Positions 1-64,000 of a DNA stretch of 64,000 nt are shown in pieces. Location: the NCBI GenBank assembly GCA_001662655.1, contig KV460207.1. One strand, 5' to 3'. How positions within the stretch are numbered: the stretch's first letter is position 1; every line of letters starts with the position of its first letter. The position numbers were made by a program, and so were the translations under genes. The stretch is from Pseudogymnoascus verrucosus. Lineage: Eukaryota. The notes under the pieces are model-generated. The model was given only the letters and a program-made list of their open reading frames with translations, was not told where the DNA came from and made no database searches.

Positions 1-367
1 CAGATGTCGTCGCGGTTTTGAGAGTAAGAAATTGAGGTTGGGTCCCCGCGCTAATTTTTATGGAAGCGAGAGATCTTTCCATGCCCTAAGGCATCCATTC
101 ATTGGCGGGGTGGGGAGATCGGATTTAGCGCGAGGCGAATGGGTAAGATATTGGCACCGCAAACTGAAAACCATAGTTGGGTTTATATTTAGTTGGGAGA
201 TGACTGGCTCAAAAATGATTCATGATTTGCGCATGCTATAGTATTACTCATGCTAAGTAATGACTGGCAATTATACAGTGCATAAACCATTAGGACAGGC
301 GCTGAGTTGAGTGCCACTAAATCCTCATTCTGCTCCTACCCCCACCAGATGATAACCCCATCTACGA

Positions 368-2165
368 TCATTCCCTCATAGTATTCATTAATATCGTCTT
401 CATCATTTCGTTACCGACCTTTGTAGCATCAGCAAACCTAGGCTCAAAGAATTTCCTGGTGCTTTCGAATCGGTCCTTGTATGACTCAAAATCTCCAAAG
501 GTCACACAGTCAGACCACCCACGTGCAGCAAATGTAAATTCGAGGTCGTCGGATCTGAATGTGTTGTCCTCAATAGCAATTCGAATAACATCGTCTAGTA
601 ATGCGGGCTTGCGAAATAGATATTCGGTGACACCCAGCCATAGCCGGAACAGGGGAGTAGAACAGATCATATGATCGTATGGGACGATACCCATCCTCGA
701 CCAGCAGTCAACCATGGCCAGAAGACTAAGATGGTTATTTGGGGTCGGTTCGTCCGGTTTCTTCCCAAGTGAGAACCTATCAAGGACTTCGTCTTCGAGG
801 AGGATCCCGTGATGCGACTTCTGTGCATCGAAAACAGCAGCGCCAGCAGCTCTGATACGCCTTTCAAATTCTTCCCTGTTCCCTCCCAGCATCAGCTTGA
901 ACAAATCAGTGACGGACTGAGAATATTGGCGTATTTGTTCTTTGGCATATGGGTTCAGTATTGCTAGTCCTGCGTACACGTGCCATTTTTGCGAATAGAT
1001 ACGGAGAGTCAAGTTGATCTTGACATTTTCGATGCCTCCAACGTAACGCGCGATTTCCCATGGAAACTGGGCGTTAGCATGCCATGCTTTCCCCATGGAC
1101 AGGAATGCAGCGTGAGTCACTGCTTGCGTGTCTGCGGTGATGCGGTCATGTTCTGTAGCACTGAGATATACATGCTGCGAGCCAAGACAAGAAAGGACTT
1201 TCTCGACTCGGTCGAAATTGGCCTGAGAGGCACGATGTTTTATCAAGACCTATATCATCATCAGCATACGCAACGATGGCTTCTCGCATTGTGCAACTAA
1301 CCAACGGCTGGCCCTTGGGATCAACATTAGGTCCGTGCAAAGAATGGCAAGAGACGATATCAACGTCTTTTGGCAGGTGGGCCTCGAACGCCGCAATCTC
1401 CGGGGATTTACAAGAAGTCTGTCCACCAACAATAGCGCCTTGTTTTGTTGCTATATAATGTTAGCCTCACGAGTCCCCTGTCGAATCAATCACGGCAAAG
1501 AGACACATACATGGCCCATACAGTGCCACAACTTTGTCAATGGAGGCGGCCTCAACATTGTAAATGATATAATCGCTCGCTCTCGAGACCAAGTGGCCGT
1601 TGGGTAGTATCTCAACTTGTTTCTATTGGGTACTCAGCACGATGTGCAAGAATTCTATGTACAGATATATATACTCTACTGGAGAATTCATCCACTAGAT
1701 CCAGATATTTTTCTTCTCTATCACAAGCATTGACTCTGCAATGGCCTTGTTAGTACTGTTTACCCCAAACTCACGAAGTGTTCGGCATTATATGCGAAGT
1801 TGTGCCTGATGCTGATATACTGTTAGCTTGAGTCCTTCCATGTGAAATAGAGAAACAAGTGTTCAATAAGTTGATTCAGACAAATAAAAATAAGGTAGCT
1901 GAGATTATTCATCAGTGAAAGTCGACCCCCAATCCCGGTGCCAGAAAGGCAGTCGGGCTGGGTGAAGACGATGCGTCGAGCCAAATGCACTCAAGTCATC
2001 ATTATGTGGGGGGTGTCGCGAGAAGAAAAAATTGAATCTTACCATCTTGTTGGTTGCCCAACGGCAGGGATTGGTAAATTACCTCCATCCTGCATCGCTG
2101 AGCTGCCTTGCGTACATCTTCCCCATATCCCCCATGCCAATGATGCCAACGACAAAGTTCTCCAT
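368..2165 (-). CDS. TYR1: Prephenate dehydrogenase (NADP+); exons approx. 2165-2083, 1735-1675, 1622-1511, 1450-1302, 1249-368
   Basis: Spliced translation MENFVVGIIGMGDMGKMYARQLSDAGWR|VNACDREEKY...|KQVEILPNGHLVSRASDYIIYNVEA... (Rossmann GxGxxG motif). C-terminal part has HDRITADTQAVTHAAFLSMG and YSQKWHVYAGLAILNP, typical of fungal Tyr1. GT-AG introns keep the frame. Confidence 0.93.
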
Positions 2166-2499
2166 GGCTGCGGCTTCGGCGTTGTCGCTATTCTCTGTAG
2201 TTCAATCTCATGGAAGTTACCCAATGAAAAGGTTAGTGAGCGGCTCACATCTGTGACTGGTGATGCACGGTAGGGAGTGTGAAAATGTCGCAGTCAGAGA
2301 ATTTATTGATAGTAAAGAAAGTTGGAGGAGGAAGCAGACAAAATCTGAAATAAATACGGACCGATATGGGTAACCTGTTCTGGCTTAGTGTCGATTTAGG
2401 TCGCTTAAAGTTCGCGGCGCACACAACAACTTCAAGAATTTGATGGCCTAGTTTGTTGAAACATTGTCAAAATCTCCCAACGCCAAAACAACCGCCAAC

Positions 2500-3137
<638 letters not shown>

Positions 3138-3686
3138 ACGATGGCTTCTGTGGATATTTGGGTTTTTGTGCAGATTTGACAATCACGCGGAGAACGGCTC
3201 TAATTGCCTGGTCTTCAATACTGCTATGTTGCCACGCGACAGTAGAGCACATCAGTAGAAAGAATCGAACCCATGCTCAAGTACACGTTTGCTCCAAATA
3301 TGCTGTGATAAGTGATAAAAGACGATGCTTGTGTGGCTGTAACTCTAACCTAATCCGTTTCAATAATACCTTAATGGGGCCATTGGTAGTTTCTTTTGGG
3401 ACTCCTTGAATTCAAAATGATTGCATTCAGCTGTCCTGCGGCTCGACCCCTGGGCACAACCCCGCCACGGAAGGACCCCGCCATGAAATGTCTCTGAACT
3501 GGAGACAACATTCACGCAAGTCTGATATTCATATGTAGAGATAGAGATTTCGTATGGTCCATACAAAATATGACAGGACCGGGGTATTGCATTCCTCAAA
3601 GTAAGATAAGATATTCTTTCAAAGGGTGGTGTTTTGTATGTGGATGCTGCACAGTATGGCACAATGAGAAATACTTCTCGCCCTCA

Positions 3687-5216
3687 CTACCACCCAATCG
3701 TGCCCTTTTCCCTCCCGCCCTCATCCAGTTCAACCATAACCGGCGCATATTCACCCCTTTCATCCTCGGCCTCCAGGTCTTCCATTTCTGCATCCACGTA
3801 TTCACCATCCTCGAGCTGGATCTTACCAACTCTAAGATAGTTACCCCCCAGGTCCCAGCCCCATTTCGACAGCCAAGATTCCAGTCTTCCAAAGGCCGCT
3901 TTTAACTCGTTCTCCTCCCTGCTCAAACCGTCAGGTTTTGAAGATAGCTGCTCAGTAAGTCGTGATTTGAAAATTGTCAATTCTACCTTCAACTCATCTT
4001 GTAAGTGGTTGCTGTGGTCGAATATGCTGCCTTGGAGGTATTCATCGTCATAGACCAGCTGCGAGTGGAAGACTTCAATAACTTTAGCAAAGAAGTGAGC
4101 CTCTTCCACGGCGAATCTGAATGCCTTGAAGAGTATTTTGACCACATGGCCCCATTGTTCCATGCAACAAAGATTGCTAAGCAAGACTCCGGTCAAATAG
4201 CAGAACTGCAACTCCCCAAGCACATCGTTCGGTCCATCTGAAGTACAGCTCTCCGCTATAACACCCCTCACATGCGACGAACTATCCATGGCTTGCTCAC
4301 TTCGAGCTCGACCTATCGCCGTCTCCGAGTAAGTTTTAGATCCAGCCGGGAAAATAAACCCGAGCTTCTTTTCCTCGGCAATAGCAACATCGACAGGATT
4401 TGGAGCGGGAACTATGCCCATTGCCATTTGGTGTTGGTTGTCGGCTGGTTTGGTATCCGTCGACTTGGGTTCGTCCATGGACGTCACTTTCCAGTTATTC
4501 CAGGTGCCACCGATTACCCTGCTGAGCATAGGACCTTTGATCGCGAATGTAAGATCTTGCCAGGTCCTGGGATCATCACCATGTGCTTCCGCTGGATTTC
4601 CCCTCGATTTTGAAAGTTCCGGCGTTTGGGCAGCTCGTACATCGTATGGCAGTAATGTGCCGTAGCTTGAATGTATATTGTCTTTTTGCCTCCTGGTTTC
4701 AACAGCACTGTCCTCATCCTCCAGAGTCTCTGTGTTTCTATCCCACTTCTTAACGAAAACCTCCCCCGGTTCTCCAGGCTGTCTTTGGTTTGAGATAATC
4801 CAGAACCCATTCCGAGTCGATATCTCAGACATGGAACCGCCATAGACAAAATGTGGCCCAGGAGGTAATTCGCGAACCCCTCCGAAGTGGTGATTCTTTT
4901 CAATATTTAAGCCGACTGTGTCATAGCCAATGAAGGAGCCTGGCGGTACGCCAGCAATGATCACGACGTCTCCTGCCTGAAGGTACTGTGATGACCCATA
5001 TTCTTCCCGTGAGTTGCCAGCATGTAACTGGAGCGAGTTCATGGGAGAGCCACTCAAATCCCCGGTTGAGGCATCCGCGCGAGGCGCAGTTCCTGTTCCT
5101 GGACTCCTACCTGATCTCGGCAGCGGCCGCAACGGCAGCGCTATCGGCCGAGTCAAGTGTTGCTGGCGGTGATTCGACTCATTCTGAGATGACGAATCCT
5201 TGTTATTTGAGGCCAT
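3687..5216 (-). CDS. AAR2: AAR2 (A1 cistron splicing factor, U5 snRNP assembly)
   Basis: Long ORF with FGGVRELPPGPHFVY, VLGELQFCYLTGVLLSNLCCMEQW and an acidic C-terminal EDERGEYAPVMVEL. The start is uncertain (first ATG at 5216). Confidence 0.85.
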   Translation of the reverse strand: MASNNKDSSSQNESNHRQQHLTRPIALPLRPLPRSGRSPGTGTAPRADASTGDLSGSPMNSLQLHAGNSREEYGSSQYLQAGDVVIIAGVPPGSFIGYDTVGLNIEKNHHFGGVRELPPGPHFVYGGSMSEISTRNGFWIISNQRQPGEPGEVFVKKWDRNTETLEDEDSAVETRRQKDNIHSSYGTLLPYDVRAAQTPELSKSRGNPAEAHGDDPRTWQDLTFAIKGPMLSRVIGGTWNNWKVTSMDEPKSTDTKPADNQHQMAMGIVPAPNPVDVAIAEEKKLGFIFPAGSKTYSETAIGRARSEQAMDSSSHVRGVIAESCTSDGPNDVLGELQFCYLTGVLLSNLCCMEQWGHVVKILFKAFRFAVEEAHFFAKVIEVFHSQLVYDDEYLQGSIFDHSNHLQDELKVELTIFKSRLTEQLSSKPDGLSREENELKAAFGRLESWLSKWGWDLGGNYLRVGKIQLEDGEYVDAEMEDLEAEDERGEYAPVMVELDEGGREKGTIGW

Positions 5217-5852
5217 ATTCCGAGGGTTGCAGAGTAGCAGTAACGGTGAAAGGCGCAATCGAGGCCTATCGGGCGTGAAGGCTCGAGATTTATATATATA
5301 GTAGTCCCGTGACCCAAGTCGTCCTTGTAGTATCTCGGGATATAAATTATATTCTCATGGCATCGTCTTTGAAGATATGGGTGGCATTATAGGTCGCTGG
5401 CATGTCAAAGGTAGAGTATTGTGCAAATTACGATCCTGAGAAAATGGCAGGTGCTGTATTTGCCTCGACGCCTTTTAGCTCATAATGCCAAAAATACGGG
5501 TCATAGATTGAATTAGTGCTTGCTTTGCAATATCTACTGTTTCTAAATTAAATATAGAAACTGATCACTGTACTAAAATATAAATACGAATACAATATAA
5601 AGTGCACCACATTCAAACCTTCCAGCTATCAAACGTCGTCGATTTAGGCATTCGGTGTGGTATGAGCGGCTCCTTGCCTTGACCACCGAACCTGGACTAG
5701 CACTAGCCGCCGATCCAAGACCAGATTCCCGAACAAATCTATCCCGTGACTTTCACGTTAATCGCAGCATGACAAGAGCATCTGCATGGTGCGCTTGTTT
5801 TGTGAAAGGTTAGGCGACTTCTTGCATTCACTTTATTTTCCAGATTATCGCG

Positions 5853-6353
5853 ATGGCGAATAATGGGGTTGATGGCATCAATGAGTCCGTAATTGCAAAC
5901 CAAGGACAGCCTGGACCAACTTCGCAGCAAGAGTGGGATGGTGAACATCTTCAGGAGGCGGAAAAGACCCTGAAGGAGATGTATATTCAGGTACGCAACC
6001 ACCCCCCAGCTGTTCTGTACTGTGGCTCACATGATATAGCTCCGCCAACTCCGCTCAACGATCCCAAATCTCGTCGCATCCCTAGCCACCAAGCAAGCGT
6101 CTCGTGAGTCCCCCAATCCAAACCGTGCGTCAGGTGGACTAACACCACGAAAACAGCTGAAATCCTCTTCCAACAGCTCAGTCAAGCTGCGTTGACGGCC
6201 AACTCCGAGGTAAAGCAGTTCCGGGAAATCATGGAGAACCCGCAGAGCCGCCAACTCTTTGAACATACGAGCCAGAGCAGGGCAAAGAACCCAACTGGCA
6301 TAACGCCGTGGAGGATTACGGATGATCCGGATTGGTTGAAGAGGGATTCATGA
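5853..6353 (+). CDS. Small hypothetical protein, 3 exons (~130 aa, predicted helical)
   Basis: MANNG...WDGEHLQEAEKTLKEMYIQ|LRQLRSTIPNLVASLATKQASP|EILFQQLSQAA...ITPWRITDDPDWLKRDS. Two canonical short introns (GTACGC..TAG; GTGAGT..CTAAC..CAG) restore the frame. Confidence 0.7.
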
Positions 6354-7049
6354 GGTGGAAGTGATTTTATTGGTGGTTGAAGCGGGTTTCGTTGCGTGGG
6401 AATGACTACCTTGGAGTTGCATACGGTGCGTCTTTTGGGGTTATTTACGGTATAGAAGTGGACAATGCCACATTATGTGTTTATATAACGGAACGGGTTC
6501 TGGCATAAAGGAAGGATGGTACTGGCGTTGGAATGGAAGATTACTGGATTGCTATTGTCTTGCCGGGAACCTGGGGAGAGTTTATGGCTGCGACTGGGTA
6601 TAACCGTATACTTGACCAAGTGTTGGAATCCTTTCGGGTTGAGATATTTTCAGGAGACTGTTTTGGAATTCGAACGGGGAGCATGGGGAAATAAATGGGC
6701 AGCCAATGTCAAAATATACACGCTATGCACACACTGCCATCATTGAAGGACACAAACATCTGAACTTCGTACATTCCGCAAATCACTGTTGTAACACACA
6801 CATCCATCTCCCAGAGCGAGGATTCACAAGGCGAATGACACAGCTGATTGACGAACGTGTGGTAGTTGTGATAATATCCCGGCGAGCACTATCTTCAGCG
6901 GCACATAGTTTCAATCGTAGAATCTTTGCATTTCTTTTTGCATGGAATCCTACGCCCATCTCAGCCACAAGCCAACACCATGAGCAATGCATCCCAGCAC
7001 CACCATTCCCGTAAAATACCCCATCTCCACACGCAACAATACAGGTATT

Positions 7050-7727
7050 TTAACGGTAAGACTTTTGGTATCTGGCACGGGCTCCTGGACCACCGAATTT
7101 CTAGTAACACACAAAACGTTAGCAAAATATCCTCGGACAGCAATCCTGCTGCGGCGGAATCGGAATCGGCATACCTTTGGCTCTGTGCGGCGCGGGTCGG
7201 CGACAAGAAGGGTACGGTCGTATGCGACGAAGGCGGCCTTCAGTTGGTTCTTTGCGTACTCATCGACGAACTTCTGGTAGTAGGCGACGAGGGACTTGGC
7301 GATGGCTTGACGGATGGCGTAGATTTGGGAAGTGTGTCCACCACCGGTGACGCGGACGCGGATGTCGACGCCAGCGAACTTGTCGAGGCCGACAATCAGG
7401 AGAGGCTCGTAAAGCTGCGGGCGAAGGATGTCAGAAACCGTTTCTTCCAGAACCTCAAAATTCCCCCATCTCATTCTCGTTTCTCCAGGGACCGGGCGAG
7501 GGCGAATTTACCTTGAAGCGGAGGATCTCTGGCTGGATCAGGTTGAGCGGCTTTCCGTTAACCTTAACAAGACCCTTTCCGGCCTATATACACACAAAAA
7601 CTCGTCAGTATTCCCATTCCACCACACAACAACATCGAAGCTTTCGGGCACTGACCTTGCAGTGTGCGACCGCGGTGGCCGTCTTCTTCTTGCCGAAGCA
7701 CTGAACGCTCTGAGATGTCGAGGCCAT
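7050..7727 (-). CDS. RPS16: 40S ribosomal protein S16 (uS9), 4 exons
   Basis: [37 protein letters not shown]...[17 protein letters not shown]...[24 protein letters not shown]. Confidence 0.98.
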
Positions 7728-8086
7728 GGTTGCGATTGGCGTGAACTCGAGGATTCGTCGTCGGAGTCGTGAAGGTTGTCGTCGAGGGCGGTAGGTGTTG
7801 AATTTCTCCCGAATTGTTCGATTGTGGGCTTCGCTTACCTTGCCCATTCCGCGCTAATGCAAAAGTCCGTTCCAACGCGCCAAGCGTGGGGCACGTGACC
7901 CTTATCGCACCACCTTGCCCTTTATCGCTAGCTCCGCGTATCGGTGACGACTCCCGTTCCCCCCCTCATTGCGACTAAAGCTTCCCCCCTCAAATCACTA
8001 CAATCTCGAAATCAAGCAACCATGAACGTCGGTACATAAACATTGCTACGCCAGCAATTTCGTACCCATGTCTCCCCATCACCATC

Positions 8087-9065
8087 ATGTCACGTAAAGC
8101 GGTAGGCCTCGCGGCATTCGACCGCTCGCGCCTCACCTCCGCGCAATTCGCCTCCCACGGCTCCAACCTGCGCACCACGCACGCCAGCTCCCTCTCAACC
8201 CAACTCTCCGTCTTCCGCTCGCTGCTCCAGCAATTCGCCCAAACGCACGCCAAGGACATCCGATCGAACCCTACCTTCCGCGCCGAGTTCGGGCGCATGT
8301 GCGCGGCGATCGGGGTTGATCCTCTAGCTAGCAGTAGTGGGGGTGGGAAGGAGGGGGGGAGTCTCTGGAGTCAGCTTTTGGGGGGGAGTGTGAATGATTT
8401 TTATTTCGAGTTGGCAGTTAGGGTGGTGGAGGTTTGTGGGCAGACGAGGGAGGAGAATGGGGGGATGATACCGGTTAAGGAGTGTAGGCAGAGGATTATG
8501 AAGGGGAGGATGGAGGGGGCGCCGGAGATTACGGAGTATGTTGCTATTCCCCCCTTCCTTACATGTTGTTGCCAGTGAGCCTGCTTGCGGTGCACCAGCT
8601 TCGTCAGTGACGTGAAACGGGTAGCAACCCAGACGGCACTGTCACCGCACAAACGCCGAGGCAACGCTCTGGCCGTTGAAGATACCCCCATCATCGACGC
8701 CCTGAACATTCTAGCCCTACAAAAGCACACACACTAACCTATCTCCTCCCAGCGACGACATCCTCCGCGCAGTCCTCTCCCTCACCCCCCTCGGCTCCTC
8801 CTACTCCACCCCTAAAATCGGGTCGAAACAATACATCCGCTCCGTCCCCAAAGAGCTCAACACGGACCAGAGCGACGTCCTCTCTGCGGCCCAGATAATG
8901 GGGTACGTGACGCTGTCGACGCTGGTGCTGAATCTCAAGTGGTCGAGGGCGAGGGCGAAGACGGCGATTGATGATTTGGTGGCGGAGAGTATGTTGTGGG
9001 TTGATAGCCAGTGTGGGGAGTGGGAGTATTGGTCGCCGGGGTTTGTGTTGGAGGGGGTGGAGTGA
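8087..9065 (+). CDS. SNF8: ESCRT-II subunit Snf8/Vps22/EAP30; intron 8536-8752
   Basis: FAQTHAKDIRSNPTFRAEFGRMCAAIGVDPLAS, DFYFELAVRVVEVC; exon 2 DDILRAVLSL...IRSVPKELNTDQS...LWVDSQ...YWSP. Confidence 0.93.
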
Positions 9066-10163
9066 AGAAGGGGGGGAGATAGTTGTTGTTGTATATACGT
9101 CACGTCAAGAGAATATATCACATTCACATTCACATTCACAGCCATTCATATAATTCAGTGTAATGTAAAACTCCATTAATGGTGCACGCGAATCGTCGCA
9201 AGTATTCTGTTGCCTAAGTTTACAAACAACAAAAACAAGTTCGCCCATTCCCCCTTCCTCCCCCACACACGACATACACGCACAGCAGCACAACCTCAAC
9301 ACAACAATCCACCCACACACCCTCAAAACCACAGTTCTTTTGCAAGGCCCCAATCTAAAAAATATATACCATAAGAAGCCGCGTGCGTGCGTGCATGCGT
9401 TCGTCCGCGTAGCGATTCGCGCCATTAATAAAGAACTCAACACTGAACAAGACAGAACAATTCCCAATCCCAGCGCAGCGCGAAAGACAAGAGAGTCCAC
9501 CACCACCCTGGTGTGTGCAATTGTCGACAAAGGTTGTCAGGGATCAAAAAACAAGAGGTCGAAAACACATCGCCGTCCGCCGCCACGGTCGCAACAGGGT
9601 TGTGAAAGCCCGTGCGGAAGTAATGAAAGCGGAGACGACGACGGTGAGCGCCTCGGAAACGATGATGGGGGTGCCTCAATTGTCTTCGTTTCTGTCTGTG
9701 TATAGTTGACTATTCATTCATGCGCCGGTAAAATCAAAAACAAGCAAAAAACAAAAACTGGAAAACAGTAAACTCAAATAATTGATTGACCGCGTGTGTG
9801 CGTGTGCGAAATAATTTGCAACAGCAGCAGCAGCAGCAGCAGGTCTACGATGCCACACCACCCCCAAAAAGACAAGAATTAGGAGATGATGTTGCGCCGT
9901 AATCATGACATGATAAAAAAACGATCGATCAATGGTCTCGTAAAAAACAGGGAAGAGGCTAGAACCACCAGAATCTTCTTTCTTTGTCCCAACGTACGTC
10001 CGTCTAGAGGGGTCATAATAGACACCGATGAAAAAATGCGATCAGTGACCCATATGATACAGTAGCACTTCCATAACTAAGTAATCCCGTTCCTCCTGCC
10101 GCTCTGGGACGAGCGGCCATATGCCAGTTTTGCTGCAGTCTTTGTAAGATCGTGAGACATCGT

Positions 10164-11985
10164 TTAGTGTTGCTCGTATTTTGGAGCTGGGGCACCGTTA
10201 TCTGTGAGACAGCGGATCAGCTTGGGGTTCCAAATCGAAGAGGGGTAAGGGCTAATGACGTTGGCTATACATCTGGCTTGGGGCCCCGTAGGGAGAAGCT
10301 GGGTATCCGGAGTACATGTGGCTATTACTGTACTCCTGAAGCTGCTGGACACCGCCGGATGGGGCCTGGTATTGGCCAGGAACTTGTGCACCAGGCTGGT
10401 AGCCGATCGGTGGAAGCTGGACCTGAGCGCGTCCAGGTTGTTGGTATCCAGGAGGAGGCTGGTTGCTGTCGTTCGGGTTTTGTCCGTCGGCTGGGTTGGG
10501 GACTTGGGCGGCACGGGCACGGTCGTCCTCAGCCTTGCGCTGTGCGTCTTCCTCCTTCTTGCGTGCCTTCCATTCCTTTCTGATCTCCTTGAACTCTGTG
10601 AGAGAAACAATGTTAGTGGATGGTTTGCATGTTTAAGTTGTGAAAGTAACGTGATCTGCCAAGTCCCAGACGTCTGGGTAGCCGATGCTAGCTAGCGCAG
10701 GACCGGACGCTTGCATGCCATAGTTCGGCGCCAACGCATGGCACCCTGCCCACGAGGCTAAAATATACAGCCCTGACACCACCATACGAGACAAGCATCG
10801 GCTTAAGCTCTGACAAGGGGAAATAATAGGACTGCGCGCGCCATCTCGAATTCCGGCCCCCAACGGCGGGAAGATGGTGTAACCAAACCACGCATAACGT
10901 GGGGCAACGAAATAATGGACTCAAACATACCTTCTGGAGTGCGCTTTTGGCCATGCGATTGCATAGTAACGTGAGCATTCAAATGATTAAGTGTGCCGTA
11001 GGCCTTCTCGCAGCCATTCCATCCGCACTTGTACATGCGCTCAATTTCTTCATAACGTCTCCTGGGGCGCTTGTGCTGTTGTGCACCGGGAATCGGGACG
11101 AAAGAGTAGACCTGGGAGAGAGGGTGCTGTACACAGTCAGTTGCGTTTCAATTATCGTATGTCTGTAAATGAGAAGTAGTCGAACGAGCCCAACAGGTCA
11201 TGAAATTAATCGCATGTCAAATGCCATTGCCTCGGATCATTTCATGCGCCGAACGCGAGTCAAGCCGCATCCAAGTGATACCCAGTTGTTGCTGGGCTCG
11301 CAAGAAAACGGCCATGACAGGCAACCCTGCGAACAGTTTGCGCGCGAGGACCGCGGCACAAATGGCGGCATGGAAGCATAAAAATACGAATACTTACTTG
11401 TCCTGGGCGGGGTCCTGACGGGGCAGCTGAGTTTGGGGCACTCACACCAGATGACGGGTATGGGGCAGGCATGCCATGTTGTGGGTGCTGGCCGTAGCCT
11501 GCCCAGTCGGGGCGGGGTTGCTGGGCGTACATCGGGCCACCTGGGTGCTGAGGATAGCCGTGCGACATCTCTTGTTGCGGTGGGTATGCAGAATAAGGGC
11601 CGCCGTGGGGAGGATATGTTGGGCTCGACGCAGCGATTGATGGATCTATAGGAACATCCTGGTCAGACTTGATTTGCTGAGCATGATGGTTTGAAGCGCC
11701 ATCTTGCAGAGGCAGAGACGGACTTGTTGGTTGCGCCATACCTCCACTGCTACCGCTATGGTTGCTTGATGGATAGTATTGACGTTGGATATGTTCTGGG
11801 AAAGAACTTGAACGCGCGGACGTGGGCGTCGCAGAGGCCGAGTAGTTGACGGGTCGGACTTCTTGAGCGGGATAGCTCGCGGGGGACTGGTGTTCGGCGG
11901 GGGAGTCGACGGACGCGTCGTTAAACGTTGGTGTATAGGGCGTATTCAAACCTGACCGCGAGAATTCGGATGCGCCACGTTCCAT
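10164..11985 (-). CDS. con7: CON7-like C2H2 zinc-finger transcription factor; exons approx. 11985-11400, 11126/11111-10931, 10595-~10261, optional last exon to 10164
   Basis: VYSFVPIPGAQQHKRPRRRYEEIERMYKCGWNGCEKAYGTLNHLNAHVTMQSHGQKRTPE|EFKEIRKEWK is the signature of the Con7 family. Confidence 0.85.
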
Positions 11986-14673
11986 AGAGCGGTGGACGGT
12001 TCTTCGCAAATGCGCCGAGGTTTGGTGCTCGAGGCTATCTTGACAACGGCGGTGCTTTTGTCTGTTCTTGGTCGCGCGTTTCAACGTATTTCGTGGAGTA
12101 TGCGCCGAGTGGTAGCGGGGGATATGAATTACTAGATGAGATGCTGTATAGACACCAAGGACGTGCTAAAACAGTCGCGTCGAGAGAAGCTCCTCCACAG
12201 CTATTCAAGTTCGATCTTTGTGGGTGTGTATATGAAAGAGATTCTTGAGCAAGCCCGGGGTTTTCGTAGTTTGGTGGTAGGCAGGCAGGCAGGTAAGACG
12301 GTAAGAGGGATGGTTCCAAGTCTAAGATTTAGATGGGTATAAGAAGCCGGCGGCGGGACGTGGGTGGTTGGTATTTGCGCAAAGCCGTCGATTGCAGCCC
12401 TGACTAGGAAAGCCACCGGTAAAGATTGACCAGAGGCCAAGAAGAAGATTAGCGGGTTTAGCAGCCGGGTTCGTGGGTTAGGCGGCTTTTTATTCGGGGC
12501 GGCGGGGTGGGGAGATGTGAGGGTGGTGTGGTGTGTGGTGGTGGTGTGTGTGGTGTGGTGCGTGATGGTGTAGTGTGGTATGGTATGTCGAGTATGTAGA
12601 GTATGTAGAGTAGTGTGGTGTGAGCAGTAGTTGAGTATTAGTGCGGCGTGTATGGTGTAGCGTGATGTAAGTTGCAAGTAGTCTCCGTCGAGTAGTGCGA
12701 GTAGTGTCGTTGAAGTAGTGTCGTTCGAGTAGTAGTGTGGAGTTTTTTGACCAAGTGGAGAAAAGTGATATACGTAGTATATGTAAGTATGAGTACTCGT
12801 ACTTCGTAGTTTAGTTCGTAGTAGTTCGTACGTAGCTTCCGTTGAGTGGTGTGATATTGGCTTTTTGGCGTGTACTAACTAGTACTCGTTCGTTTCGTAG
12901 TTTAGATGTTTTTGGGTGGAGGAAGGAGTGAGTGGGATGGAGTTTTGTTTCCTGGTTGGGGAGAGTAGAAGGAAAGAAGGATTCGGACTTCGGGGGGCAA
13001 AGTTTCTGTTTGTTGTTTTTTGTGTATGGGATTGCCACGGCCGGGCGGTGGGGGGGTGTGGGGGAAGGCGCAAGAGAGAGGGCAGAACGGAGAATCCGGT
13101 GTTCGCCTTCTGCTTCAGGCCTTTTTTTTTCTCTCGCCCTCTTTGGTTTCTTTGGGTGGAGAGTTTATTGGGGGTTGACTATGACCGTCGGCAGGTGTAG
13201 GCAGTTCAGATCTGGTCTGTCTATCTGTGTCTTGTCTGTACTGTCAAGATCGAGTAACTTTTTCGAAGTGGAGTAGAGTACTTGACTCTTCGCTCTATGT
13301 GCGAGTACCCAGCGGCGAGTTTGTAAGTACCACCCGTCGTACCGTACGAGTATTCTTTTTGAGTACAGTAGTAGTGTGGTTTCTGTGGTTCTGTAATAGT
13401 GGTAGTGTCGTAGTGTGTCGTAGTGGTGCAGATGCGAATGCAGAGTAGTAGTACTAGTTACTATAGTAGTAGACAGAGATGAGAGGTACAGCACGATCCT
13501 GTACAGCAGTATACTAGAGCTGCAGAGACGCGGAGACCTTAGAGCCCGATGCTTGCAGGTCTGATTTGCTGTTTCTAGCAACAGTACCACTTCTTCTACG
13601 TCTGTTTCTCCTCAGCTTCCTCTGCTTCCTTTTCCAAGGATTGTTTGCAGGCAAGGGCAAGACACAAACCCACCAGTACAGTACAGAGAGACAGGGCAGC
13701 TGGGCAGGGTCAAGATGCGCGGTCGGTAGATGATGTGATTGATGGAAGCACCTCCGCTACACCCAGACACAACTACGTAGATACTAAGATTTATGTCTTT
13801 CCAGAAACCGATACAAGATTGCCAGTTACAAGCAGAGTACCTCTCTCACACACAACGCACATACGTCTGACTTCACTACCGCCTCTGCCCTTATGAGAGA
13901 GTGGTAAGTGGGCGTAAGTGGGCGTAAGTGAGTGTGGGTGGTGGCGCTGGAGTGACTTGGGACTATACTCGGCGCGCACTCCCCTCCCGGCAGTAGTATG
14001 TCGCGTAGTCTGGGCGGGCGTGGGCGCGGGCGTGGGTTTTGGCGTAGCGTCCGTGTATCGCGTTGTGCTTCGATTGTGGGATGGGAAATTTTAGTGGGAG
14101 AGCGAGCAAGGTGGGAGTGGGAGTGAAAGGTGAGGATTGCTTGTACTACAGCGGAAAGTATTAGTTCGGTACTGGGGGGGATGGGATAGTGTGGGTAAGT
14201 AATGGGTGGGTGAGGGAAGGATGAAGGAAGGACCGCCGACGAGGAAAAAGAGTGGAAGCGGAGTTTCCATTAGCGTACGGAGGTAAGATAAATGTATGTA
14301 CTTCAACTACGTATGTACGTAGACTCTACTCTACTCTACTATGGTATTTTATTGTGGGCGTGGGGTCTTTGGGTCTGCTTCCCATCTTGCATTTAGCCTC
14401 TCGGCCGTCGGAAGTACAGCGAAGTACCCATACAGCCTATCTCCGTAGCGACTTCAGTAGTCGCGAGCTGTCGAGATACCTCTGTGTTTCCTGACGGAGG
14501 AATAATTGACCGAAACAGAATAGCCGATTCCCTCCCCCATGCTCTGCTACCGACCACCCACCACTGACCAGCACCGGCCAACTTACTAGCACCGCTTCCG
14601 TCCTAGCCTCCTGCGTCTCGCTGTAACTTGGCCCGGTGCGTCGTAGCCTCAGGTCATCTCGGACTAAAATTAC

Positions 14674-14691
14674 TGTGTGTGTGTGTGTGTG
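14674..14691. repeat. (TG)n microsatellite
   Basis: Run of TG dinucleotides. Confidence 0.8.
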
Positions 14692-17600
14692 TTATACTAT
14701 AGTACTATACTATAGTGCTATAGTACTACTGTAGTAAGAAACGACACCGTCGACGGCCTTAGTGCGCGGCTCTCTAACGACTGATTGAACTCTAAACGAT
14801 GATGCGCACTGGGATCACCCTGTTCTGGAAGATCCGAAGCCCGCAGAGCTGCCGATGGGATGATTCACCGTCATCGCCAATGGTGTCAAATAACACACGA
14901 TACCCAACCAGAACCATAGAAATAATATATATATTGTACAGTATTGTATGTAAATATTTATGTATGTTGTAGAGTATATGTACAGTACAAATACCCCCCA
15001 CCCTCTCTCTCTGCCCATCTCTCTCTCTCCTCACACGCCGCCCTCCTCTCAGCTGTCTCCATCATCTCCCACTCGGCTGCGTAAAATGAGTGGGTCGACA
15101 AAACAAACGCGGAAATCACTCCCACAAAAATGACGGAAATAACCAAAAACCTCACCATGATCCGTGCGGTGATAATCCATGGCATTTGCCTTACCCCTCA
15201 CAAAAATCTCATTTCTCTCATTGGCCACACAACGCCCATAATTCCCGCCCCTTTCGCTCATTAGAGATGGGATAGAAAACAAGAAAGGAGGCCACAAAGC
15301 CTCCGAGGCGCCCGATACTTCCTAATTGAATATCCAAGCAAGCAACTCCGTTGGTGTCGAACCTTAGTCTCCGTTCGTAGTGCGAAGTGCGTAGTGCTCA
15401 CTCTTCTTTTATCTCGGCCTCGGCAGTGATGGGCCGTGAAGTACCAGTCGTTGAGCCCTAAGTACTACTGGAAACTACTGCAAGTAACTTCCTTCCCAGT
15501 CCGCCGCCAAGCAGCCCACCAAAGTACTACGGTGTTTGCTGCATCACACACCCTTACAATATACTTCCTGCCAACCCTTCCTGCATTAGTAATGTACAAT
15601 GACTGTACTTTGCGTGTCTCATCGGTGGGGTTGTCCAAGGGATTGTGGTTGCGGGATGGATGGATGATCGCCCGTGGAGCACCTTTCGGGGGCGTGTTTT
15701 TGTCATGCAAAATTTATGGGACACTCATGGCTCCCCCCCTCCTCCCATCCCCATTCCCACACAACCATCCCACACCCACCACCACCAACCTTTCCTTAGG
15801 CAGCTCTACCTCACTCCCCTCCACCCCCCCAGTACCACTCCCAGTGTACTTACTGTATTCCCAGCAGCGAATTCCCAGCAACAATTCCCCGTACTCCCAG
15901 CTGCTAAAACACACGTACAGCGCGCTACTGTCGGATTCTGCTTCGTGGGGACCTTCCACGCTACCGGATAATCTCCGAGCCGGGTTTAAAAAGCTGTGGC
16001 TTTCTTCAATTACGCTGTGCCGCACCCCGTTTCGGTAACTAATCTGATCTAACCCTGGTTTCGAACAATTTGACTGTGCCGTTCTGTTCTGCGCGCTGTT
16101 ACTGCAACTCTACGCCCTTCCCTTCGCCCGCCACTCTCTCTCCCTCCCTCCTGATCGGTCCGTTCGAGGGAAAATGTGTGTGCCATACAGGTGCATACAA
16201 AAAGTCGGGGGACAGAGCACAGTTACAGCCAGTTCTGCCCACGTACTTCATTACTTCATGGGTACCCAACTTCGCGACGTACGTATCAACACCCTCTTCG
16301 GGACAAGCGTCGCTTCATTGCCCGCCTCTAGTGCGCTTTCGATGGTGCGCTAGGGGCGCGGTGGCTGGGGGACTGTGCTGAAAATGGCGGAATTAGGATA
16401 TTAGGACCATCTCTGGTTGCCCCCCCCCCTTGTGTCAATCGTGGAGATGGGTAATGCAAAGTATAATGTCCGGTGGCTCTCCGCACATACGCGAAAGGTA
16501 CCTCTGAAGATCAGCACATAATACAGTAATAATGGCGAGGTGGCTAGGGGTGTTGGCGTACTCATAAAGTACAAAGTGGACGAGCTCGGGGTTTGAGGTA
16601 CACAAGATACTTGCTCTCTCTCATCCAAGGGCATCCAAGCCAAGGGCAATCCGCAATCCCAAGGGCGAGCTACCGCGAACATTTGCCGTGAACCATTGGA
16701 GCAAGGAGCATCAAGAAGCTTCGTGGTTCTGCTGCCTGTCCCCTGTGTCTGTCCCATCGCCATGAGAGGAAGCCGCTCTTAGCACATGCGCTGGCAGGCA
16801 GATCGTGGCCATAGCACCTTAGCTCTCTGTGGCGGCGGTCAAACTTGTGTTGGTGGCCGTGCTGGTCTCCAGCTGGCGCAGATCAGAACATTAGCCAGAA
16901 TGTCAACTGCCACCCTACCCAGCACTACCAGGACCTGGCACCACACTGGTGTTGCCGCTGGTGCTGTTGCTGGTGCTGCCGCGCGCTGGTGCTGCCACTA
17001 CGCAGTACCACACCCCAGCACTAGCAGTTACTCTCCGATGGTCGCATTTGGCGGAGTGGTAAGCACTGTACCGCCTGCAGTCTGACACACCAACAATAAA
17101 TAAGATGCACGCTAATGGCTTCGGCGGATGCAACTAGGCACCGCGTGGCTTCGTTTTGGTGTGGGATGACGAAGGGGGATGCAATGCAGATGGGCCTTGC
17201 TAATCGCATGTGGCGTAGCCAGGCGAGATTGGGCAAGCCTGAGCATGACGCTCGCAGGCAAGGGCCCCGGAAGGGACGACACATGGGAATAAAATGCCTT
17301 TGGCGGGGAGCTCCGACGCTGGGTAAGCGGAGGAGGGAGTAAGGGACGACTGGGTCCAGCAATTAAATCCTTCGCTCCCTTCTTTTCAGATATTGATTGT
17401 GTTTTGTATCATGAATGCAGGCTTGCAAAACAACCTCATCTCGTTCGCAATGATTGTGATGCACCCAGCAGACCGCGTCGTCGTCAGCTCGGGCAAGGGA
17501 GAGGGCCGTGATGCCAGGGGGGGTGACAGGACCTTCCAAGCACGTGAGCGAAAACGGCAGGTGAGATACAGCATCGTGTGCCTCCACAACCTCCACAACA

Positions 17601-20132
17601 CACATCCAGCACCGTATTCCCGGCGGCAGAGATAGTGGAAATGCGCAGAAAGCGGGAGGAGGTCTACGCTCCGTAGTGATGCCCTGTTCCCACGACGTGG
17701 CTGGGGTGGCTTGCTCATGCCCCTCCCCCAGGCTCACTGTGTGCTCCGTGGCAGTGGGGGGAAAGAGTAGGGTAGGGTAGGGGAGAAGGGCCTTTCTTCT
17801 TGTCTTGTTTTGTCTTGTCTTGTCTTGTGTCTGAACTTTGGTAACGAAACGTATTTGCCCTTCCCTCCTTCCCACCCCTTCCCTTGCCTTTTCCCAAGAA
17901 ATTCGAATCCCACGTCGCATGTGTCGTTGAGTGCGGCAAGGATCTTCGACGCGTCGGGGAATCTGCGGATTCATTAATGTCCACTGGTCATGACTCGGTG
18001 GCTCCACCCAATACTAGACTCTGTACTCGTTACAGCACGGATACTACGAGCGCGTGCGTGAGCGAGTGCGAGTACGACTGAACGCGGCAGGGAGGAGCCT
18101 CGGTTGTATAGATTTGATTTTGAGTGGTGGTTGGTGGTAAAGTGAAGAACGGATCTCGAATCGAATTGTAAGCAGAGAAAAAAAAAGGGTACTCTGCCAA
18201 GCCAAGTACATGTACAGTACCGGTGGTGGTACAGTACTATAGTATTGTATGTACTGTACGGGGTATGATCTTGTACTGTCAGTGTTACTCTCTGTTAACA
18301 TGTGGATGGGGAAAAATAATATGGGAACGGCCTGCACCTCCTACCATACTGACAATTGAAATTCACCTTAAAGTGGCGGTGAAGCCGAATTCGCATCCGC
18401 CACAGCCGTTCATAAAATGCAAATCGCTTCTGACTCGAGCGAGACGAGCCCCAAAGATGATCCCAGATGTGCGTCTGGACTTGCTCGAGTCGACTTGCTC
18501 GCGTCGACTTTCCGCCGCCGTCCCTCAGGTCTCGCCCGTCTTGGTTCGGAGAGGAGATGAACCAAGGGAGATAATGCACCGTCACCATTCACGTAACCAA
18601 ACTTGTGCCGCCATGACAGTCAATCCTATGGCTTCGCTGTTATTGTTCGTCAACTTTTTTTTGTCCACCTTCTATTGTAAGTAGTATAGTACCCATTGTA
18701 CGCCCCATGTCCATATTCCCTGCCCATGTCAACAGCGTGTTCCGTATGGAGTACCCTGTCCCTCGTTCCTCCCCTCCCCATCCTACCCCCCACTCAAAAC
18801 CCCCACCCTCCCTGACGAGCAGAAGCGGCTTGAAGAAATGAGCAAGAGATTTGAACGGCAAACCCGGCAAAGACGGCAGAACCACGTATCTCTTACGTTT
18901 GTCGATCTGTCCTTCCTGTCGTGGCAATTCCGAGCTCAAGTGAAGGTACAGGTAGGTAGGTAGGTAGGTGCCTGCCCTCATCGATTTTCGCAGCGCGCGT
19001 TGTGTTTGTTCAAGAAAGACAAGGCAGCGAACACCACACTGTTTATTTATATTTATATATAAACGATGCTAGGAAAAGATGGCTGCAACCTGTCAACGGG
19101 CTGAAGTCATTATAACCTCTCCGCCCTAAAACATCACTGGCAGAAATCGACTAGCTAGGGAGAAAGGGGAGATAGCCTCTCCCACCGGCTTGGTAGCGGC
19201 CACGGAATACTAGATAGTAGCATAGTGCCTCTAAAATGATGCCCGCCAGCCATGCGACACCATGCGACACACCCACCACCACTGGGAAAAGAGAAGATCT
19301 TTGTATTTTTTCACTATAATCAGTGCTAGTCTACCGTGTGTCACCGTACCGAGTACATACATTTTCATTACTGGATTTATACTATCAGTAGTAGCAGTGG
19401 CCTGTCACTCACCACCACTCCCTCGTACCGTACACCACCTACCACCACCCACCACCACCTGTCAACATGCAGAGCGACAACACCAATTTAGTGCAGACAA
19501 CCAGGTAGGCATCGCGGCAAGGTAGTGACACTGGACTGGACTGGACTGGGCTGGTGCATCGACGACGAACGGATTACCGTAGTACAAGAATGATGCTCTC
19601 CATACCTTAGCACCAGGGGACCACGCGCCACCGCAGCAGGGACCTGGCTGGGTCTGGGGAAACCTGGCTGGACTGGGGGAAAATGATGCTTTACTAAAGT
19701 AGTAGAGTTGATTATTTTGGGTTGATTATTCATTTGGATCACTCGTATTTATGTTAATTTGAAATCATATTTTTATTTGATTCTTCTACAGCGAAGCTCA
19801 TGCAATCTAGGTCTTCTTGCGGCTATGAAAATGCTCCACAAACTGACGAACGAGCAATAGGCATCCGGGTCGGATCGAAGAGAAGCCTCCAAGACGCAAT
19901 CTACGGATGTAATGCCTCGTACACATCCCCTTTCTATAATACTGTAAAATAAGGAAATCCCCATGCTTTTATCCCCAGATATACGAAGACAGCAACCCCC
20001 CCAAAGCAATCTATCTCGCCCAACCAATGTGCAAAAAAACGCCAGAACAACCCATATCAAATGCGCAAAATTAATCGTCGAGTGTCGATAGCCGGTCTCG
20101 CGAGTTTAGTTGCTGGGATGCAACATCGACAT

Positions 20133-22744
<2,612 letters not shown>

Positions 22745-23391
22745 TCTTAAGACTCGTTGACGATGAAATGCGAGTGAATCGCGTTCCGAAATAGTATGAA
22801 TGAAGCTGCTCTGTTGTGATGTTTGGAGCTGCAAGTCTTGTCGATAAGGTGAGAGGGAGTTGTTGATTGTGTTTGATGGAAAGAATGATGGGGGGGATCG
22901 AACTGAAGTACTCAGTTGGGGAGAAAGGAATCAAAAATTATTTTTCGGAAGGGACTACCCTATTTTGGGCCTAGGGTCGAAGTTTCTACTTTGGTTGATA
23001 CGTGGTCACGTGATGTGGAGGTACAACAACGGTGATAAAAAAAGGCGCATACGATAATTTTACCACACTACCTCACCCCACCGTCCAAAAGTTGGTCGGG
23101 GGGCGAAGAAACAGCATACAAAATATAATGTTGGTCAAGTTTTATAGTTATAGTAACTATAAATAGATTATGAGCTTTCAATAACTTGGGAACTATTGGA
23201 GATTTTTAAAAAGCTAACTACTGAAAATTAATATAAATTAATAAGTTTCCTCAACTTTAATTCCAGCTATCAATGCTCATTTATACATGCTCTGCAGGCT
23301 TTCAGGCAGCACGAGTACATGTTTTCTATTCTCAGCCCAGTATTCCGAGAAATACAACAGATTCATCTATTCTACATATATATATATATAT

Positions 23392-25502
23392 TTATTTCTG
23401 TCCTTCTCCCATATTCCAGAAACCGGTTTCCATCTTCAGATAATCAGTGACATCGTTCATAGGTTCTGGAGACAGAGGAAAGCTTACATTAGTTGCATGG
23501 ATGAATATCTTGACCAGCTCCTCCAGCCGGCTGGGAGACAGTAGAAGTGCGTGCTTCTCAATAGTATCTATCACGAATGAGCATGGTCTTACCTGGTACG
23601 AAGTCAATTACTTACCTGACCCAACTTTAACAGCTTCAGCGAAATCATCAGCCACGTAATTCTCTATCCATTTCCAGTAAATGTTGCCTTCGCGCTTCGT
23701 CAATGGGTCATCGTAGAGCCTCCGAGCAATAACACCATAGCCGATTAAGCATGGTGCCATTGCAATCTGAAGTGCGAACCAGTCTTCCGAATGGCCAACA
23801 TCGAGAACATATCTGTCAAACATTAGTGACAGAGCATTGGATTGTGGAATATTCATTACCTTGTATATGCAGTACAAGCTTTCATAAATCATTAGTGATG
23901 CGTAAAATATATTGCCGAATAGCTGATACTCACCTTCATCTTCTTCGGTGGCAAGTATTTGCTCTTTGGAGACACCAAATGCCTCGCAGTACTCGACATG
24001 CAGATTCATCTCATGGATAATATGAGTAACCACCGTGGCCGACTTTTGAGTAGGTCAGAAAGATGGCAGTTATACTTGTTACACAATCGTACGTACCGCG
24101 GCGATTTCATCCAATGTTTTAGCTTTATAGCCAGCCAGGGCGGTTGCTCTGGCATATTGAACCTGGGGTTGATGAGTAAAGCGTACAAAAACCACCGATA
24201 CTGCTTACTAGGTATAGATAGTCTTGAATTAAATAATTCTTAAATAATTCCACAGGAAGTGTGCCGTCAGCAAGACGCTCCAAAAAGCGATGTTCCGTAT
24301 GCTTTTGCCATGCCACCTTTACGTCGGGCCTGTCAAGAAGGTACTCGATAAACCGGCCCCTATAACAGTGAGAAGATGCGCAATGTCCTGAGCGGGGGTT
24401 GACATACGGTGCAAAGGGCAAGGCGTAAACTGAGTGAAAATGGTTTATAGGGCCATTTCCAGCTCCAATATCTCTCGCAGTCCTGATACCCGCCTCCACA
24501 TACCTGCAGGCAGCTTTTACAGCCCTGTTGATATCGAAACCATTTGCAATATTCGAGGCAATTGCCGCTAACAGAGTTAAATTATGCCCCGTATGTAGAT
24601 AGAGGGGTGTTTGGACTCACAGGCCAAAGAGCAGCCAGTGCCGTGGGTATTTTTTGACTCCTGATAAACACTGTCGATCCGAATGAATGCACCGGCCCCA
24701 TACAACACATCAACTACCATTTCTTTCTCTGATTCGATCGAAGCCATGACACCATTGCTCTGAAGCGGTAAATGGCCGCCTTTAAGGAGGACAAACTCAG
24801 GACCGAGAGATTGAACGGTCTTGGCTATATTCACCAGGTCATCCACAGACGTAGGGGCCTCAGCATGTATCCCGGCATCACTGAGCAGAAGCATTGCTTC
24901 TGGTACATTTGGTGTAAGAATTGTAGCCAAAGGTAGCAGCTGTTCTCTCATTATTTTAATGGCGTCCTCAGGCAGGAGGTGAGAGCCACTGGTCGACACC
25001 ATTACCTCATTATTGTCAGAATAATACCATCGTTGCAACGGGGGAGACTCATACAGGATCAATGACGGTTTTCTTAACTTTATGCCGACGGAGAGCATCA
25101 GCTACAACCAGAACCGTTTCGGCAGAAGCCAGCATTCCTGAAATTATTAGTTATTGCCATACCCACCGGAGTGTCGGACAGCTGAGAGAGCACAGGATAT
25201 ATCCCGGGTAAATTACCTATTTTCACGACATCGACTGGAATATCATCGAGACAAGCATCAATTTGCTTGCGCACAAAATCCGAAGGCGTTGCTTGAATAC
25301 CAAAGACGCCTGTGGTATTCTGAGCAGTGAGAGCGGCCGTGGCAGTCATAGCATAACATCCATGGGCTGCAATGACTTTCTGGTCGGCCTCGAGCCCACT
25401 AAATTGATTGTAAGCATTTGTGATAACGTAGATCTGCCCCGAGACTTACGCCCCGCCAGAGCTATCCGACCCGGCAATCACCAGAATTCGTCCTTGGGCC
25501 AT
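23392..25502 (-). CDS. THI20: HMP/HMP-P kinase fused to a TenA (thiaminase II) domain, multi-exon
   Basis: MAQGRILVIAGSDSSGGA|GLEADQK, TATAALTAQNT, LTPNVPEA, KGGH, NTHGTGCSLA, IGAGNGPINHFH; TenA part FKNYLIQDYLYL, APCLIGYG, YWKWIENY, ETGFW. Confidence 0.92.
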
Positions 25503-25990
25503 TTTGGGTGGGAGATTTACAAGTCTTGTTAATCACGTAGTGGCATGAGCGACGACTTAAACAGTTGGGGAAATTTAGTTAGGTCAATAATTGTGATGGC
25601 GGGGTCCACCACATGTAGACGGATGTATAGTGGGGTTGAGTACCATTAGTCACGCAAACCAACTATAACATAAGAGCAATAATACTCACCAACATCATTG
25701 GAAAGTTTCAGATCGCTGTCTTTCGGATATTGAGACTCCAAACAAGAAATAAAGTACAATGAGCCGGCCTTATTATACCCTAAAACCCAATAGCCTTTCC
25801 CCACCTGTACATAACGGATACTTTTGTTACCCTTGATATGAACCCCCACTTGAGCATTCCCCCAATGTATAGTACACGCGATATCGAAGGGCGTTGATAA
25901 TGCAGTGCAATACGCATGGACAGAGCGGACAACATGTATTACCCCTCATTGTGGCCTGTTAACGGTACACTGGCGGAAAGATTCATGTTA

Positions 25991-27961
25991 TCAGTCCGAT
26001 TCGGAATCGTAATCGGATTCAATCTCCCTGTACTGGACGAAGGAGAATCGCCCATTGACCATATTTTCGATTGTCTGCTTAATGATTGTCTGCTCCTGAG
26101 GGCTCAACCGGCTCTCAGCAGTGGCGTTCATGATATACAAGTGAATACCATAATTACTTTGCCGTAGATTAGACAGGTACTTCATTATCCCATCAAATGT
26201 GAAAGTCGTCATGGAGTGAAATGATAGGCTTCGAAGTTGGTGTAGCTGTGAGATAGCCCCCCAAACCTCATCACCCATAGTATGACCGCTGACTGATAAA
26301 TCTTCAAGCTATTAGAAATATATTAGCAAGAGAAAAAGAAGGTAATTATATAATAGCATGATAAACGAAACCTCGGCACAGTCAGGGGTCAACGCAACGA
26401 ACATACCTTTGGTAGTGAAACTGCGAGGAGTTCGACTTGAAGGCTTTGGAAGCTATTGGAAGTATCGAGTATATTAAGGTATCGAAGCTCCTTTAGTGAA
26501 CTGAGAGAAGAGACTAGGGTATCAATATCTTCACGAATATTGTCATCGTCATCTTCCTCTGTTTCTGCCCTCAGCTCCAAAGACTCCAATTCAGTTTGAT
26601 TGGCCAGAGATCGATGCAGCTCCTGATTATAGGCAAAGGTATAACCTCTGAGGGTGATGCTATTCAATCGTATTTTGTCGTTCAAACATAGGGCCCTCAT
26701 AATGGCGGGGCCGTCCACAAACCTATTAAGTCGAATGGTTTTTAGTTGCACGCACCCAGTAACCCAGCCGATTAACTCGAGGAAACTATCATTTGCTGTT
26801 GATTCTAGATTAATGCGTCCCTCAGCATCATCTAAGTCGAGATTTATGAGTGCGGTGAGGCCTTTGAGCACCGATAGGGACCTGATCGCTGGGCCTTTCA
26901 GATTACCAAGGGTAAGGTCGACGAGGGACTCCCTGTGCTGCTGGTTCAGTGCCTGGAATGTTTCGCCGGCGATATCATTATAACTGAATACGTGAAGAGA
27001 TTTCAACGTATTCTTTGGTAAAGCATCGAGGAAACCAGCCAAATTAAGATCGACCTTCTCTCCATGACAAGTGTAGATACTCAGACTCTTGAAGCTTTGG
27101 CAGCGTTTCTGAATAACGTCGCCGGCATGTCTATTAAGAACGGTGCCATCCCATAATGCCATAGATTCGAGCCTTGAGAGCCTTCCAATCCAAGTAGGAA
27201 ATTCAACCGGGTCTATATTCCCAGAGAGATCGATGGCATTCAGCGCCGCCACAGTGCCTAGCATATTGGCCGAGTCCCCAACGGATTTGGATATGGAATC
27301 TCCCACCAAATTTATGAAAAGTCGAATATTAATCGGCGTGCGCTTTTTTCCTTTGCTCCTCAGGATTCTGGTATTAATTTGCGTCTCGCTGAACGGCGGG
27401 AGCGACGAGAAGAACGTATCTTGAAAGTTGTCCTGAAAAATATTATCCTCAAGGAGGTCAACCAAGTTCCGAAGGTCAAGAGATTGTATGTAGAGGCAAT
27501 ATGGGTAAACAGTCCCACCAAGACTTGACAAAATAATTGATCTCCACTGCAAGGCCCATTTGGATACTGTCAACTTCATCTGGGCTACACGTGCGGCAAT
27601 GCTCGTCTCTTTAAATTCACCTGTTCTCGACATTTCATCTTCATTGCTTTCCCCGCCTCTAATGGACGCATGCGTATGAATTCTGTTATGAGTCAGCGAT
27701 AGATCATGCAGAGATAATATTAGTGATGTGTATGGCACCGTTCATAATGTAAACAGGTTACACTGTTGCTTTCAAACCAACGTTCGGTGACTTGAATGGT
27801 GCTGACACTGTGAAGCCATAGTCTTACCTATACAGCCACCATAATGCACCTCCTGCCATCTGTTTCCCTGACAGACAAAGATGAAAGAGGGTCCCGAAAT
27901 CGCGACGGTTTGCCAGCTCTTCACATATCATGTTCATAATATCAGGCGGAAGAGAGGCCAT
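25991..27961 (-). CDS. F-box-like/LRR (RNI-like) hypothetical protein
   Basis: Exon 1 MASLPPDIMNMICEEL (LPxDI, F-box-like), YPYCLYIQSLDLRNL, repeated LxxLxL units, acidic tail. Confidence 0.7.
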
Positions 27962-28179
27962 TGTCAACAACAGACCTCAAAAGGTCTCAGAAGACAACAC
28001 TACCCCTCGTGGATAAATCGTATTCTAAACAACTTAACGTATAATTCCAGATTGGATTTTCTTTCAAAATCTGTATTCTTGAAGAATTTTTAATCGTTAA
28101 AATCATACCACAAGGCAGACGTGTATTGTGCTGGAGGTTGTCGCGTTATCTTATCAAGGAAAGACCCACCTTGGAATTC

Positions 28180-28185
28180 ACGCGT
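28180..28185. promoter_or_regulatory. MCB-like element ACGCGT in the RAD9 / F-box divergent promoter
   Basis: ACGCGT about 80 bp upstream of the RAD9 ATG, with a further CGCG at ~28142; consistent with G1/S (MBF) control of a checkpoint gene. Confidence 0.45.
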
Positions 28186-28263
28186 CTACCGAAGTATATT
28201 CGAGGAACGACCTTCGTCAACCTCAAAACAGGAGGGTTACGTCCTGTTATTGACACTCATCTC

Positions 28264-29926
28264 ATGGCTGTCTTAACCTTCACTCTGAGCCCCGAGGCTG
28301 TGGGGAAGATGCATGATGCTCTTATATGCCTGGGAAAGTTCAATGAATCTGTTTCCTTGGAAGCAACACGAGATCACGTGAGTTCCCTGAAAGCAAAGAG
28401 TGTATCGTTATGATTGCTGATTCTATGAAGCTTGTGTTGACAGCTTTGAACACTACAAGGACGGGATATGCGTCCTTCACATTCGCCACCAACAAGTTTT
28501 TCTCTAAATTTATATATAACCCCCCTCGAACCTCGGGTTCCACGAGGGGGAAGTTCACCTGTAGGCTATACAACAAGGTAGACGGCATCTGCATTACATA
28601 TGTAGAACTATTACTTATTTTTTTAGGCTTTGGCATCCATATTCAAGGGCCGATCAGCAGATCCTCTCCGTGAAAAGGATACCGGCATCGAGAGATGCGA
28701 GGTGAGCGTAGAGGACGGAGCTGGAGGGGTCAAGAGCCGCTTCGTCGCTCAAATGATATGTAGGCATGGTAAGAAAGTAGGCCTCAACACTCGTAGGATT
28801 TGAAAGTAACTGTAGACTAGGTGTCATCAAAACATACCAATTGACCTTTGAGTCATCTTCGTCGATGCATGCTCTTTTTAAGCCAGAAATGTCCAAGAGC
28901 CACTGGTCAATACCATCCTGCGTGTTGAGAGAGTTCATTGACCATTTCGGGCCAAAGACTGAACAGCTAGATATCTATGCAAAGGATGGGCGAGCAATAT
29001 TCACGAGCTACACCGAGAAAATAGTTGCGGGGAAGGGTGCGAAGCTCCTACAATCAACATTGACTCGTTGCTAACGCGATCTTAGAAGTACTCAAACAAC
29101 CATTACATACGTCGATCGCCATTGATACCACGGAATTCAGCCAGTTTAATGTCGAAGATATGTTGCACATTATCATAAGCGTCAAAGATTTCAAGGCTAT
29201 CGTCCAGCATGCCGGTAGCTTAGATACTGAGGTCTCAGCAGCCTATTCGTATCCGTCAAAGCCAATGCAGCTGAAATATGGCGACGAGGGCGTGACGAGC
29301 GAGTTTATCCTAATGACTATAGGTGACTATAAAGCTACTTCGGCTGTTCCTTTGCCAAATACAATTATGAGGAATTCAACCTCAGCACCTTCAAGACAAC
29401 ATACAGAAGATCCACCTGTCGCCAATGTTGTGCAACTACCCGCGGCATCCATGCAACCTCCTCCTCGCTCTGGGCCACCGCCAGCCACACTGCTGGGTCA
29501 TCGAGCTCGTGCTCTACGCCATTCACCTCCGTTACCACAGCCAAGCATTGATTCGGATTCCTTGTTTGTCCCAGATGACGAAGAGGATCGAAGGTGGAAC
29601 CCTTCAGGGTACGGAGGCGAAGACGAGGAGTTACTTGGATGGGATGCTGGCACTGACACTGTGAGGACGATTGCTTCAAAATGTTGCGTGTCTTGTGACT
29701 ATGCTGACTTAAATTTAGGATGGACAACTCAAGGCATCGTCTCGTGGGCCCCAAGAGAGCTACCCTGCGGTCAACAGTATACATGGATCAATGGCCCGGA
29801 AACGAAGCGCAAGCCCTTCAAATGTAGCACCTACTCAACGAGTATCCCAGGTCAGAGAACCCTTCCTGAGAATAGCGCCCTTTGCGTTGCTGACATATTT
29901 AGATTCGTGGTATCTTCGACGACTGA
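28264..29926 (+). CDS. rad9: 9-1-1 checkpoint clamp subunit Rad9/Ddc1, multi-exon
   Basis: MAVLTFTLSPEAVGKMHDALICLGKFNESVSLEA, FTCRLYNK, LREFIDHFGPKTEQLDI, IISVKDFKAIVQHA, EFILMT, disordered tail ending IRGIFDD. Confidence 0.88.
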
Positions 29927-30656
29927 TACCGTAGCACTGGACCAGGCAAGCTACAGGCAGGAATACTGGGATCATGAAAGGCGTCTGTTATATATATACC
30001 CCTGAATTATTGTACTGGTCAACACCGTATTGGAAGTTTTACTCAAGATATAACAGGTTGTATACTATTAAGTTATTGCAGGCACTTAGCTAGATACAAT
30101 ACATTCCTGGCTCTTTCAGTAAATTTGTGGCATTCGCATCGACTTGGAGATGCAACCGTGTTTTCAGAACTGGTATGTCTACGCTCTCCGAAGTGGAAGC
30201 CGAGGCGAGAGAAAGGCTTCATATATTAACTGGGTTGGTTAACATGATGCCTTCTCGGTTCCATCCGAATACCATATCCCATGTCGTCCCATGGGCCAGA
30301 CCCCAACAGCTAATATGTGGCGTTTATTGTTACATCCGAGCATCCATGGCAGCATTGAGCTTTCACAGCTAGTGAGGGAAATTCGTTAGTTGTTAAACTC
30401 GATTTGAAACGTAAGATGTTCTCAGGAATGAAGTCTAGGAGAGCTGTATACACAAGGGTTTCCACAGTAGATAGCAATTGAGATGTCACTATGCATGATC
30501 ATTGAAGTCGTTATTTGGATCGTGTTCAATTCTGTGCCCCCGAGCTATTTCGCCGATTTGCGCATTATAACAGTCCGGATACAACTGGCAGACCGCAGCC
30601 CACAAGCCCTCATCAAAATCTACCACGCCCTGTTCCCCGAGAGACCTAACACCACT

Positions 30657-31051
30657 TTATGCAGATTCCTCCCTGGCCGCCTTCTATTGGAAAGAGTCAG
30701 TATTTATCCGATACACATCGAGTAGTGGCGAGACGAACCAGTGCCTTCATTGTTCCGTGCAGGGCATGCTTGTGGTTTCTTCTGAACTTGGGGTCGGTAC
30801 CCTTGAGGGAAGGGTATCTGGAGGTCTTTGGCTTCTTGATACTATCGGCACACACATATTAGCAACTGTCCGGCGGAATAATTGTTCGATTTGCGTAGGC
30901 GATCGATTTTGGATTGTGGTGTCATGGTGGTCCATACCCGTTACGGTGAGCCTTCTTCGACTGGTTGTGCTGGGACGAGTTCTTGGATTCTAGAGAGGTT
31001 CGCCATTAGTGTATACCTGGGAGAAGAAGCATCCTCAAACTTACTCGCCAT
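30657..31051 (-). CDS. RPL29: 60S ribosomal protein L29 (eL29), 4 short exons (first coding exon 7 nt); missed by the ORF track
   Basis: Spliced MAKSKNSSQHNQSKKAHRNG|IKKPKTSRYPSLKGTDPKFRRNHKHALHGTMKAL|KAAREESA. Confidence 0.95.
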
Positions 31052-31644
31052 TTTGACCGATGTTGATTATCGAATCGGAGCTGAAATGGATTTGCTGGTG
31101 TCGGTCGTAATCGTCGCAAAATCACGAAGTTCGCGAAGCGATTATCGAACTGTGGGATCGAGAAGCCCTGACTAGGCTCGTTTAAGACAACCTTATATTC
31201 TGCACGTGACCATACATCATTGCCGTGGAGTGAAGCCTCGTGGTACTTAGTAAATTTGGCCTCTGCCGTCGCGTCGCGTCTTTATTACAACTGCCTGCCA
31301 GTTGCCCTCCTCCTCACTATGGACGAAGATGAAGAACTCATAATCTTACTAGCCATGGGAGCTGCATTTCCGAAGCCTACAGCGTCGGCGTCAGCGAGAG
31401 CGCTATCGAAGCACTTACTAAGGTGTTCCTCTGGACAGAATCCAAAAAGCCTACCCATCTACCAAAAGCATCGATAGACGAAACCAGATTTATCAATGGA
31501 TACAATCGACAGAGGACAGCCGAGAGCCTGTGAACAATGGTAGGGTCTATCCACTACAACATCGTCTGGATTTCTTGAAACACAGAGAACACATGAGCAG
31601 CACATCAAAATCCACAGAAGACGCTCCACCATGAAAGTAAATAA

Positions 31645-33459
31645 TCAATTGTGTTTTAATTTGCTATCATGTTCCATCCAAAAGTTCCTACAAGCTTTAT
31701 GGCCCCAATGCTCAACCCACCACTCCCCGAAGCTGTCCTCCACTTGAACGTCGACTTTGGAAATCCGTTCATCCCGCTTTAGGCCACAAATGAAACAGGG
31801 TTTCGGAGCAGTAACAGCGCCTTCTGCCGCAGTCGCTGTGCGCACCGGCATTGATCCGCTGATCTCAGGCACTATTATATGCCCCGAGGTATCTCGGATG
31901 CTGGAATTGGCAATGGCAACAGCTGAACGGAGACGGCCCACTTGATCCTGCCATGTTCGAATAAACTCGTTTGCCTCTCGGTCCTCGCGGCTTATCTCAG
32001 CTTTGTCGACTCCCACGAGCTTCATGCCACCCTTTCCTCCAGCTGCAGCGGGCCCGATCTTCATAGCCTGTGATAAATGTGTATCGCGTTTCCAGCGGTA
32101 CTTACGGCCTGCTATAATTCGTCCTGCAACGGTTGCCAGGAGAATGTAAGCTCTTATGAAATTGATAGTTGTTGGGTCGGACAGTATCCTGTTCTTGAGA
32201 GAAAATGGCTGGCTTGACACTGGTTGAAAGAGGCTTGACTGCGAGAGATCGAGGAGCTGGGGAAATACAGTCAGTAGCACTGAAGGCGGAGGGATATTGG
32301 TGGGCGGTGGAGCGCTTGGAGAAGAGGTTTGATCTTCCTTTGGCTGGGTCTCTGCCACGTCCCAAGCCCACGAATCTTCCTTTGTTGGCTGCACTATTTC
32401 GTGGGTAGGCGCAACCTCGACTGCATCCCAGTCCCAGGAATTACCACTGGTATGCTTAGAGGTGTCCTCTTTTACCATTGGAGGAGACTGTATGCTCTTG
32501 TTGGCCTTGCTTTCTCGTTGCATATCTGGTTTCCCAAACGAACCATGAAAGGATTCAGCACCTGTCCGAGGACGTGCCGGGCCCGAAGGCGCAGTTGTAT
32601 CTCGTTGCTTCGTGGCGCCAGTACTGCCCCCGTTGAGGTCCAGCCCTGCGAATGGGATAACTTCGTGCAATGAGGCTGATTGTGGTATCTCCGTAGCAAG
32701 AGAGGGGTTCAATGGACGAGACTTGGAGGATGAAGGTAGCGGGTTTTTAGCATCATTAAATCCAGCTAATATAGAATTGTCGTTTGTATATCCACCTTGC
32801 CATTGTTTCTGTGGTGGTGTAACCACAGTCTCAAAGTCTCCGAAGTCATCGTCATCCGAGACATTGTCGGCATCAAATAACACATTTGGATCTTTAGGAA
32901 ATACAGATGCTGGCATAGAACTTGCGGAACTCGGCTTTGGATTTGGCGTATACTTGGTATGGAATCCAGCAGCGGACGACGGGGCTACGTTGGATGTATT
33001 GGGTAAGAAGTTGCCCTGTGGAATTGTCGTAACCCTTGCGGCACCGTATCTTGACTCGTCTGTTACTTGTCCATGCCCCGACCCTATGCTATGCATGCCA
33101 CTGCCAAACAGGTCCGTAGATCCTTGTGTATTGGTGCCTTTGACCGCCTCCGGCTCAGCGATTGGGCTCTCAAAATCTCCCCAACCATCACCATCGTCCT
33201 GTGTCTCTTGCCTGCTCGCCTCCCTAGAACCCCCCGCATCGAAGCCACTGAACGTATTAAAATCGGATATGTCGGTGCTTTGGGAGCTGTATTGGGCAGT
33301 GTGGCTGGGTTGCGCCGAAGTGGCAGGGTTCGAGCTAAAAAACGACAAATCATTCAGGCCAGAGGATGGCTTACTGCTGCCATCACTCGCATTTTTCGAA
33401 TTGCCTTTCTGCGGGGCTACATAGTATGAGTCGAACTCGGCAAGAAGATCAGCAGACAT
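31645..33459 (-). CDS. Hypothetical protein (~600 aa): disordered N-terminus with WGDF/DDFGDF motifs, helical C-domain with CxxC...HxxC
   Basis: Single long ORF; MSADLLAEFDSYY start; VLFDA, DDFGDFE, IAGRKYRWKRD, CFICGLKRDER, HWGHKACRNFW. Confidence 0.8.
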   Translation of the reverse strand: MSADLLAEFDSYYVAPQKGNSKNASDGSSKPSSGLNDLSFFSSNPATSAQPSHTAQYSSQSTDISDFNTFSGFDAGGSREASRQETQDDGDGWGDFESPIAEPEAVKGTNTQGSTDLFGSGMHSIGSGHGQVTDESRYGAARVTTIPQGNFLPNTSNVAPSSAAGFHTKYTPNPKPSSASSMPASVFPKDPNVLFDADNVSDDDDFGDFETVVTPPQKQWQGGYTNDNSILAGFNDAKNPLPSSSKSRPLNPSLATEIPQSASLHEVIPFAGLDLNGGSTGATKQRDTTAPSGPARPRTGAESFHGSFGKPDMQRESKANKSIQSPPMVKEDTSKHTSGNSWDWDAVEVAPTHEIVQPTKEDSWAWDVAETQPKEDQTSSPSAPPPTNIPPPSVLLTVFPQLLDLSQSSLFQPVSSQPFSLKNRILSDPTTINFIRAYILLATVAGRIIAGRKYRWKRDTHLSQAMKIGPAAAGGKGGMKLVGVDKAEISREDREANEFIRTWQDQVGRLRSAVAIANSSIRDTSGHIIVPEISGSMPVRTATAAEGAVTAPKPCFICGLKRDERISKVDVQVEDSFGEWWVEHWGHKACRNFWMEHDSKLKHN

Positions 33460-33808
33460 CGCTGGCTCCTTGCGATGAGAGGATGTGGATGGTGTGGCGC
33501 CCCCAGTATAGATCTTCAAGGCCCGGAACGTTGCGGCTCTCTTCGGGGTGGTGGGGTAAATATCGAGTGGAAACTTCAGCAGAAGGAACCTTCTACTCAA
33601 TCGGAACTCAAAGCCTTCTGTGGAGAAGTGGGGTAGTTTTTGGTCGAATCTTGAGATGTAAATTGTCCAAGATGTTGTTGATATTGGACCCCGGCGAGGG
33701 TTATCGCGGAAGGATACCGCGCCCCACAGTCATCACGTCACGAAGCTCATCAACGACCTTGGAAGCTTGAGCAACCTTGGGAGTTACCAGCCTCCCAGAG
33801 TTGCAGTA

Positions 33809-36298
33809 ATGAGGTCTTTGGAGGAATCGAGGTCAGTTAATACCATCAGAACGTGAGTCTCACTTTTTGACCCTTGACAGGCAGAGGTGGCAAAAGACCA
33901 CAGAGGGAGCCTCTAAAGTTGGTGGCCTCAAGAGCCTAGTTAAGGCCGACGCTGATAGCATATGCGAATCTGGCTTGCGCTCTGTTTGTTGGAAAGTATG
34001 GATGATAGCTGTATGCCCTTTAGATGTACACTGGTAACGATGTGGTTAGGCTTTCTTATTGTTTCAGAGTGTTGATCGTAACACATGGGCGGCGACCAGT
34101 GAGGACTCGAGGGCTGCGTACAGTGCGCTGAAATCTCATTTTCTGAGATTCATTGAACGACCAGGCGACCTTGATTCTACTATCGATCCTCTTAATGATG
34201 ATGACAATGTACGATAAATGCCGTGATCCCCAGACTCAAAACTATACTCCCCACTCTCTCGTTCGCGGCTAACTTCCAGAAGTCTCCCTGGAATACTCTC
34301 CGTAGAGATGAGCAACTTTGCGTCGAAATCACTCAAGATGTCGAAAGATGCATGCCTGACGAGCCATATTTTCGACTCCCCGAGACCCAGAAGACACTTC
34401 TGCACATCCTGTTTATATACTGCAAAATCAATCAGGATATAGGGTATCGGCAAGGTATGCACGAACTTGCTGCACCAATTTTACTGGCTATGCAAAGAGA
34501 TGCACTGGCGCCAATTGCCCCAGAGGGGTCAGTACTTTCGGATGATGGCGACCGTTTAATGTTCACTACACTGGATGCAAGCTTCATAGAGCATGATTCT
34601 TTCACCCTATTCAACTTAATCATGAGGACAGCAAAGTCGTTTTACGAACTCGGTGAGCCTGATAAGAGGCTTAATGCAGGGTCTACATCCAGCTCTCAAT
34701 ATGGATCTTCCCCAATAGTCCAGAGGAGCAAGCAAATACATGAAGTACTGCTTGCCCAAGTCGACCCTGAACTAGCCTTGCACTTGACTCAGATAGAAAT
34801 CTTGCCTCAAATATTTATCATGTAAGTGTTTGATGAGTTATTACTGGTCGAGTAACCTACTGATTTGCATAAGACGGTGGATCAGACTGCTTTTTGGCAG
34901 AGAGTTTCCTTTCGAGGATTTACTGGCGTTATGGGATAGGCTATTTGCAGAAGACCCCGACCTAGAGCTTATAGACATGATTTGTGTTTCGATGCTACTG
35001 AGGATTAGATGGCAGTGTAAGATGGAATTTGAAATAATGAAGTCGAATGAAGCTAATCGTATATAGTGCTCGATGCAGACTACTCTGTGGCGCTTACATT
35101 ACTGTTGAAATATCCCCATCCGACACCTCCTTACGGTCCTCAAACCTTCGTCGAGGATGCTATTTACCTGAGAGAGAACCTCAATCAACCTGCTGGGGCG
35201 AAACTTATAAACAAATATACTGGACGAGCTCCAGTTCCGCCATCATCACGCCCTGTGCCTGCTACCCCCGCTGGACGGGCAAAGCCGCATCGTGCTGAGA
35301 GCAGATTTGCGGGGCGCAAATCGCCTCTACCTTCACCTGCTAGATTCTTGCAAGACCAAGGCGGCGTTGAGGCCCTTCTACAGGGGGCTGCCAAGGGTGT
35401 TTTCGACCGTGGAGAAAGGCTTGGAATTAACCAGGTTGTGCGGGATGCCGTTGATGAGGTAAAGAGGAACATGCAAGGGCTCTCACCCGGACCCGGGTCT
35501 CCTCGCAGGTTCCCTCGTAGCAATGCGCTGTCGGTAGATGAAGTGGTGACAGAGACTGGGAAATCACTGGCTGATTTGGAGGTACGAAACAAGACACTGG
35601 CACTATTACTAAATGGCACAATAGAAGAGATCCAGAAAGCATCCGACTCGACTGAGGATGCATCAACCAAGGCGATATCTATCAATAACGGAATCGAGAA
35701 GCTTAGATTCATAATGCTTCGACTGGAGGACTCTAGCCTACCGCTAGAACCGGACACTCCGCGTGCTGCACCAGATGCCCGAGTTACCGCAACGATTGAA
35801 CCCGAAGAAAAACGTCAAGTTCAAGCAAGCAATGTAGCTACTCCAATTAGCCCACTGAAGGACATTGAAACAACAAATTTGTCGGGAGAAACCCCTCCGC
35901 CAACTGCGGGGTCCTCCCCTACACTCGGCAGGACTATTCCTAGGAGACCAAGGACTTCAGTCAGCCAGCCTTTGGAAGGTCTCGATGCAGGACCAGGCAA
36001 GCCAGGGCAGCCAGCAACTGGGATTCCTGCTCGGTCGACACTGGCTCAGTCGTCGTTCGCGTGGATGCTGGGGCCAGACGAGCACTCGGTCCCATCCGAC
36101 CAACCCGCATTGATGAAGAGCTCGTCGCCATTTTTATCATCTGGTCGCAAACCTGGTTCAAGCACATCCAGGGAGAGAAGCGCATTTCTCTTCGGTGATG
36201 ATGCTGACGAGGATGACGTAAATTCACCGGCGTCTCCTAAACGTGCTGGGAGCAAGGGTGACTTTGGCCTTGAGGCCATGAAAAGGACCGACACGTGA
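33809..36298 (+). CDS. TBC-domain Rab GTPase-activating protein (Gyp6/TBC1D5-like), multi-exon
   Basis: GLRSVCWK, ITQDVERCMP (R-finger), GYRQGMHELAAP (Q-finger), RWIRLLFGREF. Confidence 0.9.
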
Positions 36299-37635
36299 TA
36301 AAATGATACACGATTGATATCCACGGCGGGTGAAATTTAGCTTTTGAGCTTGGAACTATGGAGGTAGAATAGACAGGCTATGCCCCCTGTACACGATGTT
36401 GCACTGTACAAGTAATCATATTGACATGAGAGCCCAGACCTATCTACACTGCATGAACGTGATTACAACACCCAATAATGGGAGCTTCATGGTTAGGCGA
36501 CAGTGGCAGAGAGCACACTGCCAACATCGACTGGAGCAGCACAGCGTTACTCTTCTAGGGTTATGTGATGTGAAGTGAGCTGACCGGGGGGCCTCTGACC
36601 CTTCACAGTGTCTCACAACGCTTGGCCGCGGACATTACCTGCAGGCTCCGGGGGCAAGCTCATGCAGGGCGATTCTTTTGGCAAGCGTGCAACGGCTCGT
36701 CCATAGCTCATACGGCATTTCGAGCGGGAACAAGGGAAGCAAGCACCACCCAATACAGAAAGAGCTCTTCCGCGTCGTTGCATTGTGTGGATATTATAGG
36801 GTAGAAGTGAAGAAGCCAAACAGCGGCGAGCAGCCAACTAACAGTAGCCAACAGAATCAACAGAGCCTAGGATCAACAGCGTCTAGGAGAATGAATTACA
36901 ACCACATATAACCACATATATGCACGAATATCTCCGTAGTTATAGTTGTTATAGTAGTAATTCCAGTAGTGTAGTGGTGATCTCAGTAGTGTATTTATTT
37001 GTAGTGTGAAAGTGTGAAAGTGGTCCGTCCCAGTCCAAGTTGGTGCCACCTCCTGGTACGTACTCCAATATCTGACCCCGCCTTTCTCTTACTAGTAAAA
37101 TTTTATTTCAACCACCACAAAAGAACGAGGTCCCTTCGCGCTAAGCGAGAGCGCTCAAAGCCCAAAAGCTACCGCCTTCTTTCTCCACTCGATTTCTGCT
37201 TGCGATACCCTTCCTCTTCCTTACCTCTCAACAAAGAAACTCATCATCCTCACGGGCAGCTTCACTCTCTGTCACTCCTCCTCCCTCCTCACCTCTCCAC
37301 CTCTTCATACTTCCTCCTCTCATCACCCACCTTCTCCGCCTCCCGATCCCCCCAATAACTTTATCGCACTGTACCCCCCTCGCCACCTTTCTCCAACATA
37401 CTTCCTACGACCTAAGATCGACCTCTTAAGTGAGTCTCACTCCTACGCGATATACAGTGGATGATTCCCACATTCACCTGTTGCTTGCAAATTATCGCGC
37501 CGTGTCATTGCTTTATTAAGCTTCAATGTAAGGTGGGCACTAGATGGCTGACTTGAATTGTGTAGATCCTCCCTCCTGCTACCAACTCGACAATATACCT
37601 TCCCACCTCAAACAAACCCACATCACCAATTCAAG

Positions 37636-38797
37636 ATGTCTCAACAGGATACCCGCGACCAGTCCGGCGCTGAAGATGTCGTTGACGCGATGGATCGCCT
37701 CAACGTTGATGGTGAGCGCCTCGGACCAGATGGCGAGCCAGCCCCAAAGACCGAGGAGGACTACGCCATTGCTCAATTGACCCTCCGCGCGATTGTCTCT
37801 TCCAAGGAGGCCGGTGTTATTATCGGAAAGGCCGGAAAGAACGTCGCAGACCTCCGTGACGAGACTGGTGTGAAAGCTGGTGTCAGCAAGGTCGTCCAGG
37901 GTGTGCACGACCGTATCCTGACCATCACTGGTGGATGCGATGCCATCTCAAAGGCCTACGCGATTGTCGCCAAGGCCCTTCTGGAGGGCGCCCCAATGAT
38001 GGGCATGGGTGGACTTGTCTCAACCACCGGCACTCATCGTACGTCTCAACCCCGCGTTTGTTATCTTCTCAATAGCACCTACTAACGTTGTAATCGTTTT
38101 AGCCATCAAGCTTCTCATCTCTCACAACCAGATGGGCACGATCATTGGCCGCCAGGGTCTTAAGATCAAGCACATCCAGGACGTCTCCGGCGTCAGGATG
38201 GTTGCCCAGAAGGAGATGCTTCCCCAGTCCACCGAGCGAATTGTCGAGGTCCAGGGAACCCCAGAGGGTATCCAGAAGGCGATCTGGGAGATCTGCAAGT
38301 GCCTGATCGATGATTGGGAGCGCGGAACCGGCACTGTCCTCTACAACCCAGTTGTCCGCACCCAGACCGGTGGCGGACAAGGCGGCGTTCGCAACGAGGG
38401 CCGCGAATACAGCAGCCCACGTGTGATGCGCACCGGCAACGGAGCCGATTTCAGCCAGGAGGCACCAAGGACCTTCAACCGCCGCTCTGATGGCGAGACT
38501 GCCGGCCGTGGCGTCCCAACACACGACGAGAACGGAGAGGAGATCCAGACACAGAACATCAGCATTCCTTCCGACATGGTTGGATGCATTATCGGCCGTG
38601 GTGGAAGCAAGATCAGCGAGATCCGCAAGACCTCCGGCGCCAGGATCTCTATTGCCAAGGCTCCTCATGATGACACTGGCGAGAGAATGTTCACCATCAT
38701 GGGCAGCGCCAAGGCCAACGAGACCGCACTTTACCTCCTGTACGAGAACCTCGAGGGCGAGAAGATGCGCCGCAGCCAGGGCAACGCCCAGGAGTAG
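37636..38797 (+). CDS. Three-KH-domain RNA-binding protein (hnRNP K/Rnc1/Hek2-like); intron ~8 nt into 38039-38102 and a 5'UTR intron ~37430-37566
   Basis: Three GxxG KH loops: IIGKAGKNV, IIGRQGLKI, IIGRGGSKI. Confidence 0.92.
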
Positions 38798-39710
38798 GCT
38801 TATCACCGAATACCTCCCAAGTCGTGATCCCTGGTGTTCTGCATGGGTTTGAGAGAGATCTGGCTTGCCGCAAGGCTAACTTGGTTGGGCGGCTCTTGAT
38901 CCCAGCGACTTTTATTTGAACTCACTTTCCTTCCAACAAAGCATTTTACGACTGGAATTATTTTCTTATCTGATATAGCTCAGAGATGAACGATCTTTTG
39001 CGGGCGCCGTGAGCGATTGCTCTTGGCGCCCGGTCATCCAACGATTCAAACAACTCGACATTGACATTCGACAACTCGAGGCAGCCGACCTACTGGCTCG
39101 ACTTCTTATGGAAACGACGTCCTTTTCGAACCCTACGAGAATCGTCCTAATCTCGTCATCACGCGGCTATGATCAGAATAATCTCATAAGTTTACGAATC
39201 ACGAACGGCTTCTGCATTCTTGCTTGTCCACACACTTGATCGCTTTCGTTCGACCTCTTCGACTCTTTTCAAACACCAAACCTCTGACGAATAATTGGGG
39301 GATGTGTTTGAATATTATCCTTTGGTTTTCCGTTGGGCAGCCAGCGGGGTATTTTGCCAGGAACTGGAAATCAGATTTCCTGGCGGGTTAGGGAGAGGCA
39401 GTAGCTAGCAGTACAAGATCCAATACAAGCACGAACGTGTTCTTCGCAACTTCAAATTCTGATGATGACCTATGTGAATTGCCTAAGCTTTGTAGACTTT
39501 CCCCATTAAATATTGATACTGCTTTGCCTTTGATATTCGTCCACACATTCCTCTTGAGCCACATGTTGGAGGGGTAAATACTAGCTTCATCGTAATCGAT
39601 AGGGAAGACTCGGAGTCAACCCCGCATCCTATCTCTAGGTCCAAGCTTGGAATCAAGTCACCGATAAGAATTATCGTGAGTTCATAGACACACGAATAAG
39701 CCCCATTTAT

Positions 39711-40958
39711 TCATTCCGGCGTATCCTCCTGTTCTAACGGACACGCAACCCCCTCACCAGCCTCTTCTCCTTTCTCTTCCCTCCCCTTTCCCCTCCCCCT
39801 CCCCTTTCCCTTTCCCTTCCCCCTCCCACCACCCACCTCCCCCCTATTCATCCCCTTCCCCCCCGGCCCCTTCCTACCCCTAAACTCCTCCGGCAACTCC
39901 GCCACCTCTTTTCCCTCTTCCCACAAAACCCCTACCTCCTCCTTTTTCCTCCCCTCAACCCTCTTCCACACCCCCGTCCCCACCACCCCCTCCCCATCCC
40001 CCTCACTTAGTACAACCCCATTATCACTAACCCACCAACTTGTCCCCCCTTCCTCAAGACTCTTTCTCACATCCACATAAATAAGCACCTCCGCATCATT
40101 CCGCATCCCGCTTATCACCCCGCCCTTATCCTCCGGTAGGCCAGTGGAGAAGTGTATGTGGTTGCGGCTCATCTTTTTCAATCCCCCGCTGGCCACAATG
40201 GAGGGGTAGAAAGCGTAATACGTCCCGTGTACGACCACAGGGGGGACGTTATCCGCTTCCAGTGTGATTGGGGTCAGCAGCGCAGAGGAGTCGACGGCGA
40301 TGCTGTGCCCTTGGTTGGCGCGGATGAGCCAGTCGGAGGGGATGGTGGAGGTGGGTTCCGGGAGTGGGACGAGCCGAGGGTTGGGTTTTAGGGCGAAGCG
40401 CTGCTTGCTGTTGTCGCTGACGGCGGTGAGGATGTCGGCGAAGGTTACTTTGAGGGACTTGAGGCGGTTCCATTGGAGCTGTGAGGGGGTCAGCTGATGT
40501 TGTGTGGTTTCTAGAGAACAATCCGTGAAGCAAAACAAGCACCACCAGCAGTACAGCAAAGCACTTCAAAACCCGCCTTGCCCATCAACAGCCCTCCAAG
40601 AACAAGGATATCCCATCAACAGCATCAAAATATCCATCACATGACCCCTCCGTTTTCAACCTCTCCTCCTCCCCCCACGATGAAGAAAAGAAAAGCACAA
40701 ACTCACCACCTCCCCCACCCCCGCAAACCCCTCATCATCAAGCTCCAACCCCGCCTTCACAGCATCGTGTCTCAGCAGCTTACTCAGCGCCTTCGAGACC
40801 TGCACTTCCCTGCTCTGCCCGCCGCCGCCGCCGCTGCGACCTTTTCCGCCCCGCGATGCCCCACCTCCACTACCACCGCCGGCGCCTGACTTGCGGCTCT
40901 GCGGGGGCGGCGCATCTTGGTGCTGGTCGGCGAGGGCCTGCTCGCCTGTTGAGGACAT
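39711..40958 (-). CDS. TPT1: tRNA 2'-phosphotransferase (Tpt1/KptA); intron ~40479-40706
   Basis: VSKALSKLLRHDA, KQRF, IRANQGHS, HGT, MSRNHIHFS, SDNGVVL. Confidence 0.93.
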
Positions 40959-41804
40959 GGCGGATTTGAGATATGGTATATTTTTGGGAGGGAAGGAAAT
41001 ATGTGTTTGGGGCTTGATATAAGTTTTGCAGTGGTGGGAGGTTTATGGGAATGGCGCGCTCGCTTACAACGGCGGGAGTCATCGTCACCGAAGCTGCGCA
41101 AATAGTAGACATTAAGCAGATATTATCGAACGAAAGAAGTCCCAGGGTATACTGAAGAGTCTATTCTGTGGATTTTAGTTTATTGACTCTATTAACCCTC
41201 CAGAGTTACACAGTCACTACATAGACACCGGCTCGCTGCATTAGAAGCAAAAAGACTTCACAATCACAATCACAATCACATATCACCACCAAGAACAGCC
41301 AGCACAGCCATAGCTCAACAAAATGTATCTGCAATAATCTCCGACCCTCGTCTCAGGCCACAAGCTAGAAGTACATCTCAGGAAAAAACCCACCTCATCG
41401 GTGATCTAGCCAGTAGTAGCTCATTTACCCCCCCCTAGTAAAGCAACCAGCTCCATCCATACATCGTCCAGGGTATAAGCCTCCAATAATCGTAGTTCAT
41501 GCCTCGCATATCTCGTCCGTCTCGTTCTTTTCCCAGCCATGCGTGAAAGCAATGCTATCTTGGAAAACAGCTCATCTCGAAGCCAAAGTGCTCATGATGA
41601 TGACCGAGCATGATACGGCGTTGAGTTTCCCCGCTCAAAAGTAAAAGCAAACCCCACCCGTCGACCCTGTCCGTCCCGCCCCTCCCAGAAAACTCCATCA
41701 CTCCTATCGTACACCCGCCCCGTCCCTTGAGTATGCTATGTAGCAACAATGGTTTATACATCACCCCCTCCATCGCTCATCCGCAACTAAAACAAAGTAA
41801 AAAA

Positions 41805-44650
41805 TCAAGGTGTCTGCGCCACCGCGCCGCCAGCAACACTACTCCTCGCCCTCACCCTTCCGCTTGGGTTAACCATGCTCCTCGTCCTATTAATCCCCGC
41901 ATCCATACTCTGCGTAACGCTCACCGGCAGCCTCTGCCCCCTCTCCTCCGCAAGCCTCCCAGCAACACTACTCGTATCCCTCTCCGGCGTCGAGCGATCG
42001 AGATACCTCCTAGCTGAAGACAAGGTCGGAATCGTACTCGACGGCGACAGATTACTGAAATACTGTCTCCTCGCCGGCAAGTTCGAGATCGTCGACGGTG
42101 CCCGTTCCGGCAGCGGCTGCTGACTCGTATACTCCCTAGGCGAGTTCCTCGCAAACCCAATCTCCGTCGTTGCCCGTGACGGCGCCCTGGGCTTGACGTC
42201 GCCGCCGCCGTCGTCGGTCTCGCGCTCTTCGGTCCCGGCGCGCTGGCGGCGGAGCATGATCGAGGTGCGGCGACCGGCTAGGGAGGAGGATTGGGTAGGT
42301 GTTGTGGTCTCGGCAGGGGTGAAGCGTGGGCTCGGGATGGCGTTGTCTGGGATAGTAAAGCGCGGGCTTGGGAGGGCGCTGGTGGCGAGTAAACTGCTTC
42401 GTCTTGCCTCCATTCTGCTGAGCGCGCGACTCGGGCTTTGCTTTGCTCTAGCCAATGCATCGTTTGATGCAATGATCTGGCGGGGAGAGGGTTCCATCTC
42501 CTCAACTTGGGCCTGGAGCTCCTTGCCTCGGCTCATTGGCCTGACTGGAGTAGCTGCTCCAAGCTGGGATGTGGTATCAGACAACGCAATGCAGAGCTCT
42601 GTCAAGCTTCTGCACATGCTCTCTGCCTTCCTTCGAAGCTGTCGATCCGCTATACTTCCCCCATTAGGCCCAATCACGGAGTGGCCGCTGGAAATCGGTT
42701 GGCCGACACTACCGACCATCGAGGCAACACCAAGGGCATCTGATGCTGCATTCTCCAGTGCCTTGTATAAGTCCGGGGTCAAAACTGTTTTCGACTTCGC
42801 AAGAGCTGCATGTAATAAAGGATGGGCCTCGCCGGCGTGAGCAGCATCGCCACTATTATCCACAATAGACGTGCTCGCTCCCCGCCCTCTCTTCGGTGAC
42901 GTCGATATCGTAGTAGCCGTGGTCGTGGCAGTCGGGGGTCTCTCCCCAGTGGCGCGCGAGACAGCGGCGCCTGAAGTCGCCGGTGGCTTACCGGTCAATT
43001 CCAGTTTTCGTATCCTCGACTTCAAGTCGTCCAGTTCGTCCCAGACAGTCGACGGTGCTGTAGTAGATGCCGTTCCATCGTCAGTGCTCCCTGTAACCGT
43101 GGCTGGCTCTGGGGTGATTTCCGGCTCAGCCATTCTTCCTACAAGCGGGGAAGAATTATAGATTCGTGGGGTAGAGAAGGATGACAAGTTCGATTGGCGA
43201 TATGTGTGCCCTCGTACCTGCGAGCCTCCGGTGGACTCAGGTATAGACGGCCTCCTTCCAGAAGCAGAAGACTGCGCGTCATATGTGGGCTCTCGAGTAT
43301 TGAAAACCCTGGGGGTCACCGGCGTTGTTCTGGTCGCCGACGGCGGGTATCGTGACTTATTAAGGTCTAACGGACTCGCTGGACTCGAAGCAGCGCGGCC
43401 GTGTGAGTAAGCATTATAACCTTGGCGATCTGTTCGTTGACTCGGCGGTGTTCCCTCGTTTCCTCTTGAGGAGTAAGAAGTCGACACGCTCTGCAAATCG
43501 GAGCCGCGACGAGGCATCGGATTCGGATATGAATTTGTGAGTGGTGGTAGCGACGAGCGATTATTGGGGAGCGCGATACGGGACTACATGTTTATTAGTG
43601 GGGAAGTCGTTGAAGAAAGTGAGGGTTTTGAGGCTCGTGCGGATATTCAAGGAGATAGCTAGACAGGGGACTTGAAACGGGAACGTGCCAGCAACGTGTG
43701 AAACGCCGCGCGATATCAGGACAGGGGTGAATGGAAGCATCGGGCCAACTTACAGTGCGCCTATTAGTTGTGGTGGTGGGCTGGTCTTGCGGGTAGCCGT
43801 GCGATAAGTCGTCCAGCGCAAGGTCGAGAAACAGATCCTCCGTCCCGCCATTGTTGCGAGTCTGATCACGATACTCTTGCTCCCTCGAAAACGTATCTCT
43901 CCTGCTATTATCCTCGTAACCCTCCAAAGCCCTTAAAGTCTGGTCGCGGTCCTCGCGGTCATCCGCTCCGTCATACTGGTAGTAAGGCCTGCTATCCATC
44001 CCTAGCGATGTGCGAGTCGCAGACGATCTGAACGATCGAATAGGCGGTATCCGCGGCCGAGTTTCTGTCGTCGGCAAGCTCACAGTCTTCTTCCTTTGTG
44101 GCGTTCTACTATCCTTTGTGGGTTCTGGGCCCGCAGCCGGCAGGGTAGACTGCAGGTTTCCTAGAGTGAGTTTCTGCTGGGCCAATGCCCACTGTGTCGT
44201 TGATGTGTTCGGCGGCCGGACAGGCGATTCGGGTGGGAACGAGTGCTGTGTACTCAGAGCAGGTGGTGGGCCGGTGTGCGTCTCGATACCATTGCTGCTA
44301 CGCGATGCGGGCGGCCTTCGGCCTCTTCTCGGTTCCTGGACCTTGGAGGAGCTGTTGGGCGGGTAGCTGGTGGTACGAGGTTCGGTAGAATTAGCTAGTG
44401 CGCGTTCCTGTTCGCGCGGCGATGTGGTCTGCGACTTTGTCGTGATGCGCTGTACAGCTGTGTCGGAGACGGATCGGTTGATGTGGGAACGCGGAGTAGT
44501 AGCAGGAGCAGTCAGGGAGGAGTCGGGTAGCGTGTGTGATCGTTGTAAATCGGCAAACCTGAAGGCGGGAAGCTTGCTGGGAGTATGGTCGAGTCGGTGG
44601 GCGTGAAGGTTGCTCGATTTGTCAGGATAGTGTGGTTCGTCGCAATCCAT
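41805..44650 (-). CDS. Ser/Thr/Arg-rich, largely disordered hypothetical protein with short helical blocks; intron ~43584-43753
   Basis: Two long ORFs joined by GTAAGT..TAG; blocks LPAFRFADL, PSTVWDELDDLKSRIRKLEL, HPLLHAAL, MCRSLTELCIAL. Confidence 0.75.
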
Positions 44651-47374
44651 GGTCTCTCGAGAAGAAGCAATACAGGGAAGCCGATATTATTCATGGAGAG
44701 GCGAGCGGGCAACACGTGCGTAGTCATGCATCAGCTGGAGGAGGGCGCATACCAGCAGGAGCTGAGAGTGAGCTGTCAGGCCTACAGTCACTGGCGAGAA
44801 GCAGCAGATTGGTAGTATATTATCATTAACAACGACGACGACAAGGACAATGACAGATGACAGCGACAGTAACAATGGAGAAGATGACGGCAATTGGTGA
44901 CGGGTCGAGGCCTAACTACTAATACAACTACTGTGCGGAGGGGAAGTTGAACTAGTTTAAAGGGCACCCGCGCCATCCACAAACAGAGCTACAAGTACGA
45001 GACAGGTTGATTCAAGTCGGTTGAAGGCACAGTTATGTTACAATTGTGTCAGTATCGCATGCACAAACAGTATAAAGCATGGAATACCGTCGTACCAATC
45101 GTTACCAGGACTCTCAAACGGACGAGGGATCAAAGTGGTTATTTTGTTATTGCCCGTCTATCGCCTGGAGAGATTAACAGTGGCACCAGCTACCAGCATG
45201 GAAAATAGCTCGACGACGCCCACAGCGTGGCAGAGGGAATGGCGCACAGAAGTTAGCAGAGTGGTAGTGGAGTTGAGGTAGGGATCAGAGCAACAAATAT
45301 GCAGGTGCCACAGTCTCAATCACACTCTGTTGCTCCACGGCTATTGTCATTGTCCAGGTGTGTCCAGGGTCCAATAGAACCCTGAGAAATTGTGCATTTT
45401 CGCGATTTCACAAATAATTTGAGGGGAAGAGAGACATGAGCGAGACACGACAGGACAAGGCGAGCTGATCGGAGACAGATGTCAGCTGCGAGACGACAAA
45501 CACGCCCATAACCACGAGACATTGAGGGCAATCCAGATCTGCATAACCACTGCCACAACAACAACACAAACGCTCACGCAAACGAAGCCACGCTATAGCG
45601 CATCTCGCGATAACCGGGCACCCACGCCGATCCCAGCTCCCAAAGCGCCGATCGCCTGCTCTCGGATAATGTGGCTGTTCCTGGAAGGGGAGGGAAGACA
45701 TACACGCCAGCCGCTACTATTGCGCCGGTAGCAGGGTATACACTGACGGTAGCAGGGGATGCAGCTGTCTAGAGCAGGGGATATATCGCATGGGCGAGGG
45801 AGGAGAGATTAAAGGAGCCCTCTTAGGATCCCTATCCATCCATCAACATCCAAGTCGGCATCCAAGTCGACGTGTCAGCTTTCTCGGGCGGGGAAAACAC
45901 ACCCTCTATTCAACCATACGGCGGTAGAGATGGGGATGGGAATGTCTGACGCATCCGTTCCCGGCATCTCTCGCAGCGCCAGCATCCGTCTCCCCCAAAC
46001 CCTCCCTCCCATCCCGTCCGTCCCGCACGACATGAACCCGCTCACCCACATACATCTCCCTCCCTATCCTGCACGACCACCACAGACGGCATCTGCACAA
46101 CCACCACATACAGCTCACAGACCAGACAGCTGCTGCACAACCACCACACCACGCATCCCCCACCACCCATCCATCCCCAACCTCCCCTCCTACACATGCA
46201 CGACACATAACCTACCATTCGCGCCCTCTCAGCCGCCTGATCCGCTGCGGTGTTGTGCTGTATGCTATGGTGGAGTAGAGGACATGCGCGCTGTGCACGG
46301 TGCCGCCAGTGGAGGTCCACCACGTCTGGGTCCACCTGGGCGTTGTTTATGTGGGTTAGTGAGCTGTGCGTCGACGACTTCGGCATATAGAAGTCGAGTC
46401 AATATATCAGAGCGACGTGTGGACTCTCTACTCGGGCAAAACTATAGTCTGGTGAGTGAGCACCCCAGCCCAAGCTATCGAGTTCCCCAACCTCCTCAAG
46501 CCCCAATCTGGCCAGCCCAAGCCATCCCTCACCTCACCTCCCTAAGAGTAGAGTAGAGTATAATTCTGCAGAACAAGCGGTGTGCCCTGCTTCCGTGTTT
46601 CACTCCCTCCCTCTCTCCACCCTGCCCGCCTGCCGCCGCTGTCTCGCGTCCTCCCCTCCTCTCCTCACAGCTCGTTTATCGTAATGTCTCACCTCGCGCT
46701 GTACCGCAGCGAGGTAGATCACAGTTACAGGACTGTCACATTTTTGTGCTCTCTGTGGTGTAACTACCCGAGTAGCGAGTAGCGAGAGAGAGAGAGAAAG
46801 GAAATTCCGGGTGCTGGGGCGCGCGGTGCGGGGTGCGTGCGTGCATACACTGTTGTATACCGTTGTGTCGAGAGGTGAGGTTATACAGTACAGACATTGA
46901 GGATACACGACTGATGAGACGCGGTCTGAGGTCTGATGCATAGTGACCTGTGTGAACCCCCAACGGTCTGGGAATCCGCGAGGTTGGGAGGAGATGTCGA
47001 GTGTGTGTGGTTGGGGGGGGGAAGGGGGGACGCGTGAATTTTGGAACGGGGATTCACGATATATAACATATCATATCATATATAAACACATATAGACAGA
47101 GCACAGACACGATATACCACAGCTAGACAATTATGATAATAATAGTAATATATTAAGACAGATGTATACCCTGGGCGGCACGGAACCAAGCTACCAGGAG
47201 TAACAATCATGTTTTGTCTACCAACCGACCTTAATGGCCATCCTATCCACCCTCATATGGGTCACGTTTTTCCGTTCCTTTCCCTTTGCCAGACGCCAAA
47301 ATCCCTTTTTTGTGTTGTGTGTGTGAATGCCCAAAAAACAGTTAATTAATTGGGAGTATCCCATGGAGAGGTGC

Positions 47375-50300
47375 TTAGTATGCCTCCAACTTCGCCAAGC
47401 GCTTCGACATGCTATTGTAATTGTTAGTATTATGATCTAGAAGAGTAGATATGGGAGGGAGTAAAACTTACAAATCAAAGAAAGCAAACTGGCTAGTCGA
47501 AGTACCAAACTCATAAACGAATCTCGAGGCCAAGTAGCTGCCAAAGATAGACCTCAAGTAGTTATCGGGCACGCGCTCAATAATCGCATCGAGGCCAATC
47601 TTATCCAGCAGCAACTTGGGCAGGGCATCCTTGAGCACCGAGCGGCGCAGAGGCTCGTTGTGCCAGAGCTCCGTGTTCTGCAACTCCTCATCAAGCTTGG
47701 TAATCGCGATACTGAGAGTATCACTGAGAACCGAGCGGGCCACGCCAGTCTCGGCGTTCTCGCGCCAGATGGCCTCGAACTCGAGACGCGCGTTGCGCTT
47801 GATGACCTCCTGCACCTCAGCGACGTAGGCCTTGTAGAAAGCGGGCGCCTCGCCGTCAGCACCGACGCACATGTGCTTGAGGAATCCCTCGTCGTCGAAG
47901 GAGAGGGAAGCGAGGACCTCGAGGGAGGAGGAGGTGACACCACCCTTGTTGGCGGAGGCGTCCTTGTAGAGGATGCAGCCAGCCGCTTCGAGGCGGAGCT
48001 TGGCGTCCTGGGCGATGAAGAGGTTGGCGCCCTCGACGATGTAGGGGATGAGGGACTTGCCGTCTTGGATCAGCTTGTTGCAGCTGACGAGGTCGATGGA
48101 CTCGGGGCGGCCACCGCAGGGGACGAAGATGTCGGTCAGGCCGGTGTGGCGGAGGTGGAAGGTGTTGCGGAAAGTCATGCCGTTGGGGATGACTTCGCCG
48201 CTGGGGAGGGTGACATCGGTCTCGTCGAGAAGGATGCGATAGCCGTCCTTGGAGAGCTTGGTGATATCGAACTCCGAGATCATGACGCGCTTCTTGGCGA
48301 GGCGGAGGAGCTCGGCGTGGTTGATTCCGTTGGGGTCTACGAGGACACCGGCACCGTCGACGATGGAGGTGTACTTCTCGTTGCTGAGGAGGATCTCGTT
48401 GGAGCCGAGATCGCCGTCAGGGCCACCGGTCTGCATCTTGCGGACAGTGGAGGGGTCGAGGTTCAACTTGCGGTAGATACCTGTGACGTACTCGCGGACC
48501 GAGAGGGTGGTCATACCGTAGTGGTCGTGGGGAATTCCACCAAGCTTGGGGCTCTTGCCAGTGAAGAAAGACTTCCACCATGGGGCACCACGCTTGCGGG
48601 CGTGCTCGGTGGCCCAGTCGACCAGCTCAGCGGTGTTCTCATCAGGGCCCATGAACAGGATCTCCTGCTTGCCGTAGAGGTCGACAATGGGGTCCTTGAT
48701 ACCTGGGCTGACGGGTGGCAGGAGAAGATCCATGATCGAGTCAATGTACTTCTCGAAAGCCACGCTACCCTTGTCCTGCTGTTGGGGGTCAAGAAGGATG
48801 ACACCCTTGGATCCACCCTCGGGGATATCCTTGTTCTTCCTCTGCTGGGTGTTGGCCAGGCCATAGTTCTCGTCGAACATTCTCCTCGCGTTGATGGCGA
48901 ACGCCTCGCGATTCCTCGACTTGACGATACGGATACCGCCACGGGAGATGTCGCGGAAGCGGAGATGGAAGCCACGAGCCTCGGAGGAGATGACGAGGAA
49001 CATGCCATACAATGGCTGCGGGTACTCAATCGCTGGTAAGAACGATGGGTCCATGCGGAAGCTCAGGGCGACCTTGGTGGGGGTGAAGAAGTTGGTCTTC
49101 AGGACGGACTTGTTGAAGGTGCGGAAAGCATCCATGACAAGCTGCTCGTGCTCGTTGTTGACAGTCCTGGAAATGAGGTCCTCGAGGGCCTTGTCGCCGA
49201 GAACATCGACTGGGGTAGTGGGGATGGACTCCTCATTCGCGAGGCCGGCGTGGAAGTGAGTGTCGGCGAAGCTCGAGTAGAGAGATCTGACGAGATCTGG
49301 GTATTGTCCAATAATCTCCAGGATATAAGCAGCGGTGAAAGTCTCGGTACGGAGACGGCGCTTGATGTTGGATAGAACCTCAGCGTGGGCTCCGTTCGTG
49401 GAGTCCAAAGCCGAAACCAACGAGGCGTACTCGGATCCCAGTCTGTTGAGGAAGTGCTGCACGAACACCCACACGCAGTGACCGTAGATGGTCTCCTGAA
49501 GGCTCAAACGGCCAACAGCGAACATGTTCTGAAACTTGTTCTGTGGGATACAGTACAGAAGAGAGATCTCGCGAACGATGTGGCGGATCGAGGTGTCAAT
49601 GGGAGGGTACTTGGAGCCGGGCTCGAGGGCGCTGGCAGTGGGCTTCAGGTAGATCGAGATAACAGTAATGCCGTTGGAGAACTGCTCGACGTACTTCCTG
49701 GAGCTGGTGACACCGTAGTAATGGTACAGATCACTCAGGGCGCAGAAAAGCCCCATGGCTCTGCGCTGGCGGAAGGCAACAACCAGGCGCTTCTCTTGGG
49801 AAGCCTCAATGTCGAAGGCCTCAATAACGGGACCTGTGCGTGCAACAGCCATCTCAATGATGTTCTGGTAGATTTGCATGGTGTTCTTGGTGGCCTTGGC
49901 CAAGAAGCCGCGGTCACCAATGACGTGGAGCCTGGTGTCCAGCGGGTCTGGATTCGAGTCGACGAACTGGCACTGGTAGACGAAGTAGCAGCGCATCGTC
50001 GCGGCGGACGATGGGTGGATCTTGGCGGGCGAGCGGAAAGTCTCGACTCTGAATCTCCTGTTCTTGTCGCCGCCATCGAGGTACTTGGCCTCGAGTCTCT
50101 GCTCATACCTTGGGCCGCCGGTGTTGCTGATACCGGGCTCGCTGGTGTCGATGTAGATGGCATGGTCGGTGGCCTCCATGTCAAGTCTGATCTCCTGGCG
50201 CTTATCTTCGCGAGCGGATGCAGCGACCTTGGCGGCGTAGAGAGAGGTGATGTGGCTCTTGATGGCCTCGGGTGTCTCGGTCTGGAAGTAGACATCGTCG

Positions 50301-50643
50301 ATGCCTAGGTCCTTGTAGAACCACTCGACTTGGGCATCGATGTGGTCCGCGGGGATCCAGGAGCCCTCAGTGATCAATCTCTTGACTAAAGCAGTCTGTT
50401 AGTTTGTGTATCTTGTTTGTAGTGTGGGAAGTATTCACCTTCATTGATCTGGGCCTCCTTGCCCTCAAACGGAGGTGCAATGTATCCAACGGTCGCTGAG
50501 CGAAGGACTCTGTGTCCATTTGAGCTGTTGAGGCTCAAGTGAGCTGGCTGCGGAGAAGGTATCCGACCGGGTGTCCTGATGACATGTTCGAGCAACTTAT
50601 TCGCGATCCCAGACTCGCTGGAAGGTGTCGACGTAGCAGTCAT
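47375..50643 (-). CDS. GDH2: NAD-specific glutamate dehydrogenase (large fungal type); two probable 5'UTR introns (~50674-50832 and ~50930-51046)
   Basis: GFHLRFRDISRGGIR, QQRKNKDIPEGGSKG, GPDENTA, QTGGPDGDLGSNE, EGANLF, ANKGGVTSSSLEV; last exon MSKRLAKLEAY. Confidence 0.96.
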
Positions 50644-53600
50644 GATGAGTTATGCTGATCTATGGCGAGGAATCTGAAAGGTTTCAAACATCAGCGTTGG
50701 CACTGATAAGGTCGCGTATGGCGGGGTATTATTTGTTTCGCGGTGGTGGCGTGTAGGAGCTACCCGCCTTGAAATTCGGAGGCGACACACAAGGAATGTG
50801 AAAATAGTGAAAATAGGAAAACTCAAACATACCTTGCTTGAAGAGGTGATTACCTCGCTGTCCAATTGAACACCACCGTTGTTGTTTGGTGATGTAGGAG
50901 GGGAAGAGTTTCTTATCGGAAAGGTAGAGCTAAATAGCAACAATCGTTATCGTCAGCAAGGCGGAAGGCAAGGCAAGGGACAACAGACAACAGGCACACA
51001 AAGCCATGCGCGGATATGTGTTGTTGAAGGATTGGATAATACTCACAGCAAAGTGATGTCTCTAACAAATCTCGATTGATGAAAGGTGAGTCGTAGGTGA
51101 AGAGTTGTAGGAGTTGTAGAAAGTCCTGGTAATATTTTCCCCACGTAAATTGGAGAAGTTGGCAGTAGTTGTGGTAGTGTCGATTTGGAGATGGTGCGGG
51201 AGAGAGTGGGGGAGAGTAGAAGCTTATCGATTCACGTGATGATGGGGTAGTAGTGTAATGTAGGCGGTAAAGTTCACTGTGAAAGTGAAAGGGAAAGTGA
51301 AATCGTATGATGGGATGGAATGTATCCTAAAAAGCGGGAAGAAGCTGGGGTCTGGAGAAGTTATTATATACGAAATGGGGATTAGAGGGAGAAGCAATAG
51401 TAGATTGAAGAAAGACGATAGGGAGGAGATGCCGTGTACTTTGGACAAGGGTACTTTGGTACGGTATTGGAGGTATAGAAGTATTTGTGGTTTGTTTGTG
51501 GTAGTTAGTAAAAGTAGAGGCGGTAGTTTTGAGTGTAGTTTAGTTTTTAGTTAGTAGTAGTATTATGGGGAGTAGTAAGGGTAGTAGTATGGGTAGTTAG
51601 TATGGGTAGAGTATGGATTTGTATGGGTAGTATGGGTACGAATGGATAGTCGAGGGTAATCGTGGTAGTAGTGACTGGTGACGCGGAGGCGGCGAGAGTG
51701 GAAAGAAGCCAGAAAGGGTAACATCTAGGCAAAGTACAGTCAAGCCAGATGAGCCAGATGAGCCAGACAAGCCAGGCGAGCAAGCCCCCAAGCAAGCCCA
51801 GACCATGGAGACCCAAGCAGACCCAAGCAACACCAAGCGTGTGGTCGTCGATGACCATGACCATGACCACAAAAGAAGGTCACGATGTCACGAAAAAAGT
51901 TACGAAACTTACGAGAGTCACAAGTCACGTCAGAAGAGAAAAAAGTGGGGAAACGAAACGGCGGCGTAGAGACACGGACACGAAGGAGAAGAGAAGAGAA
52001 GAGGAGACCCAGAGAAGAGAGGCCGAAGAAGAGAGAAGGAGCTACTTACAGGGCGTTAAGACAAGTACACGCCGAACGTGCAAGACATACCCCAATACGC
52101 CAATTTCAAGTGAAGTCAGCCGCCCAAAGTTGAGTCTGCCAAGTACCCCACGACACCTGGGGAGGTATCCATTCTGTTCGTTCCCATCGTTACCAATATC
52201 ACCTTCCCCTATTTTTGGGGTAGTAGAAAATACAAAAATACTCCCAAAAGAATCTGATCATCAGGTCAGATGAGGAATTCTACTCTTAGTTTGTGACAAA
52301 AATACGCCAGGGATGATGAGACGACTTTTTCGAGTCCCAATCCAAGCCCCGGTGAGGGACATAAACATAACATAACATAACATAACAAAACAAAAAAAAG
52401 ACCGCGATGGACTGGCTGGCTGTGTATACCACTGTATACCGTACTCATACCTCACCCCTCTGCGCCTCTTCTGCGTCCATACAACCCCATTACTACTTGT
52501 CACCACCCGCGACTACCAGCAACTACCTCCCCTCTACCACCTATTACCGCCCTCCACCACCACTACCGCCACGCTCTAACAATAGAAACTTCCCCAACTG
52601 CCCACATCGCTCCCCCCATCCGGCATAGAAGAGTTGGAGTAAGAAAAAAGTACACGAAGCGACAAGGATGTTGCCAGCGTCTGGGGCGCGTGTCTGTGTG
52701 TGTGTGTGGTGGCCTCGCCCAGACATCGTACCTGGTCGGGTGGCTGGCGGGATTCATGGTGGATGGTGGGGTTGGCCAGACCAGACTGTGGTTGCCACCA
52801 CCACGCACGCATCGCCAAGTCGCATCAACAGTGGCATCAACTATGTGGAGAGTGTGTGGAGGTAGACGTGACATCTCTCCACTGGCGAATATCACGCACG
52901 AAACTAAGTACCAAGAACCACGCCCTCCTTACCAAGAACAACCACCGCCTCACCCCATCGCTGTGTCAACGCGTGGCAGCCGTTAGGTAAGGAAGGGGTG
53001 AAGATGGAAGACCATCGACAGGGATACGGCTATTGAAGGCATACAATTGAGGCCTTTGCAGACTTTTCGCCGCAAGCTGAGGGTCTGGGGCGGAGCGGGG
53101 TGGGGCGGGAATGGAGAGCGATGGGGATGGAGGGAGGTGCGTGACTTGGGGAAATGCGGTAAGGCGCGCGGTAAGAGTACTGTACTGTACACCGTTGCTC
53201 CGGTACTTGCGTGTTATTCGCCCGCGGGGAGATGGGATGGGCTGGTGCTGCGCTCGGCGTGTGTGCTATGACTGAGCGTACGGGATACTGAGTGGCTGAC
53301 TACAGATGACTACGCGTGTACGGTGAGAGGTGAAGGTGAGAGGCGTGCGTGCGTGCGGCGATGAGTGGTGAAGGAATGGCGTCAAGTGAGGTGAGGTTGA
53401 TTGAGAACGAGATGAGTGTAACGGGTATCACCCCAGCCCACTGAGCCCATGACCTGCCCGATCGGTGGGTCGGTCCAGCCAGATGCCCCCCTCCATCCGC
53501 TTCCCCAACCGTCTGGTTCGCTTGTTCTGGGCACGTTGCTCCGTGGGGATAGGGCGGCAGGTGTGTGGTGGTATGTGATGTGATGTGCTGGGTTTACTCA

Positions 53601-55696
53601 CCGTGATGCGAGGTACAGACAGGATCTCACGATGCACGAGAGGCCGAGGGGATGGGGAATTATGGCGACATAGGATGGGGATGCATGGTGGTGAGGTAAG
53701 ATGTTGTTTCTTGTGCAGTGTGTATTACGTATATATGTAACGCGGTATATACGACGTGCTCAGGTACTGACTGACCTTCCTCTCTCGTGTATCGAATTGA
53801 TCTAGACTGATCTGAGCAATATCGATCTCCCAGCACGAATCCGAAACATATATCAGACCGAACTGTACAAATACTATACATAACACACACAAAACATACA
53901 TAAACATACACATAACATTCCTCACCGTCTTTGCCATAACAAAAAATAGACTGACTAATCCCGCCCCTTTTTACCCCACAGTCTGGGCTCATCCGGGGTC
54001 TCTCAAGTCTCATCCCAGCGTCTCATCTCAGTCATCTCAGTCATCTCAGAATCAGCGAAGCGTGACCCGCGCCTCGCTCACCTTATTACTCGTGCTCCCT
54101 CTTGGCCTTGCCTTGCCGCAACTTCCCTGACCCTACACCCGATTAGGGAAGGAGACACCGTGGGAATAACGTAAAATAGAGGAACTGCTGACCTGCTGTT
54201 TGACATTGGTGTTTGATTTGATACGCGGTTTTTTATTTAGATTTTTTAAATTTTCGTTTACTTTATTTACCGCAACCGCAATTGTCTGAGAAGGGAATGT
54301 ACTTCCGGTTAACTCATGTAATATCTCCAGTATAAACGCATATACAAACCCTACTCGTACCATACTACTTAATACCAAGAATATCCCAATCCACCCCTCC
54401 CTACCGCGTACCTTTTTCCCCCAAGCCAAGAGCGATTTCCCTCCTTAGCCCTCTTCTGGAAAAACAAATCGCGCGCCCCGGCCCTCCATCGACGCCAGTA
54501 CGTCCCCGACTCTCCAGCCCCTCCCCCGCTCAAATTTGTCAAACCGCTGCTCCACAGAGTCACGGGACGTCCAAGCCTCCAAGCACTGTCCAAGCAATCC
54601 CCGTTTCTATTACCCCCAGGAAACGCCATAGCGGGAACAACGGATCTCTGTTTTTTTTATTCTTTCCGTTTCGGCCGATCGTTGGGGCCTGCACGGGCCC
54701 GGTACCTGTGCCGTACTGTACTCCGTAAGTTGTATTATCACGGGATGGGAGGAGATGGAGGGATGGCTTTACCGTATTTCTGTACTCTGCCGTTTTACCT
54801 TGGCTCTTCTCCCCCCTCCCCCACCATTTCGCCATTTCGCCATTTCGACGAGAGGGGGATAGGGGACACGTTGGATGCCTCCGAATGAGCCGTCACATAT
54901 ATCAATCACCTCCCCGATCTCTCCCCAACAAACTCTCAAAACCCTCCAATAAACCCCCCAACCCCCAACCAAACCTCTCCTCCTCCCCTTCAACGCCGTG
55001 GTTACCACACCCCGTGACCTGCTTCGCCTCGCTTCGCTTACCAAATCATGCATACCACAGACATTCCACCCCTCAATCCGGCTCCCGATCCGAAGCCTGA
55101 CATCACCTGCTGCTAACGGAGGGGCATTCCGCTTCCGCGCTCTGCGGCAGCGCATATTCACGGTATATATCGCGTCGCGTCGCAACGAAACAAAGCAGCA
55201 TACCATACCCCAGCCACGTCCTTTATCCCCCCTTGAATGATTGCAAGCGATCGGGCTTGTAGTATTGCCGGATTCTAAGCGTGATCGCGCACCAGAATTG
55301 GGCGCGATGCCGCCGAGTTTGGACGCGGTGAGGGCAGAATTGCGGGGCAAGTCTTATCGATTGAGAGGAGGGGTAGGTAGATAGGTGAAAGAGGGTGGGT
55401 TTCTATGTCTGGGGAAGGAACATAAAGTGTGTTTTGAGAGCCACTCTGTCAGTTCGTAGCAATCTCAGCTTCATAACTTTCGATATCCAAAAAGCTCCCA
55501 ATTCTAAAACCCATTCACTCTATCCATCAACTTATCTACTATCCCCAACTATATTCACGCCCCCCCATAAGCGAGACGACTCATACCAATCGCGATATCC
55601 AAACCACCAGCCTCACCACCAGCAGTGCAACCTCACACCCGACTCCGTGCAACCACCCATCCGCCATCCCCGTATAACACAACATAATACTAAACA

Positions 55697-57415
55697 ATGG
55701 CCGAATCCACGCCTACCACCAACGGCCAAGCCACAGCAGCCCATGACAGCAGGGAGTACGCCGAGTACCTGACGGCCCAGGATCCACTCAAGCACCTCCG
55801 CGCTGAGTTCTTCATCCCCTCCAAGGCGGATCTGGCGCGTGAGACGCTGCCGGGGAAGGGTGAGTAGAGGGATTTTTCATCATGTCATGTGCTTTGCGCT
55901 CCCCTTGCTCCTCCATTGGCCTGCCTGCACGAAATTCGTCTTACTCGGACACGGTTCCTCATCTCACTTCACCCCTCTTACTGTAGTATCGCGCTTACTC
56001 ACACACCCACCTAGACCTCACCCCTCCATCACATGACGACGAAAGCGTCTACCTCTGCGGCAACTCCCTCGGCCTCCAACCGCGTCGCGTCTCCCAGCGT
56101 CTCCAGCAATACCTCTCCACCTGGGCCACGCAGGGCGTACAAGGCCATTTCAAGGCCCTGACCGATTCCCCCCTCCCAGCATGGCTGCACGCCGATGATG
56201 CGGCGGCGAAGGCTATGGCGCCGATTGTGGGCGCGGCGCCGGCGGAGATCGCGGTGATGGAGACGTTGACGGCGAATTTACATTTTATTCTTTCGGCGTT
56301 TTATAGGCCGCAGAAGGAGGGGAGACATAAGATTATTATTGAGAGTAAGGCGTTTCCTAGTGACCACGTGAGTACCCCCCCTTACCCCTATTTTATCTTC
56401 CATACTCGAATATACTAACCCGCCCCCTTAGTTCGCGGTGGAATCCCAAATCCGCCATCACAACCTCCACCCCTCCACCTCGATGATCACAATCGATCCC
56501 CCCACCGGCACATCCTTGCTACCAACCTCCCACATCCTCGCCACGATCGATGAACACGCCTCCACCACCGCTGTCCTGCTGCTGCCGGGAATCCAGTTTT
56601 ATACTGGGCAGTTGCTGGATATCAAGACTATCACTGCTTACGCGCAGGCGAAGGGCATTTTCGTGGTCTGGGATCTCGCCCATGCCGTCGGGAATGTACC
56701 ACTGCAGCTGCACGACTGGAACGTCGATGCTGCGGCGTGGTGTACGTACAAATACCTTAACTCCGGCCCTGGAGCAATCGGTGGGATGTTCGTACACGAG
56801 AGAAACAGCCGCGTCACCACCACCACCACCTCTTCAAACGGCGCAACCAACGGCGAAAAGAAGGAGACGGAGGAGAAGGAATTCCACCCCCGTCTCGCAG
56901 GCTGGTGGGGAAGTGATAAGAAAACGCGTTTTGCGATGACAAATGACTTCTCCCCCATCCCCGGCGCGGGCGGTTTCCAAGTCTCCAACCCCAGCACGAA
57001 CGACCTGACGACCGTCTGCGCGAGTCTTGAGGTGTTCAACCTAACCAGCATCGCTGAGCTCCGCAAGAAGAGTTTGGGGCTCACCGCCTACCTCGAAGAT
57101 CGTCTCCTCGCACTGCAAAAGAAATCAGGAGGTTTCAAGATCATCACCCCCTCCAACCCGGAGGAGCGCGGCGCACAACTGAGTGTACAGCTCGAAGAGG
57201 GACTGTTGGAGGGGGTTATGGAGGAGTTGGTCAAGGGAGGGGTGATTGTGGATGAGAGGATGCCGGATGTGATAAGGGTTGCGCCGGCGCCGATTTATAA
57301 TAATGCGGTTGATGTGTGGAGGTTTATGGATGAGTTTGAGAAGGCGTTGGGGAGTGTGAGGGAGGGGAAGGTGGGGGGTGGGGGAGGGGGGGTTGAGAAG
57401 GTCGTTACGAATTGA
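55697..57415 (+). CDS. BNA5: Kynureninase (PLP-dependent), 3 exons
   Basis: DPLKHLRAEF, YLCGNSLGLQP, LTANLH, IESKAFPSDH, WDLAHAVGNVPL, WCTYKYLNSGPG, RLAGWWG, IRVAPAPIYN. Confidence 0.95.
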
Positions 57416-57722
57416 TGGGGAGGGGGGGTTATGGGATTAAGAAGACGTTGCTGTGAGAGAGAGCTTGTGTGCGTGGCTGATATACTTAGACACTGAAGCG
57501 TAGATTTTAGCAGGGTGAAAATATATATCTTTAACAATGCACTCACTCAGGGGCAACGAAACCGTTCCTGTGTCGCGCAAGACATTGACAAAGAGCTTTT
57601 GAATGACAGTCACCCAGACGCAAGGGGTAGTTCACGAAATCCATCATTACTTCGGGTATTCACAGCGCCTATCGTGCCTTCATATCCCCACAGCGTCTAT
57701 AACCCCCCCCCCCCCCCCCAAA

Positions 57723-58895
57723 TCACCCATCAAGAACACAAACCCAACTCGTCGCGCACCCAGCCCCAATAGAAACAATACTACTCCCCTCAGGCAAATG
57801 CTTCGAACTCGCAACCACATTATCCTTAACCCTCACATCCTCCTTCCCCGGCCCACAATTCCCATGCTCCCCCCATCCCCAGGCCAGAACGTCTCCGTCG
57901 CGCGTAAGTGCGAGGGTGTGCTCGCTGCCTACTGCTATCTTGTCTACCGGTGGTAAGTCGGGGGGTGCGCATTGGCCGTGGTCGTTTCGGCCCCATGAGA
58001 GCACGTTTCCGTTGTCTTTTAGGAGAACGATATTTCCCCATCCCGCCCCGACGTCAATCCAGCCCTTGATATCCGCATCAGCAGGGGGTTTAACATCCCA
58101 TTTATCCTTTCCAAGAAACGCGCTCTCCCCTCCCCCCTTAGCACCAAGTAAATACGTAAACTCCCTCCCGCAAACCGCGCGCGTAACAGGGAAAGTAATA
58201 CCCTCTATCTTCCTCGGCTCATGCACCACCTCCGCCAGTTCCCCAAGCTGTCCCTTCCGTCCGTTGCCCCAGCCGTATACGTCCCCGTTGTCGAGGACGG
58301 CGATCACGTGGCCCATACACGCTGCGAGGTCGACGATTTCGGTGTCTGGTGGCGGAAAATTGGGAAGGAGTTCGGGGCGTGGGGAGCGGATGATTAGGGG
58401 TCCTTGTCCGAGCTCCCCTTTTTGGCCCATGCCGAAGGTATATACATCCCGTGCTTTCCCCGCCGCATCGGCAGCGACGACGACGGAGGATTCCCACATC
58501 GCTGCGCAGTGCGTGACTTTCGGGTTAGCTTTAATATCCGCCTCCGCAGATTTAAAAGCGTCCGGTCCCCACAGCTCATCCGAGTCGGGCGGGACCTGTG
58601 CCTCTGCCTCAGCGGAGGCGGAGAACGACAATAACACCGGACTGAAACTCCTCGTCGTAGTAGGCGGCAGAAAATAGCGACCGCGCGCGCCGTGGGTGAT
58701 GGCGCCGGAGCTGAGCAGCATGCCGGTGGGGGTGAGGAGGAGGGTGTGGTTTCCGCCGCCGCGGATGGTCATAGGCCCGCCGGAGGTGGGGGGGAAAGAG
58801 GCGTGGAATTGGGCGTCTTTGGGGACGGAGACGTCTTCTTCGTGGCCTATTCCTAGTTGGCCGGAGCCGTTGGAGCCGATGGCGTAGATGCCCAT
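57723..58895 (-). CDS. ATS1: RCC1-repeat protein, Ats1/Kti13-like
   Basis: MGIYAIGSNGSGQLGIG, GGGNHTL, YGWGNGRKGQLG, SWGRNDHGQ, AVGSEH, WGWGEHGNCG, GAGCATSW. Confidence 0.82.
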   Translation of the reverse strand: MGIYAIGSNGSGQLGIGHEEDVSVPKDAQFHASFPPTSGGPMTIRGGGNHTLLLTPTGMLLSSGAITHGARGRYFLPPTTTRSFSPVLLSFSASAEAEAQVPPDSDELWGPDAFKSAEADIKANPKVTHCAAMWESSVVVAADAAGKARDVYTFGMGQKGELGQGPLIIRSPRPELLPNFPPPDTEIVDLAACMGHVIAVLDNGDVYGWGNGRKGQLGELAEVVHEPRKIEGITFPVTRAVCGREFTYLLGAKGGGESAFLGKDKWDVKPPADADIKGWIDVGAGWGNIVLLKDNGNVLSWGRNDHGQCAPPDLPPVDKIAVGSEHTLALTRDGDVLAWGWGEHGNCGPGKEDVRVKDNVVASSKHLPEGSSIVSIGAGCATSWVCVLDG

Positions 58896-59249
58896 TTTTG
58901 AGGTCGGAAGTTTTCTTTGCTCGCTCACATTAGTATCACTTTTAAGAATTGTGTTTGGTTTGTATGAGAACGTGATGTGGTATGGGTGCCTGCGCCTCGC
59001 ATGCATGGTCCTTATCTTATCGGCATTAGCGCCCTGCGCCACACTTTCGCTTTCACAGACGCCACAACAAACTATCTTTTCTCTCATAGGGTTACGGAAC
59101 CCCGTGGCGTAAGCGAGACCAACAGTACACATAGGAAGTTGCGGCCTCAGATTACTGCTTAGTCACCGGCCCACTGAGACCATTGCTCAGGTTTTCGGCT
59201 TGATCTCGAAAACCTTCACCACCACAACTCCACCTCGACAACCGCAACA

Positions 59250-60291
59250 ATGCCTTCCGACAATCTCTCCACGCCGACCCAGGAGCAGATCCTCGTCCCG
59301 GAGACGCTCCTGAAGAAGCGCAAGTCGCAGGAGAAGGCCCGCGAGGAGCGCTCCGCCGAGCTTGAGAAGAAGAAGAAGGTACGCTCTTGAATTTTTCCAC
59401 ACAAAATATACGAAGCATTTCAGGCATGGTCGGCGATTATATGATGCATAACACCATCTTTGCGACTAGGCACACAGTGTCGATGTTGTCGCCAATTAAC
59501 CATCTTTCGGGTCTGATCTATCGTCGAACCATGCCGTCTGCTTTCGTTGTGCTATTTCGATACTCGGTCTTCGATCACACGTTTGCTAACTCAAGCATCA
59601 TATAGGCCCAGAAGGAGAAGCGCGGCGTCATCTTCAAGCGTGCCGAGAAGTACGTTAAGGAGTACCGCGATGCTGAGCGCGAGAAGATCCGTCTTGCTCG
59701 TCTCTCCAAGCAGGATGGCTCTTACTACGTGCCTGCTGAGGACAAGCTTGTCTTCGTTGTCCGTATCAAGGGGTAAGCAATTGCATCCATCATCTCACGC
59801 GCGAGAACGAGTCCTAACGAAAATTTCACAGTATCAACAAGATTGCACCAAAGCCCCGCAAGATCCTCCAACTCCTCCGTCTTCTCCAGATCAACAACGG
59901 TGTTTTCATCCGCCTGACCAAGGCCACCCTCGAGATGCTCAAGATCGTCGAGCCATGGATCGCCTACGGTTACGCCAACCTCAAGACCGTCCGCGAGCTC
60001 ATCTACAAGCGCGGATACGGAAAGGTCGACAAGCAGCGCATTGCTCTCACCGACAACGCCATCGTCGAGGCCAACCTCGGCAAGTACGGCATCGTCTGCA
60101 TGGAGGATCTCATCCACGAGATCTACACCGTCGGACCCAACTTCAAGCAGGCTTCCAACTTCCTGTGGCCATTCAAGCTCTCCAACCCTACCGGTGGCTT
60201 CCGCACTCGCAAATTCCGCCACTTCGTCGAGGGAGGTGACCTGGGTAACCGCGAGGACAAGATCAACGCTCTCATCAGACAGATGAACTAG
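59250..60291 (+). CDS. RPL7: 60S ribosomal protein L7 (uL30); introns ~59379-59605 and ~59773-59831
   Basis: [86 protein letters not shown]. Confidence 0.98.
59437..59520 (+). ncRNA. Intronic box C/D snoRNA (snR39/snR59/snR39B-related), guide for LSU rRNA around yeast position 805-807
   Basis: C-like box ATGATGC 59441-59447 and D box CTGA 59513-59516. The adjacent ACCATCTTTCGGGT is the exact complement of the conserved LSU sequence ACCCGAAAGAUGGU. Yeast RPL7A/B introns host snR39/snR59. Confidence 0.85.
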
Positions 60292-60707
60292 AAAATATAA
60301 AACAATAGTTCGCTGCATGGTGATGTGTGTGTCAGGAACCGGGATGGGAGTCTTGCTTGCTTCTTAGCTATATTTTAGCATGAATGGCGTAACCACGGCA
60401 ATACTGATCTCGATTCAACTTCAGTATAAAAATGACTTTTTTATGATATCAAATTTTTTAAATTTTCAGCGATGTAGTAGCGTGATTTCCGATTTCCGTC
60501 CCTTTTCTCTCTCTCTCTCTCTTCTCTACCCATGCTTTCTTCGCAAGTTTTTAAATAATACAATTCCGCCCCTCTTTTCACCCCTTCTTCCCGTCCCAGC
60601 TGCTACATAGAGTACACAAGGCCATACCCAACTCCCACCCTTAGAGCTCCCAACTCAGTACCAACTATCCCCCTCTCTTCCCCCACCCCTCTACCCTTCC
60701 CCCCTCC

Positions 60708-61491
60708 TCACATCTTAACATCAAAACTCGTCCCACACCCACAACTACTCGTCGCCAACGGATTATCCGCAATCTTAAACTGGCTCCCAATCAACTCCGT
60801 CGTGAAGTCCACCTTACTCCCCTTCAACAGCTCCAAGCTCGGCCCATCCATCACCACCTTCGCCCCCTGTTCCCCTTCAAACAACGTATCATCCTCATCC
60901 AGCGCAGGCGCGTTCTTGTCATTCGCTACCGCGTCCTCGATCGCCACGGGCTGAGAGGTCGAGGCATCGATCGCGGGGACGTTGGTGAGTGACATTTGGT
61001 ATTGGAAACCGTGGCAGCCGCCGGATTCGACGGTGATGCGGAGGGCGAGGCGGGGGTTTTGGTCGCGGGCTATGATTTGGCTGAGGCGCTGGGTGGGTGT
61101 TAGTATAGTTTCTTGTTCTCCTTTTCTGTGTCGTTTGCAACAGATAGGTTGATTCTGGGCGGAAACTTACATTAGCTGCTCGAGGAGTAATCTCAATGGT
61201 CATATCATTCCCATCGTCATCCTTCCGCGGGTTGTAAATCGCGGTCGCTGCGCGCAGTGCTGACGCCGTGAAGGAGCGCGAACTAGACAGCTTCGAGAGC
61301 GAGCGCGGTGCCTGTCGCGCAATGCTGCGCGGGGCGATGGTAGGTATGCTCGGGAGGAGGAAGTCGAGCATTGGAGGGCCGCCGCGTTGGTGAGCGAGCT
61401 GGAAGAAAGTTCGCGCTGCGGGGGCCGTCGAGGCCGTGGCTGCTGCTGTGCAGCGCCGTAGAGACATTTTCGGTAGGATGTGTGTCGCCAT
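60708..61491 (-). CDS. ISA2: Mitochondrial A-type Fe-S assembly protein Isa2, one intron
   Basis: Presequence-like N-terminus, IEITPRAAN|RL, LRITVESGGCHGFQY, ELIGSQFKI, SSCGCGTSF. Confidence 0.9.
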
Positions 61492-61989
61492 TGTGTGTGC
61501 GGTTATGAGGGAGAGTGGAGAGGCGCGGGTGAGGGTTGGTGAAGGGTCTCGATGATGGGCTGCTTTCGGGTCCCTGGGAGGGAGCTGGAGATGGGTATTA
61601 CTAAGTCGTATCCGAGCTAAAATGCGGGTGTCGGACGAGGCTGTCCGAGATTCGGCAAGGCTGAGGAAATGGTTCGTAATCGAGTTCGTGAGATACGCCC
61701 GTGATAACTGCGAGACCTAACCAGGAGCTGGGAAAACAATTCGATGTGCTTTGGGGGTTGATAGTTTTTACTTTAATTGTAGTTGCTAGAAATGATTTAT
61801 TTGTGCCTTTGGTCAGAATACCCACTACGCTGACAATATAAATTTACAGCCACTGGTTCAATTAATATAGCAATTACGAAATATATTCCCCAAAAATTCA
61901 ACTGTATTTTAATACTTCATTCGTGGTACACGCCAATTGCCCATCTTTTATACTGTCTATACTACCAAATAATTCAGCTCCCCTCCTAA

Positions 61990-63852
61990 CTATAGCTCGT
62001 CCTTAACTGGCTTTCTCTGCTCGCCAGCGCTATCCTCGCAAACAGCAGGTGTACCGACTTCCATCCTGTAAACACACTTCTCCGCCTCGACCACCCGCCA
62101 CACCTCATCCTTCTCTCTACACGCCATAACAACAATGGTGCTTCTCTTCGGCCCATTCCAGCACTGCGCTCCATCCTCAAATACCATCGAGAGTCTCTCT
62201 CCAACCCCGAGACCCCGGCCATCAGCACCAACATCCTCATCAACCTCGACGGTATCAAACCTCCTAAAGGTGCCCAGTTGCGTGCTCCCGCCATTCTTCT
62301 TTGATTTCTGCGTGCTCTTATCCATCCAGCACAACTCGTAGGTGTACTCGCCAGAATCGATGTCGACGCATTTACCCTTGAGGGCGCGGAAGACGTCCTG
62401 TGGCCCGTAGTCGGCTTTGAGGTCGTTCTTCTTGTCCTCGAGCTCCGATCGTCTTGACTCTCCGTCGCTCTTGATGTTGTTGTATGCGTTGCGGGCTTCG
62501 GTAACAGCGCGGGATTCGCTGTCGGCGGGGCCAGTGGTGTCCGCAAGGAGACCATTATCGACAAGAGTGCGGCGGAAGGACCTCACTCTGTCGTGGACCC
62601 AGGTGCGGAGGGATGGGGGAAGATAGGCTTCGAAGCTGTAGACTGTAGAGTAAAAGAATTAGTCTTGCTGTGTCATATTACGTGTGGTAGGCGGTGTCAA
62701 CTTACGAGCTTCAACATCGCTTTCCTCCTCCTCCTTCTCCCACTCTGCCCAGTTGATACCCTGCTCCTCGCTGTCTGGCTTTCCAATCTCCTCTAGGTCC
62801 TTCTCAAACCCGCTAGCATCGAAATCAGAGTTGGTATCCTTCTCGGCCACATAATCCTCCCAAGCCTTGACAGCGCGCTTCACTCCTTCATCGTTGAAGT
62901 TCGGGTTGTACTCCACCTTAAAGGCTTCCAGAATCGATTCAAGCTTTTGAACCTTCGAATTTGCCGCATTCCTCTTCTCAATCAAGCTTGTTAAGCTGTT
63001 CCTCAACTCCTCCACTCTTGCCTTAGCCAACTTGGCCAAAACCGTAACTCTCGACGCCTTCTCACTCGCGCCCTTAATAACCTTGCTTCGCTCCGACCAC
63101 TCGACATCCTCAAGTCGCCGTCTCGCCTCCTCCTCCTTTGTTTGCAGTGTCACGACTTCGCCCTCCAACTGATCAATCCGCTGTTGGATCCCAATTCTGA
63201 GCGTCTCAGCCTGCTTCAGCAGCTCGCCGCGCTTCAGCAGCGAAGCCCTCGCGCTCCTAACGCGCTCATCCTCCTTCTTCCGCCACTCCTTGCCCATTGC
63301 CGCACACCTATCCTCGCACACCACTCCGCCGACACCAGCCCACTCATCGCTACCATCGCAGCAAAGGTCGTAATCGCACACCCCGTCGTTGACGTAGCTG
63401 GATGGGATGTAGCCCGGCTGGTGGCCCTTGTTCTTGCAGTAGTAGCCGGGAAGAGCCAGAGTCGTGTTGCTGGTTCCGCTGGATGTGCCGGGGATGGGCT
63501 GGATGGGCGATAGCGAGGAGAGGTACGTGCAAGCTGATGTGCCTGGCTCGTCTGAACCGTCGGGGCAGTCGCAGTAGTCGTCGTTGACGCTCGAGAAGGG
63601 GATTACGACCGAGGGAGCTGTGATGCAGGCGAATGTGTCCTTGGAGCCCTTGTAATGCTTCGCGACTAGTCGTAGAGATAATGTGTTAGCTTTAATCATG
63701 CCCTGGCGTTCTACTTGGTGTGAGGGCAGGTGGAGGGGGATTGGGGCTCAAGACGTACAATCAGGTCCCACACCACGAGGCCGAGCCGGCTCGGACGCGG
63801 CGATGGAGCTTGCTGCATTGCTGAGCAACAGGAGAGCCGTTAAGTGCCGCAT
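61990..63852 (-). CDS. GTB1: Glucosidase II beta subunit (PRKCSH/Gtb1), 3 exons
   Basis: Signal peptide followed by RPRGVGP, VNDDYCDCPDGSDEPGTSAC, MRH domain (YTYELC, GAQCWNGPKRS, EAEKCVY), C-terminal KDEL. Confidence 0.95.
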
Positions 63853-64000
63853 GATGAAGTGTTGAAGTTGAGGTTGAACGCAATTGAACCTCAGCGTGTT
63901 TTGGGTCTTGGTGCCAGACTGGCAGCATCGTAGGTCGTGGGTGCACGGATAAATCTTGGCTGTGATGTCAACGGCTCGCGGCTCTACCCCTAACTAAATC

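Follow-up and report, generated by a model that had tools for sequence, protein, structure and literature searches.

Why should TYR1 of Pseudogymnoascus verrucosus open with an intron of 347 nt (positions 2082-1736 of the window, the stretch of 64,000 nucleotides of contig KV460207.1 that was analysed), when its second intron takes up 52 nt (1674-1623)? An earlier note, whose sizes for these introns were confirmed, offered two readings of the long intron: an undescribed metabolite-binding RNA switch that chooses between two splice donors, and an intron nested in another intron.

TYR1 and its first intron in related fungi

TYR1 is encoded on the minus strand, as are all features described below unless stated otherwise, and is a prephenate dehydrogenase gene, the large exon of which matches Pfam PDH_C with 30.3 bits (cut-off 22). 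The coding part of exon 1 (2165-2083) starts with an ATG at 2165-2163, encodes a GxGxxG motif and ends in ...AGW R, split AG|GTAATT; exon 2 occupies 1735-1675. The splice signals to which the earlier note drew attention were all found on this strand: a donor GTAATT (2082-2077) that lacks G at +5, a second donor GTAAGA (2042-2037) that has it, and, near the end of the intron, a TACTAAC element (1755-1749) with an acceptor AG at 1737-1736. The donor of intron 2 (GTATAT) is likewise without G at +5. The in-frame stop codon following exon 1 (AGG TAA), which the note had treated as part of a switch, is present but trivial, being made by the donor's own GTAA, and recurs in most relatives.

Metagenome contigs were searched with the large TYR1 exon, which yielded 51 fungal loci with 65-99% protein identity. 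Exon 1 is present in 39 of them, the remaining 12 ending short upstream, and in these 39 loci the exon end is kept and intron 1 interrupts the same codon throughout. In 38 of the 39 the intron measures 309-537 nt, and in a single locus, L032, it measures 129 nt. The comparisons below are based on 36 distinct long introns, that of the window included. That all relatives except one have so long a first intron suggested that it carries something functional.

A box C/D snoRNA of the snR13 type

A covariance model, built from an alignment of the relatives and a hand-set structure, places an snR13-type box C/D snoRNA, together with some flanking bases, at 2008-1870 (148.2 bits), and the mature RNA probably extends from about 2007 to about 1874. 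With this model the window yields a single hit, at 1870-2008 on the minus strand, and 38 loci yield one each, so that 39 of 48 sources have a match; four duplicate loci were omitted from this search, and among the nine sources that gave no match only L032 has an entire intron.

Within sequence that is otherwise unalignable, the relatives share a series of conserved blocks: box C, CUUGAGUGCAUUUGGCU, U[CA]GA, a variable stem-loop, box C', CUCAGCUACCUUA, a U-rich spacer and box D. Box C of the window is AUGAUGA (2002-1996), the UGAUGA of which is invariant in all 34 aligned sequences, as are box C' (UGAUGA, 1914-1909) and box D (CUGA, 1879-1876). The D' guide GAGUGCAUUUGGCU (1992-1979) contains the core GCAUUUGGCU (1988-1979), the part of CUUGAGUGCAUUUGGCU that does not vary in any of the 34 sequences of the alignment. 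It leads into a degenerate D' box, UCGA (1979-1976), which aligns with the D' box in the published snR13 alignment as printed (PMC3116282) and which reads U[CA]GA in most relatives. Between C' and D lies an extra base-pairing element, AGCUACCUUA (1900-1891), which is complementary to rRNA directly 5' of the methylation site and which aligns both with the Rfam snR13 consensus and with the published alignment.

The interval from D' to C' folds into a stem-loop (1969-1921 in the window) in all 34 sequences, though the sequences of the stem differ, and pairs have changed on both sides. RNAalifold applied to the MAFFT alignment missed the middle stem, two groups of sequences being one column out of register there, and the sequences were therefore realigned to the covariance model. 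In the resulting alignment, which was fitted to the model's own structure and so leans towards it, 87.7% of the cells pair, compared with 77.9% for shuffled sequences and no more than 46.3% when partners are slid; 12 of 14 pairs have changed on both sides, a count that none of 500 shuffles reached, their figure being 5.5. The hairpin that the earlier note described exists, then, and covaries across the relatives, but as the stem inside the snoRNA.

The longer-range structure proposed for the switch fared less well. CTTGAGT (1995-1989) and ACTCAAG (1833-1827) are indeed complementary over 7 bp, but the pairing is found in one of the 36 introns and so is put down to chance. Complementary runs reach 7 in the window but no more than 6 in any of the 35 further introns, and the nearest relative, L001, has 4; a region of 701 nt around the two arms contains 18 inverted pairs of at least 7 nt; and the CTTGAGT arm falls in the guide region of the snoRNA. 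The fold of the intron as a whole is ordinary (z = -1.44), with 7 of 100 shuffles folding equally well. A further donor-like GTGAGT at 1774 has the same letters aligned only in L001.

Identity and predicted target of the snoRNA

A scan of positions 1500-2400 against Rfam at E values up to 10 returned no riboswitch and no snoRNA family; its sole match, IRES_Bip on the plus strand, was rejected as spurious. When the 148-nt element was submitted alone, the only snoRNA family matched was snR13 (RF01223), with 12.7 bits and E = 8.8 against a gathering score of 47. The match is local, to model positions 83-122, which correspond to the part from C' to D and cover AGCUACCUU and box D. The score is thus far below the threshold, which is a curated value and not a biological feature.

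It is the published orthologues that decide the identity. CD1 of Neurospora crassa is a cloned intronic box C/D snoRNA of 125 nt, for which the available part of the report gives a D' guide with a 10/0 match, 26S-Am2242 as the target and snR13 as the yeast homologue (PMC2780460). By eye, the first 23 nt of the window snoRNA, from box C through the guide, are identical to CD1 as printed there, as is AAUCUCAGCUACCUUA. The CD1 guide is printed as paired to its 26S target (PMC2780460), and the window guide GCAUUUGGCU equals both this guide and the yeast snR13 row marked L2281/0 (PMC2780460, PMC3116282); rRNA pairings of this guide are printed for both N. crassa and yeast. A homologue of snR13 is described from Trichophyton rubrum as well: TRnc_338, which is intronic, expressed and 135 nt long (PMC3890542).

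In the alignment of snR13 that van Nues et al. published, as far as it was accessible, box C is followed by the guide, D', the stem-loop, C', an extra pairing to L2278-1 and finally D (PMC3116282). According to its methods that alignment drew on Pezizomycotina genomes, and its layout is that of the window. The same source counts the snR13 guide among the shortest and has the targets of the guide and of the extra pairing overlapping (PMC3116282). Yeast snR13, N. crassa CD1 and T. rubrum TRnc_338 all resemble the window in having box C, the guide GAGUGCAUUUGGC, a D' box UCGA or UAGA, a stem-loop, C', AGCUACCUU and D. In the excerpts consulted, the orthologues are also alike in size (about 125-135 nt) and in a D' guide with a perfect match of 10 nt, and those of N. 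crassa and T. rubrum are intronic; the yeast RNA differs in its shorter stem-loop (PMC3116282). Judged by these sequence features, the window snoRNA is orthologous to snR13 of yeast and to CD1 of N. crassa. In yeast, snR13 is given as the guide for A2280m and A2281m in helix 70/71 of 25S rRNA, according to the part of that source available (PMC4174444), and by analogy the predicted target in P. verrucosus would be the corresponding adenosines of large-subunit rRNA, 2'-O-methylated under direction of the D' guide.

The accessible portions of the N. crassa and T. rubrum reports do not name the host genes of their snR13 copies, the N. crassa table giving 'Intron' (PMC2780460, PMC3890542), and no mention of snR13 was found in the available text of a fungal snoRNAome paper. 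A literature search of incomplete coverage returned no paper linking snR13 or CD1 to a prephenate dehydrogenase host, and none linking a stwintron to a snoRNA cargo.

Two nested sets of splice signals

The snoRNA is enclosed by splice signals of its own. Upstream is the donor GTAAGA, and downstream is a branch-point element GCTAAC (1827-1822) with its branch A at 1823. The earlier note had recognised this branch point and combined it with an acceptor in 1827-1820; the branch point was upheld, whereas the AG at 1821-1820 is only 2 nt from the branch A and the AG at 1813-1812, the first that is at least 8 nt past it, is the likelier acceptor. The inner intron would thus extend over 2042-1812 (231 nt), or over 237 nt if the alternative AG at 1807-1806 is used. 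Outside it are a 5' flank of 40 nt (2082-2043) and a 3' flank of 76 nt (1811-1736), the latter containing TACTAAC and the final acceptor. Removal of the inner intron leaves the outer donor (2082-2077), branch point (1755-1749) and acceptor (1737-1736) intact. In the window and its relatives, the sequence accommodates one intron within another, with a canonical donor, branch point and acceptor for either of them.

The inner signals are conserved without exception. All 36 introns have a GTRNG donor 32-67 nt upstream of box C, which in 30 of them is the sole such site in the 5' flank, and all 36 have a CTRAY branch element at a median of 55 nt past box D, followed in most by an AG 11-17 nt beyond the branch A. 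The unit so delimited measures 225-264 nt, while entire introns measure 309-537 nt. Among the 36 distinct introns, every inner donor has G at +5, as do 7 of the outer donors. The outer flanks of the relatives measure 38-215 nt (5') and 37-85 nt (3') and are unalignable in sequence. Since the 3' flank has the final branch point and acceptor with no conserved donor, it could be removed only from a donor upstream. The snoRNA of the window is 40 nt from the inner 5' splice site; according to the portion of the N. crassa study that was available, intronic snoRNAs of that fungus are mainly 41-60 nt from theirs (PMC2780460).

The earlier note had advised that conservation be sought in related fungi. 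This comparison upholds the inner donor and branch point (36 of 36) and the hairpin, which covaries, but not the 7-bp helix (1 of 36).

A locus that has lost the inner unit

The one relative with a short first intron, L032, is a genomic contig of 6.6 kb that carries several genes, with neighbours of TYR1 on both strands, and TYR1 introns 2 and 3 are present in it. Downstream it differs from L034 by 11 mismatches over 1854 compared bases. Relative to L034, exactly 232 nt are absent from L032; they start with GTAAGC, end with AG and coincide exactly with the inner intron that the first-AG rule predicts for L034. What remains is an ordinary intron of 129 nt. Reverse-transcript-mediated intron loss would leave just such an exact GT-to-AG gap, and L032, the strongest single piece of evidence, thus shows the inner unit behaving as an intron. 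In principle, a genomic deletion resembling intron loss could also have produced the gap.

The nested arrangement that the earlier note gave as its alternative is supported by inner splice signals in 36 of 36 introns and by the exact loss in L032. Intron 1 of TYR1 is probably a compound intervening sequence, in which an inner canonical intron bearing snR13 is nested within an outer intron.

Contigs from RNA libraries

No TYR1 splice junction, inner or outer, was among the joints listed for the RNA-library contigs over 3300 bases that include RPS14, the many joints of which filled the list. Two contigs of the metatranscriptome X15 cover part of the locus: contig 20 corresponds to 1606-1812 and contig 21 to 1783-1988, each with two differing letters, and they overlap by exactly 30 nt. 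Both intron 2 and the final acceptor at 1736 are crossed without splicing in these contigs, which may therefore derive from pre-mRNA or from DNA. The bases at 2043 and 1812 are identical, so that a 2043|1811 junction would put a branch of the assembly graph between 1812 and 1813. An overlap of 30 nt is what a break at a branch leaves in an assembly with words of 31 letters, the word length of 31 being assumed here. The contig break at 1812 is thus a weak hint of the 2043|1811 junction; a strain variant could equally have caused it.

X15 has no cover over 1-220 and 2311-2420, which was not used as evidence. In X12, a joint from 2003 to 2079 (ends AT..AA, side 21) is non-canonical and was set aside, and loose ends at 1976 and 2099 match nothing here.

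Order of splicing and alternative explanations

In the nested arrangement, the strong inner donor at 2042 would join the nearest branch point, and the inner intron would leave first, as a lariat bearing the snoRNA about 50 nt upstream of the inner branch point, as in other intronic snoRNAs. This lariat would be debranched and trimmed to the snoRNP. The outer intron that remains, of about 116 nt, would then be spliced to give TYR1 mRNA. The weakness of the outer donor would reduce the dead-end joining 2083|1811, which meets a stop codon. Both the order of these events and the role given to the weak donor are inferred.

The same arrangement might in addition be a conserved dosage device, in which the strong inner intron yields snR13 from every transcript and the weak outer intron limits TYR1 mRNA. 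Transcripts retaining the outer intron would keep the stop codon and be degraded by nonsense-mediated decay, so that the outputs of snoRNA and TYR1 would be uncoupled. Such a device would make sense of outer donors that are weak in 29 of 36 introns beside inner donors that have G at +5 in every one, and of retained outer flanks that put an in-frame stop directly past exon 1. However, the absence of G at +5 from the donor of intron 2 as well means that weak donors are not special in this gene, and the design may persist for the simple reason that conversion to a simple intron requires two exact deletions. We regard a dosage function as unlikely on this evidence. In animal snoRNA host genes, snoRNA output is uncoupled from the host mRNA; were the dosage device true of TYR1, it would be a fungal counterpart of that uncoupling, and the outer intron could regulate TYR1.

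Another explanation would make the whole a single ordinary intron that is removed in one step (2082-1736), the inner motifs being kept as U1 and U2 sites that aid snoRNP assembly or as back-up sites. The lack of an inner junction among the RNA-library joints listed agrees with removal in one step, as do the outer signals, which are intact and required for the reading frame in all relatives. It does not account well for the full set of inner signals (donor, branch point and AG) that keeps fixed distances in each of the 36 introns, nor for a locus from which exactly the unit bounded by these signals is absent. The final branch point, moreover, is about 125 nt from box D in the window, as against the median of 55 nt for the inner branch A. 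One-step removal is accordingly judged improbable, and the nested arrangement is preferred.

The idea that a ligand-responsive RNA similar to the TPP riboswitch picks the donor at 2082 or that at 2042, and so controls TYR1 by metabolites of the tyrosine pathway, is scarcely credible: there are two competing donors, joining of the inner donor to the final acceptor would retain a stop codon, and the hairpin is real and conserved, but the conserved sequence and hairpin are fully explained by snR13, the conserved structure being the stem-loop of a snoRNA, Rfam gives no riboswitch family at E up to 10, the helix needed to tie the structure to a splice site is unconserved (1 of 36 introns), and the whole intron folds in an ordinary way.

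Relation to known systems and significance

The fungal TPP riboswitch of NMT1 acts by control of alternative 5' splice sites. Intron 1 of TYR1 is like it in that two donors compete and the use of one would be non-productive, and unlike it in having no aptamer, no conserved sequestering helix and no riboswitch match in Rfam.

A closer counterpart is the stwintron sensu lato, in which one canonical intron lies inside another and which has been described from Pezizomycotina (Fekete et al. 2021, PMC8469720). In the part of that work consulted, such introns share with TYR1 intron 1 two full nested sets of U2-type signals, outer elements that are uninterrupted and an expected removal from the inside out (PMC8469720). 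TYR1 intron 1 differs in that its inner intron carries a snoRNA as cargo and in that the design recurs in 36 of 36 related introns; here it is known from DNA. The available text of Luo et al. describes snoRNA-bearing introns of Euascomycetes as 'excised and inserted' and reports stepwise splicing of nested introns in the snR41-snR70-snR51 cluster (Luo et al. 2013, PMC3596301). Those snoRNA introns resemble that of TYR1 in being units that vanish and appear, a pattern into which the loss in L032 fits; in contrast to TYR1, the hosts described there are non-coding, and an extra intron lies inside the snoRNA, whereas in TYR1 the snoRNA intron lies inside another intron (PMC3596301). The snoRNA adds one more copy to a known family, and the predicted architecture fits the published class of stwintrons sensu lato.

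For the annotation of P. verrucosus, the gain is a previously unannotated snR13 gene in intron 1 of TYR1, which replaces the idea of a riboswitch. As a well-conserved nested intron with a clear inner cargo and one natural exact loss, the locus is a convenient model in which to test the sequence of splicing steps in fungal introns of this kind. The means by which an intronic snoRNA keeps its distance from the branch point might be studied there too, as might a possible uncoupling of snoRNA output from that of the host mRNA.

Splice-like signals and motifs in the outer-intron flanks

Eight of the 36 distinct long introns of TYR1, the prephenate dehydrogenase gene, carry a CTRAY element of their own, with an AG after it, within a long outer-intron 5' flank of 66-215 nt, so that both precede the inner donor (loci L028, L029, L031, L033, L038, L041, L042 and L046, all on metagenome contigs of related fungi). 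These extra signals could act as a decoy, or they could belong to a third unit of splicing. In the window, the outer-intron 5' flank is 40 nt long and contains no such CTRAY and AG. Thirteen of the 36 introns share a short motif, YTGRGYCR (as in TTGAGCCA), whose distance to the inner donor downstream is 15-25 nt, and a near-match to it, TTGGGCAA, is found in the window at about 2062-2051.

The outer-intron 3' flank of the window contains a consensus-like donor, GTGAGT (1774-1769, minus strand), located 20 nt 5' of the final branch point, which is too near for this donor to define an intron. In the alignment of related introns, identical letters were found at this position in L001 only.

Genes neighbouring TYR1

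TYR1 is transcribed divergently from a putative ribosomal protein S14 (uS11)-like gene, RPS14 (2500-3140, plus strand), which was recognized by reading the translation by eye. Three GT..AG introns of the putative RPS14 gene (2565 to 2616, 2686 to 2769 and 2930 to 2984) are absent from contigs of X15, an RNA-library assembly of a metatranscriptome run, and the third is also missing in one contig of X7, another RNA-library assembly. Upstream of RPS14, translation revealed a long open reading frame (3687-5354, minus strand; 555 residues).

Comparison of a locus lacking the predicted inner intron with L034

L032, a TYR1 locus without the predicted inner intron, is much more divergent from L034 upstream of exon 1, where 27 of 346 bases are mismatched, than downstream, where 11 of 1854 are. 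A covariance model search of the L032 contig found no copy of snR13, the box C/D snoRNA carried by the inner intron, in the 6.6 kb around TYR1. In the organism behind L032, this snoRNA must either be located elsewhere in the genome or have been lost.
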